A stretch of DNA of 64,000 nucleotides from Syntrophales bacterium. Lineage in GTDB: Bacteria > Desulfobacterota > Syntrophia > Syntrophales > UBA2210. How positions within the stretch are numbered: the first letter of the stretch is position 1; every line of letters begins with the position of its first letter. Positions 1 through 64,000 of the stretch are shown here, piece after piece. The notes under the pieces were generated by a model. It worked only from the letters and a program-made list of their open reading frames with translations. It did not search any database and was not told the origin of the DNA. Where the stretch lies: NCBI GenBank assembly GCA_963662405.2, contig CAXXKT010000001.1, positions 64,001-128,000 of the forward strand, given 5' to 3'. A program made the translations under genes and the position numbers.

Positions 1-160
1 ATCCCAGTCGTACCCATCTCTTGACCAGATACGTTTTCCCTGCGCCGGGGAGACCGGCCACGGCAACCACGACCCTCTCCTTGCGGCGAAGGACAGACCG
101 TATCTCCTGCAGCAACCTTTCCAGACCCCGGGGTCCCGTATACGTACCGATATCTTTCAT
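1..160 (-). CDS. Partial (runs off window) P-loop NTPase/kinase-like protein
   Basis: Manual translation from ATG at 160: MKDIGTYTGPRGLERLLQEIRSVLRRKERVVVAVAGLPGAGKTYLVKRW; Walker A GLPGAGKT; ATGA overlap with the upstream stop at 157-159. Confidence 0.7.
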   Translation of the reverse strand, partial: MKDIGTYTGPRGLERLLQEIRSVLRRKERVVVAVAGLPGAGKTYLVKRWVRLG

Positions 161-1248
161 GCACTCGCTTCGCTCGGCTTCTTGTCCCGTGCCGACAGGA
201 GGGCCCGAATCTTCGGTCCCAGGACCGCGATGACCTCTTCGGCGGAAAGCTCATCAAGACACCTGCTCGTGCCGGATCCGTCACACCCCTTCTTGCCACA
301 CGGCACACAGGGCCAGTCTTTTTGTATGACCTCGTGTCCCTCGCCCCACGGTCCCCACCGAAACCGACGCGACGGTCCGAAGATCGCCACGACAGGCGTC
401 CCAACCGCCGCAGCGACATGCATGGGACCGGAATCGATCCCCACGAACAACAGCGAGCGCGCGGTTATAACAGCCAATTGGTTCAGGGATAGCTGTCCTC
501 CGAGATCGGCAGGGGGACTGTCCGCGAGCCGGACTACCCGATCGCACAGTGAACGTTCCACGGGGTTATTCCCGCCGACGAGCACCGTCCTGATCCCGTA
601 TTGTTTTGACACATAATCACAGATCGCCGTGTAACCGCCGATCCGCCATGCCTTATGCCCATCCCGGGAACAGGGGTGAATCACCACAAAATCGTCGTTT
701 CGGGATATCCCCTTCTCCTCCAGGATACCCGCACACACATCATCTTCGAACCGGTCCAGGGAGAAGGTAATCTCTTTACCGGGAATTGACAATCCCAGTT
801 TTTTAACCATCTCGAGATGATGATCGACGATGTGCTGCACCCCCGGCGGGGTCACGACATCGGTATACAATAGATGACGGTCGATGACCTTTCTCTGCCT
901 CGTTGCGAACCCCAACCGCGTTTCCGCACCCGTCACAAATCCGTAAAAGGCCCCGCGGTCACTCCGGCTCAGATCCAGTACAAGGTCAAAACGTTGTTTT
1001 CGCAGCTCCGCAATCAGTTGCATCTGTCGAAGGACGCGGCGAATCGGGTTCGTGGCTCTCGGAAGCGTAAAAACCCTGTCGATAGACGGATTATGGCCAA
1101 GGACGGGGGCAGCATCCTCATGGACCAGAGCGGCGATATACGCATCGGGGTGGTGGTATCGGAGGGCCGCAAAGACCGGTGTCGTCAGGATCACATCACC
1201 GATATGACGCAGCTTGATAACGAGGATATTGTCTCTCTTCTCATACAT
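157..1248 (-). CDS. rfaQ: GT9 LPS heptosyltransferase (RfaQ/WaaQ-like)
   Basis: ILVIKLRHIGDVILTTP N-terminus; DSGPMHVAAAVGTP GT9 motif. Confidence 0.8.
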   Translation of the reverse strand: MYEKRDNILVIKLRHIGDVILTTPVFAALRYHHPDAYIAALVHEDAAPVLGHNPSIDRVFTLPRATNPIRRVLRQMQLIAELRKQRFDLVLDLSRSDRGAFYGFVTGAETRLGFATRQRKVIDRHLLYTDVVTPPGVQHIVDHHLEMVKKLGLSIPGKEITFSLDRFEDDVCAGILEEKGISRNDDFVVIHPCSRDGHKAWRIGGYTAICDYVSKQYGIRTVLVGGNNPVERSLCDRVVRLADSPPADLGGQLSLNQLAVITARSLLFVGIDSGPMHVAAAVGTPVVAIFGPSRRFRWGPWGEGHEVIQKDWPCVPCGKKGCDGSGTSRCLDELSAEEVIAVLGPKIRALLSARDKKPSEASA

Positions 1249-2395
1249 GCCGGGCCATTCCCATCACAATCTCATCATAGATATGGAATACTTTTTTCAT
1301 ATGCTCTTTCCACGAGAATGCAGTCAGGAGTTCAGAGTTATACCCCCTGAGGGAGGAACGACTTAATGCCAATCCCTTCAGGATCTTGGCCGCTATTTCT
1401 TGGGAATCAACCGGATCTTCCACTATGAATCCGTTTCGGCCTTCCGTGATCGCTTCCGACGCACCGTTGATCCGGGAGGTCACGATCGGCAGGCCCGATG
1501 CCATCGCCTCAAGACAGACATTGCTGAAGGGCTCATAGATAGTCGGGAAAACAAATAGATCGCTTGCGTTATAATATTGCTCCGGATGAACCACCGGTCC
1601 GACAAAATGGACCCTCTCTTCGATATCCAGTTTTCGGGCCAATGTCCGGTATGGTCGAAGACGATCTTTCCCGACCACGAGCAATCGAATGGTGGGATCG
1701 AGTTGAGAGAGCGCTTCCATGGTAGCACGAAGTCCCTTCCTTCGAAATCCGGACCCGACAAAGATCAGTACGGTGTCGGTTAATGGGATGAAAAGGGATT
1801 CCCTCAGCTGAATCCTTGACTCGTCATCATTATCAATCATATAGAGGCTCGGATCTACGGGGTTGTATATAACCCGTATCTTCTCCGATGGAACGCCGTA
1901 GTGATGCATGATCTCCCGTTTCCCCCGCTCGGAGTTGGCGATGACCACCCGGCAGTTGCCCTCCGCAAATATCCTTTTTTCTATCGAGAGCAGGGCGATA
2001 TGGAGGGGATTCAGCCGATTGATAATCCGTTTCGGCCAAGGATCGATCTTTTCTCTCTGCACGAGCCACTCACGGTGGCATCCGTCGCCCGCGCGATAGA
2101 CATCCTGGCAGGTGGTGCGTTCAAAACTGTGTATGATATCGAATCGTTCCTGCTTCAACAACCGACGCGCATTAACGGCGAACGAAATCACTTCGAGGAC
2201 GGAGAGGCCCGAGATCACCGGGACCGGGTGAAAGACGACTCCCCCGCCTTCCGATTCATCCGGCCGTCCCCTCCATTCATGAGCGAAAACGTGCACTTCG
2301 TGTCCCGCTTCGAGAAGATGCCCGGCGAGAGCCGCCGTATAACGCTCTGCGCCGCCGAAGTCGGTATATCGTTGTCTGACCATCGCGATCTTCAT
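1241..2395 (-). CDS. GT4 glycosyltransferase (WaaG-like LPS core)
   Basis: FGGAERY N-terminus; EPFSNVCLEAMASGLP GT4 motif. Confidence 0.85.
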   Translation of the reverse strand: MKIAMVRQRYTDFGGAERYTAALAGHLLEAGHEVHVFAHEWRGRPDESEGGGVVFHPVPVISGLSVLEVISFAVNARRLLKQERFDIIHSFERTTCQDVYRAGDGCHREWLVQREKIDPWPKRIINRLNPLHIALLSIEKRIFAEGNCRVVIANSERGKREIMHHYGVPSEKIRVIYNPVDPSLYMIDNDDESRIQLRESLFIPLTDTVLIFVGSGFRRKGLRATMEALSQLDPTIRLLVVGKDRLRPYRTLARKLDIEERVHFVGPVVHPEQYYNASDLFVFPTIYEPFSNVCLEAMASGLPIVTSRINGASEAITEGRNGFIVEDPVDSQEIAAKILKGLALSRSSLRGYNSELLTAFSWKEHMKKVFHIYDEIVMGMARHV

Positions 2396-3162
2396 AGCTC
2401 AGCATCCTGCAGTTCGCGGAGTTTGATATATTTCAGAAAGGTGTAGAATGCGTAGAGACCGGAAAGGATGAAGCCGTAATACCCCTCAAGAAAACCACCA
2501 CGAATCACGTACATGTTGATGAAGGTATAGAGGGGGCGAAAGAGGATGTGGTGGACACCGTATCTCCTCTGCTCCTTTAACAGCTCCTGCGCCGCGAGGG
2601 TGGAATACCGGTCGAGTCGCTCCATAAAATCACCCAGTGACGTATAGGTGTGATGCTCCATCGGACAGGCAAGACGTCCGGCACCTCCGTCAAGCTCTAT
2701 CGCTTCGTGCACTTCCCGTATCCCGAATCGGCCCTTTCCCCTCTTGAAAAGCCGTAAGGTGTGATCGGGGTACCACCCGCATCGTCTGATCCATCGCCCC
2801 AGAAAAAAATTTTTCCTCGCTATGAAATACCCGTTCTCCGGATAATCGCTCCCGAGAACGGTGATGATTTCCTCTCGTAATTGAGGGGTCACCCTCTCAT
2901 CGGCATCAAGGCTCAATATCCACCCTCTCGTCGCCTTCTCGATGGCACTGTTCTTCTGACGGGCGAAGCCTTTCCACGGTTCTCGGTAAAAATCGACCCC
3001 GAATCGGCTGCATATCTCCTCTGTTCGGTCAACACTGTCCGAGTCAACGACAATAATCTCATCGGCCCACCGGACGCTTTCGAGACACTCCCCGATATTG
3101 TTTTCTTCATTATGGGTAATAATAACAACGGATAGATCCGTTGAACGATTTTTGTCGATCAT
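2392..3162 (-). CDS. GT2 glycosyltransferase (KdtX/WaaE-like)
   Basis: SVVIITHNEE, VVDSDSVD, LDADER motifs. Confidence 0.85.
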   Translation of the reverse strand: MIDKNRSTDLSVVIITHNEENNIGECLESVRWADEIIVVDSDSVDRTEEICSRFGVDFYREPWKGFARQKNSAIEKATRGWILSLDADERVTPQLREEIITVLGSDYPENGYFIARKNFFLGRWIRRCGWYPDHTLRLFKRGKGRFGIREVHEAIELDGGAGRLACPMEHHTYTSLGDFMERLDRYSTLAAQELLKEQRRYGVHHILFRPLYTFINMYVIRGGFLEGYYGFILSGLYAFYTFLKYIKLRELQDAEL

Positions 3163-3314
3163 CTCTGTATCACCGTTTACAGTGCGTCAGGATTGCGGTC
3201 TGAAAAACACCTGGTAATGCGGGCAAGGCCGGTTCGAACCGCCATTGATACTGATCGACTGCTGCCGCCCTATCGCAAAACCAACCGAATATGGCCGCGG
3301 GTATAACCCTGATT

Positions 3315-4583
3315 TCAAGATTGATTATACCCTCTCTCCTTTTCCTGCGCCAGTTTCCATAAAATGGTTATCATGGCAAGTAATATATATACATTCCAAC
3401 CGGCGGCGCCATGAAGGATAGAACCGAAAAACCCCGCGATCAACATCCCCGTCAGTGAAGCCAGGAGGTACGCCCCCCATCTCATGACGGCCGGATCACG
3501 GCAATTCATGATCATCCGATTGAGCTGTAAGGCCTTGAGTATGATAAGCCCGAAGAGGATGAGACCGACGAGTCCCAGACGCACGACGAGATCAAAGACG
3601 AAGCCATGGGGAGAAGACGCGGGCTCAGGGCTCTGCAACCGTTCAGGCACTTTGGGATTGTATTTGGTCCACATATGTTTTTCAAAGGTCTTGCCTCCGA
3701 ACCCGACTCCGGCAATCGGATGATCCTTACATATTTCCACACAGGTATAATAAATCCCGATTCTCGGGTCTTTGCAAAGCGCCTCCGGCCTGAGAAGCTT
3801 CAGGTGGGGAGAGCACAGGTATCCCCCCCCGACGATCAACGACAAGGCCACGAGCGCGGGGATGATCCACCTCCTGTAGACCTTGTTTGCAAGAAGCAAG
3901 ACAAGGGCGGAGATGACGAGGGCAATCAAGGCGGCTCGCGAGTATGACAGGAGCATCGCCGTCAATGTCCCGGCGAAACAGACGAAAAGAAGGACCCTGA
4001 GAGGCCATCGTTTCTCCCATGTAAGGAAAAAGAAAGACAGAAATGCACAAAAAAGATTGAGGATAGCACTTGAATTAACCGGAGCACCGGTTGAATGAAT
4101 CAGTCGTTGATTGAGAGGAATGTCCATCACGATATAAAAATGCACTATACCCCTGAGAGCGAAGATGGATGTGGAAACGATAAGAATCCACGTGAGGATA
4201 ATCAGCTTTTTTTCCGAACTGAAATAATTGACTATCACATAATATATCACGACACATTTGATCACATGGGCGTACACATCATGGATAGTGTTCGGCACAT
4301 CAATCGCCCAGAAGGTACTCGCACCGGCCCAGAGGACAAAAAGGGCAAAGGGGACTGTCAAGGGAGAGCGCAATGAAAACGCAGATCTTCCGGAAGCAAT
4401 GAGAGCGATAATAGTTATAACGATAACATAGAAAGATATTTCTTTGATGGCGGTCGTGTGCGGGAAGGGGTTAAAGAATACCATCACCCCTGCCAGCACA
4501 AAGACAAATTGATCGAGGAATGCACCTGCTCCCCTTTGGAACACACGATTTGTAATGAATTTGTTTCTAAGAGTATTCATCAT
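3315..4583 (-). CDS. O-antigen ligase family membrane protein
   Basis: Many TM segments; SYSRAA and GVGFG...PHG motifs of the WaaL/Wzy_C family; LPS context. Confidence 0.75.
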   Translation of the reverse strand: MMNTLRNKFITNRVFQRGAGAFLDQFVFVLAGVMVFFNPFPHTTAIKEISFYVIVITIIALIASGRSAFSLRSPLTVPFALFVLWAGASTFWAIDVPNTIHDVYAHVIKCVVIYYVIVNYFSSEKKLIILTWILIVSTSIFALRGIVHFYIVMDIPLNQRLIHSTGAPVNSSAILNLFCAFLSFFFLTWEKRWPLRVLLFVCFAGTLTAMLLSYSRAALIALVISALVLLLANKVYRRWIIPALVALSLIVGGGYLCSPHLKLLRPEALCKDPRIGIYYTCVEICKDHPIAGVGFGGKTFEKHMWTKYNPKVPERLQSPEPASSPHGFVFDLVVRLGLVGLILFGLIILKALQLNRMIMNCRDPAVMRWGAYLLASLTGMLIAGFFGSILHGAAGWNVYILLAMITILWKLAQEKERGYNQS

Positions 4584-4763
4584 TTATCAGCCAAAAACAC
4601 AGGCCATTGAAATTACCGATGGGATATTCCCCGTAATTCTTCTCAAATATCTTTCATGATCGTGGCAACGACAGCAAAGAACTCATCAAACCATCTAATG
4701 GAATCTTCGAGTTTTTATATAAATCGCTCTTCCGAATCATGAAACGGGCTTCAACCTCACCCG

Positions 4764-5759
4764 TCACTGAATACCGTACAAAACATGTCCGTTGACCCTT
4801 GACTCTACAGCTGCCCCCTCACGCCTCAATTCAACGAGGTGGACATATGTTTCATTCAGGGCGAGGAACCTGTCGAATCCGGGCAGGTCCACCCCAAAGA
4901 TCTCCCCGGATACCTGCAATGCCGTCTTGCCTTCCCGAGTCAGGGATGAGCGGATGTTTCGTTTTTTCTCTTCGTGATGTCTTCTGATCTCTGCGACTAT
5001 CGGTTTCAGGTCTGAAAAGGGGGCCCCGTGGGACGGCAGGACACGGGAAACCGGCAGATCCTCTATGCACGTCAAGGAATCAAGCATGGCCTGGGCGGGG
5101 CGGAATTCGGGACAGAACAGATCCGGGCGGAGATTGAAGACGCTATCAGGCAAGATATGATCACCGGAGAGAAGGATCCCTTCCTTTCGGAAGAAATAAC
5201 AGACATGGTCTCGGGCGTGGCCGGGACTCGGGATAACCTCTACCGTTGTATGGCCGAACTGATACACCTTTCCAAAATCCAGAAATTCGTCGACCTGAAA
5301 GGGCGTGGTCGCCTTTCGAAAATATCTGAGAAAGATCACATAGGAGTCCACCGTTTCTTCGGCAATTCCCTGTCGCGTATAGAATTTCTTTACCGTATCC
5401 GCCACGATCCGCTGATCGTGATTATCGTCCAGGATCTGAGTACCGATCTCGGACATGTGGATCGTCGCGCCGGATATCTCCTTGATCGTTCCCGCCAGAC
5501 CGCAGTGATCGGCGTGATAGTGGGTGATAAAGATATGTCCTATATTGCGGACCGACCGGCCGATCTCCCGCAAGGCCTCTTCAAACCGCGCAAACGTCCC
5601 CCCCAGATTCAACCCCGTATCAAAGAGGATCACACTCTCCCCATCGACAAGCACGACGATATTGACGGGCCGGAGGCGAAAGGGCATGGGGAGGGTAATC
5701 AGATACAGAGTATCAGTAATCTTTTCAACTGATGCTGACGGGTCCCGAGCGATCGGCAT
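4764..5759 (-). CDS. Metallo-beta-lactamase-fold hydrolase
   Basis: THYHADHCG, PGHARDH, SGDH, PSHG metal motifs. Confidence 0.85.
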   Translation of the reverse strand: MPIARDPSASVEKITDTLYLITLPMPFRLRPVNIVVLVDGESVILFDTGLNLGGTFARFEEALREIGRSVRNIGHIFITHYHADHCGLAGTIKEISGATIHMSEIGTQILDDNHDQRIVADTVKKFYTRQGIAEETVDSYVIFLRYFRKATTPFQVDEFLDFGKVYQFGHTTVEVIPSPGHARDHVCYFFRKEGILLSGDHILPDSVFNLRPDLFCPEFRPAQAMLDSLTCIEDLPVSRVLPSHGAPFSDLKPIVAEIRRHHEEKKRNIRSSLTREGKTALQVSGEIFGVDLPGFDRFLALNETYVHLVELRREGAAVESRVNGHVLYGIQ

Positions 5760-7486
5760 TACAGGTTCGTCCCTTTGAACTGCATATTGTGGAGCCTCGC
5801 ATACTCGCCTCCCTGCGCCATCAGGGTATCATGGTTCCCCTCCTCAACGATTTCCCCGTCAGCCAGGACAACGATCCGATCGGCATGACTGATCGTCGAG
5901 AGCCGATGGGCGATGACCAGGGTTGTTCTTCCTTTCATGAGGTTTTCAAGGGCCCCCTGTACCTCCATCTCCGATTCCGTATCGAGGGAAGACGTGGCTT
6001 CATCGAGGATCAGAATGGGTGCATCCTTCAAGAGTGCCCGCGCAATGGAAAGGCGTTGTTTTTCACCCCCCGATAGACGCGCTCCCTGCTCCCCGATGAT
6101 CGTATCGAATCCCTTCGGCAGGTTCCGGATAAACTGATAGGCATTGGCCGACCGGGCGGCCCGGATGATTTCCTCTTCACTCTTCCGTATATCGCCATAA
6201 GCAATATTGTTCCTGACCGTGTCATTGAACAGTATCGTCTGCTGTGTCACGATCCCGATCTGTCCTCGAAGCGACTCGATGGTCACATCCCGTATGTCAT
6301 GACCGTCGATCAGGATCCGCCCTTCGGTCACATCATAGAACCGCGGTATCAGATTCACCAGGGTCGTCTTTCCTCCCCCGCTCATACCGACAAAGGCCAC
6401 CACCTCACCGACCCTGACTTCAAGATTGATATTTTTGAGAACCGGTTCATCACCATAACTGAAGGTGACCTTTTTGATTTCGATCCCCCGTGAAATCCGC
6501 GACAGCGGCAGGGCATTCTCATCGTTACGTATCGTCGGCGTCATATCCATGATCGCGAACACCCTGGTGGTTGCGGCGATCCCCTTCTGGATCGTGTTGT
6601 TGACGTTGGTAAGCCTCTTGACCGGTTCATAGAGCATAATCAGGGCGGCGAGGAAGGAAAAGAAGGTGCCCGGCGTAGAGATACCGTTGATGACTTGATA
6701 TCCCCCGTAAAAGATGATCGCGGCGATTCCCAGGCCACCCAGAAATTCCATGAAGGGGGAGGACAGGGCCCGGATGGATACCGACTTCATATACAGTCTG
6801 AAAAGCTTTTCGTTCTCTTTTGAAAATCTCCTCCCCTCATATCCCTCCATCCCGAAGGCCTTGACGATCCGCGTCCCCGATATCGTCTCCTGCAGCAGAC
6901 TGGACAGGCTCCCCATGGTCACCTGGGTCCCGGTGGCCACCTTCCTCATTTTCTCACCGAATTTGGCGATGGGATAGATGGTCAGAGGAAAGACAAAGGC
7001 GGCAATGATAGCCAATTTCCAGTCACGATAGAAGATGACGAAGATGAGACCGATGAGCGTGAAGGAATCCTTGAAGAGACTCGATACGGCTTCCGAAACG
7101 GCCCCCTGGATCTGGTTCACATCGTTTGTGATGCGTGACATCAGTATCCCCGTCGGGTGCTTGCCGAAAAAGGAGAGGGCCTGCTTCTGGATGTGGTTGT
7201 ACAGGTCACTCCTCAAATCGGTGATGACCCGCTGGCCGATAAAGTTCATCAGGACCGTCTGCCCGTAGCTGCAGGCACCTTTGATAAAATACACGGCAAT
7301 GATGACGACCGGGATCCACTTCAGTTTGCTGCTATCTTTCGCGAGGAAGATCCCGTCCAGAGCGGGCTTGACCAGAAAGGCCAGTGCGGATGTCGTAGCT
7401 CCCACGGCGAGCATGCACACCATGGCACCGAGAAATTTCGGTATATGCGGCTTCGCCAGCCGTAAGATACGCTTGAATTCGTTCAT
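5759..7486 (-). CDS. msbA: Lipid A export ABC transporter MsbA
   Basis: TM domain plus GMSGGGKT, LSGGEKQR, ILDEAT; lipid A locus. Confidence 0.9.
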   Translation of the reverse strand: MNEFKRILRLAKPHIPKFLGAMVCMLAVGATTSALAFLVKPALDGIFLAKDSSKLKWIPVVIIAVYFIKGACSYGQTVLMNFIGQRVITDLRSDLYNHIQKQALSFFGKHPTGILMSRITNDVNQIQGAVSEAVSSLFKDSFTLIGLIFVIFYRDWKLAIIAAFVFPLTIYPIAKFGEKMRKVATGTQVTMGSLSSLLQETISGTRIVKAFGMEGYEGRRFSKENEKLFRLYMKSVSIRALSSPFMEFLGGLGIAAIIFYGGYQVINGISTPGTFFSFLAALIMLYEPVKRLTNVNNTIQKGIAATTRVFAIMDMTPTIRNDENALPLSRISRGIEIKKVTFSYGDEPVLKNINLEVRVGEVVAFVGMSGGGKTTLVNLIPRFYDVTEGRILIDGHDIRDVTIESLRGQIGIVTQQTILFNDTVRNNIAYGDIRKSEEEIIRAARSANAYQFIRNLPKGFDTIIGEQGARLSGGEKQRLSIARALLKDAPILILDEATSSLDTESEMEVQGALENLMKGRTTLVIAHRLSTISHADRIVVLADGEIVEEGNHDTLMAQGGEYARLHNMQFKGTNL

Positions 7487-7577
7487 ATCTGTTCTCTACT
7501 GATGGTCGTTCCGGTCGTCTGCATGGACCGTCCCGACGCTTTCTCCGACTTAGTGAAAGACGGCCCGGATACGCCGC

Positions 7578-7748
7578 TCATTCCAGCGGCCTTGCCTCCT
7601 CGACGAGCATGATGGGGATACCATCCCGGATCTCATAGAAAAGCCTGCACGCGTCACAGATCAGCCCCGTCTCGTCTCCCGCCAGGCGAATAGCCCCTTT
7701 ACACCGCGGGCAGACAAGGATATCCAATAATTCCTCATCCATCTTCAT
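7578..7748 (-). CDS. Trm112/YcaR-like small Zn-ribbon protein (56 aa, not in ORF track)
   Basis: MKMDEELLDILVCPRCKG...LICDACRLFYEIRDGIPIMLVEEARPLE. Confidence 0.85.
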   Translation of the reverse strand: MKMDEELLDILVCPRCKGAIRLAGDETGLICDACRLFYEIRDGIPIMLVEEARPLE

Positions 7749-7837
7749 TATCGATCCCTCCTGTTCGCACGGGAGTCTCCACGCACGTGGCCTCTATACC
7801 ACTCACCGTGTGCCATGTAAACCTCAACGCCCGATCC

Positions 7838-8439
7838 CTAAAAAAATACCGAATAGCCGACCACTCCGACACAGGAATTGATCCCTCCGTTGGGCAACTT
7901 CAGACCGGCATTCGAGAGATGCCTCCCCCGAAATTCCAGATCTATTGCCGACCGCTCCGTAATCAAGATCGAAAGTCCCACACCGGCCATATCGGAGAAG
8001 AGAAACCCGTCTGCCTGTTTTTCGTCTGTAAAGACATCCACTGGGGGCCGACGGAGACCATGCAATAGGCCGATACCCTCTCCGTGATATGGTGTCTGTA
8101 TTTCAGCCCGCATCCGATCCCGAATTCGACGTTGGTCGCGGGGGAGAAAGAAGGATTGACCTGCGGTTCCAGGAACAGGGAGAGGGTGTCTCGCTTGGCT
8201 TCCGGTTCTCGCGAAGAAAATTGTTTCAGCTTGAATCCGATGTGCCATACCATGAGCAAGGGGCGGTATTTCCCTTCCGGAATATTCCCGACTCCATAGC
8301 CGGCCATAACCCCCGTCTCAAATAGAGGGCACGCAGTTTGGCCGGTACCGGTATCGGCATTCGCCGGGATTACAGGCGCCACAACGGCCACAAGGATCAC
8401 CAGCGCGCACACGACCTTCCAGATCTTTTTGAATCTCAT
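7838..8439 (-). pseudogene. PagL-like lipid A 3-O-deacylase / acyloxyacyl hydrolase, split by a 1-nt frameshift near 8018-8022
   Basis: Signal peptide and N-half in ORF 7963..8439; C-half in another frame (7838..8248) with RHLSNAGLKLPNGGIN and terminal Phe. Confidence 0.7.
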
Positions 8440-9479
8440 GATATCGTTTCTTTCATCCTGTGCCGCACCGCATCAAATGTATCCCCCACGGAGATGTCCT
8501 TCATGCACTGCTTCGTAACGCACCGCTTCATGAAACAGGGGCTGCAGGGCAAACCGGCACGGACAACGGTGTGTCCCGTTCCATATGGCCCTGTTCGCGC
8601 GGGATCGGTCGGGCCGAAGAGGGCCACCGTCGGCGTACCGATGGCGGCCGCCACATGCATGGGCCCGCTGTCGGTCGTGACGACGAGGGCCGCTCGTTCA
8701 TACAGATAGGCCAGGTCCCTCAGGGAGGTCCTCCCCGTCATATCCGCCGAGGGATGGTGCATGAGCGACCGAATGTGTTTCACTGTTTGATCGGCGTGTC
8801 CTCCGGTAAAGACCACTCTCCGTTTCAATTCTCCAACGATCCGGTCACACAGCTCTGCAAATTTTTCGTCTTCCCACATCTTCGTATCCCAGAGGGCCAC
8901 CGGATTGATTGCGACGAATCGATCTTCCGCCTTGATCCCATCTTTCTCCAGAAGCCGCTCGACCCGTTTCCGGTGTTCTTCTTCAATGTGAATATGGAAC
9001 TCCGGGGTCTCCGTATCCGCCCCGAGGTAATCCGCGATATCGAGATACCGGTCCACGGCATGCTTGTCCATATCCTCGAAGACCTTCTCGTTCAGGAAAA
9101 GGCCTGACAGTTCCTGCATACTGTCGTACCCGATCTTGCGCCTCCCCCTGCTCAGGAAGACAAGGATGGAACTCTTGAAGAGCCCGTGGAAATCGACAAC
9201 GAGATCATAGGCCCTGTCTCTGAGAGCCATCACGAAGAGACGGATCTCCCGGACCGTCCTGCGCACATCGCGCCGTGCCTTCAGATCGCTGAACCAGCGT
9301 TTCCTCCGGGATATGATGATTCGGTCGAGGCAGGGGTGTCCCGCGATGATATCCGATGCACCTTCTTCTATCACCCACGTGATGTGGGCGGCAGGGTAGC
9401 GCCTTCTGATTGCCGCCAGTGAGGGGATGGTGTGCACCACATCGCCGATGGCGCTCAGTTTTATGATGAGGATATTCAA
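8436..9479 (-). CDS. GT9 heptosyltransferase (WaaC/WaaF-like)
   Basis: Probable TTG start overlapping the gmhB stop; NILIIKLSAIGDVVH; DSGPMHVAAA. Confidence 0.85.
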   Translation of the reverse strand: MNILIIKLSAIGDVVHTIPSLAAIRRRYPAAHITWVIEEGASDIIAGHPCLDRIIISRRKRWFSDLKARRDVRRTVREIRLFVMALRDRAYDLVVDFHGLFKSSILVFLSRGRRKIGYDSMQELSGLFLNEKVFEDMDKHAVDRYLDIADYLGADTETPEFHIHIEEEHRKRVERLLEKDGIKAEDRFVAINPVALWDTKMWEDEKFAELCDRIVGELKRRVVFTGGHADQTVKHIRSLMHHPSADMTGRTSLRDLAYLYERAALVVTTDSGPMHVAAAIGTPTVALFGPTDPARTGPYGTGHTVVRAGLPCSPCFMKRCVTKQCMKDISVGDTFDAVRHRMKETIS

Positions 9480-10069
9480 CGGCCCGCATCCTCCGTTATC
9501 CAGCGCGCTGCATCCAGGATATCGTCCGCCACATATGCCGGCTGTATTTCGGAAACAACCATATCCTTCCCGTAGCCCGTTCTGACCAGTATCCCTACGG
9601 CCCCGCACCGCCGTGCCAGTTCGATGTCCCTTGCCGTGTCACCCACCACATACGAGGCGGAGAGGTCGATATTCAGCTCCCCCGAGGCCCGCAGGAGCAT
9701 GCCGGGTTTGGGCTTCCGACAGTCACATACCATGCGGTAGGGCCCGCCCCCCTCGGTGGGATGATGGGGGCAATAGTAGAAACAGTCGATAACGGCACCC
9801 TGCTCCCGGAAAAGCTCCCGTATCCGTTCATGGACCGCATCGACAAACCCCTCGTCGAACAATCCCCGCGCCACCCCCGACTGGTTCGTGACCACCACGA
9901 CCTTCATCCTCGCCTCATTGATGGCCCTGACGGCATCGAATGCCCCGGGGAATATGTGCAGCTTATCAAGGCTGTCAAGATACCCGACCTCTTCATTGAT
10001 GGTCCCGTCCCTGTCCAAGAATACCGCAGCGTTCTTTGTGTCCATCCTTTTCATCCCTTCGGCGGTCAT
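9476..10069 (-). CDS. gmhB: D-glycero-D-manno-heptose-1,7-bisphosphate phosphatase
   Basis: FLDRDGTI, TNQSG, CPHHP...CDCRKPKPG. Confidence 0.93.
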   Translation of the reverse strand: MTAEGMKRMDTKNAAVFLDRDGTINEEVGYLDSLDKLHIFPGAFDAVRAINEARMKVVVVTNQSGVARGLFDEGFVDAVHERIRELFREQGAVIDCFYYCPHHPTEGGGPYRMVCDCRKPKPGMLLRASGELNIDLSASYVVGDTARDIELARRCGAVGILVRTGYGKDMVVSEIQPAYVADDILDAARWITEDAGR

Positions 10070-11154
10070 CTCCCGGTGACGGGCGCCTCCAACAGCCTCC
10101 TTGCGGCATCATAGACATCATCCTCCCGTATCAGGTCCATACACTTGAAATCGGTGGGGCACACCTTTTTCAGGCAGGGGCTGCATGAAACGCCCTTGTA
10201 CAAGACTCGGCTCCGCTCACCTGGCGGGGACGTCGTTACGGGATTCGTCGATCCGAAGACCGCAATCAGAGGGACATCGAGGGCGCCGGCAAGATGCATG
10301 AGCCCCGAGTCGTTGGATATGAAGAGTCCGCACCGGGAGATCAGAGCCATCGCCTCATTGAGGCCTGTCTCACCCGCCAGATTGATCAGATCCCGTTTCG
10401 CGTGCCGCTGCACCGAATCCGCCCGTTTCCGGTCTCCGGCACTGCCGAAGAGCACAATTCGCGCCGAAAACCGGTCCGCAAGTCGGTCCGCCACGGCGGC
10501 GAACCGATCAGGAAACCACATTTTTGCCGGTCCATAACTGGCCCCCGGGGCGATACCGATCAGGGTATCTCTCCCCTGGACACCGTGACTCGCAAGGGTC
10601 CTGTCCGCCGCGGTGCGTGCATCGGCATCGGGAACGAGTCGGATATCCCTCCCCGCCACGGTACACCCCAGCGTCCTTACCATTGCCAGGTAGTAATCAA
10701 TCTGGTGGACCCTGCGTATCGCCCGCGTTCGGTGAACCGCATGGGTCAGAAACACCCCCCTGCAGTCTGAATCATACCCGGCTCTCAGCGGAATCCGCGC
10801 ATGCCATGCAATCAGGGCGGCCTCTATCGCGTTCTGAAGGAGGAGGGCCAGCTCGAACTCCTCGCCCCGCAGTTCACGGGCGAGGCGTACCTTTCCGCCG
10901 ACTCCGTCGTGTCTGCCGGGGCTCTGGAACACAATGACTTCATCGACATCGGGACAGGACCGGTAGAGATCCGCTACCCACGGTTTTGCCAGGACACAGA
11001 TCCGCGCGTGAGGGAAGGTGCTCCTGACGGCCGACACCGCCGGGAGGCTCATGATGACGTCTCCGATCCAGTTGGTCCCCCGGATCAGTATCCGTTCGAT
11101 CCGCTCGGGAACGATATCTCCTGATTTTATCAGTTTCAGGCGGTTATTCGTCAT
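10066..11154 (-). CDS. waaF: LPS heptosyltransferase II
   Basis: RGTNWIGDVIMS, PGASYGPAKMW, SNDSGLMH; start set at ATGA overlap. Confidence 0.88.
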   Translation of the reverse strand: MTNNRLKLIKSGDIVPERIERILIRGTNWIGDVIMSLPAVSAVRSTFPHARICVLAKPWVADLYRSCPDVDEVIVFQSPGRHDGVGGKVRLARELRGEEFELALLLQNAIEAALIAWHARIPLRAGYDSDCRGVFLTHAVHRTRAIRRVHQIDYYLAMVRTLGCTVAGRDIRLVPDADARTAADRTLASHGVQGRDTLIGIAPGASYGPAKMWFPDRFAAVADRLADRFSARIVLFGSAGDRKRADSVQRHAKRDLINLAGETGLNEAMALISRCGLFISNDSGLMHLAGALDVPLIAVFGSTNPVTTSPPGERSRVLYKGVSCSPCLKKVCPTDFKCMDLIREDDVYDAARRLLEAPVTGR

Positions 11155-12062
11155 GGTCGCGAGGTCCGTTTTTTTGTCTTGTCCACGACCTGTGTCTTCT
11201 TGGTCTTCCATCGTTGATGGAGCCAGAACCACTGTTCGGGATGTCTCCGAACGTGTCCTTCAAGAATATTCGTGAATATCTTTGTGTTTTCGTAAATATC
11301 CCGGTCATAATCACCGGTCCTCACCATCTCAAGGACCGGCCCGAGAACGACCTTGTATTTTCCGTTCGGTATCCGGTACGCAAAGGCGGGAAGGACCGGC
11401 GCCCCCGTCTGAAGGGCGATAGCGGCGAGACCGCTGGTGGTCGATGCCGGTCTCCCGAAGAAATCGACGAAGACTCCCTCCTTCCACGACACATTCTGAT
11501 CGATGAGGATCCCGATACTCTGCTTCTTCCCGAGGAGTCTGATGATCTTTCTGGCCGCCCCTCCCTTGGGAATGAGCTTGTTGCCCGTATAGCTCCTGAC
11601 CCTGTCGACGATGTTTCTCATGAAGGGGTTATCCAGCTCACGGTACACGATATGCACCGGATCGAATATGACGGCGCAGGCGGCGGCCATGATCTCCCAG
11701 TTCCCGAAATGCCCGGTAAAGAGGAGAATTCCCTTGTTCTGCGCGTAGGCCTTCACATAGTGTTCCAGGCCTTCGGGAACAAACCAGTCAAAGATGGTAT
11801 CCATCGTCAGGGAGATGATATCGAAAAACTCCGCGGCGACGATCCCCAGATGCCGGTAGGAATCCTTGGCGATTCTCTTCAGCTCGGGCATATCCTTTTC
11901 GGGAAATGCACGGGCAAGATTGTGAAGGACGATCATCCTGTTCTTTTCGGAAAAGTGATAGAATAAGATAAACGCCGCCTTGAACAGCCTTTTTCGCACG
12001 TTAAGTGGTATCGCCCTGAACAGGACAAAGATCGTTCGTGTCATCACTGTTATCTGTTTCAT
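11151..12062 (-). CDS. Lipid A late acyltransferase (LpxL/HtrB family)
   Basis: GHFGNWE, LIDQN, FFGRPA, PEQWFWLHQRWK. Confidence 0.9.
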   Translation of the reverse strand: MKQITVMTRTIFVLFRAIPLNVRKRLFKAAFILFYHFSEKNRMIVLHNLARAFPEKDMPELKRIAKDSYRHLGIVAAEFFDIISLTMDTIFDWFVPEGLEHYVKAYAQNKGILLFTGHFGNWEIMAAACAVIFDPVHIVYRELDNPFMRNIVDRVRSYTGNKLIPKGGAARKIIRLLGKKQSIGILIDQNVSWKEGVFVDFFGRPASTTSGLAAIALQTGAPVLPAFAYRIPNGKYKVVLGPVLEMVRTGDYDRDIYENTKIFTNILEGHVRRHPEQWFWLHQRWKTKKTQVVDKTKKRTSRP

Positions 12063-13132
12063 CGCTTCAGCCGTGCCCTGATATCATTTTCAAATATCCC
12101 TTGTTGATCCATTATTTCCATCTCAATTCTGAGCAGATATATCCCTTCAAAAAAATCGTCAAATCGTCTCAATTTCATACCATCCTTCTCCGTCGTCACC
12201 AAGACCTCAGCCCCGCTGTCACCAAAGGCCTTCCGGATATAATCAATATCCGCCGCCGTATAGATATGGTGATCCGGAAAAGGAAGAAACGATGTTATCG
12301 CACCGCACAGGGGGACCAGTGTATCCCGAAAGCTCCGGGGATGAGCTATGCCCGAAAAGGCGCATACCCGTTTCCCCGAAAGACAGTCAGTCGTGCAGGT
12401 CTCATGCGCCCGTCCTCTCACAAGCCCCACCGGCCTCCGCCGGGCCGTAAAGACGGGACCGGAATAATACCTCCCAAGAACGGGATCATCCGATCTCCCC
12501 GCTGCCGTCAATATTACCACATCGGCCCTTCGGAGCCCGCTTCGCGGCTCACGCAACCCACCCCGCGGCAGCAGGAAACCGTTCCCGAACGGTTGGACCC
12601 CATCCAGGAGAACAATGTCGATATCGCGAGCCAGGCGACGATGCTGAAATCCGTCATCCAGCACAAGAACGTCCGTTCCGTAGCGTTCCACGGCAACCCT
12701 TCCCGCACGGACCCGATCGGTCGCGACAATGACGGGTACAGCGGGAATACTGCGTGCGATCAGGACGGGCTCGTCCCCCGCCTCATGAGGGTCCATCAGG
12801 ATCTGACGTCCATCCGAAACAATCCCGACTTCTTCTTTTCTCTTTCCCCCGTACCCCCTGCTCAGTACCGCCGGTCTCCATCCACATTCCTTCAGCATCC
12901 GGGCCAGCATGATCACCATGGGGGTCTTCCCGGTGCCGCCGATCATGATATTTCCGACACTGATGACCCTGCATGTCACCTTTTGCGTGCGGAGCGCACC
13001 TGTATCATATAACAGATTACGAAGTTCGACACCGGCGCGATAGAGGAAAGATGCACCCACGAGCGGCGCATACCGCATCAGTCTCCGGTGATCGTACAAT
13101 ATCCTGGAAGCAATGTCGCTGAGTCGTATCAT
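12059..13132 (-). CDS. lpxK: Tetraacyldisaccharide 4'-kinase
   Basis: SVGNIMIGGTGKTP, SRGYG, LDDGFQH, TTEKD; start at MIRLS after a purine-rich RBS. Confidence 0.93.
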   Translation of the reverse strand: MIRLSDIASRILYDHRRLMRYAPLVGASFLYRAGVELRNLLYDTGALRTQKVTCRVISVGNIMIGGTGKTPMVIMLARMLKECGWRPAVLSRGYGGKRKEEVGIVSDGRQILMDPHEAGDEPVLIARSIPAVPVIVATDRVRAGRVAVERYGTDVLVLDDGFQHRRLARDIDIVLLDGVQPFGNGFLLPRGGLREPRSGLRRADVVILTAAGRSDDPVLGRYYSGPVFTARRRPVGLVRGRAHETCTTDCLSGKRVCAFSGIAHPRSFRDTLVPLCGAITSFLPFPDHHIYTAADIDYIRKAFGDSGAEVLVTTEKDGMKLRRFDDFFEGIYLLRIEMEIMDQQGIFENDIRARLKR

Positions 13133-13264
13133 TTCCCTCTGATTACCAACGTCTCCCGGGATTCCCGTCCCCGACGTGCGAGGGGCATGAGGGAATGCTG
13201 CGTATAGCAACCGGGCATGGGGAACCACGGGGTCCCAGATCTTTGCCCGTTCATTCGGCTCGAC

Positions 13265-14425
13265 TCACGCTATCAGATCACACGCCAGTCGCGCCGCCCT
13301 GAGGGACGCCCCCTCTTCCCCCAACCGCTCCCGTACCTCACGGAAGCCCTTCCGTATCTCATCCACCCTGAAACGATCGGCAAGGATATCGTACACCTCA
13401 TCAGCCATCCTCTCCGCGGTTGCCTCCCCCTGAATCAGTTCGGGGACAACCGCTCTTTCCGCTATCAGATTGACGAGACCGATATAATTCACATGAATAA
13501 AGATCTTTCCGATCCGATAGGAGAGGGGGGACATCCGGTACACAATCACCATCGGCACATCAAGGAGGGCCGCCTCCAGGGTCGCCGTACCCGAAGCCAC
13601 AACAGCCACATCGGCCAGCCCCACGGCATCGTACACATCTCCCTGCGTGATGCGTACATCCACGGTATACCCCTTGACCAATTCCTCCACTACATGAAGG
13701 GGAAGCGTCGAAGCCTGTGGGAGAACGAATTGAACGGCCGGAAGCTTCTCCGCCAGGATTTCGGCCATCTTCATCATTACGGGCAGGAGCCGTGTCACCT
13801 CCCCCCGTCTGCTTCCGGGGAGCATGGCAACCGTTGTCGGCCCTTTCTCCAGGTCAAACCGCTTCAGTGCCTCATCGCGCGAACAGCTCCTCTTGACGGT
13901 ATCCCGGAGCGGATTACCGACAAACCGGGCATCAAGATCCAATCCCCGGTAGATTTCCTCTTCAAAGGGAAGTATCAAGGCCATGCGATCGACATATTGT
14001 TCGAGAGCGTATATCCGCTTTCTCTTCCACGCCCATACCTTGGGACTAATATAATAGAAGACTGCGATCCGATTTTCATGGGCAAATCGAGCGAGGGGCA
14101 GATTGAACCCCGGATAGTCGATCAGGATCAGCAAGGCCGGATGAGACTCGATGAGCAATCGTTTGAGCCCGCGCCTGACCTTCAGGATAAAACCCAACCG
14201 GGGCACCACCTCGGTAATCCCCATGACGGCCATTTCGGCGGAATGAGCAACCAAACGGACACCGGCCGCCTCCATCGCATCTCCCCCCACCCCTGAAAAA
14301 CGAAGGGCGGGGTTGATGCCGAGCATCTCCCTCACCAGGGTCGCGCCATGCAAGTCACCGGAGGCCTCTCCGGCAACGATCACTATGTCGGGGTTTTCAA
14401 GTTGCATGATCCCGGAATTATCCAT
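13265..14425 (-). CDS. lpxB: Lipid-A-disaccharide synthase
   Basis: AGEASGDLHG, IDYPGFN, PKVWAW, LPGSR, SGTATLE. Confidence 0.95.
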   Translation of the reverse strand: MDNSGIMQLENPDIVIVAGEASGDLHGATLVREMLGINPALRFSGVGGDAMEAAGVRLVAHSAEMAVMGITEVVPRLGFILKVRRGLKRLLIESHPALLILIDYPGFNLPLARFAHENRIAVFYYISPKVWAWKRKRIYALEQYVDRMALILPFEEEIYRGLDLDARFVGNPLRDTVKRSCSRDEALKRFDLEKGPTTVAMLPGSRRGEVTRLLPVMMKMAEILAEKLPAVQFVLPQASTLPLHVVEELVKGYTVDVRITQGDVYDAVGLADVAVVASGTATLEAALLDVPMVIVYRMSPLSYRIGKIFIHVNYIGLVNLIAERAVVPELIQGEATAERMADEVYDILADRFRVDEIRKGFREVRERLGEEGASLRAARLACDLIA

Positions 14426-14595
14426 GTGGGGATATGATAACGTGACAGAACTCCGAAATCGCCGGTAAAACCCGATTGCCCGGTATCTCCACCTGCATAC
14501 TTCCCATCACCCTGTTTTCTGCCCCGGCACCTCGTACATTCGGGCCTCTCGATACAGAACGGATGATCCGTCACAGGCAGCGACACGCCTCCGGG

Positions 14596-15369
14596 CTACC
14601 GGCAGACTCCCCTTTCGGATTTCTCGATGAATGCGATAAAATGACCCACCTCGGGGGAATCCGGGATCTCCTCACGTATTTTCTCCGCAGCGGCGGAGAC
14701 ACGCAGTGAAGACCGGAAGACGATCCGATATGCCTTCTTCAACTCCCCAATGGTCTCCTCAGGAAACCCCCGCCTCTTCAGACCGATCAGATTCAGGCCG
14801 TATGGCCGTGCATGATTCCCTGCAACGGTCACATAGGGGGGCACATCCTGGGTCACCGCGGATGCGCCGCTGATCATCGCATGACATCCGATCCGGGTAA
14901 ACTGATGAACGCCGGACATACCACCGATGATAGCGTAATCTTCAACGTGGATGTGTCCCGCCAGATTGGTTGCATTCGACATGACGATATGGTTTCCCAG
15001 CTTGCAATTGTGGGCCACGTGGCAATACGCCATGAGAAGATTGTCATCTCCGATACAGGTCATCGCTATATCGGCAGCCGTCGCCCGGTGTATCGTCACG
15101 AACTCCCGTATCGTGTTGTTGTTCCCGATAATAACCTCGCAACGCTCTCCCTCGAACTTCAAATCCTGCGGAGGCGCCCCGATGGAGGCAAATTGGAATA
15201 TCCGACAACCGGTCCCTATCCGCGTGGGCCCCTCTATCACCACGTGGGAACCGACAACGGTCCCGCTTCCTATCCGTACATCCGGACCGATGACGGTATA
15301 TGGTCCGATCTCAACGTCGCTGTCGATAAACGCCTCTGACGACACAATCGCCGTGGGATGAATTCCCAT
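14596..15369 (-). CDS. lpxA: UDP-GlcNAc O-acyltransferase
   Basis: [22 protein letters not shown], hexapeptide repeats. Confidence 0.96.
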
Positions 15370-15378
15370 CCTTACATA

Positions 15379-16446
15379 TTACTCCTTTGCAATATATCCC
15401 TTGCTTTGAGCGTCTCTCACGGTTGTTTCCAGGTGTTCGACCCTCTTGAGCATTGAATTGATTGACTTCCTCATTTCCGGCAGATGCGGCATACATGCCT
15501 GGGCACGGAGCCATGTCTGGTGCGGCATGTGGAGTGTCCCTGAGACGATTTGGGCCGAAGAGACACTCTCATGAACACCAGATTGCGCGCCGACCATGAC
15601 ATGGTCGCCGATGGTCAAGTGACCGGCAACGCCGACCTGTCCGCCCAGTACAACACCCCGGCCCAGTTTCGTGCTGCCGGCAATCCCGACCTGAGCGACG
15701 ATGACGGAATTTTCCCCGACGACGACATTATGGCCGATCTGCACCAGGTTATCGATCTTGACCCCCTTTTGAATCCAGGTCTTTCCCAGGGTCCCCCGGT
15801 CTATCGTCGTATTTGCTCCGACTTCGACATCATCGTCTATCTGCACGGTCCCTATCTGCGGAACCTTTCTATTATCGGCACCCGGATTCGCGAAACCGAA
15901 TCCGTCCGCCCCGACAACAACCCCCGCGTGGAGGATCACCCGCTTCCCGATGGTGCACCCCTTATACACGACGACGTTCGGATACAGTATGGACCCCTCT
16001 CCGACAACGACGTCATGACAGACAACAACCCCCGGATACAGCACCACCCCCCGTTCGATCCGTGCCTTTTTACCGACGTATACGCCGGGATACAGGGTGG
16101 CACCTTCATCGATGTCGGCATCGTCTTCGACAACGGCCCGGCCACTGATCCCCGCAGGGATCTCCTCATCCGGGTATAACAGGGTGAGACTCTCCGCCAG
16201 GGCGCTGTAGGGATCGTCGGTGACGATCAGGTTTTTCCCGGGAGTTGTCACGCCGGGGGAAACAATAATCGCGGATGCTCGGGTTGTTTCGATGCGATCC
16301 TTGTATTTCGGATTTGCAATAAAGGTCAGGTCACCCTCACCCGCCTCATCGATCCCCCTGATATTGCAGACGCGCACGTCGGCATCCCCCACCACCGTGC
16401 CGCCTACGTGTCTTGCGATCTCTCTCAGCTTCGTACTGACTGCCAT
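15379..16446 (-). CDS. lpxD: UDP-3-O-acylglucosamine N-acyltransferase
   Basis: GADGFGF, IDRGTL, KIDNLVQIGHNV. Confidence 0.96.
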   Translation of the reverse strand: MAVSTKLREIARHVGGTVVGDADVRVCNIRGIDEAGEGDLTFIANPKYKDRIETTRASAIIVSPGVTTPGKNLIVTDDPYSALAESLTLLYPDEEIPAGISGRAVVEDDADIDEGATLYPGVYVGKKARIERGVVLYPGVVVCHDVVVGEGSILYPNVVVYKGCTIGKRVILHAGVVVGADGFGFANPGADNRKVPQIGTVQIDDDVEVGANTTIDRGTLGKTWIQKGVKIDNLVQIGHNVVVGENSVIVAQVGIAGSTKLGRGVVLGGQVGVAGHLTIGDHVMVGAQSGVHESVSSAQIVSGTLHMPHQTWLRAQACMPHLPEMRKSINSMLKRVEHLETTVRDAQSKGYIAKE

Positions 16447-16449
16447 AGC

Positions 16450-16974
16450 TTACTTTTTGGAATAGTCCTTGTTGTATGCCTCTATAATCTTGTCGGTGAC
16501 ATCCTTTTCTTTGGCATAGTATACAAGACCACTACTGCCGATATCCATGATACCGGCATACCCCTCTTTTTTCCCGATGGTTTCCGCCACCTTGAGCACC
16601 TCGGGGATCAGTTTCCGAGAAAGCTCCTGGTCTTTCAGTTTCATCTCCGCATTGGTATCTTCGATGAACCGCTTATAATCCCGGTATTCCTTCTGGTAAT
16701 CGAGTTCCTTTTCCTTATAGGCGCTTTCCGTCAATACCGGGGCCTGCTTCTTCAGGTCGGCCTGCATCTTTTTCAGCCGACCTTCAATCTCTTCTCGTTC
16801 CGCCTTTTTCCCCTCAATGAACTTCTGCAGATCAAGCCCCGCGGCCTTTCCTGGTTCAGATTCCAACACAATCTTCTTCATGTCCATAAAGACGATCTCC
16901 CCCGCCTGGGCAACCGTGCAGATACCGGCGAGCAGAAAAACGGCAACGATTAAAAAACTTATACCCTTTCTCAT
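16450..16974 (-). CDS. skp: Periplasmic chaperone Skp/OmpH
   Basis: Signal peptide, coiled-coil body, DVTDKII C-terminus; between bamA and lpxD. Confidence 0.88.
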   Translation of the reverse strand: MRKGISFLIVAVFLLAGICTVAQAGEIVFMDMKKIVLESEPGKAAGLDLQKFIEGKKAEREEIEGRLKKMQADLKKQAPVLTESAYKEKELDYQKEYRDYKRFIEDTNAEMKLKDQELSRKLIPEVLKVAETIGKKEGYAGIMDIGSSGLVYYAKEKDVTDKIIEAYNKDYSKK

Positions 16975-17015
16975 GAATAACTCCTCCTCGTGTAAAATAA
17001 TATCTCGTGACCTCC

Positions 17016-19655
17016 CTACATAAACATGCCGATGGTAAATTCCCATCTGTTCGCGGCCTCATCCCCTTCTCTGTCGAGAACATATCCCCACTCAAGCCTC
17101 AAGGGACCAATCGGAGAATACCAGCGCACGCCCGCACCCGCCGTTTTTCGCATATCATCAAAATGATATCCGCTGTTCCACGCATTTCCGGTATCAAAAA
17201 ATACCACCCCCTTGATCCCGGCATCCCTTATGAGCGGAAAAACAACCTCGGCAGTGAAATTCAGCATGGTTTCACCTCCCATGGGATCACCCGCCTCGTC
17301 CACAGGGCCGACATCCCTCAAGCCCCTGAGAGAGTTCATACCGCCCAGGTAAAACCGCTCGTAGACAGGGATCTCCTTCCCCTCATTCGGGTTTATATAC
17401 CCGGCTCTTCCTCGAATCCCGAAGACATTATCCATCGGCAGCGGGAAAAACCAGCTCGATGTAACGGTGTATTTCGTAAAACTGGCGTCTCCCTGCAAGA
17501 TGCTCCCGGTATGCTCGACGGCGATGCTGTTCTTCGACCCTTTCGAGGGAAACATGGCGTCATTTGTCGTATCCCGTGACAGTGTCAGGGTGACGCCGCT
17601 CGAGGTAAGCTCTCCCTCCTGTTTCCTGATATAGTTCGATGCATCATCCTCAATATCATACACGTTATTGGTTTTCAGCTCGTATCCCACGTACCCGGTC
17701 ACCTTCTCAAAAAGGTGGTACCCCAGCGTCGTGCCGAACCCCTTGGTATCGACATTATACGAGTCATAATCCCGTTCCATGTTCCACAGATCGAACTTGC
17801 TCCACAGAGGAATATCAAAGAGCCATGGATCCACAAAGGAGAGCTCATAGTTCGTTTTCGTCCCTCCCAGGTAAGCGGAAAGATTAAGGGTTTGCCCTCT
17901 TCCGAAGAGATTCTGCTGTGAGATCTGGGCCATAAGCACCATATGGTCGACGGCGCTGTATCCGGCCCCGACACTGATCATATTGGTTGCCTTCTCTCTG
18001 ACATTCACCGTGATATCCATCAGACCCTCGTCGGGTCCCTTCTCCGTCTGGAAATTGATCTCCTCAAAATATCTGAGGCTGTTGAGTTTCATGTAACTTG
18101 TCTTGAACTTACTACTGTCATACAGATCTCCTTCTATGCTTTTAAGCTCCCTCCGAATCACCTTGTCCCGTGTCTTCGTGTTTCCCGTTATGGAGATCCT
18201 GTTGATATATACAAGGCTACCTTTTTCCATATGGTAGACAACATTGATCTTCTGCTCTTCGTTTCTGGGCACCGTCCGCGGAACGACGGTAGCATAGGCA
18301 TACCCCTCGTCCCTGCAGGCTTCAGTCAGGATATCGACATCTTTTATGATGGCCTCCCGATCGAAATAGTCTTTCCCGGTAATTTGAAGTCGTTCCATCA
18401 ATTCCGCCTGAGGGATATCGATCGCATCACCCGTGATCGTCACCTCGCCTACTCTGAATTGTTTTCCTTCGGTTATCGGTATCTTGAGATATATCCATTT
18501 CCTGTCATGGGTGATCTCGGGCTCCCCGATTGCGGCATTGATATAGCCGTTGTTCAGGTAAAAGACGGTTAGTCGATTGATATCCTGCTTCAGCAGGGTT
18601 TCGTTGAAGGACCCGGACTTCGATACAAAATGGAATACTCCCCATTCCGAGGTTTCCATCATTTCCTTCAAATCTTTGTCTCTATACGCCCTGTTTCCCT
18701 CAAAGGTGATCTCCTTTATATACAGTTCTTTGCTCTCTTGTATGTCGAAGACCACCCGTACGCCTTTTTGTTGTTCATCCAATCGGTACGTTACCTGGGA
18801 ATTGAGGTAACCCTCATTTTTGTAAAACGTTTTTATCTGTTCAAGGTCGGACCGTACCTTATCAAGGTTGAGGATCTGCCGCTCCTTGACCGTAATCAAT
18901 CCCTCGATATCCCCCTTATTTATCCTGTCGGTTCCCGTGATTTCTATTCCCGTAACCAGAGGGAGTTCTTCTAGTGTAAAGGCGATAATCTTTCCTTCCG
19001 AGCTTTCGGTCACCTTCGCCTTGACATCCTTGAAGTATCCCATCTTGTAAATGGCTTTTATATCGCTGGAGAGGCGCTCCTTTGAAAAGAGTGATCCCCT
19101 CGTACCTTTCAAGACATTATAGATAGCGTCGTTTTCTATTCTGGTGTTCCCCACCAGTCGTACCTCAGCTATCCTTTGACCGGTTAATATCTTCAGAAGT
19201 ATGTCGTTTTTTAACCGGGCGATCAGGGCATTGATGCTCTTCCCCTGTGCAAAGAACGTGGAACGATGACCGCTCTTGTTGTCCGTCACGTTTACGTCCG
19301 CGCTGAACATGTCACCCAACTTGGTAACGCTCCCGGTAATGACGAACCCGGCACCGGTCCGTTCCCCGACAAGGAGAGCCAAGCGACCATTTCCTTCTTC
19401 CCCCTCAATCAACCCCCGGAAAGATCTCTCGTCCACCAGTTCGATGTACCCTGATTCCGTCAAACCGGCCGCCAACTCGACCCCTATCTGTTCTTGCAGT
19501 GTTCGGACACCCTGGCTGCTGTATATCTCAAAGGGAAGGATGGCAACTTTCGCGACATTTCTTTGCTCAGCAAGAGTATCGGCCACCGCACCAGAGAGCG
19601 GACACCATATCATAATGAAAAGAGCGACAAGCAGGCAGGTTCTGTATCTATACAT
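17016..19655 (-). CDS. bamA: Outer membrane protein assembly factor BamA with an extra N-terminal domain
   Basis: POTRA repeats, GNTKTRDKVIRRE, NLFGRG, FYLGGMNSLRG, WYSPIGPLR. Confidence 0.95.
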   Translation of the reverse strand: MYRYRTCLLVALFIMIWCPLSGAVADTLAEQRNVAKVAILPFEIYSSQGVRTLQEQIGVELAAGLTESGYIELVDERSFRGLIEGEEGNGRLALLVGERTGAGFVITGSVTKLGDMFSADVNVTDNKSGHRSTFFAQGKSINALIARLKNDILLKILTGQRIAEVRLVGNTRIENDAIYNVLKGTRGSLFSKERLSSDIKAIYKMGYFKDVKAKVTESSEGKIIAFTLEELPLVTGIEITGTDRINKGDIEGLITVKERQILNLDKVRSDLEQIKTFYKNEGYLNSQVTYRLDEQQKGVRVVFDIQESKELYIKEITFEGNRAYRDKDLKEMMETSEWGVFHFVSKSGSFNETLLKQDINRLTVFYLNNGYINAAIGEPEITHDRKWIYLKIPITEGKQFRVGEVTITGDAIDIPQAELMERLQITGKDYFDREAIIKDVDILTEACRDEGYAYATVVPRTVPRNEEQKINVVYHMEKGSLVYINRISITGNTKTRDKVIRRELKSIEGDLYDSSKFKTSYMKLNSLRYFEEINFQTEKGPDEGLMDITVNVREKATNMISVGAGYSAVDHMVLMAQISQQNLFGRGQTLNLSAYLGGTKTNYELSFVDPWLFDIPLWSKFDLWNMERDYDSYNVDTKGFGTTLGYHLFEKVTGYVGYELKTNNVYDIEDDASNYIRKQEGELTSSGVTLTLSRDTTNDAMFPSKGSKNSIAVEHTGSILQGDASFTKYTVTSSWFFPLPMDNVFGIRGRAGYINPNEGKEIPVYERFYLGGMNSLRGLRDVGPVDEAGDPMGGETMLNFTAEVVFPLIRDAGIKGVVFFDTGNAWNSGYHFDDMRKTAGAGVRWYSPIGPLRLEWGYVLDREGDEAANRWEFTIGMFM

Positions 19656-20316
19656 CGCAAATCCTTCCATCCGCCAGATTGAGGATCCGAGACATCCCAT
19701 CGGCTAGCAATCTGTTATGGGTAACAACGATAAGAGTGGTATTTTGAGCCCTACCAAGGGCCAACAGCAGGCCTTGGATCTTTTCCCCCGTTCCCGAATC
19801 AAGATTTCCCGTGGGTTCATCAGCCAAGATCACATCCGGATTCATCATCATGGCCCTCGCTATGGCAACCCTCTGTTGCTCACCCCCGGAAAGCTCACCC
19901 GGTTTGTGCGTCAACCTACCACTAAGGCCTACTTCCGTCAAGACAATCTCCGCCCTCCGGTATGCATTCCGTTTGGTTACACCGCTCACCAGAGCAGGCA
20001 TGGCGGTGTTTTCCAGCGCGGTAAATTCGGGAAGAAGATGATGAAACTGAAAGACAAACCCGATTTTTTTGTTTCTGAATTCGGCACGCCTCGCTTCATT
20101 CCAGGCAAAGATATCCGCACCATCAAAAAAAACATGGCCGGAGGTCGGATGATCAAGAGCACCGAGTATCTGGAGGAGAGTCGTCTTGCCGGTCCCGGAA
20201 GCACCCAGAATTGCGACGGATTCTCCACGCGAAATGGTGCAGTCAACCTGCCTAAGCACCTCGATCCTGTTGCCGTCCTTTACGAAGGTCTTGGTCAATT
20301 GGGCTATTTCGATCAT
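19648..20316 (-). CDS. lolD: Lipoprotein-releasing ABC ATPase
   Basis: [37 protein letters not shown]. Confidence 0.92.
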
Positions 20317-20331
20317 TACACCCCCCGCCTC

Positions 20332-21585
20332 CTATTCATACCGGAGCGCCTCGGCCGGATCGAGCCGGGAGGCCCGCCACGACGGATATATCGCCGCTAG
20401 AAAACAGATAAGCATCGCGACACAGGCAATGGCGCCAACATCCCCGTAATTCACCTGGGAGGGAAGCTCGTTTAAATAATAGACATCCTTGGGGAGGATC
20501 TTGAACCCGAAAAGGTCTTCAATATAACGACTGATCCGTTCCAGATTCAGGGCAATGGTAATACCGGTCAGACACCCCAGTATCGTGCCGATGGCACCGA
20601 TCACCATGCCCTCTATCATAAATATCTTCATGATACTCCGCGAGGTGGCTCCCATCGACTTGAGAATGGCAATATCCCGAGCCTTTTCCATCACCGTCAT
20701 AATCAGCGTCGTGATAATGTTGAAGGCGGCAACCAGGACAATCAAACTGAGGATGATGAACATAACCCTCTTCTCTAACTTCAGAGCCGAAAAAAGATTC
20801 TTGTTCATCTCCATCCAACTCCGTGCCCAGTAGGGATATCCGAGGGCCTTTTCGATGGCATTCGCGATCTTCCGTGCCCCGTAAATTTCATCCACCTTGA
20901 TCTCTATCCCGGTGACCGTCCCCTCCATATTCAGGAACTTCTGACAGTTTTCAAGAGACAGAAAGGCGAGTGTCGAGTCATACTCGTACGACCCCGAATC
21001 AAAGATACCGACGACCGTGAACTCTTTGATCTTGGGGATCACCCCCATCGGGGTGGGAATCCCCATGGGAAGGAGAATCTCAACCGTATCGGAAAGGGAA
21101 AGACCCAGATTCTGTGCGAGCTCTTTTCCAATGACGACACCGGGCAAGTTCGCCGTATCCTCGCCTCTCGAAAGAGAGGCGATATCCCCTGACTGCATCT
21201 TCCCCAGCGTGATAACGGCGGCCGACGTTTCGGTCGACATGCCGCGCAGGACTACACCGGTGACTCTTCCTTCGTGCTTCAGCATCGCCTGTCCATATAT
21301 GAACGGTGTGGTGGCCACTACGCCGTCGATCGACTCGACCCGCTTCATCACCTCGGCATAATCCTCCATCCCCCCATCATACTGCATCAAGACGATATGA
21401 GAATTGACCCCCAGGATCCGGTCACGCAGTTCCATCTCAAACCCATTCATAACCGCCAAGACAATGATGAGCGCGGCAACCCCCAGGAAAATACCCGCCA
21501 CCGAGATAACGCTGTTAACGGATATAAAGGTCTGTTTCCTCTTCGCCCTGAGATACCGGAGACCTATGAAGAATTCATATGACAT
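20332..21585 (-). CDS. Lipoprotein-releasing permease LolC/E
   Basis: LRYLRAK, AVMNGF, LVAAFNI, PAEALRYE. Confidence 0.92.
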   Translation of the reverse strand: MSYEFFIGLRYLRAKRKQTFISVNSVISVAGIFLGVAALIIVLAVMNGFEMELRDRILGVNSHIVLMQYDGGMEDYAEVMKRVESIDGVVATTPFIYGQAMLKHEGRVTGVVLRGMSTETSAAVITLGKMQSGDIASLSRGEDTANLPGVVIGKELAQNLGLSLSDTVEILLPMGIPTPMGVIPKIKEFTVVGIFDSGSYEYDSTLAFLSLENCQKFLNMEGTVTGIEIKVDEIYGARKIANAIEKALGYPYWARSWMEMNKNLFSALKLEKRVMFIILSLIVLVAAFNIITTLIMTVMEKARDIAILKSMGATSRSIMKIFMIEGMVIGAIGTILGCLTGITIALNLERISRYIEDLFGFKILPKDVYYLNELPSQVNYGDVGAIACVAMLICFLAAIYPSWRASRLDPAEALRYE

Positions 21586-21644
21586 AGCAGGAAAACCTAC
21601 ATGGTGCGAAAGAAATGATCGTCTTTTACCAGGGCCGGCTTTGA

Positions 21645-23138
21645 TTACCGGACATCTCTCTTCGCCCGCATATGGGGAAAGAGTATCACGTCCCTGATGG
21701 ATGAAGAATCCGTGAAGAGCATAACGAGCCGATCGATACCGATCCCTTCGCCCGCCGTTGGCGGCATGCCGTATTCCAGGGCACTGATGTAGTCTTCATC
21801 CATCTCATGGGCCTCCTGGTCTCCCGCCTCCCTCTCTCTCAACTGCATCTCAAACCTGGCCCTTTGGTCCTCAGGGTCATTGAGTTCCGAAAAGGCGTTG
21901 GCCAGTTCCCTCCCGTAGATGTACAACTCGAACCGATCGACAAACCGATCGTCCGCGGCGCTTTTTCGTGAGAGGGGCGACACCTCCAGGGGATAAGTGG
22001 TCACAAAAGTCGGCTGAATCAGCTTGGCTTCCGCAACCTCCTCGAAGATCGCCACGATGATCTTCCCCAGCGGTTCATCGTCTTCGACGGGAAGTCCCAG
22101 CTCCGTGGCGAATCGTACGGCCTGTTCCCGGTCCTCCAGGACATCGGCCGTCACATCCGAGTACTTCAGAATGGCCTCCTTGACCGTCAGGCGTTGCCAG
22201 GGACGGGTCAGGTCAATCTCGGTCCCCTGATACTGAAACTGCAGAGATCCGAACATCTCCTGAGAAATCGAGGTGAATATCTCTTCCGTCATCACTATCA
22301 GGTCCTCGTACGTGGCGTAGGCTTGATAGAATTCCATCATCGTAAATTCGGGGTTATGAGAGGTCGATATCCCCTCGTTCCTGAAGCTCCGGTTTATCTC
22401 GAAGACCCGCTCGAACCCCCCGACAATCAGACGTTTCAGGTACAGCTCCGGCGCGATACGCAGATAGAGATCCATATCCAAGGTGTTATGATATGTCTTG
22501 AAAGGGCGGGCCACCGCACCGCCGGCCATGGGGTGCATCATGGGCGTTTCCACTTCCAGAAAGTCCCGCTCCTGCATAAAATCACGGATCAGCTTGAGGA
22601 TCCTGCTTCGCGCATAAAAAACCTCTTTGACCCCCGGATTCATGATAAGATCAAGAGGTCTTTGCCGGTACCGGGCCTCGACATCGGTCAGCCCGTGCCA
22701 TTTCTCAGGCAAGGATCGCACCGCCTTTGAAAGAAGCCTGATCTCATCGGCATCGACGGTCAATTCACCGGTCCTCGTCTTCAGAAGCCCTCCCGAGATA
22801 AAAACAATATCGCCCACATCAAACTTCTTGAAGACAGCATAGCCGTCAGTGCCGACCTTCTCCCGTGCAATGTATCCCTGAATTCTTCCTGCCCTGTCCT
22901 GAATGTTTATAAATGCGGCCTTTCCGAAATTGCGGACCGCCATCAACCGACCGGCCAGCGCCACCTTTTCCTCAATCTGAGACAGCTCATCGTTATCCAT
23001 CTCCCCGAACCGGTTGATTACGGACCCGGTGGTCGCGGTTACCCTGACGTCATTCGGATACAGGGCAATCCCCATTTCCCGAAGAGAATGCATCTTCTCC
23101 TTGCGTTTTCTCAATAGCTCATTTTTCTCGTCCATCAT
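21645..23138 (-). CDS. lysS: Lysine--tRNA ligase (class II)
   Basis: LRIAPELYLKRL, HNPEFTMMEFY, YGMPPTAGEGIGIDRL. Confidence 0.98.
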   Translation of the reverse strand: MMDEKNELLRKRKEKMHSLREMGIALYPNDVRVTATTGSVINRFGEMDNDELSQIEEKVALAGRLMAVRNFGKAAFINIQDRAGRIQGYIAREKVGTDGYAVFKKFDVGDIVFISGGLLKTRTGELTVDADEIRLLSKAVRSLPEKWHGLTDVEARYRQRPLDLIMNPGVKEVFYARSRILKLIRDFMQERDFLEVETPMMHPMAGGAVARPFKTYHNTLDMDLYLRIAPELYLKRLIVGGFERVFEINRSFRNEGISTSHNPEFTMMEFYQAYATYEDLIVMTEEIFTSISQEMFGSLQFQYQGTEIDLTRPWQRLTVKEAILKYSDVTADVLEDREQAVRFATELGLPVEDDEPLGKIIVAIFEEVAEAKLIQPTFVTTYPLEVSPLSRKSAADDRFVDRFELYIYGRELANAFSELNDPEDQRARFEMQLREREAGDQEAHEMDEDYISALEYGMPPTAGEGIGIDRLVMLFTDSSSIRDVILFPHMRAKRDVR

Positions 23139-23368
23139 GGCCTCTTTCGCTGACAGGCATATCCATCTGCCGATGTATTTCCCGAACTACCGGTACGGAT
23201 TCGGTTTTCATTCAAAAACAAGCAATTCACCGCATGTTCACAAAAAAATCAAGGGATTGATACAGAGGTTGCGGGGAAGGACCCTTTTTGAACAGAAATT
23301 AATTACCATATAAGGCAGTCCTAACTATATCCTTTTGCCTGTTTAGTCAAGGATTTTGAGAAAAAGCA

Positions 23369-23397
23369 TTGACAAAAAAGCGCTATAATAATAGCAT
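23369..23397 (+). promoter_or_regulatory. Putative sigma70 promoter for the rfaE1 operon
   Basis: TTGACA-N17-TAGCAT about 77 nt upstream of the start. Confidence 0.55.
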
Positions 23398-23473
23398 CCT
23401 CGCCTGTTCGGAGAGAAGGAACGGACACGGGCATTGATCACCGCCTTCGTTTCTCGACATTGCAAGGGGTGAT

Positions 23474-24460
23474 ATGGCGAAAAACACCATAAGCAGGAAG
23501 AGGGCGCTTGAGATTATCGATCGTTTCGATCGTGCCAAGGTACTGGTCGTCGGCGATTTGATGGTCGATCAGTTCATCTGGGGAAAGGTGTCGCGGATAT
23601 CGCCGGAGGCCCCGGTGCCGGTGGTCAATGTGACCTCCGAAAGCCTCCTGCTGGGCGGGTGCGCCAACGTGTTGAACAACGTCTTCTCCATGGGGGGACA
23701 GGTCGCCGTCTCCGGCATCGTCGGTTCGGACCCCATGGGGAGATGGCTCGTGGATGCACTGCAACAGATGAAAATCGACACGGCAGGGGTAATCGTCGAA
23801 GAGAAACGTCCCACCAGCATCAAGACCCGAATCGTCGCCCACAATCAGCAGGTGGTGCGATTCGACAAGGAAGACAAGAGCCCGGTAACCAACGATAGTC
23901 TCAACAAAATAATAACGTACATACAGTCCATACAGGATGACCTGGGGGCGATCATTATTTCGGATTACAACAAGGGGGTCTTTTCGGAACAGCTCGTCAG
24001 GGAGATCCGTCAAATCACGACACGGAGAGGAATCATCCTGTGCATTGACCCCAAACAGAGCGATTTTACTCCCTATCGCGGGTGCGATCTTCTCACTCCC
24101 AATCGTCAGGAAACGGAACGAGCCCTCGGCAGAGAGATCGAAGTGGGGGATGACCTCATCCGAAAGGGGGCATCACTCCTCCAAGATTTCGGTTTGAAGG
24201 CCCTTCTGGTGACAATGGGCGAGGACGGGATGATTCTCTTTCAAAACGGCGGCTCCGTCACCCATATCCCGGCCGTTGCCCGGGAGGTGTTCGATGTGAC
24301 CGGCGCTGGTGACACGGTGATCGGTGTCTTTGCCCTCTCAGTCGCCGCCGGAGCGACATTCACGGAAGCCGCAGTTCTCGCTAATCATGCAGCCGGCATT
24401 GCGGTTGGCAAGATAGGAACGGCACCGGTTCGCCGGGATGAATTGAAAAAGGCACTATGA
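23474..24460 (+). CDS. rfaE1: D-glycero-beta-D-manno-heptose-7-phosphate kinase
   Basis: RISPEAPVPVV, SDYNKG, DVTGAGDT. Confidence 0.93.
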   Translation: MAKNTISRKRALEIIDRFDRAKVLVVGDLMVDQFIWGKVSRISPEAPVPVVNVTSESLLLGGCANVLNNVFSMGGQVAVSGIVGSDPMGRWLVDALQQMKIDTAGVIVEEKRPTSIKTRIVAHNQQVVRFDKEDKSPVTNDSLNKIITYIQSIQDDLGAIIISDYNKGVFSEQLVREIRQITTRRGIILCIDPKQSDFTPYRGCDLLTPNRQETERALGREIEVGDDLIRKGASLLQDFGLKALLVTMGEDGMILFQNGGSVTHIPAVAREVFDVTGAGDTVIGVFALSVAAGATFTEAAVLANHAAGIAVGKIGTAPVRRDELKKAL

Positions 24461-25002
24461 GCAGACCAACCCACCCCGAGCCGGTCAAGATCGTATCCAG
24501 CATCTTCTCCGGGGATACGGATATGTTGCACGCAGCCGTAAACGCTCTATCCGAGGAGTGGGGAGCTATTGACTACATCAGTGCCGTCTCTCCCTTTGCA
24601 TATACAGATTATTACGAAACAGAATTAGGGAGCAGTCTCGTCAGGCGCTTCGTTTCCTTCGAGACCCTTGTGCCACCCGAAACGCTCCCGGATATGAAAC
24701 TTTTTACCAACAAGATTGAAGAGGTATACACGTGCAACGATGACAGGCTTGTCAACATCGACCCGGGATATCTGTCTCAGGCCCATCTGATCCTCGCCAC
24801 GGGAAAGGCCTATACACATCGTCCCTATCTCCGGGACGGCATATATGCCGATTTGACCCTTATTTTCACGAATCATTCCTTTCGGAGACTCGAGTGGACC
24901 TACCCCGACTACGCACACCAAGAGACGATCGCGATGTTTAACAACATCCGTGAAAGATATATGATACAACTGGTCCGGGAGCGAAAGCACCCAATCAGGT
25001 AG
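24457..25002 (+). CDS. DUF4416-like protein
   Basis: YTDYY, VNIDPGYL, HRPYL..GIYADLTL, WTYPDY. Confidence 0.75.
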   Translation: MSRPTHPEPVKIVSSIFSGDTDMLHAAVNALSEEWGAIDYISAVSPFAYTDYYETELGSSLVRRFVSFETLVPPETLPDMKLFTNKIEEVYTCNDDRLVNIDPGYLSQAHLILATGKAYTHRPYLRDGIYADLTLIFTNHSFRRLEWTYPDYAHQETIAMFNNIRERYMIQLVRERKHPIR

Positions 25003-25065
25003 CACGTGCTACCAAAAGCAAGAGCGGGACAATCCGTTGTCCCGTCTTATCCAGGAGACGCATCT

Positions 25066-25950
25066 ATGATACGAAGCATGACCGGTTATGGAAGGATCGA
25101 TTCCGTCTATGCGGGGAAGAAACTGACCGTAGAAATCAAATCTCTCAACCATAGGAATCTCGAAAGTTGTGTAAGACTTCCCCTCATTTTGGCCCCACTG
25201 GAGATGAATGTCAAAAAGAGAGTAGCGGAGCGAATCTCCCGGGGAAGAGTTGAAGTGAATATCAGGATCGAGTCAGACCCGAGTACGAACGGCGGAGACA
25301 GGTTGGAGGCGAACCGCCCTCTCCTGAACAGCTATTATGCCCTCCTCACCAGCTTGAAAGAATCGTTTAATCTCTCCGATGATATAACGCTGGATACCTT
25401 GATCGGCCTGAAGGGAAGCATCTACACGGCGGAAACGGAGATCGACCCGGAGGGGATATGGGTTACCGTCGAAAAGATACTGGACGATTGCCTCGATTCC
25501 CTCATCCAGATGAAGGAAACCGAGGGCAAACTCCTTTATGAAGACTTCACCACGCGCCTTGAAACGATCACGACCGCGATAGGAACCGTGAAAGAAAGGG
25601 TCCCTGAGGTGCTCAGAAATTACCGGGACAGACTTGCAATGCGCATTCGAGAATTGACGGAAGATACGGGGTGCGACGAGTCGCGACTGATCCAGGAAGT
25701 TGCGATCATGGCTGAAAAGAGCGATATCACCGAAGAGATTGTTCGTCTTGAAAGCCACGTGAAACAGTTCGGCACGATGTTGGACAGCAAAGAGGCGATC
25801 GGCAGGAAAATGGATTTTCTGCTGCAGGAGATGCACAGAGAGATCAATACGATCGGATCCAAGAGCAGCGACCTTGCCATATCCGGTACGGTCATCGAAA
25901 TTAAGACGGAACTTGCTAAATTAAGAGAACAGGTTCAGAATATCGAGTAG
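25066..25950 (+). CDS. yicC: YicC/YloC family endoribonuclease
   Basis: MIRSMTGYG...GRKMDFLLQEMHREINTIGSK...REQVQNIE. Confidence 0.93.
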   Translation: MIRSMTGYGRIDSVYAGKKLTVEIKSLNHRNLESCVRLPLILAPLEMNVKKRVAERISRGRVEVNIRIESDPSTNGGDRLEANRPLLNSYYALLTSLKESFNLSDDITLDTLIGLKGSIYTAETEIDPEGIWVTVEKILDDCLDSLIQMKETEGKLLYEDFTTRLETITTAIGTVKERVPEVLRNYRDRLAMRIRELTEDTGCDESRLIQEVAIMAEKSDITEEIVRLESHVKQFGTMLDSKEAIGRKMDFLLQEMHREINTIGSKSSDLAISGTVIEIKTELAKLREQVQNIE

Positions 25951-25995
25951 CGCGGTGTGATTTGGACTGAACGGTTCCACCATGGATGAGAAGAG

Positions 25996-26625
25996 ATGCA
26001 ACAAATCGATACAAAAGGCATCGTTATGGTCATCTCCGCACCGTCGGGAGCGGGGAAGACCACATTGTGCAAACGGCTTTTTGCTGAATTTCCGGCACTC
26101 CGTTTTTCAGTATCATGCACCACGCGTCCGCCGCGAAGGGGGGAAGTGGACGGGAAGGACTACCACTTCACCTCCTTGGAAGAATTCAAACGAAGAAAAA
26201 CCGCGGGCGAATTTGTCGAGTGTGAGGAGATCTATGGTCATTTTTACGGGACCTCCAGAGAGGACATCGATGAGATGATCAACCGAGGATATGACGTCGT
26301 TCTGGATATAGATACCCGGGGCGCACGGAACGTCAAGAAGATATACCCGGACGCTGTCCTCGTTTTCGTCATGCCGCCATCCGTGCAGATCCTCAAGGAA
26401 CGATTGAGAAAACGTGGCTCCGAGACCGAGGAGGTTATAGAGATGCGTTTCAACAAGGCGATGGAAGAGATAGAAGTGAACGAGTGCTATGATTATGTGA
26501 TATTTAATGATATAATAGCAGATTCTGTAGTGGTACTGAGCTCTGTATACAGGGCCGAAAAGAACAGGCGTAATCGGCTCCAGAGCAGGATAGACGACTT
26601 TTATCGAACAGCCGGAGGTATATAA
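25996..26625 (+). CDS. gmk: Guanylate kinase
   Basis: SAPSGAGKTT, SCTTRPPR.GEVDGKDYHF. Confidence 0.96.
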   Translation: MQQIDTKGIVMVISAPSGAGKTTLCKRLFAEFPALRFSVSCTTRPPRRGEVDGKDYHFTSLEEFKRRKTAGEFVECEEIYGHFYGTSREDIDEMINRGYDVVLDIDTRGARNVKKIYPDAVLVFVMPPSVQILKERLRKRGSETEEVIEMRFNKAMEEIEVNECYDYVIFNDIIADSVVVLSSVYRAEKNRRNRLQSRIDDFYRTAGGI

Positions 26626-26629
26626 AATT

Positions 26630-26917
26630 ATGGCGCGAGTTACCGTGGAAGATTCTCTGGAGAAGGCAAAGAACAGGTTCGCCCTGACGCACCTGACAAC
26701 CCTGAGAACCAAGCAACTTCTGAAAAATGCGAGACCCCTCAGCGAAAAGAAAAACAACCGGGAGATCGTCACCGCCCTGCGTGAAATAGCGGAAGGTAAA
26801 GTGGCCTATGTCCACCCCGAAATTCTCGACATGGATCCCATCGAGATAAAATTGGCTCAACTAACCGATGATACGAATCACACAAACGAAGATGCAGACA
26901 GCGAAAAGATGCCGTGA
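26630..26917 (+). CDS. rpoZ: RNA polymerase omega subunit
   Basis: MARVTVEDSLE...NRF...ALREIAEG. Confidence 0.93.
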   Translation: MARVTVEDSLEKAKNRFALTHLTTLRTKQLLKNARPLSEKKNNREIVTALREIAEGKVAYVHPEILDMDPIEIKLAQLTDDTNHTNEDADSEKMP

Positions 26918-27632
26918 CAAATTGATATTTGCCCTTGATCTGGGAGACGAAATGGATGAGGCTCTCAGATGGGTTGACCTGTTGAAGGACCACGTGGGGA
27001 TATTCAAGGTAGGGAAAGAAGCCTTCACCCGTTTCGGTCCGGATATCGTATCGAAGATCCAAGGAAGGGGAGGAAATGTCTTTCTCGACCTGAAATTTCA
27101 CGATATTCCGAACACGGTGGCGATGGCCTCCCGGGCCGCGGCAGGAATGGGGATTTCTATGTTCAACATCCATGCCCTGGGAGGGCGTGAGATGATGGAG
27201 CGGGCAGTTGATGCGGTCAACACAACCGCCCGCGATCGAGGCATCGTTCCTCCGATACTCCTTGCGGTTACCGTTCTCACCAGTTTGAGTGATTCCGACA
27301 TCAACGATATCGGTTTCGGAGGCACCACGAAGGAGCTGGTCCTGAAGCTTGCCGTGTCGGCCAGGGATGCCGGTGTCCCGGGAGTTGTGGCATCGGCACA
27401 GGATGTAATCCCCATACGAGAGGCCTGCGGAAAAGACTTCATCATTGTGACCCCGGGGATACGTCCCGGTAGCAAGGTGACGAATGATGACCAGAAGCGG
27501 GTATTGACGCCGCAAGATGCGATTGCTATGGGAGCGGATTACCTGGTGGTGGGAAGACCCATACGGTTGGCTGACGATCCCGTCGCCGTGGCTGACGGCA
27601 TCACCGAGGACATCGCCAGAGGGTTGCTCTAA
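26892..27632 (+). CDS. pyrF: Orotidine-5'-phosphate decarboxylase
   Basis: FLDLKFHDIPNTV, VTVLTS, TPGIRP, VVGRPI; start uncertain. Confidence 0.95.
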   Translation: MQTAKRCRDKLIFALDLGDEMDEALRWVDLLKDHVGIFKVGKEAFTRFGPDIVSKIQGRGGNVFLDLKFHDIPNTVAMASRAAAGMGISMFNIHALGGREMMERAVDAVNTTARDRGIVPPILLAVTVLTSLSDSDINDIGFGGTTKELVLKLAVSARDAGVPGVVASAQDVIPIREACGKDFIIVTPGIRPGSKVTNDDQKRVLTPQDAIAMGADYLVVGRPIRLADDPVAVADGITEDIARGLL

Positions 27633-27663
27633 AGATACTCATTCCCTACTTCGAGGAAGATCG

Positions 27664-28416
27664 ATGCAGGTAGTCTATGGCGTTCATCCGGTTGCGGAAG
27701 CCCTGAAGGATGGCGGCGGGATAGAAAAGGTTTTCCTGATCAGAGGGGACAAACGAGGTGGCGTCCGGGAGATTACAGACCTTGCCTCTCGTAGAAAGAT
27801 TCCCGTCGTCTTTACGGACAAAGAACATCTGAGCACCGTCGCCGGCACCCATCACCATCAGGGCGTCCTCTGCATATGCGAAGAATTCCGGTATACGGAT
27901 ATCGATGAAATCCTTGCCGGCTGCAGCTCACAAACGAAGACTCTCCTCTTAATCCTTGACGAAATTACCGACCCTCAGAACCTTGGCGCTCTTATGCGGA
28001 CGGCCTTTTGTTTCGGCGTCGCGGGCCTGATCATTCCGGTGAATCGAGCGGCGTCCGTCACCTCTTCGGTCATCAAGGCATCGGCCGGCGCGGCCCTTCA
28101 TCTCCCTGTCGCAAAAGTCGTGAATATTGCAAGAACCATCGATCGCCTGAAAGAAGAGGGGTTTTGGGTATACGGTACCGTTGCCGGATGTGAAAAAGAG
28201 ATATCTTCCCCTGATTATAGCGGTCGTGTCGCCCTTGTCCTGGGAAGTGAGGGAAAGGGGATCCGACCACTCGTCAAGAAAAAATGTGATATCCTGGTTT
28301 CCATCCCCATGAGCGGCCCCCTCGATTCCCTGAATGTATCCGTAGCGGGTGGCATTATCCTCTATGAAATAACCCGCCGGATGAATACGTCGAGCACAGA
28401 GGGGGAAAGGAGGTAA
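27664..28416 (+). CDS. rlmB: 23S rRNA (G2251-2'-O) methyltransferase
   Basis: YGVHPV, HQGV, DPQNLGALMR, GSEGKG, SLNVSVA. Confidence 0.92.
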   Translation: MQVVYGVHPVAEALKDGGGIEKVFLIRGDKRGGVREITDLASRRKIPVVFTDKEHLSTVAGTHHHQGVLCICEEFRYTDIDEILAGCSSQTKTLLLILDEITDPQNLGALMRTAFCFGVAGLIIPVNRAASVTSSVIKASAGAALHLPVAKVVNIARTIDRLKEEGFWVYGTVAGCEKEISSPDYSGRVALVLGSEGKGIRPLVKKKCDILVSIPMSGPLDSLNVSVAGGIILYEITRRMNTSSTEGERR

Positions 28417-28418
28417 AC

Positions 28419-29630
28419 ATGTCGGTATATTTGTGGGAGGGAACAACCAGAAGGGGGGAAAAGAAAAAGGGTGAAATGGAGGCAGCGGATGAAAGCAGTG
28501 TGAGGATCCAGCTCCGCCGTCAGCGAATCAAACCCGAGAATATAAAGAAAAAACCCAAGGATCTCTTTGAGAACATTCCTTTCCTTCAGCAGAAGGTCAA
28601 AGAGCATGATGTGGTGGTCTTCGCCAGGCAATTCGCCACGATGATCAACGCCGGGCTCCCCATCATTCAGTGTTTGGACCTCCTCGGTGAAGAGGAAAAA
28701 AATCCTTCTTTTGCAAAGATCATCAAAACGATCAAAGATGATATCGAAGGAGGATCTTCGCTCACGGATGCCCTCAGCCAATATCCTGACGTCTTTGACG
28801 AACTGTTCGTCAACCTGATCACTGCCGGTGAAGCGGGCGGCATCCTGGATGTGATCCTCAATCGTCTTTCCGCATATATGGAAAAAGCGATAGCACTGAA
28901 ACGGAAAGTCAAGGGAGCTATGACGTACCCGGTTACCGTTCTCATTGTTGCCGTAGCGGTGGTCATCCTCCTCCTTTACAAGGTTGTCCCTGTTTTCGAG
29001 GAAATGTTTTCAAGCATGGGATCGGCCCTCCCGGGCCCGACACAGTTTCTTGTCGATCTGAGCCGTTTCGTTCAAAACAATATCCTCTATATACTGGGGG
29101 GAATCGCCCTCTTCGTCTTTGTCTTTCGGAGATATTACAAAACCCGGCGGGGGAGACTTCAGGTAGATCGTTTTGTCCTCAAGCTACCCGTATTCGGCAT
29201 CTTACTAAAGAAAGTCGCCGTAGCAAAATTCTCACGGACCCTCTCCACGATGATGAGCAGCGGCGTTCCCATCCTTGACGGACTTGAGATCGTCAGCAAG
29301 ACAGCGGGGAACAAGGTGATCGAAAAGGCCCTGATGAACACCAGAAAGAGCATAAGTGAAGGGAGGACGATCGCCGCGCCCCTTGCGGAAGCGGACATCT
29401 TTCCTTCCATGGTCGTCTCCATGATAGCGGTGGGTGAAAACACCGGCGCCCTCGATGCCATGTTGGAAAAGATAGCCGATTTTTACGATTCCGAGGTGGA
29501 TGCCGCGGTGAGTGCCTTGACATCACTGCTTGAACCCATCATGATGGTGTTTCTGGGAGGTGTTGTGGGGGGGATGATCGTCGCCCTCTATCTGCCCATC
29601 TTTTCGATGGCAGGAGCCGTCGCCGGGTAG
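28419..29630 (+). CDS. pilC: Type IV pilus platform protein PilC (T2SSF family)
   Basis: RQFATMINAGLP, GEAGGILD, KVKGAMTYP, GENTGALD, EP..M...YLPIF. Confidence 0.92.
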   Translation: MSVYLWEGTTRRGEKKKGEMEAADESSVRIQLRRQRIKPENIKKKPKDLFENIPFLQQKVKEHDVVVFARQFATMINAGLPIIQCLDLLGEEEKNPSFAKIIKTIKDDIEGGSSLTDALSQYPDVFDELFVNLITAGEAGGILDVILNRLSAYMEKAIALKRKVKGAMTYPVTVLIVAVAVVILLLYKVVPVFEEMFSSMGSALPGPTQFLVDLSRFVQNNILYILGGIALFVFVFRRYYKTRRGRLQVDRFVLKLPVFGILLKKVAVAKFSRTLSTMMSSGVPILDGLEIVSKTAGNKVIEKALMNTRKSISEGRTIAAPLAEADIFPSMVVSMIAVGENTGALDAMLEKIADFYDSEVDAAVSALTSLLEPIMMVFLGGVVGGMIVALYLPIFSMAGAVAG

Positions 29631-29642
29631 CAATTCATAAAA

Positions 29643-29719
29643 TGGTCGGGATGGCGCGATTTGAACGCGCGACTCCTGCGTCCCGAACGCAGTGCCCTAC
29701 CAGGCTGGGCCACATCCCG
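29643..29719 (-). tRNA. tRNA-Pro(CGG)
   Basis: CGGGATGTGGCCCAGCCTGGTAGGGCACTGCGTTCGGGACGCAGGAGTCGCGCGTTCAAATCGCGCCATCCCGACCA; 77-nt cloverleaf, encoded CCA. Confidence 0.96.
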
Positions 29720-29871
29720 ACAGCCCCATTGACTATATAATTTATCTCGAAATGTCCATAAAAAAGTGAACCATGCCGTGTGCAATCTGCGTTAAAGGTG
29801 ATGTCACGACTTGTCTGATGCGGATTTTCATGATATTGGTCAGCCAACGCTCTACAGGAGGAATCGGTTCC

Positions 29872-30288
29872 GTGATCATTTATGACCTCAAGTGTGAAAA
29901 TAGCCACACTTTCGAAGGCTGGTTCAACGACAGAAATGCCTTTGAAAATCAGCGAAAGAAAAATCTCGTCACCTGTCCGGTGTGCGGCAGTTCGAGCATA
30001 GATATCGTCCCTTCAACCATTACGGTCATGGGAAAGGGGACCGAGCGACTCAATGATTCACGTAAACGAGAACTCTCCCCCCTGAAGGCCCTCCAGATGT
30101 TCCACGAGTATGTCGATAAGACATTCGAAGATGTGGGAAGCCGGTTCGCCGAAGTTGCCCTGCGGATCCACGCCGGCGAGGAAGACCACAGAAACATCAA
30201 GGGAACCACGACGGAACGGGAAGAAACCGTCCTCACTGAAGAAGGCGTCCCTTTCGTCAAGATCCCCGTACCGAAGTTCGACAGCTGA
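29872..30288 (+). CDS. DUF1178-like Zn-ribbon protein
   Basis: GTG start after AGGAGG; IIYDLKCENSHTFEGWF...TCPVCGS...EDVGSRFAE. Confidence 0.82.
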   Translation: MIIYDLKCENSHTFEGWFNDRNAFENQRKKNLVTCPVCGSSSIDIVPSTITVMGKGTERLNDSRKRELSPLKALQMFHEYVDKTFEDVGSRFAEVALRIHAGEEDHRNIKGTTTEREETVLTEEGVPFVKIPVPKFDS

Positions 30289-30313
30289 CTCCGATGCAAT
30301 CGGGGGGCTCCCC

Positions 30314-32623
30314 ATGAAAAAACGCTATAACAATATTCTTGATCTGATCGGGGGTACCCCTCTCGTTGAGATCCGCCGTTTAAATCCCCACAAACACGTC
30401 ACCATCTATGCCAAAATGGAGGTGATGAATCCCGGTGGATCAATCAAGGACCGAACCGCTCTCGCTATGATAGAGAGGGCCGAGGAGAGGGGGGACCTCA
30501 CTCCTGGAATGATCATCCTCGAGGCAACCAGCGGCAACACCGGCATCGGTCTTGCGATGGTCGCGGCAGCAAAGGGGTATCGCCTGACCCTGATCATGCC
30601 CGAGTCGGCCAGCGAAGAGCGGAAAAAAACAGTAAAGGCCATGGGCGCCCACCTGCATCTGACCCCGGCCGAGCTGGGAACCGACGGCGCGATCGAGGTG
30701 GCGTACGAGATGCTCCGTGCTCATCCCGAACTATATTTCGCCACCGATCAGTTCAACTCCGAAGACAACATCATGGCCCACTACCACGGAACGGGGGAAG
30801 AGATCTGGGAGCAAACCGACCATCAGGTTACCATGGTCGTGGCAACCCTCGGGACATCCGGGACCGTTATGGGCATCTCCCGGAGGCTTAAAGAATACGG
30901 CAAAGATATAAAAATCGTCGGGGTTGAACCCTATCTCCACCACAAGATTCAGGGGCTCAAGAACATGAAGGAGTCATACCGGCCGGGTATCTTCGATAGG
31001 AACCTCCTGGATGAAAAGGTCAACATCCTGGATGAAGACGCCTTTGAGATGGCCCGGGCCCTGGCACGCACCGAGGGACTCTTCGTCGGCATGAGCTCCG
31101 GTGCGGCCATGCACGTGGCCCTCGAAAAGGCCCGGGAGATGAACGAGGGGGTGATCGTGGTCATCTTCCCCGACGGCGGTGAGCGGTATCTCAGCACATC
31201 CCTCTTTTCGGACCGTGAAGAGGTTTCTCTTCACCTGTACAACACGCTCACCCGGACCAAAGAACCCTTCAAACCGCGCAACGCCGATCAGATCCTGATG
31301 CACTCATGCGGACCAACCATGCACGAGGTGCCGCACATCGGGACATACCGCCGCTTCATCGTGGCGGACATGGTCGTCCGCTATTTGGAATTCAAGGGAT
31401 ATACGGTCAAACATGTCTCCAACATCATAGACCTGGCCGACCGATCCGTCCGCGGAGCCGAGAAGGCAGGCATGGATATCGGGGCCTTTACCCGCGGGCA
31501 CACCGAGACCTTTTTCAACGATCTCGCCACGCTCAATATCAATCATGATAATACCTACCCAACGGCGAGTGAAAACGTCGACGCTATGATCCAACTGACG
31601 GAGCAACTCGTGGAGAGAGGGTATGCTTACGAAAAGCTGCGGTCCGTGTATTTCGACATATCACGGCTCGAAGGCTACGGGACTTTGTCAAATATAGACT
31701 TGGCACACGTCCGCCATTCTCAGACAATCGACCAAGACGATTACGCAAAGGACAGCCCCGTCGACTTCAATCTTCTCAAGCGGTCTACTCTGGCTGAGCT
31801 GAAGGAGGGAATCTATTTTAAGACAAAGTGGGGAAACACCAGGCCCAGTTGGCACCTCGAGTGCGCAGCCCTCTCCATAAAGTATCTGGGGGAAACCTTT
31901 GATATCTACCTCAGTGGTACGGACATCATCTTCCCGCACTGCGAGAACGTCATGGCGATCGGCAAGGCCGCAACGGGGAAAAATATCGCGAACTACTGGC
32001 TCGCCTCCGAACTCGTCATGCTGGACGGCAAAAAGATGTCACGATCCCTGAACAACTTCTTCTCCGTGGTCGATCTCGAGAAGAAAGGATACACCGGGAA
32101 AGAGATCCGATATTTTCTCCTGAGTGCCCATTACAGAAAGCCTCTGTCCTTCTCATTCGGCGCACTGGATACCGCCTGTAACACAATCAAGAAACTGGAT
32201 ACCTTTATCCAGAGGCTCCTCCGGTTCTCCCCGGGGGGTGGTTACCCCGAGACGGATCAGCTCATATACGACGTCAGGAAGGGGTTTACCGAGGCAATGG
32301 ATGACGATTTCAACATCTCCGGAGCACTCGCCTCCCTGTTCGAATTCGTCAGGAAAATCAACATTCCTCTGGCGGCAAACCAACTGACCACACAGCAGAG
32401 GGACTTGATTCTTGCTATCATGCAGCGGATCAACTCCGTCCTTCTCGTGATGGATTTTCAGGAAAAGAGACTCAGTAGCGATGCCGCACTACTGATGAAG
32501 GAACGAGCAACGGCACGGGCCGCAGGCAACTGGGAAGAATCCGACCGCCTGCGCCGGGAACTTGATGCTCGGGGAATTTGCGTTCACGATACACCGGAAG
32601 GAACAACATGGACCGTCCGGTAA
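30314..32623 (+). CDS. Fusion: PLP cysteine synthase (CysK/CysM family) plus divergent cysteinyl-tRNA synthetase domain
   Basis: NPGGSIKDR, EATSGNTG, FPDGGERYLS then, in frame, LYNTLTR, CGPT..PHIG, RPSWHLEC, KMSRS, MDDDFN. Confidence 0.9.
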   Translation: MKKRYNNILDLIGGTPLVEIRRLNPHKHVTIYAKMEVMNPGGSIKDRTALAMIERAEERGDLTPGMIILEATSGNTGIGLAMVAAAKGYRLTLIMPESASEERKKTVKAMGAHLHLTPAELGTDGAIEVAYEMLRAHPELYFATDQFNSEDNIMAHYHGTGEEIWEQTDHQVTMVVATLGTSGTVMGISRRLKEYGKDIKIVGVEPYLHHKIQGLKNMKESYRPGIFDRNLLDEKVNILDEDAFEMARALARTEGLFVGMSSGAAMHVALEKAREMNEGVIVVIFPDGGERYLSTSLFSDREEVSLHLYNTLTRTKEPFKPRNADQILMHSCGPTMHEVPHIGTYRRFIVADMVVRYLEFKGYTVKHVSNIIDLADRSVRGAEKAGMDIGAFTRGHTETFFNDLATLNINHDNTYPTASENVDAMIQLTEQLVERGYAYEKLRSVYFDISRLEGYGTLSNIDLAHVRHSQTIDQDDYAKDSPVDFNLLKRSTLAELKEGIYFKTKWGNTRPSWHLECAALSIKYLGETFDIYLSGTDIIFPHCENVMAIGKAATGKNIANYWLASELVMLDGKKMSRSLNNFFSVVDLEKKGYTGKEIRYFLLSAHYRKPLSFSFGALDTACNTIKKLDTFIQRLLRFSPGGGYPETDQLIYDVRKGFTEAMDDDFNISGALASLFEFVRKINIPLAANQLTTQQRDLILAIMQRINSVLLVMDFQEKRLSSDAALLMKERATARAAGNWEESDRLRRELDARGICVHDTPEGTTWTVR

Positions 32624-32678
32624 AACTATTGGCCTCCAGGGATTGTCATCCTCACGGGCAGGCCGAAAGGGAATCTTT

Positions 32679-32984
32679 ATGAAATTTGTTTTGCTCATCG
32701 CCGCGCTGATTGCGGCCTACATACTCAGCCAGTGGGGTGTCATCATGATCACGAAGAGTGTCTGCAGACGTATTATTAAAGACCTTGATTCAAAAAGGGC
32801 ATACGCTGCGGATTCGGCCGTCTCTCTCCCCTATGCGCAGAAGAAAGGGCTGCTTCACATCGGTACGAGAGACTACAAACCGCAGGCTCTTCAGTATCTG
32901 GTACACAAAGGAATAGTCTGTGCGACGGATGACGGCAGGTTTTACCTTGACGCCGCAAAGTCACAGGATACTATCCGATTGTAG
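32679..32984 (+). CDS. Small hypothetical membrane-anchored protein
   Basis: Hydrophobic N-terminus MKFVLLIAALIAAYIL; AAAGGGAA upstream. Confidence 0.6.
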   Translation: MKFVLLIAALIAAYILSQWGVIMITKSVCRRIIKDLDSKRAYAADSAVSLPYAQKKGLLHIGTRDYKPQALQYLVHKGIVCATDDGRFYLDAAKSQDTIRL

Positions 32985-33040
32985 TCTCCCGGGCGCGCCG
33001 TGTCTTCTACAGAAAGCGCGTCCGTGTTCGATCATGTCCC

Positions 33041-33697
33041 TCAGCGGTGCTGTTTCACTCCCACCTTTTCACATAATCCGGAAACGGGGCACCGACTGCA
33101 CAGGGGCGAGACGGGACGGCAGGTCCCCCTCCCGAATGCCACCATGAGGGTATTATACCCCGTCCAATACCGTCGGGGAAGTTTTGCCCGCAGGGCATAC
33201 TCCGTTTCGTCAGGCCTTTTCGTCGTGACATATCCCAGCCGATTCGAGATCCGGTGTACATGCGTGTCCACACAGATTCCTTCCCCCCCGTATCCCAGCG
33301 TAACGACCAGGTTGGCGGTCTTTCTCCCCACCCCCTTAAGCGTCAGCAATTCGTCAATACTGTCCGGAACGCGGGACCCGTATCGATCAACCAGTTCACG
33401 GCAGACATGGAGGATCGTCCGAGCCTTGGTGCGATAGAATCCCACCGGGTAAATAACCTCGGCTATCTGTTCCGGCGAGAGTGCCAGCATCTCCTCCGGG
33501 GTCAAGGCCAGCTCAAAGAGCCGCCGGGTGGCCACCTCGGTCACTTCATCCTTGGTTCTCAGGCTGAGGAGCGTGGATACGAGGATCTGAAAGGGAGACC
33601 CCCTCTTCTCGGCCAATTCGGAAACGACGGGGAGCTTTTCTGAAGCGAGGGCCCTCGCTATGGTTTCGATAACGGTTATTATATGGGACTCTTTCAT
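33041..33697 (-). CDS. nth: Endonuclease III
   Basis: HhH LKGVGRKTAN, VDTHVHRISNRLG, C-x6-C-x2-C-x5-C. Confidence 0.94.
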   Translation of the reverse strand: MKESHIITVIETIARALASEKLPVVSELAEKRGSPFQILVSTLLSLRTKDEVTEVATRRLFELALTPEEMLALSPEQIAEVIYPVGFYRTKARTILHVCRELVDRYGSRVPDSIDELLTLKGVGRKTANLVVTLGYGGEGICVDTHVHRISNRLGYVTTKRPDETEYALRAKLPRRYWTGYNTLMVAFGRGTCRPVSPLCSRCPVSGLCEKVGVKQHR

Positions 33698-33754
33698 ACA
33701 CAACACTGACCGGCGGACGACATCCCCGTCCGGTCCTGCTACCGGTACCAAGGG

Positions 33755-34588
33755 CTATTCGTAGCCTTCTTCATCGGCAAGAATATCCAAGTGCAGCGTC
33801 GCAATATCCTCCACATCCAGGTTAGGTTCCTTCTCCGCCTTCCTGAAATCGACCGCCTTTATATATTTGTTGCAGACATTGCACACGTCGACCCGGTATT
33901 TTTCCTCGTTCTCGATCGTGAAATAGGCGAGGGTCTGCTGGTCCTCGTTCCCGCAGAAAGGACACCGTATGCGTTTAAACCGCCATTCAAATCCGCACTG
34001 ACCGCAGAAGAGAAAGCGTTGCCCCCCCTCTCCCTTGAGCTCCGATATCTTCGGTTCCCTGCCGCATATGGGACAGTACCCCTCGGCCCACTTCGATGCG
34101 GCGATGACGTCGCCGTATTTTTCAGAGAGAATCTCCAACGCCGGCCGCAGGCTTTCTTCAACAAGAAAGCCCAACAGATCGAAAACACCCTCCTCCTGCT
34201 CATCCGAGGTCTCCTCATCCTGTGGTATGGCAAAGGATTCGCGGACCATCTCACGATAGTCCAACTCACCGGTATTGACCCGGCAAATGATTTCACCGGT
34301 CTCTTCCAATGCCCTTCGCTGCGCTATCTCGAGGAGGGCGATAAAATACTCTTTCGGCTCTTGCAGTTCAAAGGTCCCCTCGGGAAAATCGACCAGGGGA
34401 AGTCCCCCTTCCAGCTTCTGCTGTATGAGCGACTCATCGACGTTGAATATATCCCGGTTAACCTTGCGACGGTATTCCTCCCGCAGGATCAGCACCTCTT
34501 CAAGGATATCGAGCAGTTCCTCGTAATGAGGATTCATATGTTTGTACCCGTCGATCATTTTCAGGGTATCTTTCAGTAGTTGTGCCAT
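33755..34588 (-). CDS. fdhE: Formate dehydrogenase accessory protein FdhE
   Basis: Four CxxC pairs (CPICG, CGQCG, CPFCG, CNVC); DIATLHLDILA; fdh context. Confidence 0.9.
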   Translation of the reverse strand: MAQLLKDTLKMIDGYKHMNPHYEELLDILEEVLILREEYRRKVNRDIFNVDESLIQQKLEGGLPLVDFPEGTFELQEPKEYFIALLEIAQRRALEETGEIICRVNTGELDYREMVRESFAIPQDEETSDEQEEGVFDLLGFLVEESLRPALEILSEKYGDVIAASKWAEGYCPICGREPKISELKGEGGQRFLFCGQCGFEWRFKRIRCPFCGNEDQQTLAYFTIENEEKYRVDVCNVCNKYIKAVDFRKAEKEPNLDVEDIATLHLDILADEEGYE

Positions 34589-34745
34589 GATTCACCTCGT
34601 ATGGGTTATGAAAGCGAAGTCCCCCTATATATGCTTTTCCCGGCAATTTCAAGCATTACTTATCCGAGCAGAAAGGGGCCTGCTCTCGATCGAACAGACC
34701 CCTTATATGCATGAACTCTTCACGCCTCAGGCGTGAAGGCTTTTC

Positions 34746-35384
34746 TTATTTTGAGACTTCCAGTTTTCCGGATTCTTCCATCTCCTTAAGCCATTTCGGA
34801 CACTGTTTCTCCGCCCAGGAACGTGTAACCCACCCCGTCAGGATGGCGGAAACGGAACCGGGGACACCAACGGTTCCCAGATACAGATGGATAAAGAAGA
34901 AGGGGAAGATCACCAAAAACCCGAGTGCATGGAGGGGGTACATCCACCGCACCAGCTCCACGGGGAGGCCCAGCGGGAACCACATAATCAACCCGGTGAT
35001 GATCATGATCACCCCGAAGAGCGCCACCGCCCAGAAGAAGGCCTTCTGTCCGGGGTTGTATTTCCCCGTCTCGGGAGGATTATCGACGTGCCACAGGTAC
35101 CCGCCTGCCACCTTGATCCACTCCAGGTCTTCGGGAAACTTGAATATACCCGCCTCCTTCCACCATATCGCTATGGCGAAGAGGAGCGACGGGATGAACA
35201 CGAGCCCGGAGAAGTTGTGGATCAGCTTGAGGGTCTTCAGCCCCCCAACCGGAATCGCGAGAAAATTGAATGCATGAAACATCATCCCCAGACCTGAAAT
35301 CATCAGGATCAGGCAGGAAAAGGCCATGCACCAGTGCACGATTCTCTCAAACCCATCGGACGCCTTTATCATTCCTTTTTTCAT
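34746..35384 (-). CDS. fdnI: Formate dehydrogenase gamma subunit (cytochrome b556)
   Basis: ERIVHW, GKYNPGQK, TM heme His residues, IHLY. Confidence 0.9.
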   Translation of the reverse strand: MKKGMIKASDGFERIVHWCMAFSCLILMISGLGMMFHAFNFLAIPVGGLKTLKLIHNFSGLVFIPSLLFAIAIWWKEAGIFKFPEDLEWIKVAGGYLWHVDNPPETGKYNPGQKAFFWAVALFGVIMIITGLIMWFPLGLPVELVRWMYPLHALGFLVIFPFFFIHLYLGTVGVPGSVSAILTGWVTRSWAEKQCPKWLKEMEESGKLEVSK

Positions 35385-35385
35385 C

Positions 35386-36180
35386 TTATTCGCCTCCTTC
35401 CTTGCTTACCTGATCCCCATCACCGCTGGTGTCCTTGGGCCCGTGGGTGATGTAGTGCAAGAAGGATCCTGCCAAAACACCGCCGGCTGCAAGCAGGCTG
35501 AGCGGCTTGAGCCAGTCCTTCCATGCGATAACGGAAAGGGGCACACGCGGTTTCTCGGGAAGCCTGTCATAGACGCCGGCCTTTCTCGGAAGGACATACA
35601 CCATGTGCGTCCCATCCACAAAGGTATCGCCATAGACGGAGGCGTCGCCGCCCAACTCCTTGGCCCGTGCATACGCCACCTTCAGCATCTCATTCTTGTC
35701 ACCGAAGCGCAGGGCGCCGGTGGGACAGGCCTTGACACAGGCCGGTTCCATCGCGTTGTCGATCCGGGAATAACACAGATCGCACTTGACGACCTTGTCG
35801 GTATCCGGATCGTATCGGGGCACTTCAAAGGGGCAGGCAAAGACGCATTCCTTGCAGCCGATACACTTGCTGTTGTCAAGGGCGACCGTACCGTACTTGG
35901 TATGGTAAAGGGCGCCGCTGGGGCAGACCTTGACACAGGCCGCGTCGGTGCAGTGCATACAGGCATCATGCCTGAACAGCCAGTCAACAGTGCCGTTATC
36001 GGATATCTCCTGGAACCGTATCACGTTCCACGTGTTCGGCTGGAGATCCGGCGGATTCTGATAGGAGCCGGTGTTGACGGTCTGCCTCGCCGGCAACTGG
36101 TTCCACTGCTTGCATGCCAACTGGCATCCCCGGCAACCGGTACACTTGGAAAGATCGCACAGTTTTATTTTCTCAGACAT
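35386..36180 (-). CDS. fdnH: Formate dehydrogenase beta (Fe-S) subunit with C-terminal TM anchor
   Basis: CTGCRGCQLAC, CMHC..AACVKVCP, CIGCKECVFACP, KCDLC..PACVKACP. Confidence 0.92.
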   Translation of the reverse strand: MSEKIKLCDLSKCTGCRGCQLACKQWNQLPARQTVNTGSYQNPPDLQPNTWNVIRFQEISDNGTVDWLFRHDACMHCTDAACVKVCPSGALYHTKYGTVALDNSKCIGCKECVFACPFEVPRYDPDTDKVVKCDLCYSRIDNAMEPACVKACPTGALRFGDKNEMLKVAYARAKELGGDASVYGDTFVDGTHMVYVLPRKAGVYDRLPEKPRVPLSVIAWKDWLKPLSLLAAGGVLAGSFLHYITHGPKDTSGDGDQVSKEGGE

Positions 36181-36183
36181 GGC

Positions 36184-39100
36184 TTACACCTCCTTCCTCT
36201 CGACATTTACCATGAAGGCCTTGCTCTCCGGGATCATGGTATTGGCATCCCCGATGAACGGAGTCACGATGTTGGCGGAATCACCGAAGGTAAAGACCTC
36301 CGGTTTCTTGTCACCATGGACGTATTCCCGCATCTTCGTGGTAATCCAGCCATAGTGCCACGGAATCCCGACCTCGTGAATCGTGTTGCCGTCGATAGTA
36401 AAGGGTTTCCACCGTTCCGTCACGATCGCCACGGCATCGACCGCTCCCCGCACTGACTTCACGGTAACGATTTCGCCGTTTTTGATCCCCTTATTCTTGG
36501 CGAGCTCCGTCCCCATCTCCACGAACATGGCGGGCTGCATCTCCGCGAGCCACGGGCACCAACGGGTCATAAGACCGGTCTGCCAGTGCTCGCTCACCCG
36601 ATAGGTCGAACAGATAATCGGAAACCGCGGATCACAGGTCGCCCGCGCATCCACGTTCGTCCCCGTGCCATCCTCGTCCCACCTCTTGATCGTCGGATTG
36701 ACAAATTGCGGGGACATGATGTTACTCTCGACGGGGCATTCCAAGGGCTCATAATGCTCGGGGAAGGGACCATCCGCCAGACCAGGACCGAAGATCGAAC
36801 CGACCCCGTGGGACTTCATGATGAAGGGGGGCCTTCCGGCGCCCGGTGCGGCAACACCGTCCGGCACATCGCCGGTCCACTTGGCACCGTTCCACATAAT
36901 AACGGGATGCTTGGTATCCCACGGTCTCCCCGTTTCCGGATCGACGGAGGCACCGTTGTAGATGATCCTGCGGTTGACCGGCCAGCACCACGCCCATTCG
37001 GAGTAGAGACCAATGCCGGATGTATCCTTCTTGCCCCGGCGGGCCGCCATGTTCCCCTTCTCGGTATAGGAGTTGCAGTAGAGCCAGTTCCCCGAAGAGG
37101 TGGAACCGTCATCCTGAAGGTAGGCAAAACTGGGAACCAGGGTGCCCTTCTTGTACAGCGTCCCCTTGATCTCCTTATCCTCGAGGAAGTAGCCGTTGAT
37201 CTCCTTGGCGATGTAGTGGGTGTCCAGGTGCCGGACCTTGCCGTCCACATCCTTGGGTCCGTAATCCCACGTCATCTTGGTGATCGCCTCTTTCAAGGGA
37301 CCACCCTCCTTCTCGTACAGTTCCTTGACCTTGTAGAAGAGTTCCGAGATGATCTCGCCGTCGGGAATGGCCATCCCCGGAGAATCGACCGCCTTGTAAC
37401 GCCACTGCATCCAGCGGCCGCTGTTGGTGATCGACCCCTCTTTTTCGATCGAGGCGGAGCAGGGGAGCATAAAGACCTCTGTCTTGATCTTCTTCGGGTC
37501 CATCCCGGGTCCCTTCCAGAAGGATCCGGTTTCGCTGTCGAAGATATTGACATTGACCATCCACTCCAGTTTTCCCATGGCCTCACGCGTTTTGTTGGAA
37601 CTGGCCCCGCTGCAGGCGGGGTTCTGCCCCCACGCGAAAAAGCCCGTGAACTGCTCCTTGTACATCTTGTCGAAGAGGGTCAGCCACGAATAGTTCTTGC
37701 CGTCATCCAGCTTCGGCAGATAGTTGTATGCCTCTTCCAGCGTTGCGTTCGTTCCATAGTGCGCGCGGAGGAGACTTGCCACATACTTCGGGTAATTCTT
37801 CCACCAGTTCAGACTCTTGGGTTCTACCGTCGAGGGCGTAAACTTCGCGTTATACGCGGCCAGGGTCGGCAGAGACGCCTTGGGGGTCTTCAGATACCCG
37901 GGGAGGATGTGGAAGAGGAGGCAGTGGTCGGTTGAGCCCTGGACATTGGACTCACCCCGGAGGGCATTGACACCGCCACCGGCGACTCCCATATTCCCCA
38001 GGAGGAGCTGAATGATAGACATCGTCCGGATATTCTGGACACCGACCGTATGCTGGGTCCACCCCATGGCATACATGATGGTACCCGCCTTCCCCACCGT
38101 GCCGGTCTTCGCATATTCCTTGTAGACCTCAAGCAGTTTCTCTTTGGGGGTCCCGGTGATCCGAGAGACGATCTCCAGATTGTACCGGGAATAGTGCCTC
38201 CTGAGAAGCTGATAGACGCAGTTGGGATCCTTCAGTGTCATATCCTTCTTGACGACACCGGCCAGATCCGTCTGAAAGGACCAGGAGGACTTGTCATACG
38301 TGGCGTCTTTGAGACCGGAGAAGACCCCATCGTTGTCTCCGGGGAGCTTGAAGTCGGGGTTCACCAGGAACGAGGCGTTGGTATAGTACTTGACATACTT
38401 TTCCTGGATCAGGTTGTTATCGAGGATATAATTGATCATACCACCTAGAAAGGCGATGTCACTCCCTGATCGGAGAGAGGCATAGATGTCGGCCTTCGAA
38501 GAGGTCTGTGTGAATCGGGGATCGACATTGATCAGCTTCGCGCCGTTCTCCATAGCCTTGGTAACGTACTTGAATGAGATGGGATGATTGGAAGCCGCGT
38601 TACTTCCCATGATTAACACACAATCACTGTACTGGATATCGATCCAGTGATTGGTCATTGCACCGCGTCCGAACGACTCTGCCAGAGCCGCAACAGTTGC
38701 GGAGTGTCAGATACGGGCCTGGTGTTCAATATATACCAGACCCAACCCCCTCAGGAATTTTTGATAGACGAAGCACTCTTCGTTATCCATGGCGGCACTG
38801 CCGACGGAGGCGATGCCGTTGGTCCGGTTTACCACCTGACCCTTCGCGTTTGTCGCGGTAAAACTCGCATCCCTGCTCTTTTTTATGTTGCGAGCAATCT
38901 TTTCGATCATCCATTCCCACGATTTTTCTTCCCACTTGTCGGAATAGGGCGCCCGGTAAAGAGGTTTGTCAAGACGGTTCTTATTGACGGAAAGCTGATA
39001 AATAGACCCTCCCTTGCTGCAGAGTGAACCTCTGTTTACCGGATGATCCGGATCCCCTTCCGTGTTGATGACCTTGCCGTTTCGGGCGGACACGATGATC

Positions 39101-39264
39101 CCGCATCCAACGGCACAGTAAGGGCAGATCGTGGTGGTTTCTTTCGCATATTTGATCTTCAACGGTTGCGCATGAGCCGCGACCGGCCTCAGATTGATGC
39201 CGATTCCACTCGCCATCAGCGCCGTACCGGAGATTTTCAAGAAACCTCTTCTGCTGACATCCAT
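36184..39264 (-). CDS. fdnG: Formate dehydrogenase alpha subunit, Tat-exported selenoprotein (UGA=Sec at 38707-38709)
   Basis: SRRGFLK Tat motif; CPYCAVGC; ORFs 38707..39273 and 36184..38658 are in frame across TGA: EHQARI-U-HSATVAALAESFGRGAMTNHW. Confidence 0.95.
38660..38706 (-). promoter_or_regulatory. Bacterial SECIS-like hairpin
   Basis: CGGCTC-TGGCA-GAGTCG stem-loop beginning about 16 nt 3' of the in-frame UGA. Confidence 0.7.
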
Positions 39265-39312
39265 AGCATACACTCCTTTCTAAAAAGTTTCGGTACTCAA
39301 GCGTCGACTATC

Positions 39313-39414
39313 CTCTCCTCTCCAAGCAGGGGAGGCATGGCCCTCTCCCACCATACCCATCGCCCACCATTCACGGGATCTCTTCTGTAGAAACAGAAGC
39401 AGTGGATCGGAGAA
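39313..39414 (-). ncRNA. Moco RNA motif-like riboswitch candidate (P3-less, tungsten-type variant)
   Basis: TTCTCCGAT...CCACTG/TGGTGG...GGGTATGGT..GCCATGCCTCCCCTGCTTGGAGAGGAG in the fdnG leader; resembles the motif's CUCC...GCCUCCC...GGAAAGGAG ends. Confidence 0.55.
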
Positions 39415-39786
39415 CAGCATTTTCACACGTATCTTGAACTATCTTATGATTGGCCGATGGAACAGTCTCCAATCACAAACCTACCCCGGAAATCAAGACT
39501 GACCACCGGTCATTTCATATAGTGTGGAATCTGCTTTGTCAAGACCTTTCTGGCAAAAGCACCAATAATTTCTATATCTTATGTCATGATTGACATAAGG
39601 TCACCGAACATATTACCCCCCCCCGCTGTCAAAGCGGATTTTTGTGCAATTGTCTGGCTTGTTTGTGGGAAACTACCAGCTCCATACTACGTCAGCGACG
39701 TTCCACCACCACTGTTAAACATATATCGTTTGTGCATATTTTTCGTATACGGCATCGGCATCCTCCCCGCGTGTGTGGCGGCATCT

Positions 39787-39813
39787 GTAACACGATAAAT
39801 TATTTCGTGATAT
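39787..39813. promoter_or_regulatory. Candidate NikR operator upstream of the hydrogenase promoter
   Basis: GTAACAC-N13-GTGATAT; same geometry as the sites at 53616 and 54091. Confidence 0.55.
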
Positions 39814-39837
39814 TTCGGTGCGATACGGCATTTTCCC

Positions 39838-39866
39838 TTGACATTCTGTCACAAAATACATATGTC
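39838..39866 (+). promoter_or_regulatory. Putative sigma70 promoter of the hydrogenase operon
   Basis: TTGACA-N17-TATGTC. Confidence 0.4.
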
Positions 39867-39999
39867 CCACTTGACATATCAGGTCCATGCCACCGCTCGG
39901 AATTGTCTGTTCGGCATGGGATGTGGTTTATCCGCCCCTCATTGAAGGCGGCTCAAGAGCTTCATCGGAATTACTTTTTACATATCGAAAGGGGGTAGT

Positions 40000-41175
40000 A
40001 TGGGCAGCACATCGAACTACGAGAAGACCATCAGCCGACAATACCGGGACCTGATGGACCACTGCGCGTGTCACCTTGAAGAGATGGACAAGACGTTACC
40101 CGAGCCGGCAGAGGATTTCCAAGCTCTTCTGCGGGAACGCGGCATTAGCAGAAGAAGCTTCCTCAAGTGGACATCAGCAACAACCGCAGCGTTGATGCTG
40201 TCTCCCCTCTTCCGGCCGATGGTCGCGAAGGCGGCGGAGCAGTTCAGTCGCCTCCCGGTCGTCTGGCTCCACTTCGCCGAATGTACCGGCTGCAGCGAGG
40301 CCTTGCTCCGCTCTTCGTATCCGAATGTGGACAGCATCCTCCTTGACACTATTTCTCTGGAATACCACGAGACACTGATGGCCGCGGCGGGGCATCAGGC
40401 GGAAGAAAATCTGGAAAAGGCGATACACGATTTCGCCGGTCGGTTTATCTGTGTCATCGAGGGCGCCCTTCCGACGGGGATGGACGGGAAATACCTGACC
40501 CTTGGCCCGAAAGGGAAAACGGGACTCCAGGTGGCCAGGGAGGTCACGTCAAAGGCGGCGGCCGTGATCTGTATCGGCAGTTGCTCCTCCTTCGGGAATG
40601 TACAGGCAGCCAAACCGAACCCGACCGATGCAGCCGGAATCAGCGATGCACTGGGCATCAAAACCGTCAACATCGCCGGGTGTCCTCCCAGCCCCGCGAA
40701 TTTCACGGGAACACTCCTCCATTTTCTGATGTTCGGAGCGCTCCCCCCCCTGGATTCTCTGGGACGACCCATATGGGCGTACGGCAAGCGGATCCACGAT
40801 TTCTGTGAGCGGCGCCCCCATTATGACGCCGGGGAATTCGTGGAAGAATGGGGAGATAGCGGCGCGCAAAAAGGGTGGTGCCTATATAAGGTGGGTTGCA
40901 AAGGTCCATACACCTTTTCGAATTGCAGCAAGGTCCGATTCAATGACGGCATCTCATGGCCGGTCATGGGAGGCCATGGCTGTATGGGGTGCACCGAGCC
41001 GGGCTTCTGGGATACCATGGCCCCCCTTGAAAAACCGATCGCCGACAAGACCATCGGGGGCGGCGAAAAGACGGTCGATAGGATCGGCGCCGTACTGACA
41101 GGCGTTACCGTGGCGGGCATCGCCGCTCATGCGGGCCTGAGTGCCCTCAAACACAGGGCTGAAGACACGGAATAG
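40000..41175 (+). CDS. Group 1 [NiFe]-hydrogenase small subunit (Tat, C-terminal TM anchor)
   Basis: SRRSFLK; ECTGCSE; GCPP; HDFC..CLYKVGCKGP; GHGCMGC. Confidence 0.95.
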   Translation: MGSTSNYEKTISRQYRDLMDHCACHLEEMDKTLPEPAEDFQALLRERGISRRSFLKWTSATTAALMLSPLFRPMVAKAAEQFSRLPVVWLHFAECTGCSEALLRSSYPNVDSILLDTISLEYHETLMAAAGHQAEENLEKAIHDFAGRFICVIEGALPTGMDGKYLTLGPKGKTGLQVAREVTSKAAAVICIGSCSSFGNVQAAKPNPTDAAGISDALGIKTVNIAGCPPSPANFTGTLLHFLMFGALPPLDSLGRPIWAYGKRIHDFCERRPHYDAGEFVEEWGDSGAQKGWCLYKVGCKGPYTFSNCSKVRFNDGISWPVMGGHGCMGCTEPGFWDTMAPLEKPIADKTIGGGEKTVDRIGAVLTGVTVAGIAAHAGLSALKHRAEDTE

Positions 41176-41217
41176 TCTCCGCAGAAATACGTTGATACAC
41201 TTCCCAGGAGGAACAAC

Positions 41218-42888
41218 ATGTCAAAGCGAATCGTTGTAGATCCGATCACACGGATTGAAGGACATTTACGGATAGAAGTCGAGGTTGACGACAACCTCAT
41301 CAAGGACGCGTGGGCAAGTATCACGCTGTGGCGCGGAATCGAGACCATCCTGAAGGGTCGGGATCCCCGCGATGCGGGACTCATGGTACAGCGCTTCTGT
41401 GGTGTCTGCACCTATTCTCATTACGAGGCGAGTATCATGGCCTGTGAGGATGCCTTCGGCGTCAAACCGCCTCCCATCGCGCGGATCGTGCGAAACCTGA
41501 TCAACGGCGCCCAGTTCCTGACGGACCATGTCATGCATTTTTACCATCTCCACGGCCTGGACTGGGTGGATATCGTCAGTGCCCTTTCGGCGGACCCCAG
41601 GAAGGCCGTTGAGATGGCAAAGAGTTATAATGCAAACCCCTATAACTGTTCCGAGACACACTACAAGGCCGTACAGGATCGACTGACCAAGTTCGTAAAA
41701 TCCGGACGGCTGGGCCCGTTTGCCAACGCCTACTGGGGGAATCCTTCATACAAACTGCCTCCGGAAGCAAACCTGATCATCGTCTCCCACTATCTGGATG
41801 CCCTGCAGCTCTCCAAGATCGGCGCCCAGATGATGGCCATCTTCGGCGGGAAAAACCCTCATCCCCAAACACTGGTCGTCGGCGGCATCACCTCCGTGGC
41901 GGATGCGCTCGATGTCCATCGAATCGGGGAGTATCTCTTCCGTCTGAAAGAATTCAAAAACTTTGTCGAGACGGCATACATCCCGGACGTCCTCATCGCC
42001 GCGACGTATTATAAGGATGAGGGCGCCGCCGGTATCGGCGCCGGGGTGAAAAACTACCTCGCCTACGGCGGATTCGAACTCGATGACGAGGGAAACCGGC
42101 TCCTCTTCCCCCGCGGCCTGGTGAGGGGCGGCGACATCGCCAATCCCTTTGCGCTGGATGAAAAGAAGATCACGGAAGAGGTCTACCACTCCTGGTACAA
42201 AGGCGGAGAGGGATTGCACCCCTACGAGGGCACAACCGACCCCAACTACACCGGGTTTGACGCAAACGCCCACGTGAAGGGCGATGAGAAATATTCGTGG
42301 TGCAAGACCCCGCAGTACGAAGATCAGCCCTACGAAGTGGGTCCGCTGGCGCGTTTCATCGTTGCCTATGCCCAGGGACACAAGGAGATCAAGGGACTGG
42401 TGGACGGCACGCTGAAGGCGGCCGGCCTGCCCGTGACCGTCCTCTTCTCCACGCTGGGTCGAACGGCGGCGCGCGCCCTGGAAACAAAGTACGTGGGAGA
42501 TCACATCGAGGAATGGGTCAACGAACTGGTGGGATGCATCAAGGGCGGCGACACCAGGACGTGGACACGTTGCGACGTCCCCGACACAGGCGAAGGCCGC
42601 GGCATGGTCGAGGTCCCGCGAGGCGCGCTGGGACACTGGGTCAAGATCGACAACAAGGTCATCTCCAATTATCAGGCGGTCGTCCCCTCGACCTGGAACT
42701 GCGCACCGAGGAACAAGGCCGGCAAGAGAGGCCCCTATGAGGAGTCCCTCATCGGCACGAGGCTGGCCAACGTTGATCAACCCCTGGAGATCATCAGGAC
42801 GATTCACTCCTTCGATCCCTGCATGGCCTGCGCGGTTCACATCATAGATCCGAAGACCAATGAAGTGAAGGAATTCAAGGTCGCCTAA
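41218..42888 (+). CDS. Group 1 [NiFe]-hydrogenase large subunit
   Basis: DPITRIEGH; L1 RFCGVC; L2 DPCMACAVH plus cleavable tail. Confidence 0.97.
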   Translation: MSKRIVVDPITRIEGHLRIEVEVDDNLIKDAWASITLWRGIETILKGRDPRDAGLMVQRFCGVCTYSHYEASIMACEDAFGVKPPPIARIVRNLINGAQFLTDHVMHFYHLHGLDWVDIVSALSADPRKAVEMAKSYNANPYNCSETHYKAVQDRLTKFVKSGRLGPFANAYWGNPSYKLPPEANLIIVSHYLDALQLSKIGAQMMAIFGGKNPHPQTLVVGGITSVADALDVHRIGEYLFRLKEFKNFVETAYIPDVLIAATYYKDEGAAGIGAGVKNYLAYGGFELDDEGNRLLFPRGLVRGGDIANPFALDEKKITEEVYHSWYKGGEGLHPYEGTTDPNYTGFDANAHVKGDEKYSWCKTPQYEDQPYEVGPLARFIVAYAQGHKEIKGLVDGTLKAAGLPVTVLFSTLGRTAARALETKYVGDHIEEWVNELVGCIKGGDTRTWTRCDVPDTGEGRGMVEVPRGALGHWVKIDNKVISNYQAVVPSTWNCAPRNKAGKRGPYEESLIGTRLANVDQPLEIIRTIHSFDPCMACAVHIIDPKTNEVKEFKVA

Positions 42889-42904
42889 CGTCGATAAGGA
42901 GATT

Positions 42905-43579
42905 ATGATGGAAGCAATAATTCCGAAAAAAGAATGGTCCGTGGCCATGAGGATCAATCACTGGGCCACGGCGTTTGCGATATGTATCCTGATCGTGACG
43001 GGTTTTTATATTGCGAAACCCTTCACCATCGGCGTGGGAGAAACGGTCAACAAGTTCTTCATGGGGGATGTCCGTTTCTGGCACATCCTCTTCGGGGTCC
43101 TGCTCTTCTTCCTCTTTCTCTGGAGGGTATACCTGGCATTCTTCTCCCGGTTCCATGCGGACTGGAAAGACTTCTTCGCGTGGGTGGAGATAAGGAATTT
43201 CATCAAGCAGATCAAGTTCTACCTGTTGGTTTCCAAGGAGCGTCCTGAGCATAATTATCTCTACGGCCCCTTGCAGGCGCTGGCATATGCGGGGCTCCTC
43301 GTTCTGGTGTTCCTGATCATTGTGACGGGACTCATCCTCCTCGGGACGGGATACCACGCGGGGTGGACCAGTGTCCTCTACGCCATGGTCAAACCCTTTG
43401 AGACCATGATGGGCGGTCTGGCCATGGTCCGGTGGATCCACCACATACTGACGTGGTGCTTTATCCTCTTTATCGTGGTCCATATTTACATGGCATTCTG
43501 GTACGACGCCGTCTTTCAGGAGGGAACCATCTCTTCCATGATCAGCGGCAAGGTATTCAGAAGGAACCACGACGAATAA
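42905..43579 (+). CDS. Hydrogenase cytochrome b subunit
   Basis: RINHW, RFWH, YGPLQ, RWIHH, VHIY, ISSMISG. Confidence 0.93.
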   Translation: MMEAIIPKKEWSVAMRINHWATAFAICILIVTGFYIAKPFTIGVGETVNKFFMGDVRFWHILFGVLLFFLFLWRVYLAFFSRFHADWKDFFAWVEIRNFIKQIKFYLLVSKERPEHNYLYGPLQALAYAGLLVLVFLIIVTGLILLGTGYHAGWTSVLYAMVKPFETMMGGLAMVRWIHHILTWCFILFIVVHIYMAFWYDAVFQEGTISSMISGKVFRRNHDE

Positions 43580-43616
43580 CAAGACAAACAGCTTCCGTTT
43601 GACAAAAACCAAGGAG

Positions 43617-43645
43617 AAAAGGGGGAGAACCATCTCCCCCTTTTT
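43617..43645 (+). terminator. Intrinsic terminator-like hairpin between structural and maturation genes
   Basis: AAAAGGGGGAGA-ACCA-TCTCCCCCTTTTT. Confidence 0.7.
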
Positions 43646-43657
43646 GAGGTTGGCGGT

Positions 43658-44158
43658 ATGGAGAAAAAGAACCGTATAACGATCCTGGGACTGGGAAACA
43701 TCCTCCTCGCCGATGAAGGATTCGGCGTACACTTTATCCGGTGGTTTTTGGAACGATACCACCTCCCGGTCGGTGTGGAGGCCCTCGACGGAGGGACACT
43801 CGGCTATACCCTCCTCGATCAGGTCGGCACCTGCCGACACCTGATCGTGGTGGATGTAATCAAACTGGATGACACACCCGGATCTTTGTATCGCTTCACG
43901 CGGGAGGCACTTGAACTGCATATGCCTCCCCCCACATCGGCCCATGAGGTCGTGTTTCTGGACGTGATCTGCAAGGCCGAGCTGATTGAAGAGGCGCCGG
44001 AGGACGTGATCTTCCTGTGTATCGTGCCGGAGGAGTACGGCGACACCCGCCTGGAGATGACCCCGACGATGCGGGAGAGGTTCCCCGCCATGGAGCACAT
44101 GCTGCTCAAGGAACTGTCCCTTCACGGCATCGTGCCGGAGATGATCGCCGATGCATGA
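43658..44158 (+). CDS. Hydrogenase maturation protease (HyaD/HybD family)
   Basis: LGLGNILLADEGFGV, DGGT, SAHE. Confidence 0.93.
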   Translation: MEKKNRITILGLGNILLADEGFGVHFIRWFLERYHLPVGVEALDGGTLGYTLLDQVGTCRHLIVVDVIKLDDTPGSLYRFTREALELHMPPPTSAHEVVFLDVICKAELIEEAPEDVIFLCIVPEEYGDTRLEMTPTMRERFPAMEHMLLKELSLHGIVPEMIADA

Positions 44159-44495
44159 ACTCTCTCTGACCCAGTCAGTTATGGATATTATCGAAGACTA
44201 CGCCCGCAGGCACCGGTTCGCGAAGGTCAACACCGTCAAGCTTTCCTTCGGGAAGTTGTCTTCCATTGAACCGAAGGCCCTCGAATTTGCCTTTGCAGTC
44301 CTGTCGAAAGAAACAAAGGCGGAGAGAGCACGCCTTGAATTCGATATCTTGCCTGTCGTCATATACTGCATGTCATGCGGAAAAGATATCGAGGTGGACT
44401 CGTATACCGCAACATGCCCGCGCTGTCAGGGGGAAGAAGTGCTCCTGACCGGGGGGACCGAAGAATTGAAACTCGTTGAATTGGACGTCGATTAA
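44151..44495 (+). CDS. hypA: Ni metallochaperone HypA
   Basis: MHELS; CMSC and CPRC. Confidence 0.95.
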   Translation: MHELSLTQSVMDIIEDYARRHRFAKVNTVKLSFGKLSSIEPKALEFAFAVLSKETKAERARLEFDILPVVIYCMSCGKDIEVDSYTATCPRCQGEEVLLTGGTEELKLVELDVD

Positions 44496-44512
44496 AGAAG
44501 AGGTGGGGTCAT

Positions 44513-44743
44513 ATGTGTATCGGATTTCCCGGCAGGATCATTTCCATCGATGAGGATAATTTCGCCGTCATCGATATCAGCGGCACCAGGCGGGAGGTCT
44601 GCCTCGATCTGGTTGACGAGGACGTTGCAATCGACGATTACGTCATATCCCATGCCGGGTATGCCATCCACCGGATCGACGAAGAACTGGCGAAAGACAA
44701 GCTGGATCTCTTGAAAGAAATCATCGCCAATGAAATATATTGA
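44513..44743 (+). CDS. hypC: HypC chaperone
   Basis: MCIGFPG...HAGYAI. Confidence 0.94.
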   Translation: MCIGFPGRIISIDEDNFAVIDISGTRREVCLDLVDEDVAIDDYVISHAGYAIHRIDEELAKDKLDLLKEIIANEIY

Positions 44744-45818
44744 TGAATATCGCGACCCGTCGCTGGCACGGGGTCTGCTCGACGGAATCGCGAGACTGTC
44801 GGAACAGATAGGCCGCACGATCACCGTGATGGAGGTGTGCGGCAGCCATACCAACGCCATCGGTCGTTTCGGCATTCGGAACCTGATTCCGGAAACGATC
44901 AGACTTATTTCGGGTCCCGGCTGTCCCGTGTGCGTCACCGCGATCCATGATGTGGACATCGCCCTGCACCTGGCGGCACGGGAAGATGTTATCTTCTCCA
45001 CCTTCGGGGACATGCTCCGGGTCCCCGGCTCACACGGAAACAGTCTCCAGAATATGCACGCAGGGGGTGCGGATATCCGGGTGGTTACCTCTGCCGCGGA
45101 TTGCATCTCTCTCGCCCGGACCCATACCGATAGGGAAATCGTCTTTATGGGTATCGGTTTTGAGACGACGGCACCCACCATCGCCGCAACGATCCTTTCC
45201 TGCCGGGGAAAGGGGGTCTCCAATTTCTCCGTCTTTTCCGTTCACAAGATCGTCCCCCCCGTCCTGAAGGCCCTCATCACAGATCCGGCACTTAACGTCG
45301 ATGCTTTCCTGTGTCCGGGGCATGTGAGCACCATCATCGGGGCAAATGCATATGAACTGATCACCCGGGCGGGGCGAGCCGCCGTCATTACGGGCTTCGA
45401 ACCGATTGATATCCTGGAGGGAATCTTCATGCTCCTGGAACAGATAGCCCACGATAAGAAACGGGTTGCGATCCAGTACAGCCGCGGCGTCAAGCCGGAA
45501 GGAAACCCGCGGGCACGGGATGTCATGATGGCCGTGTTTCGTCCGGGAGATGCCGAATGGCGGGGGCTTGGCGCCATACCGGGGAGCGGCCTCCTCATTC
45601 GGGAAGACTACGAAACATTCGATGCGCTGAAGAAATTCGAGGTTCCCGAAATCCATTCCGTCGAGATGAAGGGGTGTTGCTGCGGCGATATACTGCGGGG
45701 GATCAAGACGCCGAATGAGTGCCCGCTCTTCAAGCGCGTCTGTACCCCGGTAAACCCCGGGGGGCCCTGTATGGTCTCCTCGGAAGGGACCTGCGCGACC
45801 TACTACAAATACCATTGA
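44730..45818 (+). CDS. hypD: HypD
   Basis: MEVCGSHT, GPGCPVCV, GFETT, PGHVS, CMVSSEGTC. Confidence 0.96.
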   Translation: MKYIDEYRDPSLARGLLDGIARLSEQIGRTITVMEVCGSHTNAIGRFGIRNLIPETIRLISGPGCPVCVTAIHDVDIALHLAAREDVIFSTFGDMLRVPGSHGNSLQNMHAGGADIRVVTSAADCISLARTHTDREIVFMGIGFETTAPTIAATILSCRGKGVSNFSVFSVHKIVPPVLKALITDPALNVDAFLCPGHVSTIIGANAYELITRAGRAAVITGFEPIDILEGIFMLLEQIAHDKKRVAIQYSRGVKPEGNPRARDVMMAVFRPGDAEWRGLGAIPGSGLLIREDYETFDALKKFEVPEIHSVEMKGCCCGDILRGIKTPNECPLFKRVCTPVNPGGPCMVSSEGTCATYYKYH

Positions 45819-45851
45819 GATCAATTCCGTTGTTCAGAGAAGGAGAAAAAG

Positions 45852-46517
45852 ATGAAGATTGATGTCGTCAAAAACGTACTGGACGCAAATGACCGGATCG
45901 CCATGGAGAACAAGGCGTTATTCGATGAAAAGAAGACCTACGTCATCAACCTGATGAGCTCGCCGGGGGCGGGGAAAACGACGCTTGTGGAGAAAACGAT
46001 CGATGCCCTGAAGGACAAATACGCCATCGCCGTTATCGAAGGAGATATTCAGGATACGTATGATGCCGATCGGGTAGCACAACACGGGATCCCCGTGGTG
46101 CAGATCAATACCGGAGGTGCCTGTCATATCGACGGGAACATGATTCGCGAGACATTCCCCTCCTTCGATTTCGACAAGATCGACCTTTTGATCGTGGAAA
46201 ATGTCGGGAACCTGGTCTGCCCGGCCGAATTCAAACTCGGAGAAAACATCAAGGCCATGATCCTGAGCACCCCCGAAGGGGCGGACAAACCGGCAAAATA
46301 CCCCCTCATGTTTCAGGAGTCCGCGGTCATGATCGTCAACAAGACAGACCTCATCCCCTATGTCGATTTCGATATGGAGAAGGCGAAAAAAAGCGCACTG
46401 GTCAGCAACAGGGACCTCGCCATATTCGAGGTGTCATGCAAGACATCCGCGGGGCTTGCGGACTGGTTCCAGTGGCTCGAGAATCAGATAGAAACGTATA
46501 AAAAGCAGAACCAGTGA
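45852..46517 (+). CDS. hypB: HypB GTPase
   Basis: SSPGAGKTT, ACH, ENVGNLVCPA, DKPAKYP, NKTD. Confidence 0.96.
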   Translation: MKIDVVKNVLDANDRIAMENKALFDEKKTYVINLMSSPGAGKTTLVEKTIDALKDKYAIAVIEGDIQDTYDADRVAQHGIPVVQINTGGACHIDGNMIRETFPSFDFDKIDLLIVENVGNLVCPAEFKLGENIKAMILSTPEGADKPAKYPLMFQESAVMIVNKTDLIPYVDFDMEKAKKSALVSNRDLAIFEVSCKTSAGLADWFQWLENQIETYKKQNQ

Positions 46518-48826
46518 TCAAGAGAGTCCGTTGTCATTTTTCCGGTGTTGTCCAGGGGGTGGGGTTTCGGCCCTTTATCTACCGGGTGGCCCGACTGCAC
46601 GCCCTGTCGGGATTCGTGCAAAATCGCCCGGACGGCGTTGCCGTGGAAATCGAGGGAACGGACCCGTCCATCAACGCCTTCCTCTCCGATGTCCAGGGCC
46701 ACCTTCCTCCGCTCGCCGAGGTGACCGACCTCTCCGTCAGCAAAGCGTCTGTCCGGGGCGATAGTGCATTTCGCATCATCGCGAGCGAGGCGGAGGGCAC
46801 GGCGGATGTCCACATCACCCCGGATGTCGCCACCTGCAGCGAGTGTCTCAGGGAACTGTTCGATCCCGCGGACCGGCGGTACCGCTACCCCTTCATCAAC
46901 TGTACGAACTGCGGGCCGCGATTGACCATCATCAGAGCCATCCCCTATGACCGGGGCAACACGTCCATGGCCTGTTTTCCCCTCTGCCCGGAATGTCTGA
47001 ACGAGTACCGGGATCCGGCGGACCGCCGATTCCACGCGGAGCCCAACGCCTGCCCGGTATGCGGCCCTCGTCTGACCCTGCTTGATGAAAAAGGCCGGCA
47101 GTTGGACGTGTCGGATCCGCTCCGGACCGCCTGCGACGGACTCCGGGACGGAGCCATCGTCGCCATCAAGGGGCTCGGGGGATTTCACCTCTGCGTGGAT
47201 GCCGGCAACGACGACGCCGTCAAGCGGCTGCGGTCACGCAAATACCGGGAAGAAAAACCCCTGGCCATTATGGTGAAGGACCGGGAACACTCATCCCGGA
47301 TTGCAGAAGTGAACGCATCCGAGTTGACCCTGCTGGAATCCTTCCAGCACCCTATCGTGCTGGTAAAAAAGAAGGAAGGTGCGCCGGTCGCGGAAGGGAT
47401 CGCCCCCGGGATGGACACGCTGGGGATCATGCTCCCCTATACCCCTCTTCAGCACCTCCTCTTCGAGCAGGGTTTTGCCGCGCTGGTTATGACCAGCGCG
47501 AACCGAACGGACGAGCCCATCTGTATCGGCAATCGCGAGGCCGTCACCCGGCTGCAGGGTATCGCCGACTTATTTCTGGTTCATAACCGGGACATCCTCG
47601 TGCGGTGCGACGATTCGATCGCCATGACCGTCGCCGCAACACCGGTCCTCCTGCGGCGTTCACGGGGGTATGTCCCGAAGCCCCTCATCCTCCGGGAGGC
47701 ATATCCCGAGATCCTGGCACTGGGACCGCACTTGAAGACCACGATCTGCATCTTGAAGGGCTCATCGGCCTTCCTGAGCCCCCATATCGGCGATCTGGAG
47801 ACACCCCAGGCACGGGACTTCCTGCATGAAAGCACGGACCTCATGTATCAGATCGCCCGGTGCCGCCCCCGGCACGTCGCCTGCGATCTCCACCCGGGAT
47901 ATTACACCACACAGGTTGCCCGTCGGATGGAAGGAGACTTTGAGCTCATCCCCGTCCAGCATCACCATGCCCACATCGTCAGCTGCATGGCGGACAACGG
48001 CATCACGGGCCGGGTCATCGGACTCTCCATGGACGGCACCGGATACGGACCGGATGGACACGTCTGGGGAGGGGAATTCCTGGTCGCTGATGAATGCGAC
48101 TTCACACGATCCGGGCATATTTCTGACTATCTTCTTCCGGGGGGAGAAAAGGCCATCCATGAACCGTGGCGTATCGCCGCGAGCCTCCTGCGGGAGGCCT
48201 TCGGAGATGACTGGCAGGGCTATGCGCATAGGCTGCATATCATCCCGGAGGAGCGGTATTACCCCCTGATCGATACGATCATGCGCACCCGCACCAACAG
48301 CCCCCTCACCTCCAGTCTGGGCAGGCTCTTCGACGGGATCGGCGTACTCCTCGGTCTGCGGGGGACCGTCTCATTCGAGGGCCAGAATGCAATGGCAATG
48401 GAGGCACTGGTGCAGGAGTCACCGACAGATTCTCTCCCCTTTGATATCGAAATCGAGGGGGAGAGCTTTCTCCTCGATTTCTCACCTGCCGTCCGCAGGA
48501 TTGTTGAACTGATTCTTACCGGGGAATCGGAGAAGGCTCTTGCGTGGGCATTCCACCGGTGTCTGTGTGAGGCCTTCCGAGAAACAACCGTCCGGATTCG
48601 CCGGGAGACAGGACTCAATCGGGCGGTCCTGAGCGGCGGCTGCTTCCAGAACCGCATCCTCGTGGAGGGGTGTAGGCGAGAGCTTCAGGACGCCGGTTTT
48701 GATGTCTTCCTCCATCAACGGGTCCCCCCCAACGACGGGGGCATCTCTTTGGGACAGGCGGTGTGTGCCGGCGCCCGGGTAAAAGCCGGGTTGCCTTGGA
48801 ACGGCACAGCGGTACAGGAAACATGA
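46514..48826 (+). CDS. hypF: Carbamoyltransferase HypF
   Basis: VQGVGFRP, CTNCGPR, KGLGGF, QHHHAH, PPNDGG. Confidence 0.96.
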   Translation: MIKRVRCHFSGVVQGVGFRPFIYRVARLHALSGFVQNRPDGVAVEIEGTDPSINAFLSDVQGHLPPLAEVTDLSVSKASVRGDSAFRIIASEAEGTADVHITPDVATCSECLRELFDPADRRYRYPFINCTNCGPRLTIIRAIPYDRGNTSMACFPLCPECLNEYRDPADRRFHAEPNACPVCGPRLTLLDEKGRQLDVSDPLRTACDGLRDGAIVAIKGLGGFHLCVDAGNDDAVKRLRSRKYREEKPLAIMVKDREHSSRIAEVNASELTLLESFQHPIVLVKKKEGAPVAEGIAPGMDTLGIMLPYTPLQHLLFEQGFAALVMTSANRTDEPICIGNREAVTRLQGIADLFLVHNRDILVRCDDSIAMTVAATPVLLRRSRGYVPKPLILREAYPEILALGPHLKTTICILKGSSAFLSPHIGDLETPQARDFLHESTDLMYQIARCRPRHVACDLHPGYYTTQVARRMEGDFELIPVQHHHAHIVSCMADNGITGRVIGLSMDGTGYGPDGHVWGGEFLVADECDFTRSGHISDYLLPGGEKAIHEPWRIAASLLREAFGDDWQGYAHRLHIIPEERYYPLIDTIMRTRTNSPLTSSLGRLFDGIGVLLGLRGTVSFEGQNAMAMEALVQESPTDSLPFDIEIEGESFLLDFSPAVRRIVELILTGESEKALAWAFHRCLCEAFRETTVRIRRETGLNRAVLSGGCFQNRILVEGCRRELQDAGFDVFLHQRVPPNDGGISLGQAVCAGARVKAGLPWNGTAVQET

Positions 48827-48895
48827 CTTCAGAGGGACGGCAGGCCCTTGACTCTCTTTATGAACGCATGGTGTACAGACAGAAAGGTTAGCCAT

Positions 48896-49906
48896 ATGAA
48901 AGACGATATCATCCTTCTTGGACACGGCGGCGGCGGCTTGCTCAGCCACGAACTCGTTACCCAAAAGTTCCTGCCTCTTTTCACGAACAGCTATCTGGAA
49001 CGACTCGAGGATGGGGCCGTTTTCGATATCGGGACGGAGAAGCTGTGCTTTTCCACGGACTCCTATGTGGTCAACCCTGTTTTTTTCCCGGGTGGCGACA
49101 TCGGATCGCTGGCCGTCCACGGGACGGTCAATGACCTGTCCATGTGCGGAGGGATACCTCTTTTTTTGAGCACGGGGTTTATCCTCGAAGAGGGCTTCCC
49201 GATGGAGCAACTGGAGAAGATTATTGCATCCATGGCACAGGCGGCAGGACGAGCCCGCGTGCAGATCGTGACGGGGGATACCAAGGTCGTTCCCCGGGGG
49301 GCGGCGGACGGTCTTTTTATCAACACCACCGGCGTCGGTATCGTCCGTTATGAGGGAACGATTTCCGTCGGCAGCATCGCCCCCGGTGATGCGGTCATCG
49401 TCAACGGTGCCCTCGGGGACCACGGGGCCGCCATCCTGGCCAAACGGGAAGGGATCGGCCTGGATACCGAGCTCCTCTCCGATTCGGCCCCCCTCAACGG
49501 ACTCGTAGCGGACATCCTGAAGGTAAGCCCCAACATCCACTGTATGCGTGACGCTACCCGCGGGGGACTCGGCGCAATCATGGCCGAGATCGCCGATCAG
49601 TCAAAGCATGAAATCGTGCTCGAGGAAACCAACATCCCCGTGCAGGATGCCGTTAGAGGGGTCTGTGAGATCCTGGGCTTTGACCCGCTCTTCCTGGCGA
49701 ATGAAGGGAAGATGGTCGTGTTCTGTTCTCAAGAAGATGCTCAAGACATACTGAAAGTCATGAATTCACATCCTTACGGAAAGGATGCCGCGATAATCGG
49801 TCAGGTGACACATGAGAAGACGGGACGCCTCATCCTCAACACGCTGATCGGCGGTTCCCGGGTCATCGATCTCCCGGCAGGGGAACTGGTTCCTCGTATC
49901 TGTTGA
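48896..49906 (+). CDS. hypE: HypE
   Basis: GHGGGG, GTVNDL, RDATRGG, ANEG, C-terminal PRIC. Confidence 0.96.
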   Translation: MKDDIILLGHGGGGLLSHELVTQKFLPLFTNSYLERLEDGAVFDIGTEKLCFSTDSYVVNPVFFPGGDIGSLAVHGTVNDLSMCGGIPLFLSTGFILEEGFPMEQLEKIIASMAQAAGRARVQIVTGDTKVVPRGAADGLFINTTGVGIVRYEGTISVGSIAPGDAVIVNGALGDHGAAILAKREGIGLDTELLSDSAPLNGLVADILKVSPNIHCMRDATRGGLGAIMAEIADQSKHEIVLEETNIPVQDAVRGVCEILGFDPLFLANEGKMVVFCSQEDAQDILKVMNSHPYGKDAAIIGQVTHEKTGRLILNTLIGGSRVIDLPAGELVPRIC

Positions 49907-49922
49907 GGGAATACCGAGCGGT

Positions 49923-50528
49923 TCAGACCTTCTGTTCGACCGATTCAAAACAGGGGATACAGAGCGTCCGGCCGGCAAACCGCCGGGTGCGCGACTCCAT
50001 GGTCACCTCGCCGCATCGTTCACAGACCAGGCTGTCCAGTATCCGTGCCCGCCTCGGTGCCGGGTAGGGAGCAGGAGAGACATCGAACAGTTCTGCGAGG
50101 GGCGCGGTCATATAGTGCCGTCTGGCCCGTTCCCGCAGACGCTCGCAGTGTTCCTTTTCTTCGGTGTTCAGGGAGCCGTCCGCCCCTTTTTTCACCAGGG
50201 AACCGATATCGTGGGGTATGTTTCCCTGCACCTCCCGGCGAAGCCGTGCCCGAAATCCCTTACCCGACCTACGATCGTAGAAGGTGAACGCCATTTTGCC
50301 GTAATCCTTGTGAATGAGGTTTCCCTTACCAAAGGTGCAGCCGGTCAGGAACTGAATCGCATCGACACCGCACATGTCGGTCTCCGTCACCGCTACCATA
50401 TTCCCCGATTCCGGTTCGCCCAACCGTTCAAGTGCGAGTTCCGCGACACGGATACCGATGGCCAGCCCCGGGCAAGTGTGACCGTGAAATGCGATGACAC
50501 GATCGATGATTTCAGGTGAAAAACGCAT
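49923..50528 (-). CDS. FmdE-family protein with C-terminal Zn finger
   Basis: FHGHTCPGLAIG, CGVDAIQFLTGCTFGKGNL, CERC...CIPC. Confidence 0.85.
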   Translation of the reverse strand: MRFSPEIIDRVIAFHGHTCPGLAIGIRVAELALERLGEPESGNMVAVTETDMCGVDAIQFLTGCTFGKGNLIHKDYGKMAFTFYDRRSGKGFRARLRREVQGNIPHDIGSLVKKGADGSLNTEEKEHCERLRERARRHYMTAPLAELFDVSPAPYPAPRRARILDSLVCERCGEVTMESRTRRFAGRTLCIPCFESVEQKV

Positions 50529-50591
50529 GTAACCTCCAAATTAGACATTGGACAATCAAATATTTACACATGATTTCCAGCTCCTGATCTT

Positions 50592-51356
50592 TTACCTGTC
50601 TTCTTCGACTGGGATCACCAGGGGATGACCGTTGTGGTGATGAATCGCAACGGAAACGCCATAGACCGCCTCCACGGTCTCGGCTGCGATTGCTTCCGGT
50701 CGGCCGATATCGAAGATCCGTCCCTCCTTCAGAAACAGGTAGCTATCTGCAAATCGCAACGCCATGTTCAGGTTATGCATCGTCATTACCGCGGCGAGGC
50801 CGTGGTCCTGAACCGCATGCCTCAGCAGTCGAAGGATCTCAATCTGGTTTTTCAGATCGAGATTGCTCGTCGGTTCATCCAGGAGCAACAGTTTCGGTTC
50901 CTGTACCAAGGCCCGGCCGATGGCCACCTTCTGCAGCTCACCGCCGCTCATCTGATCGATATACCGCATGGACAGGCCCTGGAGGCCAAGGCTCTTGATC
51001 GCACCGTCTACGATACGAAGGTCCTCATCGGAAACCCGCCACCGGATATGAGGTCTTCGGCCCATGAGGATGGCATCGAAGGCGGTGAGCCGCCCCGCCG
51101 CCTGCTGCTGGGCCACATACCCCACCCGATGGGCAATCTGATGCGGGCTGAGGCCCAACACATCGTGGCCGTCCACCCAGACCGTTCCTTCGGCAGGCTT
51201 GAGAATGCTGTTGATGCATCGGAGCAGGGTCGTCTTTCCCACCCCGTTGGGGCCCAGGATAACCAGCAACTCTCCGGGGCTCACGGAAAATCGTACATCG
51301 TTGAGCACCTTCCGGCCGTTGTATCCGAAGCTGACGCCGTTGACCTGCAGGATCAC
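50592..51356 (-). CDS. ABC transporter ATPase (Fe-chelate/B12 family)
   Basis: GTG start overlapping the permease stop; GPNGVGKT, SGGELQ, LLDEPT. Confidence 0.9.
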   Translation of the reverse strand: MILQVNGVSFGYNGRKVLNDVRFSVSPGELLVILGPNGVGKTTLLRCINSILKPAEGTVWVDGHDVLGLSPHQIAHRVGYVAQQQAAGRLTAFDAILMGRRPHIRWRVSDEDLRIVDGAIKSLGLQGLSMRYIDQMSGGELQKVAIGRALVQEPKLLLLDEPTSNLDLKNQIEILRLLRHAVQDHGLAAVMTMHNLNMALRFADSYLFLKEGRIFDIGRPEAIAAETVEAVYGVSVAIHHHNGHPLVIPVEEDR

Positions 51357-52423
51357 CGTTGATACCCCCGTATGAGCAGATAGATAAAGGCCGGCGCCCC
51401 CATGAATGCCGTCAGGATCGACACCGGGAGGAGATGAGGCGCGAGGATCAACCGCGCAACCGTGTCGGACACAAGCAGGAGCAATCCACCAACGATGACC
51501 GTGGCCGGGAGCAAAAACCGGTGGTCTCCCCCGATGACCCGTCGGACCATGTGGGGACAAACCAGACCGACAAAACCGATGATCCCCAGGAACGCCACGA
51601 TAACCGCCGTGACCAGAGAGGCAACCAGCATTCCCAAGAGCCGCACCCGCTCCACCCGCACACCGAGTCCCTGGGCCGTCTCGTCCCCGGCATCGACGGC
51701 ATTGTAATTCCAGCTGTTGAAAAAGAAATACACCACCGCCAAAACCGTCACGCCGCTGAACAGGGCCAGTTCGGACCAACTCGCCCGGCCGACGTCGCCG
51801 AAGGTCCAGAAGACCATGGCGGCGAGTTGTGCGTCGTCGGCAAAGAACTGCAGAAACATCGTCCCGGCGGTAAAGAGGGCACCCAATGCAACACCGGTCA
51901 GAATCATGGTCTCCGGGGAAGCCCCCCGAAGCCGGGAAATGGCGATGATCACCGCCGCTGCCGCCAGGCAGAAAGTAAAGGCCGTCACCGTGGTCAGAAT
52001 CGGCCGTGATATGGTGACCGCCCCCACCTGGGTGCTGGCCATAACTCCCGTATGGAAGACCATGACCGCCAGGGCGGCGCCAAAGGCCGCGGCTTGGGAA
52101 ATCCCCAGCGTGAAAGGAGACCCGAGGGGGTTGCGTAGAATCGACTGCATCACCGCACCGGATACGGCCAGGCCGGCACCGGCGACCACGGCCGACAGGG
52201 CCTGGGGAAGCCGGATGTTCCATATGATTATGTCATACCGTCTGTCAGAACCGACGCCGATCAAGGACCGAATGACATCCTCCAACGGGATGCCGGCAGC
52301 TCCCTGGGCAATACCCACCAAGAGAGCTACCCCCAGAAGAAAAAGGCAGCCTCCGATAAATAAGCATTTGCGCTCGATGTAGCGGGTATAATGAGCAGGA
52401 ATCTCCCCCTGGGCAAAATGCAT
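51353..52423 (-). CDS. FecCD/BtuC-family ABC permease
   Basis: IRLPQ, LRNPLGSPFTLGIS, GIIGFVGLVCPH. Confidence 0.92.
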   Translation of the reverse strand: MHFAQGEIPAHYTRYIERKCLFIGGCLFLLGVALLVGIAQGAAGIPLEDVIRSLIGVGSDRRYDIIIWNIRLPQALSAVVAGAGLAVSGAVMQSILRNPLGSPFTLGISQAAAFGAALAVMVFHTGVMASTQVGAVTISRPILTTVTAFTFCLAAAAVIIAISRLRGASPETMILTGVALGALFTAGTMFLQFFADDAQLAAMVFWTFGDVGRASWSELALFSGVTVLAVVYFFFNSWNYNAVDAGDETAQGLGVRVERVRLLGMLVASLVTAVIVAFLGIIGFVGLVCPHMVRRVIGGDHRFLLPATVIVGGLLLLVSDTVARLILAPHLLPVSILTAFMGAPAFIYLLIRGYQR

Positions 52424-52435
52424 CGCATCTCCCCG

Positions 52436-53584
52436 CTAATCGATCGGGATCGGCTGAAACGCCAAATCGTCGAAAGACCGGCTCATCTCGGCAAAAACCG
52501 GCGTTCCCACCAGGAAGGCGTAGATCTCGTCAGCGGTTTCCTGTGGGTCGATATCGGTGAACGATTCCGGGTAGAGCTGTGTTCCAATGAAATAGGCATT
52601 GGCCAGGATGGACCCGAAATTGCGGGTATACCAGTTGTATGGAAGCAGGCCGTACACCTTGCCCGCGCGAACGGCGCTCAGGGTCCGGTAGGCTGGATCG
52701 GTTCTCAGTTCAAAGAGTCCGCCCGCGGCATCCCCCATCTGCAGCGTGGAAAGATCAAGGAACAGGATATCCGGGTCCCACTGAACTATCTTTTCCTTGG
52801 CCACGTTACTCTGTCTGATTGTCTTTCCGGACGGCAGACCCGTGGCGGCCACATTTTTCGCACCGACAAAGGCAAAAGGCGGGTATCCCGGCTCGGTGGA
52901 TTGGAAACCGTGGGGACCTTTAAAGGCGATCCCCCCCACAAAACAAGTCGGTCTCTTTTCGGGGGGAACTCGATCGGTCCGGCGCTGAAGATCGCTGATC
53001 TTCCTCTCGAAAAAGGAGATGACCTCTTCGGCTCGCTCCCGGCGATTGATAACCTCGCCGATAAGCCGAAGTGAATCGTACAGGACATTTCGGTTCCCCG
53101 CCAGCTCGCCGTAGGGGATGATCACCACCGGTATCCCGGTCTTCTCCTGCAGCTCGACCGGGTCGTAACCCATCCCCGGGTACGTCTTCAGGATAACCTG
53201 GGGGAGGGGATTGAGGGACAGGATCAACTCAGGATGATCGTACCCTCGGAATTCACCAAATATGGGATACGATTTGAACTGCGGGTGTGCCAGCGCATAG
53301 GGCCGGGCATCGAAGGTCGGTCTTCGCTTTTCCATGTCGTCCACTGCGACGATCCTGTCTTCGGCCTGGAGATACGTTAACAACCTCAGGGAACCGGGCC
53401 CCGAACAGATCACCCGCTCGACCACCGCAGGGATCTGTACATCTCTCCCGGCACCGTCGGTGACGGTCCGGTCGGCCGCGCCACAATCAACGGTAAGGAT
53501 CAGCAGCAAAAACCCGGCCAGGAAACAGCGCATCAAATGTAACATTTTTAACGTCTCCTCCTCACGTGGTGGAAATTCGCTCAT
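52436..53584 (-). CDS. BtuF/FhuD-type periplasmic binding protein
   Basis: Signal peptide; VTDGAGRDVQIP, PELILSL.P, EKIVQWDPD; start uncertain. Confidence 0.88.
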   Translation of the reverse strand: MSEFPPREEETLKMLHLMRCFLAGFLLLILTVDCGAADRTVTDGAGRDVQIPAVVERVICSGPGSLRLLTYLQAEDRIVAVDDMEKRRPTFDARPYALAHPQFKSYPIFGEFRGYDHPELILSLNPLPQVILKTYPGMGYDPVELQEKTGIPVVIIPYGELAGNRNVLYDSLRLIGEVINRRERAEEVISFFERKISDLQRRTDRVPPEKRPTCFVGGIAFKGPHGFQSTEPGYPPFAFVGAKNVAATGLPSGKTIRQSNVAKEKIVQWDPDILFLDLSTLQMGDAAGGLFELRTDPAYRTLSAVRAGKVYGLLPYNWYTRNFGSILANAYFIGTQLYPESFTDIDPQETADEIYAFLVGTPVFAEMSRSFDDLAFQPIPID

Positions 53585-53615
53585 TTATCGCAGGACAATC
53601 AGCTCAACACACAAA

Positions 53616-53642
53616 TTGTTACATTTGTTGTAATCGTGTTAC
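53616..53642. promoter_or_regulatory. Candidate NikR operator at the ABC/FmdE promoter
   Basis: TTGTTAC-N13-GTGTTAC (minus strand GTAACAC-N13-GTAACAA), next to a minus-strand TTGACC at 53648-53653. Confidence 0.65.
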
Positions 53643-53662
53643 TCAATGGTCAAAAAAATATA

Positions 53663-54079
53663 TTATTCGATTTCTTTTCCCGTGCTTGACATGTTCAGGG
53701 TTTCATGCCTGACACCCTTGACGGATTTCAGGGTATCCGACAATCTTTGGACATCTCCGGCCCTCCCCCGCACGGCAATGATCTCACAGCAATTATCGTG
53801 ATCCAGGTGGATGTGCTGGGTGGAAATGATGGTGTTGAGGAAATCATGCTGAATGTCGTTGATCCGGTTCAGGACCGCCCGTTGGTGATGGTCATAAATA
53901 ATCGTGACGGCTCCGACCACTTCCTGATCTCCCGCCCATTCCTCCTTGACCAGTTCCTGGCGGATCAGATCGCGCAAAGCCTCGGAACGATTGGTATATT
54001 GTCTCGTTCTGATCAGGCGGTCAAACCTCTCCAGAAGCACTTTATCCAGCGAAACACCAAATCTCACAAGGTCTGACAT
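53663..54079 (-). CDS. nikR: Nickel-responsive regulator NikR
   Basis: MSDLVRFGVSL..YTNRSEALRDLIR; YDHH, IQH, HIHLDHDNC. Confidence 0.95.
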   Translation of the reverse strand: MSDLVRFGVSLDKVLLERFDRLIRTRQYTNRSEALRDLIRQELVKEEWAGDQEVVGAVTIIYDHHQRAVLNRINDIQHDFLNTIISTQHIHLDHDNCCEIIAVRGRAGDVQRLSDTLKSVKGVRHETLNMSSTGKEIE

Positions 54080-54090
54080 GAAAGATACCC

Positions 54091-54117
54091 GTAACACATT
54101 TTCAGCGGTTGTAGCAT
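54091..54117. promoter_or_regulatory. Candidate NikR autoregulatory operator
   Basis: GTAACAC-N13-GTAGCAT 12 bp upstream of the nikR start. Confidence 0.65.
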
Positions 54118-54253
54118 AAGGGGACAAGGTTTTCAACCTTTTGTGAGCCACCCCGCACCGGACCTCACGGAAAGAACACGTTCTGCCGGAAAAGAAGTTG
54201 ACAACAAAAGATTCAAATGACATGTATGACCTGAAAAATAACAGGGGTATGCA

Positions 54254-55147
54254 ATGAAGATCGGAAGTCTGTTTGACGGGCGCAAGACCATCCTCTCCTT
54301 CGAAGTCTTTCCCCCCTCCCGGGACGGGGATGTGGAGGAGTTGTACCGCGCAATCGGGGAGCTCGTGGAGCTGAAACCCGACTTTATCTCCGTCACTTAC
54401 GGAGCTGGCGGGGGCAACAGGGAAAAGGTCGTTGAGATCGCCTCCACCATCCGTAAGGAGTTCGACCGAGAGGCCCTCGCACACCTGACGTGCGTCCAGG
54501 CGACCAAAGACGACATACGGGACCAGTTGAGAAGATTGCAGGAGGCAGGGATCGAGAATATCCTTGCACTGCGAGGTGATCCGCCGAAGGGTGAGGATCG
54601 CTTCGTCAGGACAGAGGGGGGCTTCGGATACGCCAACGAATTGGTGGAGTTTATCAGGAAAGAAAACGATTTTTCCATCGGCGTCGCGGGCTATCCCGAG
54701 GTACACCCGGAGGCCCCGGATATGGAACACGACCTGACCAATCTCAAGAAAAAGGTCGACGCGGGGGCGGACTTCATCATCACCCAGATGTTCTTCGATA
54801 ACGACTTTTTTTACCGTTTCCGGGACAACGCCGTAGCGGCAGGGGTGCACGCCCCGATTATCCCGGCCATCTTCCCGATCTTTAACTACCGGCAAATATC
54901 GCGGATCGCCGCGCTCTGCGGCGCGAAGATTCCATCGCGGCTGCACGACAAGCTGTCGCGCGTAAGCGAAAAAAACGAAGAGGTGGAGAAGTACGGCATT
55001 GAGCACGCCATCCGCCAGACCGAAGGCCTTCTGGAACACGGGGTGGCGGGGATACACTTCTACAGCATGAACCGAAGCAGACACGTGATACAAATAATTC
55101 GTGAACTCCCCCAGAAATCATTTGAAAATAATTCCGGATTGGAATAG
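54254..55147 (+). CDS. metF: Methylenetetrahydrofolate reductase
   Basis: SFEVFPP, SVTYGAGG, AHLTC, LALRGD, AGYPE.HPE, ITQMFFD. Confidence 0.95.
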   Translation: MKIGSLFDGRKTILSFEVFPPSRDGDVEELYRAIGELVELKPDFISVTYGAGGGNREKVVEIASTIRKEFDREALAHLTCVQATKDDIRDQLRRLQEAGIENILALRGDPPKGEDRFVRTEGGFGYANELVEFIRKENDFSIGVAGYPEVHPEAPDMEHDLTNLKKKVDAGADFIITQMFFDNDFFYRFRDNAVAAGVHAPIIPAIFPIFNYRQISRIAALCGAKIPSRLHDKLSRVSEKNEEVEKYGIEHAIRQTEGLLEHGVAGIHFYSMNRSRHVIQIIRELPQKSFENNSGLE

Positions 55148-55190
55148 TGTTCGGTCTTCCCGGTGTGAAACCGATTCCGGACAGAGATAT

Positions 55191-55267
<77 letters not shown>

Positions 55268-55276
55268 TTAAAATTA

Positions 55277-55309
55277 AGGGGTTAGCTACCATTGCTAGCC
55301 TCTTTTTTT
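55277..55309 (+). terminator. Terminator-like hairpin after the tRNA
   Basis: AGGGGTTAGC-TACCATT-GCTAGCCTCT followed by a T run. Confidence 0.55.
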
Positions 55310-56376
55310 ATGGTGAAATCGTGGACTGTGCCCGAAACTGTGCCCGTTTGGGTTTCCAGATAGGCCGCTTGCCTTTGTGAAGCCACAATCAAATCATCTT
55401 CGCTTACAATGTTATACCGTTCAAATATCGTTCGTGTCTTGTGCCCTGATATCATCATTGCCACCCGCTCCGGGATACCAGCCCGTACCATGTTTCTTAT
55501 GGCCGTGCGTCTGAAATCGTGAAACAATCTTGTTCCGATTTTTGCATCCTTGCAAGCGCTCTTCCAGGCCTTTCTTATATCGGTTATCTTTCCGCTCTTG
55601 TCACGGTTGGGGAAAACATAGGGCAAGATTGCTTCGCTCTTCTTCCTGTCTTCCTGTAGTTGCTTGAAAATCTCTTTCAATTCCGCGTCAAGATAGAAAA
55701 TCCGCGATTCATCGTTTTTCGTTTCCCCGGCATTCAGTCTTACAATCCCACCGTTCAAATCGACACGATCCCAAGTGAGACTGAAAATCTCTTCTTTTCT
55801 CCATCCTGATTTATAGGCGAACGTGACAAGTCCCTTTAGATATTCCGGCAATTGATCTTTCAAAGCCAGAAAGTCCCCGTGCTCAAAAAACCCTTGCCGC
55901 ACGTTGTTTTCTTTCAGCATAGGGATATATGGGACCCGGTCAACCTTGGGAGGGGTTTGCTTTGCCCCCAAGTTTAGCATACGTTTTAACGCTTTTAGTT
56001 CGTTGTTAATCGTTGCATTAGCCGCTTTATCTGCAAGGCGCTCTTCAATATATGCTTTGATCCTGGGTGTGGTTATCTGAGTAATCCGGACTCCTTCAAA
56101 GTGCTTCTTCAGGTGTTCAATGCTTATCTCTGCGCGCACAATAGACTTTCTATTGTTAATGCGATAATCGGTAAGCATTTCCTCTGCCAGCTCATCAAAT
56201 CGCACCTTGTCAAAGTACACCCCCGGAAGCTTCCCCTCTGAGATTTCACCTTCACGCTTTCTCAATAGCCTTTTCGCGTCCGCTTCTTTGTTGCTCCGGG
56301 TAGATTCACGGTAAGGCTTTCCGTTTCGATAGTACTTAATCCAGTAAACGTTTCCCCGTGTGTAAATCATTCCCAT
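55282..56376 (-). CDS. Phage-type tyrosine integrase
   Basis: SGWRKEE (R), TKN (K), FHDFRR, SGHKT, ERYN (Y); N-terminal arm-binding-like YWIKYY. Confidence 0.93.
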   Translation of the reverse strand: MGMIYTRGNVYWIKYYRNGKPYRESTRSNKEADAKRLLRKREGEISEGKLPGVYFDKVRFDELAEEMLTDYRINNRKSIVRAEISIEHLKKHFEGVRITQITTPRIKAYIEERLADKAANATINNELKALKRMLNLGAKQTPPKVDRVPYIPMLKENNVRQGFFEHGDFLALKDQLPEYLKGLVTFAYKSGWRKEEIFSLTWDRVDLNGGIVRLNAGETKNDESRIFYLDAELKEIFKQLQEDRKKSEAILPYVFPNRDKSGKITDIRKAWKSACKDAKIGTRLFHDFRRTAIRNMVRAGIPERVAMMISGHKTRTIFERYNIVSEDDLIVASQRQAAYLETQTGTVSGTVHDFTIKKEASNGS

Positions 56377-56604
56377 GGCCTCATCTCTCCTTTCTCAAAA
56401 ACAAAACCCCCTGAAGACTTCTCACGGCCATAGGGGACCGCCCGGAGCGTCACCACTTCGGGAATTTTCAGGGGGTTTCTTGGTGTTTGCTGTTTCATGA
56501 CCCTATGGTTTGAGATATAAGTTGTATTGGTTATATAACCAGCATAAGGTATTGTCAAGATGTTTTTTATTGCATGTTCATACTATCTCGGCTATACGTT
56601 TCAC

Positions 56605-56778
56605 ATGGCTACCGACAAACCGAAAGTCATTCTTGTCATGGAAGATGATCTCATCACCCGAATTGATGATTTCCGCTATGAGAACCGCATCCCTTCACGT
56701 GCCGAAGCCATCCGGCGGCTCATTACAGAATCTCTTGAAAGGTACCAAGGGCAACCTCAAAAGAAGTCAACCGAATAA
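56605..56778 (+). CDS. Small ribbon-helix-helix (CopG-like) regulator
   Basis: MATDKPKVILVMEDDLITRIDDFRYENRIPSRAEAIRRLI. Confidence 0.75.
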   Translation: MATDKPKVILVMEDDLITRIDDFRYENRIPSRAEAIRRLITESLERYQGQPQKKSTE

Positions 56779-56811
56779 AGACACCGCGTAGTGAAGTAAA
56801 CAGGAAAGAAG

Positions 56812-57648
56812 GTGACGATTGTGAAAAATCATAGTCTCCATAGTTTTTGTTGTCTTCTTACGTTTGCTCTCATCTTGGCTTTTTCGCCTAGTATCGGTGC
56901 TACTGATTACCCTGAGATTCATTGCAAGCATTTCATTTACGGTTACCCAACTGGCGCACCACTGAGCAATGACCTCATTATTCGTGATATCTACGCACTG
57001 TCGTCAAATGATGTGACCAAAATGGCGGACTGGGTCTGTTATCGTCTCGATAAAGAAACCGTCACCGGAGACGTGGGAACTTCCCGGAAGTGGAAGGCTG
57101 ATCCGTGGTTGGATGGGGGGGAGACGCTGGAGCCTCTGGATTATACCGGGGCACATGCTACCCTGCATGTAGACAGGGGGCATCAGGCTCCTTTGGCAAG
57201 CTTCAAAGGGACACCGCATTGGGCTGATACGAACATGCTTTCAAATATAACCCCTCAAAAGGCAAACCTCAACCAAGGGCCCTGGAAGAAGCTTGAAGAA
57301 AAAGTGCGTGACCTCGCGCGGGCTGGCAATGTCGTTTATGTGATGACGGGGCCGCTATACGAGCGAGAGATGACACCCCTACCCGGAGCGGATGAAAGCC
57401 ACAAGGTTCCGTCCGGCTACTGGAAGATTATCGTGATACAACCAGGAGAAGATATAGATTCCATCAAGACGGCGAGTTTCATTTTTGACCAAGAGACACC
57501 GAGAAATGATCCAGTAATCGATCATCTCTCTAAGATAAATGCCATTGAGACAAAGTCAGGGCTTGAATTTCTAAGAGCCCTTCCCGACGATAAGGAAGAA
57601 GAGATTGAAGGGTTGCTAAATAAAGATTGGGCCGAATCACGTTTTTGA
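56812..57648 (+). CDS. Secreted DNA/RNA non-specific endonuclease (NucA/EndoG family)
   Basis: Signal peptide; DRGHQAP, SNITPQ..LNQGPW..LE, VPSGYWK. Confidence 0.9.
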   Translation: MTIVKNHSLHSFCCLLTFALILAFSPSIGATDYPEIHCKHFIYGYPTGAPLSNDLIIRDIYALSSNDVTKMADWVCYRLDKETVTGDVGTSRKWKADPWLDGGETLEPLDYTGAHATLHVDRGHQAPLASFKGTPHWADTNMLSNITPQKANLNQGPWKKLEEKVRDLARAGNVVYVMTGPLYEREMTPLPGADESHKVPSGYWKIIVIQPGEDIDSIKTASFIFDQETPRNDPVIDHLSKINAIETKSGLEFLRALPDDKEEEIEGLLNKDWAESRF

Positions 57649-57804
57649 TGATCTGTTCACTACCAGTTAAACAGTCGGAAGCCCCAGGCTGAGGGGGGAA
57701 ACCCTGGAGTCCGGGGCTTCGTCAGAGGAATCGGGTCTAAGACGTATCAGGCAAACGACCCGATCAAATTTTACTCCTCTCACCCACGAAATCAAGGATT
57801 TTCT

Positions 57805-58041
57805 ATGCCCGATAAAACAGCCCATATGCTGCAGAAGACCTTGGGCGTCCTAGGCAAGCTGCAAAGCATGAAAGGTGAAGATTTCACGGAAGGAATGAAA
57901 GAGTATCTTCAGCTTGTGGATGAGTTCTATCAAGAGAACGAACATCTCATGGCTCGCCAACAATATAAAGCTGCACAAACAGATCCCGAGTACTTCTTGA
58001 GGCTCCTGGTATTAGCAGAGGCTATCCACAAGGATGAGTGA
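57805..58041 (+). CDS. Hypothetical protein (78 aa)
   Basis: ATG with upstream AAGGA; helical composition; no recognised motif. Confidence 0.5.
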   Translation: MPDKTAHMLQKTLGVLGKLQSMKGEDFTEGMKEYLQLVDEFYQENEHLMARQQYKAAQTDPEYFLRLLVLAEAIHKDE

Positions 58042-58263
58042 AAACGAAGATTGGTCCCTTCACCTACTACTCCTCAAAATAATTTCAGGAAAAAATTGAG
58101 TATTACTTATTGAAATCTTCAGCTTATATACTTCTTGACATAATATTTCGACGGAGCTAAACACATCGTACGTTCTTGGGTATATTAATTGTTAGCCATT
58201 CCCTTGTAAAATATGTATAAAACCAACAGCGGAAGATAGGCGAAACTGAGAGGAAACGCCACT

Positions 58264-59451
58264 ATGCCAAAGCAAGCTAATCAACTTCACAATCAAAACG
58301 AAGAGAAAGAAAAACGGGCGGCAGAGTTAGTCCTTGCCAACCAAGAGCTTGCCCATCAAAATAAATTGAAAGAAAAACGGGCAGCAGAGTTAGTCCTTGC
58401 CAATAAAGAGCTTGCCCATCAAAACGAAGAGAAAGAAAAACGAGCGGCAGAGTTAGTCCTTGCCAACGAAGAACTTTTCTACCAAAACGAAGAGAAAGAA
58501 AAACGGGCGGCAGAGTTAGTCCTTGCCAATAAAGCGCTTGCCCATCAAAACGAAGAGAAAGAAAAACGGGCGGCAGAGTTAGTCCTTGCCAACCAAGAGC
58601 TTGCCCATCAAAATAAATTGAAAGAAAAACGGGCAGCAGAGTTAGTCCTTGCCAATAAAGAGCTTGCCCATCAAAACGAAGAGAAAGAAAAACGAGCGGC
58701 AGAGTTAGTCCTTGCCAACGAAGAACTTTTCTACCAAAACGAAGAGAAAGAAAAACGGGCGGCAGAGTTAGTCCTTGCCAACCAAGAGCTTGCCCATCAA
58801 AATAAATTGAAAGAAAAACGGGCAATCGAACTCTCCAGCCTTTTGGGTGAATTAAAACACGCCAACGCACAACTGTTTGCGGCTTATGAATCCACCATTG
58901 AAGGCTGGTCACATGCGCTGGATTTGCGCGACAAAGAAACCGAAGGTCACACCCAACGCGTGACTGAAATGACATTGAAACTTGCACGCGTGGCGGGAGT
59001 TACCGAAGAAGAGTTGGTACACGTGCGGCGCGGAGCGCTTTTGCATGACATCGGCAAGATGGGAGTACCTGACCACATTCTTCTTAAGCCAGACAAACTG
59101 ACAGATGAAGAATGGGTTGTCATGCGTAAGCATCCCACTTTTGCCTATGAACTACTTTTGCCAATCGCTTATTTACGTAATGCGCTTGATATTCCTTATT
59201 GTCATCACGAAAAATGGGACGGGAGCGGTTATCCACGCAGGTTGAAAGGCGAGCAAATTCCATTTTCGGCGCGTCTCTTTGCGATAATAGATGTGTGGGA
59301 CGCTCTCCGCTCTTATCGTCCGTATCGACAAAGGTGGACAAAGGAGAAAGTAATTGAACATATCAAATCGCTTTCTGGAACGCACTTTGAGCCGAAGGTA
59401 GTGGAATTGTTTTTGAATATGGTGAATGAAGATGAAAAAAACACGGGCTAA
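58264..59451 (+). CDS. HD-GYP cyclic-dinucleotide phosphodiesterase with N-terminal 21-aa coiled-coil repeats
   Basis: LLHDIGK, HHEKWDGSGYP, DVWDAL..RPY. Confidence 0.92.
   Translation: MPKQANQLHNQNEEKEKRAAELVLANQELAHQNKLKEKRAAELVLANKELAHQNEEKEKRAAELVLANEELFYQNEEKEKRAAELVLANKALAHQNEEKEKRAAELVLANQELAHQNKLKEKRAAELVLANKELAHQNEEKEKRAAELVLANEELFYQNEEKEKRAAELVLANQELAHQNKLKEKRAIELSSLLGELKHANAQLFAAYESTIEGWSHALDLRDKETEGHTQRVTEMTLKLARVAGVTEEELVHVRRGALLHDIGKMGVPDHILLKPDKLTDEEWVVMRKHPTFAYELLLPIAYLRNALDIPYCHHEKWDGSGYPRRLKGEQIPFSARLFAIIDVWDALRSYRPYRQRWTKEKVIEHIKSLSGTHFEPKVVELFLNMVNEDEKNTG
58291..58824 (+). repeat. About 8.5 tandem 63-bp coding repeats (xQNEEKEKRAAELVLANxELA)
   Basis: Directly visible; unit variants recur with a 4-unit (252-bp) period. 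Confidence 0.95.
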
Positions 59452-59502
59452 CAAACGGATGGAGCCGACTCCTTACAGTCGCGGCTTATCCACTCGTTAC
59501 CA
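59446..59502 (+). other. attC-like recombination site (57 bp)
   Basis: GGCTAAC-AAAC-GGATGGAGCCGACT-CCTTAC-AGTCGCGGCTTATCC-ACTC-GTTACCA imperfect palindrome; gene stop TAA lies inside the inverse core. Confidence 0.7.
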
Positions 59503-59798
59503 ATTGTAGTCTACGATGAACAGGCCGATTCAAGTTTTGTTTGTTTCAGGAAGAAAATTTCAGCATAAATCAATTGATTCGGAATATAGTGTATTTGCCA
59601 ACTTCCGGTTAGGCTCCCTACCGCCCGTAGACGGGCACCCTGTTTCATCCCTCCGTTACCGGATTTGTTGTCTTGAGTGACTTATCCCCTCTTCCGGTGA
59701 GAGATTAGCACACCGCCCTTTCGGGTATTCAATTTTCAACGATCAAATACGTCCACCTATACAAACATACCAACCTCAAAAAAACATGCCTTGGGGAA

Positions 59799-59831
59799 CC
59801 CCTGAGAGTACCTTGAGAGACCCCTGAGACT
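59799..59831. repeat. Three tandem 11-bp direct repeats
   Basis: CCCCTGAGAGT ACCTTGAGAGA CCCCTGAGACT. Confidence 0.75.
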
Positions 59832-59835
59832 ATAT

Positions 59836-60060
59836 TCAGTTGTCGGACTCTTGACCCCTTTGATACCTTCCCCAAAGGTACGCAATCACATCACCCTCAA
59901 AGAAATATCTCCGGCCTGATTTTTCGACATACTTCAGGCCCCCACGTATCCAGTTTGACAACTGTCTGCTACGCCCGGACCCGGTAACGGGTAAGTCTAA
60001 CCTCACGGCCAGGTCTTTTTCGCTCCAAACTTCGTTTATTGTCTTTGGCATCTCTGTCAT
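59836..60060 (-). CDS. Small winged-HTH protein (Xis/MerR/Nu1-like)
   Basis: SEKDLAVRL...RQLSNWIRGGLKYVEKSGRRYFFEGDVIAYL; GGAGG RBS. Confidence 0.65.
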   Translation of the reverse strand: MTEMPKTINEVWSEKDLAVRLDLPVTGSGRSRQLSNWIRGGLKYVEKSGRRYFFEGDVIAYLWGRYQRGQESDN

Positions 60061-60289
60061 TAGTGTTCACCTCCATCATGAAAGATTGAATTGCTCTCGC
60101 TTTGTCCTGGTATCCCTTCTCAATGGCCAGGGCATATGCCTTTTGAAGATTCTCCTGTGATTCGTTCAAAAGTAACTGGACACAGGAAGCGCAGATATAA
60201 GCCCCCGCCGTTTCCTCTACTTTTTCAACATCTCTTTCAGTGTTGCAAAGACTACAAATCATGGTTCTCCTTTTTTCCCCATTTTTCAC
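59969..60289 (-). CDS. Hypothetical protein with two CxxC motifs
   Basis: CSLC...CASC; overlaps the next gene start. Confidence 0.55.
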   Translation of the reverse strand: MKNGEKRRTMICSLCNTERDVEKVEETAGAYICASCVQLLLNESQENLQKAYALAIEKGYQDKARAIQSFMMEVNTNDRDAKDNKRSLERKRPGREVRLTRYRVRA

Positions 60290-61002
60290 CCCACCACGAT
60301 GACTTTTTCGGGATCACTACCCGAGGGGAAGAGTTTTCTGAAATCACTACGCGAGTGAAAAGTTTTAATTTGCGATTTTGCGCGCCGAGGAACCAACCCG
60401 GTTTATCTTTAAGCCCCTGTAGAGATATAAGGACCCCCTCTATTTTTGAGTTCCGGTGTTACGGGAATATAGACTTATCAATACTCTCCCCGGCTCCGGC
60501 TCCCCTCTCCCCCCCCTTATTGTGCGATTTGATGCGATTCATAATATCCTGTGGCGTTCCATATACGGTGCGCTGTGCTGCAATACGTTCCTCTTGCTTC
60601 CTGTAGCGTGTGTGTCGCTCATATACCCCTTTATCATGGTGCCCTGGGGTTCTATTGCTGGTGCGTCTTTGTGCGTCTTTCTGCGGCTATGTGTCGCGTG
60701 CATAAAAATTGACGGTGCGTGACAGAGGTAGGTCACTCTCTCTATCAAATTCACCTTCACCCCCCCTTTGACGACTGTGGGGGGTAGGGGCATTCCATCT
60801 TGTATTTTCATGTTTTTGTATCGCTGCCTTCATCCCCTCTGGTCTCTCCCCTCTATGGTGTGCCTTGTCATTGCAGGACCTTTTCCGTCACAATTGAGTA
60901 GCTTTGCGTCATCGTTTTCGGACACGATAAAAAGAGTTTCCCGCCACGATACCGCGCGCGTACTATTTTCAATGTCAGGTTTTCTTAGGTTCTCGTAATC
61001 CA

Positions 61003-61245
61003 TCAATCAATCACCCGCTTGTTTTCTTCGATGAATCTTTCAATGTCCTGGGTGTCTATGTACTGTTTCCGTCCGCCGGGGAATTGAACAACCGGGATTA
61101 GCCCTTGCCATATCCTTTCCCTCATTGCCCAGGTGGTTAGCCCAAGGCATTCCGCCGCCTGTTTTAACGGTAAGAGACGGGGGGACTGTGGATTTGAAAT
61201 CCCCTGTTCCGGTTTCTTCTCTATTATTCCGCTACGTTCCGCCAT
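61003..61245 (-). CDS. Excisionase-like HTH protein
   Basis: RLLPLKQAAECLGLTTWAMRERIWQGLIPVVQFPGGRKQYIDTQDIERFIEEN. Confidence 0.8.
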   Translation of the reverse strand: MAERSGIIEKKPEQGISNPQSPRLLPLKQAAECLGLTTWAMRERIWQGLIPVVQFPGGRKQYIDTQDIERFIEENKRVID

Positions 61246-61404
61246 GCTGTGCCCCCTTTGTGCCCGTGATTTGCCCTTTAATTCTGTTCATTCGTTATTT
61301 GTCGGAGATACTTTTCCGTCTCCTTCAATCTCATCATTGAGCACTCTTCTTGCCCAATTCATGACAACCCCCGCATACCCCTCTTACTGACATAGTTATA
61401 AACT

Positions 61405-61594
61405 CTTCGTGTTTCCGAAACCCGAGCGCACAAAAATATTGAAACAGGCATTTTCTCGTTTACCGCGTTGTTATGATTAGCAAAGCAGTCTCTTTTTCGT
61501 CTTTGTTGCTTCTTCATGTTTCCGAAACCCTACCCCTCTGCAACCTGTTTCATACCTTCGTGTTTCCGAAGTGACTCGCTTCGGGTTTCCGAAG
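61405..61594. repeat. Four iteron-like 16-bp direct repeats CTTCRKGTTTCCGAAR
   Basis: Copies at about 61405, 61512, 61556 and 61579. Confidence 0.75.
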
Positions 61595-62061
61595 TTACTT
61601 TTATTTTGTGCATGTGGCTTTTCACGTCATGTCCACGTGGGAGAGACCGCTTCTTTTCGACTTTTTTAAATTTCTCTGTTCCGTAATCTCTCCATCGTTC
61701 CGATATTGCATACATGGAATAATCATGGCCAAAGGTCCCTCCCTGGTGCTCGATCTCCACGAAGCCAACCTCAACAAGTTTCTTGATTGCCTCGTAAAAG
61801 GCTGTGGTCTTGATACCGAGCGCAGCCGCTTCAGCATAAGGAAATACGATATTATGGTTCTCATAGATTCTTTTTGAGCGTCCCCCTTGCTTGATGTTTG
61901 ACCAAGTCCTTTTTTGCAGTAACCTCAGCAAAACCCGGATAGCGGAAGCATTCAATTCCTTAAATGCCTGAGAAGCTAAGATTTCCCATTGGTCTTCCCC
62001 CGATTTAGTGGACATACCGAAGAGTTTCTCTTATAGACATAGAGTAACGAGGAGGCATGTC

Positions 62062-62364
62062 ATGGTTAATGGGAAGGATAAGCGGTATTTTGATCGGGAG
62101 TTTAAGTATGAGGCGATTCGGTTAATGGATGAAGGTAAACGTTCTGTAAGTGATCTAGCTAAGGATTTGAATGTTCATAAAAACCTGCTTCATCAGTGGA
62201 GGCGTAAATATCGGGCGGACATGGAGCAAGCTTTTCCCGGGAAAGGTCATTTGAAGGCACCTGAGGAGGAACTTCGTCGGTTGCGGCGGGAGAATGAGAG
62301 CTTAAGGGAGGAGAGGGAAATCTTAAAAAAAGCGTTGGCCATCTTCTCGAAACACCCAAAGTAA
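62062..62364 (+). CDS. IS3 OrfA
   Basis: FDREFKYEAIRL HTH; ELRRLRRENESLREEREILKKA zipper. Confidence 0.9.
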   Translation: MVNGKDKRYFDREFKYEAIRLMDEGKRSVSDLAKDLNVHKNLLHQWRRKYRADMEQAFPGKGHLKAPEEELRRLRRENESLREEREILKKALAIFSKHPK

Positions 62365-63224
62365 AGTATGAGTTCATGGAAAATCACCGTTCCGAATTTT
62401 CGGTGAAGAAGATGTGCCGAGTGCTGGGGGTATCCAGGAGCGGTTATTACATATGGGGGAAACACAGCAAGAGTGACCGCCAGAGAGAGAATGAGCGGTT
62501 GCTGATGTATATTCGGGACGCTTTCATAAAGGGTCGCGGCACATATGGTAGCCCGAGGGTGACAGCGGAACTTCAGGCCCACGGGATTAAGTGTAGCAGG
62601 AAACGAGTGGCTCACCTGATGAAGAGTCATGGGATTAAGGCAAAGACGAAACGCAGGTTCAAGGCCACCAAAAAATCCAAGCATGAGTTTTTAGTGGCGG
62701 ATAATCTTTTAAATCGGAGATTTTCGACAGATGTGGCCAACAAGGTGTGGGTTTCTGATATTACCCTTATTTGGACGAGAGAGGGTTGGCTTTATCTGGC
62801 AGCGATCCTGGATGTTTTCAATCGTAAGATTATTGGATGGTCGATGGATAACAGATTGAGTCATAAGATTCTTGCAGATGCCTTGCACAAGGCGATCAGG
62901 CAGCGGCGACCCAAAGCTGGTGTTATGTTTCATTCAGATCGTGGAACTCAATATACCAGCTATGCTTTTCAGGGGCTGATGGAGAAATATGGTTTTATTC
63001 AGAGCATGAACTCTTCGGGGAATTGTTACGACAATGCTCTTATGGAATCGTTTTTCCATACCTTAAAGACGGAGCTTGTTTATTTTGAGAAGTATCAGAC
63101 AAGACAGGAAGCTCGCGGGAGCATATTCGAATATATCGAAGTTTTCTATAATTGCGTTAGAAGACATTCATCATTGAATTATTGCTCTCCCGCTGAGTTT
63201 GAACGAAAAGCGTGTGTAACTTAG
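62325..63224 (+). CDS. IS3 OrfB DDE transposase (joined to OrfA by -1 frameshift at A7G, 62325-62332)
   Basis: WVSDIT, HSDRGTQY, DNALMESFF; the -1 frame is open from the slippery site. Confidence 0.9.
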   Translation, partial: KKSVGHLLETPKVKYEFMENHRSEFSVKKMCRVLGVSRSGYYIWGKHSKSDRQRENERLLMYIRDAFIKGRGTYGSPRVTAELQAHGIKCSRKRVAHLMKSHGIKAKTKRRFKATKKSKHEFLVADNLLNRRFSTDVANKVWVSDITLIWTREGWLYLAAILDVFNRKIIGWSMDNRLSHKILADALHKAIRQRRPKAGVMFHSDRGTQYTSYAFQGLMEKYGFIQSMNSSGNCYDNALMESFFHTLKTELVYFEKYQTRQEARGSIFEYIEVFYNCVRRHSSLNYCSPAEFERKACVT

Positions 63225-63595
63225 TGGGGTGTCCACTTTTTCGGGGCAAGATCACATGATATGTATACGTTACGTCTAAGCTGGTATTTGTGTTGTTTCC
63301 CTCTCATTAAGCGCCTCCTGGAGCGCGTACCCTGGTTATATGATTCCGGGGAAGGTGGAGGCCAGGACTCCCCACTCTTCGGATACAATCCTATCCCCGG
63401 AAAGCGTTATTTGTTGTAGCTGTGCCATGTGTGTTCTTTTCATTAGACCCCTTTTTGTTTACCTCCCTGCCTCATTTAATCGCAGGTGGGAACATCAAAA
63501 ATAAAAAAGCCATGAATGACCCGGTTTAAGGGCCTCTCATGGCTTGCTTGCTTTGCAAGTTTTTGTTGCTTGCTTTTAGGCTGGCTTGCCTTTAT

Positions 63596-63772
63596 CTATA
63601 TATTTAAAGCCAATTTATCACTCTGGGTTTTAACAAGACGGTATTTTTTTATTTCAATATTTCCGTCCTTGATAATTAAATCCCGTGGGAACTTCCCTTT
63701 ACGATCCACAATGATTTGTTCTTGGTTAATAGATTCAATTGTTTTTATACGTGTGACGTCCCCTTCCTTCAT
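63596..63772 (-). CDS. Small hypothetical protein (58 aa, not in ORF track)
   Basis: MKEGDVTRIKTIESINQEQIIVDRKGKFPRDLIIKDGNIEIKKYRLVKTQSDKLALNI; GGGAG upstream. Confidence 0.4.
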   Translation of the reverse strand: MKEGDVTRIKTIESINQEQIIVDRKGKFPRDLIIKDGNIEIKKYRLVKTQSDKLALNI

Positions 63773-64000
63773 TCTGTGGTCTCCCTTTCGCTAATATTAT
63801 TTATGTGAATCATTCTTGCGACTCTTTTAATTAATGACTTTGAGCACATAACCACCTTTGGCATCATAAAGCCGTTTCTGTATAATTTCTTTTGAGGGGG
63901 TATTGGCGCCGTCAAGAAAGCTTTTCTCTTTTTTCTTGACTTAGGGGCGACAGGAGATTTACATTAGGATCACAACTTGACGATATAAATCTATCGTCGC

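What the first reader, a model, noticed from the sequence alone, without database searches (positions are those of the whole stretch)
30314..32623. Cysteine synthase fused to a CysRS domain with a remodelled active site
Seen: one 769-aa ORF; an intact PLP cysteine-synthase domain (NPGGSIKDR, TSGNTG) runs into a full CysRS fold from about 31229. Against canonical CysRS motifs (established): DDKII becomes ADRSV, DFALWK becomes DFNLLK, RPGWHIEC becomes RPSWHLEC, DIHGGG becomes DIYLSG, FPHHENE becomes FPHCENV, WxH becomes WLA, KMSKS becomes KMSRS. Both Zn-ligand Cys and one His remain, the Glu ligand is lost, and the anticodon-binding C-terminus (DRLR...DTPEGTTW) is kept. Inference: the amino-acid pocket has changed while tRNA recognition is retained. 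Options are cysteine channelling, charging of a precursor (O-acetyl- or O-phosphoserine) converted on tRNA-Cys by the fused synthase by analogy to SepRS/SepCysS, or a tRNA/cysteine sensor regulating the synthase. Similar fusions may already be annotated in relatives; function is not established here.
Basis: partly seen in the sequence, partly recalled or inferred. Interest (0 to 1): 0.75.

Follow-up and report, generated by a model that had tools for sequence, protein, structure and literature searches.

The report
Cysteine synthase fused to remodelled CysRS
One gene joins a working cysteine-making enzyme to a second, rebuilt copy of the enzyme that loads cysteine onto its tRNA; the pair is conserved across a whole bacterial phylum, is labelled as an ordinary tRNA ligase, and probably ties cysteine synthesis to the state of tRNA-Cys.

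Summary
Window 30314-32623 (+) is one 769-aa ORF: an intact CysM-type PLP domain joined by a short link of fixed length to a full-length CysRS-like half.

It is a paralogue, not the housekeeping enzyme. This genome also has a canonical cysS and a separate cysK. A canonical cysS co-occurs in 97 of 98 fusion-bearing Syntrophales genomes.

The substitutions are fixed, not decay. T68I, H235C, E238V and K269R are each near-invariant in 121 cluster representatives.

New here:
- **Mirror pattern.** Syntrophales keep the ATP motifs but rebuild the cysteine/zinc pocket. Other Desulfobacterota fusions keep the pocket but lose the ATP motifs. All keep the tRNA-binding regions and an intact CysM half.
- **Obligate pairing.** A CysM gene lies directly upstream, fused or 9-43 nt away, in 78 of 78 metagenome loci.
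- **cysE.** Classical cysE is almost never present with the fusion: 3 of 158 genomes, against 83 of 241 without it.

Best reading (about 0.4): a CysRS-derived tRNA-Cys/ligand-binding regulatory module of cysteine synthase, working like HisZ or the GCN2 domain. An active second synthetase is not excluded.

I found no paper on it. The scan flagged this family at least eight times before on other DNA.

The parts
30314..32623 (+). Whole fused gene: 769 codons plus stop
   Evidence: The best 120 database hits listed are mostly 769-771 aa and cover 89-100% of the query.
30314..31207 (+). CysM-type PLP cysteine synthase half (aa 1-298). PLP lysine K45 is at 30446-30448.
   Evidence: Pfam PALP and TIGR01136 over cut-off. 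Closest solved structures are E. coli/Salmonella CysM 2bhs and 2jc3. S[IV]KDR, TSGNTG, GT[TS]GT and S[SA]G are intact in 50, 49, 50 and 50 of 50 fused rows.
31208..31228 (+). Short junction (aa 299-305)
   Evidence: There are 14 residues between invariant T295 and N310 in 40 of 46 fused proteins. Model pLDDT here is 67-77.
31229..32188 (+). CysRS-like catalytic body (aa 306-625). It holds HIGT (31334-31345), I372 in place of T68 (31427-31429), C332 (31307-31309), C517 (31862-31864), H542-C543 (31937-31942), V546 in place of E238 (31949-31951) and KMSRS (32033-32047).
   Evidence: TIGR00435 and Pfam tRNA-synt_1e. Numbering from the 1LI5 alignment. Conservation counts.
32189..32620 (+). Anticodon-binding helical domain and C-terminal domain (aa 626-769)
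   Evidence: Pfam DALR_2 and CysS_C. Canonical-invariant positions are retained at 0.86 and 0.99.
29899..30288 (+). DUF1178 zinc-ribbon gene 25 nt upstream, probably co-transcribed
   Evidence: PF06676 at 120.9 bits. It lies next to the fusion in 7 of 7 related Syntrophales loci, but the whole region is syntenic there. It was not among the recurrent neighbour clusters in 20 loci from other families, which were clustered only among themselves, not compared with this gene.

Best explanation
The gene encodes a two-part cysteine synthase.

- N-terminal half: a catalytically competent CysM-type sulfhydrylase.
- C-terminal half: a CysRS paralogue that no longer serves as the cell's cysteine-tRNA ligase. 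It has been kept as a binding module for tRNA-Cys plus a small ligand (cysteine or a relative, and probably ATP in this order).

Because the junction is very short and of fixed length, ligand or tRNA binding in the CysRS-like half is proposed to change the activity of the CysM half. Cysteine synthesis would then follow the charging state of tRNA-Cys and/or the cysteine level.

The logic is that of two known cases. HisZ is a dead HisRS paralogue that makes HisG sensitive to histidine. The HisRS-like domain of GCN2 binds uncharged tRNA.

Shown:
- the anatomy;
- paralogue status;
- fixation of the substitutions;
- obligate pairing with CysM;
- retention of the tRNA-binding regions.

Inferred:
- that tRNA-Cys is bound;
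- that binding regulates the CysM half;
- which ligand occupies the rebuilt pocket.
For: 1. **Not housekeeping.** This genome has a canonical cysS (555.8 bits, all motifs canonical) and one tRNA-Cys. Canonical-type cysS is found in 97 of 98 fusion-bearing genomes of the order.

2. **The value of the fusion does not depend on charging.** In 34 distinct fused proteins of other Desulfobacterota, KMSKS positions M267, K269 and S270 are retained at 0.44, 0.06 and 0.12, and H37 at 0.59. The pocket stays: C28 0.97, T68 0.94, W205 0.94, C209 0.97, H234 0.97, H235 0.88, H256 0.97.

3. **tRNA-binding regions are kept everywhere.** Stem-contact invariants are retained at 1.00/1.00/0.89 and C-terminal invariants at 0.99/0.92/0.96 in Syntrophales fusions, other fusions and unfused paralogue representatives.

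4. **The CysM half is always intact**.

5. **Obligate partnership.** A CysM gene lies directly upstream in 78 of 78 metagenome loci with room upstream: 64 fused in frame and 14 separate genes 9-43 nt apart. The junction length is fixed in 40 of 46.

6. **The usual feedback point is missing.** Classical cysE reaches its cut-off in 3 of 158 fused against 83 of 241 unfused genomes of a 401-genome phylum sample. In the order it is 13 of 98 against 10 of 23. None is found in this genome.

7. **Both halves are similarly constrained.** Mean pairwise identity is 0.77 and 0.72.

8. **Weak support for a domain interface.** ipSAE is 0.41 against a best control of 0.00.
   - Calibration: the mark was reached by 116 of 157 solved pairs and 2 of 215 mismatches. 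At 0.60 or under it was reached by only 18 of the 157 and by both mismatches.
   - The runs agree in at least 96% of contacts, and the partner's pLDDT is at least 87.

9. **Precedent.** HisZ lacks adenylation activity and mediates histidine inhibition of HisG (passages of PMC9437257). GCN2 is activated by uncharged tRNA binding to its HisRS-like domain (abstract of PMC4335047 in the listing).
Against: - **ATP motifs are fixed in this order.** H37, G39, K266, M267, S270 and N273 are retained at about 1.00, and KMSRS is present in 122 of 122 rows. That points to ATP-dependent chemistry, or at least ATP binding, which a pure sensor need not keep.
- **The protein still scores above the curated cysS cut-off**.
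- **The pocket that a cysteine sensor would use is the part that is rebuilt here:** T68I, H235C, E238V, H256N/A.
- **An independent fusion in a Nanoarchaeota MAG has fully canonical motifs**. Fusion can therefore also serve an active synthetase.
- **The cysE pattern is confounded.**
  - It is phylogenetically structured: kin are not independent.
  - A second, EpsC-type acetyltransferase is present in 76 of 158 fused genomes.
- **No regulation, tRNA binding or metal content was measured.**
- **The structural evidence is soft.** The interface prediction is weak, and the single-chain model has pTM of only 0.72.
Confidence: 0.4

Rival explanations
1. Bifunctional enzyme with both halves active. 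CysM makes cysteine and hands it directly to a second, working CysRS that charges tRNA-Cys, channelling a toxic and oxidisable intermediate.
For: - TIGR00435 scores 380.6 bits, over its cut-off of 340.
- HIGx and KMSRS are strictly conserved in the order.
- Zinc ligands C28, C209 and H234, and W205, are kept.
- The anticodon domain is complete.
- An independent archaeal fusion has canonical motifs.
- The junction is short and fixed in length.
Against: - A canonical cysS is kept beside it in 97 of 98 genomes.
- Residues invariant in 127 canonical enzymes are replaced: T68, H235, E238, H256, K269, W184, W194, G201, Q241.
- Sister clades keep the fusion without HIGH or KMSKS.
Confidence: 0.2
2. 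An ATP-dependent enzyme with a new substrate. The rebuilt zinc pocket activates a thiol or selenol compound other than cysteine, for example cysteine persulfide, selenocysteine, homocysteine or a mercapto acid without an alpha-amino group. It then loads that compound on tRNA-Cys or another acceptor.
For: - A concerted, order-wide fixed change of the pocket sits beside preserved ATP motifs: Y26H, T68I, H235C, E238V, I239M, H256N/A.
- H235C and E238V occur together in at least 120 of 121 rows. This would fit a swap of a carboxylate for a thiolate near the zinc (inference).
- E. coli CysRS has a reported second, persulfide-forming activity (passages of PMC5660078).
Against: - There is no second tRNA-Cys or selC*-type tRNA in the genome. 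The one Sec-like tRNA has discriminator G73.
- The lysines reported to be needed for persulfide synthesis are R73 and R269 here.
- No candidate acceptor gene lies nearby.
- No substrate can be named from sequence alone.
Confidence: 0.2
3. tRNA-dependent cysteine synthesis. The CysRS-like half loads O-phosphoserine or serine on tRNA-Cys, and the fused PLP half converts it to cysteine on the tRNA, as SepRS and SepCysS do.
For: - No cysE or other serine acetyltransferase is found in this genome.
- Loss of the glutamate ligand could make room for an anionic side chain (inference).
- The invariant K216 of the PLP half aligns with Arg210 in the anion-binding loop of enterobacterial CysM.
Against: - Zinc ligands C28, C209 and H234, and W205, are kept.
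- The TSGNTG loop is invariant. In this enzyme family it binds a free alpha-carboxylate (recalled), so the substrate should be a free amino acid.
- Sister clades cannot adenylate at all yet keep the fusion.
- No SepRS is found.
Confidence: 0.05
4. An MshC-like ligase that attaches freshly made cysteine to an amine acceptor, to build a low-molecular-weight thiol.
For: - MshC is a CysRS paralogue that works without tRNA (passages of PMC2922099 and PMC9437257).
- The glutamate zinc ligand is lost, as I recall it is in MshC.
Against: - TIGR03447 scores 177.5 bits against a cut-off of 485.1.
- The anticodon and C-terminal domains, which MshC lacks, are kept and conserved.
- No recurrent thiol-pathway neighbour stands out. 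Only part of the neighbouring genes were scanned against Pfam.
Confidence: 0.05

Closest known systems
Canonical bacterial cysteinyl-tRNA synthetase (E. coli CysS, PDB 1LI5/1U0B; NCBIfam TIGR00435)
   Same: - Full-length architecture: Rossmann body, CP insertion, stem-contact fold, anticodon domain and C-terminal domain.
- 283.7 bits to 1LI5 and above the family cut-off.
- C28, W205, C209 and H234 are kept.
   Different: - It is fused to CysM.
- T68, H235, E238, H256 and K269, and the family-wide W184, W194, G201 and Q241, are replaced.
- It sits in a separate paralogue clade (SH-like support 98), away from this genome's own cysS.
- It is never the only cysS in adequately complete genomes.
CysM / O-acetylserine sulfhydrylase B (E. 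coli and Salmonella, PDB 2bhs, 2jc3)
   Same: Best solved match at 268 bits. The PLP lysine, asparagine loop, glycine loop and serine are intact.
   Different: - It falls below the cysM equivalog cut-off (369.2 against 394.2).
- It carries a 470-aa CysRS-like extension.
- The loop reads LKNM where CysM has IRRW.
- The substrate, O-acetylserine or O-phosphoserine, is unknown.
HisZ-HisG(S) ATP phosphoribosyltransferase
   Same: A synthetase paralogue is physically joined to the biosynthetic enzyme for its own amino acid. The sister clades of this fusion have lost the adenylation motifs, as HisZ has.
   Different: - HisZ is a class II paralogue, a separate subunit, and I recall that it lacks the anticodon domain.
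- This protein keeps ATP motifs and the tRNA-binding domains.
- Regulation is not shown here.
HisRS-like domain of GCN2
   Same: A synthetase-derived domain fused to an effector enzyme and gated by uncharged tRNA (abstract of PMC4335047).
   Different: GCN2 is eukaryotic, and its effector is a kinase rather than a biosynthetic enzyme. tRNA binding is not shown here.
CysRS* of Desulfobacterales (Mukai et al. 2017, PMC5389517) and MshC
   Same: Both are CysRS paralogues that sit beside a canonical cysS. CysRS* occurs in the same phylum.
   Different: - CysRS* and MshC lack the anticodon domain.
- CysRS* is linked to selC* and selB*. This genome has no selC*.
- That paper has no occurrence of 'cysteine synthase', 'cysK' or 'fusion'.

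Membership tests
Cysteinyl-tRNA synthetase (EC 6.1.1.16, TIGR00435) | Family HMM over the curated cut-off, full length | tested here: met
   380.6 bits against 340, profile positions 1-464 of 466.
Cysteinyl-tRNA synthetase (EC 6.1.1.16, TIGR00435) | KMSKS loop with the second lysine (K269) | tested here: not met
   KMSRS. R is present in 122 of 122 Syntrophales-type rows, and K in 0.99 of 127 canonical rows.
Cysteinyl-tRNA synthetase (EC 6.1.1.16, TIGR00435) | HIGH signature | tested here: inconclusive
   HIGT. The first His and the Gly are invariant. The fourth position is T, S or N here, and N is common in canonical enzymes.
Cysteinyl-tRNA synthetase (EC 6.1.1.16, TIGR00435) | Zinc site C28, C209, H234, E238. 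The ligand list is recalled; the role of C28 and C209 comes from passages of PMC5660078. | tested here: not met
   Three of four are kept. E238 is V in 114, T in 5 and I in 2 of 121 rows, and never E.
Cysteinyl-tRNA synthetase (EC 6.1.1.16, TIGR00435) | Pocket residues invariant in canonical enzymes: Y26, T68, H235, H256 | tested here: not met
   Retention is 0.04, 0.00, 0.00 and 0.04 in 122 rows, against 0.98-1.00 in 127 canonical rows.
Cysteinyl-tRNA synthetase (EC 6.1.1.16, TIGR00435) | Anticodon-binding and C-terminal domains | tested here: met
   Pfam DALR_2 and CysS_C. Invariants are retained at 0.86 and 0.99.
Cysteinyl-tRNA synthetase (EC 6.1.1.16, TIGR00435) | Charges tRNA-Cys with cysteine | not testable with these tools
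   Needs ATP-PPi exchange and aminoacylation assays.
Cysteine synthase CysK/CysM (TIGR01136) | Subfamily HMM over cut-off, with the PLP lysine, asparagine loop, glycine loop and serine | tested here: met
   363.5 bits against 344.15. Motifs are intact here and in 49-50 of 50 fused rows.
Cysteine synthase B, CysM equivalog (TIGR01138) | Equivalog cut-off | tested here: not met
   369.2 bits against 394.2.
MshC (TIGR03447) | Family cut-off; no anticodon domain | tested here: not met
   177.5 bits against 485.1. The anticodon domain is present.
CysRS* of the selC*/selB* system | No anticodon domain; linked selC* tRNA-Cys (U73) and selB* | tested here: not met
   The anticodon domain is present. 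Only one Sec-like tRNA is found in the genome, and it has G73. selB* was not searched.
SepRS/SepCysS indirect pathway | SepRS (TIGR00470) present | tested here: not met
   Best hit is 28.8 bits against 380.65. SepCysS was not searched.
HisZ-type pseudo-synthetase regulator (an analogy, not homology) | Synthetase paralogue obligately joined to the biosynthetic enzyme of its amino acid | tested here: met
   CysM is fused or adjacent in 78 of 78 loci. The fused gene is in 158 of 401 phylum genomes.
HisZ-type pseudo-synthetase regulator (an analogy, not homology) | Adenylation motifs lost | tested here: not met
   Lost in sister clades but kept in this protein and its order.
HisZ-type pseudo-synthetase regulator (an analogy, not homology) | Confers allosteric control by the end product | not testable with these tools
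   Needs enzyme kinetics.

The most novel reading that the evidence does not exclude
The CysM-CysRS-like pair is a cysteine synthase gated directly by its cognate tRNA. Uncharged tRNA-Cys, read by a retired synthetase domain, would switch on synthesis of the missing amino acid. In the lineages that carry it, this would replace the CysE feedback loop. In Syntrophales the module has gone further and become an ATP-using enzyme with a rebuilt zinc pocket for a thiol ligand other than free cysteine. This would be the first bacterial biosynthetic enzyme controlled GCN2-style by tRNA charging.
Probability: 0.25. Interest if true: 0.85.

Novelty: new variant of a known kind. Interest (0 to 1): 0.62.

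Why it matters
- **Annotation.** The fused gene is in 158 of 401 sampled Desulfobacterota genomes, and many named database entries call it cysteine--tRNA ligase. Pathway reconstructions therefore count it wrongly.
- **A new kind of control.** If the CysRS-like half is a regulatory or tRNA-sensing module, it is a new class I counterpart of HisZ. It would also be a rare direct link between a tRNA and the enzyme that makes its amino acid.
- **Cysteine homeostasis in anaerobes.** The near-exclusion with classical cysE suggests that syntrophs and sulfate reducers control cysteine synthesis differently from the textbook CysE-CysK scheme. That bears on how cysteine homeostasis works in sulfidic anaerobes.
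- **A natural experiment.** Two lineages have degraded opposite halves of the same active site: ATP motifs kept in one, pocket kept in the other.

Tried and rejected
- **RNA evidence.** No RNA holder is listed for the stretch, so nothing can be said on expression.
- **Leader RNA.** An Rfam scan of 29400-30400 found only tRNA-Pro and a sub-threshold SAM-II match (19.3 bits against 44, E 0.75), which I take as chance. The promoter and terminator scans gave nothing usable.
- **Genomic context.**
  - In 7 Syntrophales loci the whole block gmk-rpoZ-pyrF-rlmB-pilC-DUF1178-fusion is syntenic.
  - In 20 loci from other families the recurrent neighbours are housekeeping genes: thymidylate kinase, SurE, LptD and an HD-domain protein.
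  - No recurrent sulfur, thiol or tRNA-modification partner stood out. Only part of the neighbouring genes were scanned against Pfam.
- **A second tRNA-Cys or selC*.** Not found.
- **'No serine acetyltransferase in fusion carriers' as a general rule.** Rejected. An EpsC-type homologue (152-153 bits against a cut-off of 150) is present in 76 of 158 fused genomes. Only classical cysE is near-exclusive.
- **Genome-contig scan.** It was swamped by one conserved CysRS pattern and gave only 7 fused loci out of 80.
- **Maximum-likelihood tree.** A 153-row tree did not finish in the time allowed, so a FastTree of 85 rows was used instead.
- **Residue roles from the literature.** T68, H235 and the histidine cluster could not be confirmed in the library. 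They rest on recall of Newberry et al. 2002.
- **Arg220 of M. tuberculosis CysM.** Its equivalence to K216 could not be checked.
- **Zinc geometry.** The single-chain AlphaFold model gives no coordinates, so the position of C543 relative to the zinc site could not be measured.
- **Artefact or pseudogene.** Rejected.
Full report
**1. What is there**

Window 30314-32623 (+) is one open frame of 769 codons.
- The frame is open from 30110. The best 120 database hits listed are mostly 769-771 aa and cover 89-100% of the query from the MKKRY start.
- The preceding DUF1178 gene ends 25 nt upstream.
- Pfam finds PALP (aa 9-287), the class I CysRS catalytic domain (319-622), DALR_2 (658-710) and CysS_C (720-766).
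- NCBIfam scores the C-terminal 462 residues at 380.6 bits on cysS (cut-off 340). It scores the N-terminal 298 residues at 363.5 bits on the cysK/M subfamily (cut-off 344.15). The CysM equivalog is missed at 369.2 against 394.2.
- Aligned to E. coli CysRS 1LI5 and checked residue by residue:
  - kept: C28, W205, C209, H234;
  - changed: HIGH->HIGT, T68->I, D71->A, K73/K76->R/R, H224->Y, H235->C, E238->V, H256->A, K269->R.
- That C28 and C209 bind the zinc and are needed for translation is in passages of PMC5660078.
- That H234 and E238 are the other ligands, that T68 holds the alpha-amino group, and that a cluster of histidines surrounds the zinc is my recall of Newberry et al. 2002. I could not find those statements in the library.

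**2. It is real and it is a paralogue**

- A fused frame, or contig-split pieces of one, is found in 98 of 121 genomes sampled from the same order.
- A 7,736-nt contig from a public run covers the whole gene without a difference. That run may be the source of this assembly.
- This genome (3.80 Mb, 100% complete) also holds:
  - a canonical cysS at C1:1913903-1915369 (555.8 bits; HIGH, NFTD, PGWHIEC, HGGG, FPHHENE, YWMH and KMSKS all canonical);
  - a separate 295-aa cysK-like gene on contig 3.
- It has one tRNA-Cys(GCA) and one tRNA-Sec. The tRNA-Sec has discriminator G73, so it is a true selC and not the selC* tRNA-Cys of Mukai et al. (passages of PMC5389517).
- Across the order, canonical-type cysS is found whole or in pieces in 97 of the 98 fusion-bearing genomes. 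The exception, G078, is 87% complete.
- So the condition 'it is the sole cysS' is not met.

**3. The substitutions are fixed**

In 121 cluster representatives at 66-100% identity:

| Residue (E. coli numbering) | State in the 121 rows |
|---|---|
| C28 | kept in 117 |
| W205 | kept in 120 |
| C209 | kept in 121 |
| H234 | kept in 121 |
| T68 | I in 117 |
| H235 | C in 120 |
| E238 | V in 114, T in 5, I in 2, never E |
| K269 | R in 121 |
| H256 | N in 79, A in 33 |

- Mean pairwise identity within the order is 0.77 for the CysM half and 0.72 for the CysRS-like catalytic body. This is purifying selection on a new state, not decay.
- HIGN is common in canonical enzymes, so the HIGH change carries little weight.

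**4. The wider family**

- A search of 1.84 billion representatives with the CysRS-like half, followed by a FastTree of 85 rows, shows a paralogue clade with SH-like support 98.
  - It holds the Syntrophales fusions (support 100), other fused proteins and some shorter forms.
  - This genome's own cysS lies in the other main branch.
- With a 'dead-type' fused query, full-length fused genes turn up in 158 of 401 genomes sampled across the phylum.
- Some 'unfused' representatives are only contig fragments: a 782-aa member shares the cluster of P0126.
- The P0127 clade is truly split. In 80 metagenome loci, 78 had room upstream, and all 78 carry a CysM gene directly upstream: 64 fused in frame and 14 as separate genes 9-43 nt away.
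- The junction has the same length in 40 of 46 fused proteins.
- An independent fusion with canonical motifs occurs in a Nanoarchaeota MAG.

**5. Mirror-image decay**

I took the 88 alignment positions that are at least 85% invariant in 127 canonical CysRS representatives. I then asked how often each group keeps them.

| Position(s) | Syntrophales fusions (122 rows) | Other Desulfobacterota fusions (34 distinct rows) |
|---|---|---|
| H37 | 1.00 | 0.59 |
| G39 | 1.00 | 0.85 |
| K266 | 1.00 | 0.76 |
| M267 | 1.00 | 0.44 |
| K269 | 0.00 (always R) | 0.06 |
| S270 | 0.99 | 0.12 |
| N273 | 1.00 | 0.44 |
| Y26 | 0.04 | 1.00 |
| C28 | 0.96 | 0.97 |
| T68 | 0.00 | 0.94 |
| W205 | 0.99 | 0.94 |
| C209 | 1.00 | 0.97 |
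| H234 | 1.00 | 0.97 |
| H235 | 0.00 | 0.88 |
| E238 | 0.00 | 0.68 |
| H256 | 0.04 | 0.97 |

- In short, the Syntrophales fusions keep the ATP-site residues and lose the pocket residues. The other fusions do the reverse.
- Both groups, and 11 shorter paralogue representatives, keep the stem-contact invariants (1.00, 1.00, 0.89) and the C-terminal invariants (0.99, 0.92, 0.96).
- All have lost Y33, R168, W184, W194, G201, G226, Q241 and K269.
- The CysM half keeps its PLP lysine, TSGNTG loop, glycine loop and serine in 49-50 of 50 fused rows (some of these rows are the same gene fetched twice).
- What the whole family shares is therefore an active CysM plus a CysRS-shaped body that still looks able to hold tRNA-Cys. 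Adenylation is dispensable for keeping the fusion.

**6. cysE**

- This genome has no serine acetyltransferase by TIGR01172 (best 39.6 bits against 210.65), by the SATase_N domain or by the EpsC-type model. It has no SepRS either.
- In the order, classical cysE reaches its cut-off in 13 of 98 fusion-bearing genomes and in 10 of 23 fusion-less ones.
- In the phylum sample it is 3 of 158 against 83 of 241.
- Two caveats apply:
  - relatives are not independent, so no probability should be attached;
  - a second, roughly 320-aa EpsC-type homologue that just passes its own cut-off is present in 76 of 158 fused and 187 of 241 unfused genomes.
- About half of the carriers, this one included, show no acetyltransferase at all. 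This suggests an O-acetylserine-independent route such as O-phosphoserine, but that is inference.
- The invariant K216 of the PLP half aligns with Arg210 of enterobacterial CysM in the anion-binding loop.

**7. Structure**

- AlphaFold2 with a 46-row alignment gives pLDDT 88.3 and pTM 0.72.
- Folding the two halves as separate chains gave weak support for an interface.
  - The score was 0.41, and the best of three controls was 0.00.
  - In calibration the mark was reached by 116 of 157 solved pairs and by 2 of 215 mismatches.
  - At 0.60 or below it was reached by only 18 of the 157 and by both mismatches.
  - The runs agree in at least 96% of contacts, and the partner's pLDDT is at least 87.

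**8. Reading**

- The best-supported mechanism is that the CysRS-like half is a non-housekeeping binding module for tRNA-Cys and a small ligand, rigidly coupled to CysM. It would set the rate of cysteine synthesis.
- This is the logic of HisZ with HisG (passages of PMC9437257; abstract of PMC9734150 in the listing) and of the GCN2 HisRS-like domain (abstract of PMC4335047 in the listing).
- Against it, for this order in particular, stand the strict conservation of the ATP motifs and the rebuilding of exactly the pocket a cysteine sensor would use.
- So an active second synthetase, or an ATP-dependent enzyme with a new thiol substrate, each remain at about 0.2.
- On-tRNA conversion and an MshC-like ligase are unlikely, for the reasons given under the rival explanations.

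**9. Novelty**

- Four full-text searches for the fusion found no paper on it.
- Three papers read in passages also lack it:
  - Aravind's survey of class I synthetase-like proteins (PMC2922099);
  - Mukai et al. 2017, with no occurrence of 'cysteine synthase', 'cysK' or 'fusion';
  - a large synthetase-paralogue survey (PMC5388404).
- A 2022 review lists only CysRS* and MshC as CysRS paralogues (PMC9437257).
- I did not see the supplements of these papers. Mukai's supplementary tables, which list a Smithella selC*, might bear on relatives.
- The library lacks most subscription journals.
- This scan's own earlier notes describe the same family on at least eight other genomes. Their claims were that some lineages are dead for catalysis and that the two parts may be fused or adjacent. 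I re-tested both here and they hold.

Noticed in passing
window 33041-38658 (- strand): Downstream of the fusion lie ORFs that, read by eye from their translations, look like endonuclease III, FdhE, and the cytochrome b, 4Fe-4S and large molybdopterin subunits of a formate dehydrogenase. The 824-aa large-subunit ORF may continue upstream across an in-frame stop (selenocysteine?). No family scan was run on these.
   Followed up: no
window 29643-29719 (-) and 29899-30288 (+): A tRNA-Pro(CGG) gene and a DUF1178 zinc-ribbon gene lie directly upstream. DUF1178 stays next to the fusion in 7 of 7 related Syntrophales loci, but the whole block is syntenic there.
   Followed up: partly
G029:C44:78462-79688 and other order genomes with 3 cysS-family matches (G090, G012, G017, G033, G052, G070, G073, G088, G107, G120): Some Syntrophales genomes carry a third CysRS-family gene. 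The one in G029 scores 298 bits and has one in-frame TAG. In G073 a 593-bit cysS lies next to a classical cysE.
   Followed up: no
G065:C251:2304-4527; G057:C7:173021-175027: In G065 the two halves lie in adjacent, overlapping separate frames. In G057 the fused frame holds one in-frame TGA. These may be splits, frameshifts or assembly errors.
   Followed up: no
P0133 (768 aa, Nanoarchaeota MAG) and P0157 (858 aa): P0133 is an independent CysM-CysRS fusion with fully canonical CysRS motifs and nearly the same junction length, in a DPANN archaeon. P0157 is a longer protein with an N-terminal extension whose domains I did not check.
   Followed up: partly
L157:561-1520 (+), L158:976-1929 (-): A serine-acetyltransferase-like protein of about 320 aa has a 140-aa N-terminal extension. 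It is below the cysE cut-off but just over the EpsC cut-off. It is widespread in the phylum (247 of 401 genomes over cut-off). Its role in cysteine synthesis is unclear.
   Followed up: partly
L137:4982-6073 (-) and 7 other loci: A protein of about 360 aa with no Pfam match lies directly downstream of the fusion in 7 loci and upstream in 1. Thymidylate kinase lies upstream in 7 loci.
   Followed up: partly

Follow-up and report, generated by a model that had tools for sequence, protein, structure and literature searches.

The locus described here lies within a stretch of 64,000 nucleotides (the window) and raises the question of how a gene for an HD-GYP-domain protein, bounded by sequences that look like integron recombination sites, came to stand by itself on a small island without an integron integrase beside it. 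A first reading made from the letters alone (the sequence-only reading) had proposed an orphan integron cassette, inserted behind a Pc-like promoter and loaded onto a phage-like island by an integrase acting in trans. The segment from 58192 to 59496 (+ strand, 1305 bp), the limits of which are the two crossover points, is a genuine integron gene cassette made up of one HD-GYP gene and its own attC site, and it lies alone, outside both of the integrons carried by the genome.

Crossover by integron integrases (IntI) falls between the G and the TT of the recombination site, so that the first six bases of a cassette, together with the G that precedes them, are the complement of the cassette's own R'' box. 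The cassette in the window obeys this rule at 7/7 positions. The heptamer at its 5' junction, GTTAGCC (58191-58197, +), with the crossover point between G58191 and T58192, is the exact complement of the R'' box GGCTAAC at 59446-59452, and the latter holds the TAA stop codon (59449-59451) of a 395-aa open reading frame at 58264-59451. The sequence-only reading had recorded both motifs and the overlap with the HD-GYP stop codon and had placed both crossover points where the complement rule puts them; it had also claimed full pairing of the circularised cassette, and joining the ends in silico does pair all seven R-box bases, with an energy of -13.1 kcal/mol. In the resident arrays the rule holds at 7/7 positions in 5 of 16 consecutive pairs of model matches, which are the truly adjacent pairs, and four of the other 11 pairs have a first site ending in GTTCAGG, which complements the R'' box of an unmodelled repeat cassette of ~145 nt that comes next. 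The occurrence of GTTAGCC in the 222-nt intergenic region by chance was estimated from shuffled sequences at 0.8 % (158 of 20,000). The cassette is a single open reading frame reading toward attC, with its stop codon within R'' and no plus-strand promoter-like site in 58192-58263. Its GC content of 45.6 % is like that of the island and like that of the resident arrays, and composition therefore gives no signal of origin.

The attC site is 57 nt long (59446-59502, +), as defined by two covariance models, R1 and R2, and by folding. On the plus strand it consists of the R'' box (59446-59452), a spacer (59453-59456), the L'' arm (59457-59467, with an extrahelical base at 59461), the loop region between the two arms (59468-59481), the L' arm (59482-59491), a second spacer (59492-59495) and the R' box GTTACCA (59496-59502), in which the crossover point lies between G59496 and T59497. 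The geometry is that of the resident sites, including the 4-nt spacers, the extra bases on the '' arm and a length of 57 nt as in resident site A3, and the extrahelical column of R2 is filled (by 59461). Folded as DNA, the top strand forms an imperfect hairpin of -7.6 kcal/mol (z -1.41), confirming the 57-bp imperfect palindrome ending in GTT(ACCA) that had been described from the letters. The bottom strand folds at -9.7 kcal/mol (z -2.46; 5/200 shuffles fold at least equally well), with one unpaired base on the 5' arm against two on the 3' arm, like resident site A16. Fold energy alone is not discriminating, and 174 AAC...GTT candidates of equal energy density were counted in 60 kb. The consensus of attC R boxes is RYYYAAC for R'' and GTTRRRY for R', with the AAC and GTT invariant. 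Both cores are present in the window's site, and R'' and R' are each off the strict consensus at one position, with G in place of Y in GGCTAAC and C in place of R, once each, in GTTAGCC and GTTACCA; resident sites stray from it similarly, for example CGCTAAC and GTTAGCG.

Ten resident attC sites were chosen by eye, and R1 was built from five of these, with the window's site left out and the structure (R-box core, L boxes and one extrahelical column) given by hand. A search of the window and both arrays (104 kb) with R1 gave 14 matches at E <= 10, comprising the five training sites, eight new array sites on the array's strand and one site in the window. This sole match in the window at E <= 10 is exactly 59446-59502 (+), with 21.6 bits and an E-value of 0.019. 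R2 was built from 12 array sites, again with the window's site left out, and was run on the window with filters off. It scored 59446-59502 at 24.0 bits (E 0.0052), and each of the 11 modelled pairs was a standard one. The claim that this sequence is an attC site is thus borne out by models trained on resident sites. Two MAFFT alignments of attC sites (A1 and A2) were left unused, their R boxes being out of register. The E-values of R1 and R2 are rough; in an empirical check on unrelated DNA, 476 kb yielded one model match above 20 bits, at 23.3 bits. A lone match of 24 bits is therefore weak without the junction rule; taken together, the model match and the 7/7 heptamer have a joint chance of the order of 4e-5 to 1e-3. 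In a genome-wide R2 search, for which 150 of 640 first-look candidates were scored, 59446-59502 was not among the matches listed, and 19/20 of those listed sit in arrays headed by intI or attI. A sister attC site, 83 % identical over 46 nt and scoring 24.0 bits, is present in a genome of another family (G036), where it follows a different gene and is clustered with two more attC matches on the same strand. IntI was found neither in that genome nor in G040 at E <= 1e-30.

The cassette gene (58264-59451, +) encodes a protein of 395 aa with an HD-GYP domain (Pfam HD_5, E 7.2e-34). The catalytic half carries the HD motif at residue 261 and HHE...GYP at residues 314-324, and shares 62-80 % identity with genes from many phyla. 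The N-terminal half is made up of eight 21-aa repeats of the EKEKRAAELVLAN type, which are coiled-coil-like and correspond to a DNA tandem repeat at 58292-58823 (period 63, 8.4 copies). Domain searches of the protein found no sensor domain, whether of the receiver, PAS or GAF input type. It scored 155 bits against the cut-off of 400 for NCBIfam NF053512 (NosR-family response-regulator phosphodiesterase), and is therefore not a member of that family. The product is a probable c-di-GMP phosphodiesterase. Homologous loci in which similarity runs on past the cassette's limits had been named beforehand as evidence against a cassette; among the 80 best homologous HD-GYP loci none has an attC-model match after the gene, and in the seven best, which were inspected, similarity stops at the C-terminus, so that this objection does not apply. 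PADLOC gave no match for the cargo or its neighbours.

The carrier is an island integrated at a tRNA-Arg gene (anticodon CCG; 55191-55267, +), the 3' end of which is repeated at C1:128518-128581 of the same contig, equivalent to window positions 64518-64581 and ~520 bp beyond the window's end. The tRNA gene and its repeated 3' end give the island a length of ~9.3 kb. Beside the tRNA gene lies a tyrosine integrase gene of phage type (55282-56376, -; Pfam Phage_integrase 1.9e-22, phrog_1 integrase 1.1e-52), and no TIGR02249 (the integron-integrase model) was found among its NCBIfam matches listed at E <= 1e-5. Judged by its matches in Pfam, PHROGs and NCBIfam, this enzyme is not of the integron type, in agreement with the earlier description of an element without IntI. 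The island also carries a DNA/RNA non-specific endonuclease gene (56812-57648, +) with a partner 78-aa open reading frame (57805-58041), an excisionase-like HTH protein (61003-61245, -; Pfam HTH_17, phrog_66 2.5e-8) and an IS3-family insertion sequence (61989-63254, +), which is 100 % identical over 1266 bp to C1:2671777-2673042, a copy that interrupts another cassette array. A small repressor-like protein is also encoded on the island.

An integron integrase that could have moved the cassette is encoded elsewhere in the genome. The searches for intI and for similar attC sites that the sequence-only reading had suggested were run and revealed two integrons, one of them with an intact IntI. The intact intI (C1:2211885-2212937) scores 471 bits against the TIGR02249 cut-off of 265 and is located 2.09 Mb from the cassette on the same contig. 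The second (C1:30602-31643) is split by a stop codon; at 91 kb from the cassette it is the nearest TIGR02249 match above cut-off, and no intI adjoins the cassette locus. In both integrons intI precedes an array in which attC sites can be recognised, and the orientation of intI is that of the cassettes. With one intact IntI in the genome, an integrase could be supplied in trans.

To the left of the cassette, the promoter-like sequence reported earlier, TTGACA-N17-TAAACA, is confirmed at 58135-58163 (TTGACA at 58135-58140, TAAACA at 58158-58163). It is not specific to integrons, as the term Pc-like would imply: it lies inside a truncated copy (58061-58168, +; nhmmer 33.6 bits, E 4.5e-8) of a promoter/leader module that has 68 profile matches in this genome, with BLAST detecting seven copies of its upstream part. 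The full module is ~230 nt long and comprises a promoter and a leader ending in an intrinsic terminator. The window's copy covers profile positions 1-107 of 237; the leader and terminator are missing from it, and no leader homology was found in 58150-58330, a region that includes the 5' UTR of the cassette. TAAACA matches 3/6 consensus positions as a -10 element, and TTGACA-N17-TAAACA is omitted by a sigma-70 scan that requires the final T that TAAACA does not have. A second, overlapping promoter-like site, TAAACA-N17-TATATT (58158-58186, +), which the scan reports in its stead, is a consensus match only, and its start would be near the junction. Other promoter-only copies of the module precede unrelated sequences in the genome and share nothing after the -10 element. 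The endonuclease gene and 78-aa open reading frame upstream of the module have two paralogous copies as a pair in the genome, each followed by a module copy that keeps its leader. Rfam matches in the window are limited to the two tRNAs, and five loci that carry the module gave none.

The cassette junction is ~22 nt past the cut-off copy of the module, and those 22 nt are unmatched elsewhere in the genome. An attI site at the 5' junction, the landing pad suggested from the letters, was considered and rejected. On an attI weight matrix the junction scores 0.27 bits, against 24.6-30.4 bits for five resident attI sites, four of which were the matrix's training set, and it ranks 38 of 799 GTT sites; a gapped attI profile gave no match there. 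When the two flanks are joined they read G-TT at the crossover, and the left flank fails both the attI and the attC models. The other wording of the sequence-only reading, a secondary GTT-like site, fits this junction.

The right flank belongs to a conserved sequence of ~60 nt, designated the E element (59496-59556, +), of which the genome holds four strong copies. Three of these (those in the window, at C3:389225-389166 and at locus L011) begin 0, 4 or 7 nt past the GTT of an attC site. At L011 an IS3 element stands between the attC GTT and E, and beyond E come a second module, an attI site and a second array. From these positions, E behaves like a distal flank of cassette arrays. A second cassette downstream of the first in the window was considered and rejected; TGGTAAC is absent, and the sole GGTAAC (59983) does not fold (-2.8 kcal/mol).

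The comparison with related islands that had been suggested beforehand gave no unoccupied form of the locus. Cassette DNA was found in 0/40 relatives beyond domain-level or attC-only matches, and the empty site was not found in the 40 relatives, in the sister island at a tRNA-Arg gene in G003 or in the public contigs of four sequencing runs. The G003 island carries other cargo and has no attC match above 10.3 bits. The public contigs bridge both junctions in occupied form only, the tandem repeat in the cassette breaking the assemblies, and the joint 58191/59497 is absent from them; one run (X5) gave no contig, and another (X3) a single contig of 165 nt.

The reading preferred here, to which a probability of about 65 % is given, is that IntI inserted the HD-GYP cassette, in circular form, at a G-TT site other than attI just past a resident promoter. 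An integron integrase would have acted in trans, from the intact copy 2.09 Mb away or the now broken one at 91 kb, and the folded bottom strand of the attC site of the circular cassette would have recombined with this G-TT site in double-stranded DNA. The route would be that of the attC x attG, or 'secondary site', reaction. After insertion the HD-GYP gene would probably be transcribed from the resident promoter, with no terminator between the two, and the product is probably made constitutively as a sensor-less c-di-GMP phosphodiesterase. The module is cut off at this very place, and plain insertion therefore cannot account for everything.

In its order of parts (promoter module, cassette, attC, E) the locus agrees with the integrase-less attI platforms of this genome, an arrangement that would fit descent from a platform as well as fresh insertion. 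A decayed platform, in which attI proper received the cassette before the leader and the left arm of attI were lost by deletion or rearrangement, with ~22 nt of unrelated sequence left beside the cassette, is the chief alternative origin and is given a minor share of belief. The same order is seen at L011 and on C3, where E stands behind the final attC of an array, as in the window, and at C1:1947380, whose attI junction and attC R'' box match at 7/7 positions. Truncation of the module at profile position 107 points the same way, as does the genome-wide attI profile, in which 7 of 13 matches at E < 1e-3 come directly after a module, with cassettes and attC matches next. No trace of attI is left at the junction, however, and the promoter-only module copies elsewhere mean that truncation need not imply a lost attI; attI directly joined to E was not found among 15 attI matches.

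It is very improbable that the cassette arrived together with its flanks, without action of IntI at the site, by homologous recombination between repeats (module and E) or by an IS3-mediated rearrangement. Substrates are at hand, with the 68 profile matches of the module, the four strong copies of E, and the IS3 element 2.5 kb downstream whose identical copy lies inside another array, but the 5' junction is exact to the base, the 22 nt on its left are without a match elsewhere in the genome, and the attC or attI that would be expected ahead of the cassette in a transplanted piece of an array is not detectable. Least credible of all is a coincidence, in which an ordinary HD-GYP gene happens to have a hairpin beyond its stop codon and the heptamer ahead of it, and for which the unremarkable fold energy, the 23.3-bit match in unrelated DNA and the departures from the R-box consensus can be cited, since the model match has exactly the predicted ends on the right strand and overlaps the stop codon, the heptamer and the joint chance are as low as given above, a sister attC lies in an attC cluster of another genome, and all but one of the other genome matches listed are in arrays headed by intI or attI.

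Beyond the insertion itself, a wider arrangement can be put forward tentatively, as a 'distributed integron', with odds well short of even. More than a dozen landing sites without an integrase of their own, on the chromosome and on integrative islands, would rely on one IntI, a shared promoter/leader repeat would front these landing sites, and cassettes would also be dropped at non-attI sites beside bare promoter copies. If this is true, small islands that integrate at tRNA genes would carry expressed cassettes between cells without any integron being moved. A role for the island as a cassette vehicle, as first suggested from the letters, is plausible. A weaker reading concerns the cargo, in which the island would keep a sensor-less HD-GYP protein not for housekeeping turnover of c-di-GMP but to break down a cyclic nucleotide with which the host signals, for instance in defence.

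Counts of isolated cassettes exist for thousands of genomes, and laboratory work has demonstrated a reaction that can produce them. It is still useful to have natural cases where the junctions, promoter, integrase and mobile carrier can be read from one genome, and the present locus offers a natural example of a known route of cassette spread. It is a concrete example from outside the clinical integron classes, its cargo is a signalling gene and not a resistance gene, and the island could move the cassette onward. Of local interest, too, is the large number of integrase-less landing sites in this genome. On the practical side, attC models built from the arrays of the genome itself are able to confirm an isolated attC that is discarded by the defaults of generic pipelines; the description of IntegronFinder 2.0 (PMC9024848) states that single-attC elements may be true positives and that default filtering removes them.

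The lone cassette is of a known kind, and the closest known kind is the SALIN (single attC lacking an integrase), or attG-type insertion. Like a SALIN it consists of one coding sequence and one attC, with intI, attI and other attC sites absent nearby; no other R2 match in the 64-kb window exceeds the 10.6 bits of the second-best site, and there is no downstream R'' for a second cassette. The gene is likewise oriented for a nearby resident promoter, in a host genome that has IntI elsewhere. Loot et al. (bioRxiv 10.1101/2022.09.11.507474), who defined attG using IntI1-3 in E. coli and V. cholerae, report that IntI inserts cassettes at genomic 5'-GWT-3' sites and that the inserted cassettes are expressed from resident promoters close by and excised again. 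The present locus shares with SALINs formed by the attC x attG reaction a G-W-T crossover in ordinary double-stranded DNA. It differs from the E. coli attG hot spots described there in the absence of the right-hand CRGM motif, positions 6-9 reading AATT. It is also unlike the attG systems in that the IntI is distant and comes from integrons with intI and cassettes on the same strand, and in that the target is on an integrative island beside a repeat element.

With the CALIN and integrase-less attI platforms of the same genome, the locus has in common the attC family, the upstream module, the downstream E element and the dependence on an IntI encoded elsewhere. The platforms keep a conserved attI of ~40 nt and usually a leader of ~130 nt with a terminator, whereas the window's locus has neither attI nor leader and holds a single cassette. 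As in HD-GYP c-di-GMP phosphodiesterases (HD_5), the HD and GYP motifs of the cargo are intact, and unlike them it has eight 21-aa repeats in place of an input domain. An older parallel is the aadB cassette, which was reportedly found by Recchia and Hall in 1995 to have inserted at a secondary site in an RSF1010 derivative. In both cases one cassette has gone precisely into a GTT-type site away from any integron, on a mobile carrier, and by analogy the cassette would in both be expressed from a promoter of the carrier replicon; they differ in that aadB is a resistance cassette on a plasmid of clinical bacteria, whereas the cassette described here carries a signalling gene on a chromosomal tRNA island.

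The chromosome carries two integrons, at C1:2211885-2230700 and at C1:31643-15000 (minus strand), and in both the cassettes and the integron integrase gene, intI, share a strand. The first has an IS-like ORF pair between intI and attI, the recombination site for the first cassette, and the intI of the second is split by a TAA stop. A cassette of approximately 145 nt without an ORF is present in many copies in both arrays, and also directly 3' of two attI sites; examples are C1:2214394-2214533, C1:2216453-2216600, C1:2218682-2218825, C1:2222056-2222200, and C2:287954 downward. It carries a 109-nt attC-like palindrome (-44 kcal/mol) with R'' = CCTGAAC.

A conserved attI profile of approximately 40 to 60 nt gave 13 matches at E < 1e-3, of which only two adjoin intI and seven lie directly 3' of a promoter/leader module. 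The matches include C1:2214334-2214393, C1:2673515-2673573, C1:245893-245950, C1:236365-236425, C1:1947629-1947688 and C2:54150-54201, and, on the minus strand, C1:30489-30431, C1:158322-158267, C1:131281-131249 and C2:288013-287955. Where the crossover falls inside the alignment, conservation runs to the GTT and divergence beyond it is complete.

The promoter/leader module spans approximately 230 nt, and a profile search of the genome returned 68 matches, including 21 that are nearly complete. The window copy, just 5' of the lone HD-GYP cassette, is cut off (58061-58168), and full copies lie, for example, at C1:158551-158320 (minus strand), C1:245660-245891, C2:288381-288147 (minus strand) and C1:1938755-1938973. 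The transcribed part is predicted to fold into a hairpin followed by an intrinsic terminator, with compensatory changes at 5 of 29 consensus pairs, and no Rfam match to the module was found at the five loci checked. The module may encode a small RNA or serve as an attenuating leader; it also occurs in family members of other genera (G016 and G014).

It also lies 3' of all three copies of a non-specific endonuclease gene with a downstream 78-aa ORF (window 56851-58041; C1:1937558-1938739; C1:300894-299486, minus strand), which share 80-87 % identity and may encode a nuclease-inhibitor pair borne by related islands. Within the lone cassette, a 63-nt unit is repeated in tandem (window 58292-58823; 8.4 copies) with a higher-order period of 252 nt; units 1-4 are approximately 98 % identical to units 5-8, suggesting that part of the repeat was duplicated recently. 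Short-read contigs from public runs end within this repeat.

At C1:2662001-2682000 (L011), a pair of tandem cassette arrays, most of whose ORFs lack a Pfam match, follows a phage-type integrase (L011:4862-5983). The second is opened by the module, a spacer resembling that of the second integron, and attI. The distal end of the first runs from attC through an IS3-family insertion (C1:2671777-2673042) to the E element. The insertion is 100 % identical over 1266 bp to a copy on the tRNA-Arg island (window 61989-63254), which suggests recent transposition.

The E element, a conserved sequence of approximately 60 nt (window 59496-59556; C1:2673042-2673099; C3:389172-389105 and C2:405837-405772, both minus strand), lies at the distal end of arrays, 0-7 nt beyond the GTT of their final attC. 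Possible roles are that of a preferred target or of the sequence that natively flanks attI on the right; a direct attI-E junction was not found among the attI matches.

In G036, a genome of another family in which no integron integrase was found at E <= 1e-30, three attC-model matches, one of them closely related to the attC in the window, form an integrase-less cluster (G036:C1:289001-302000, locus positions 6343-7817, minus strand; L038).
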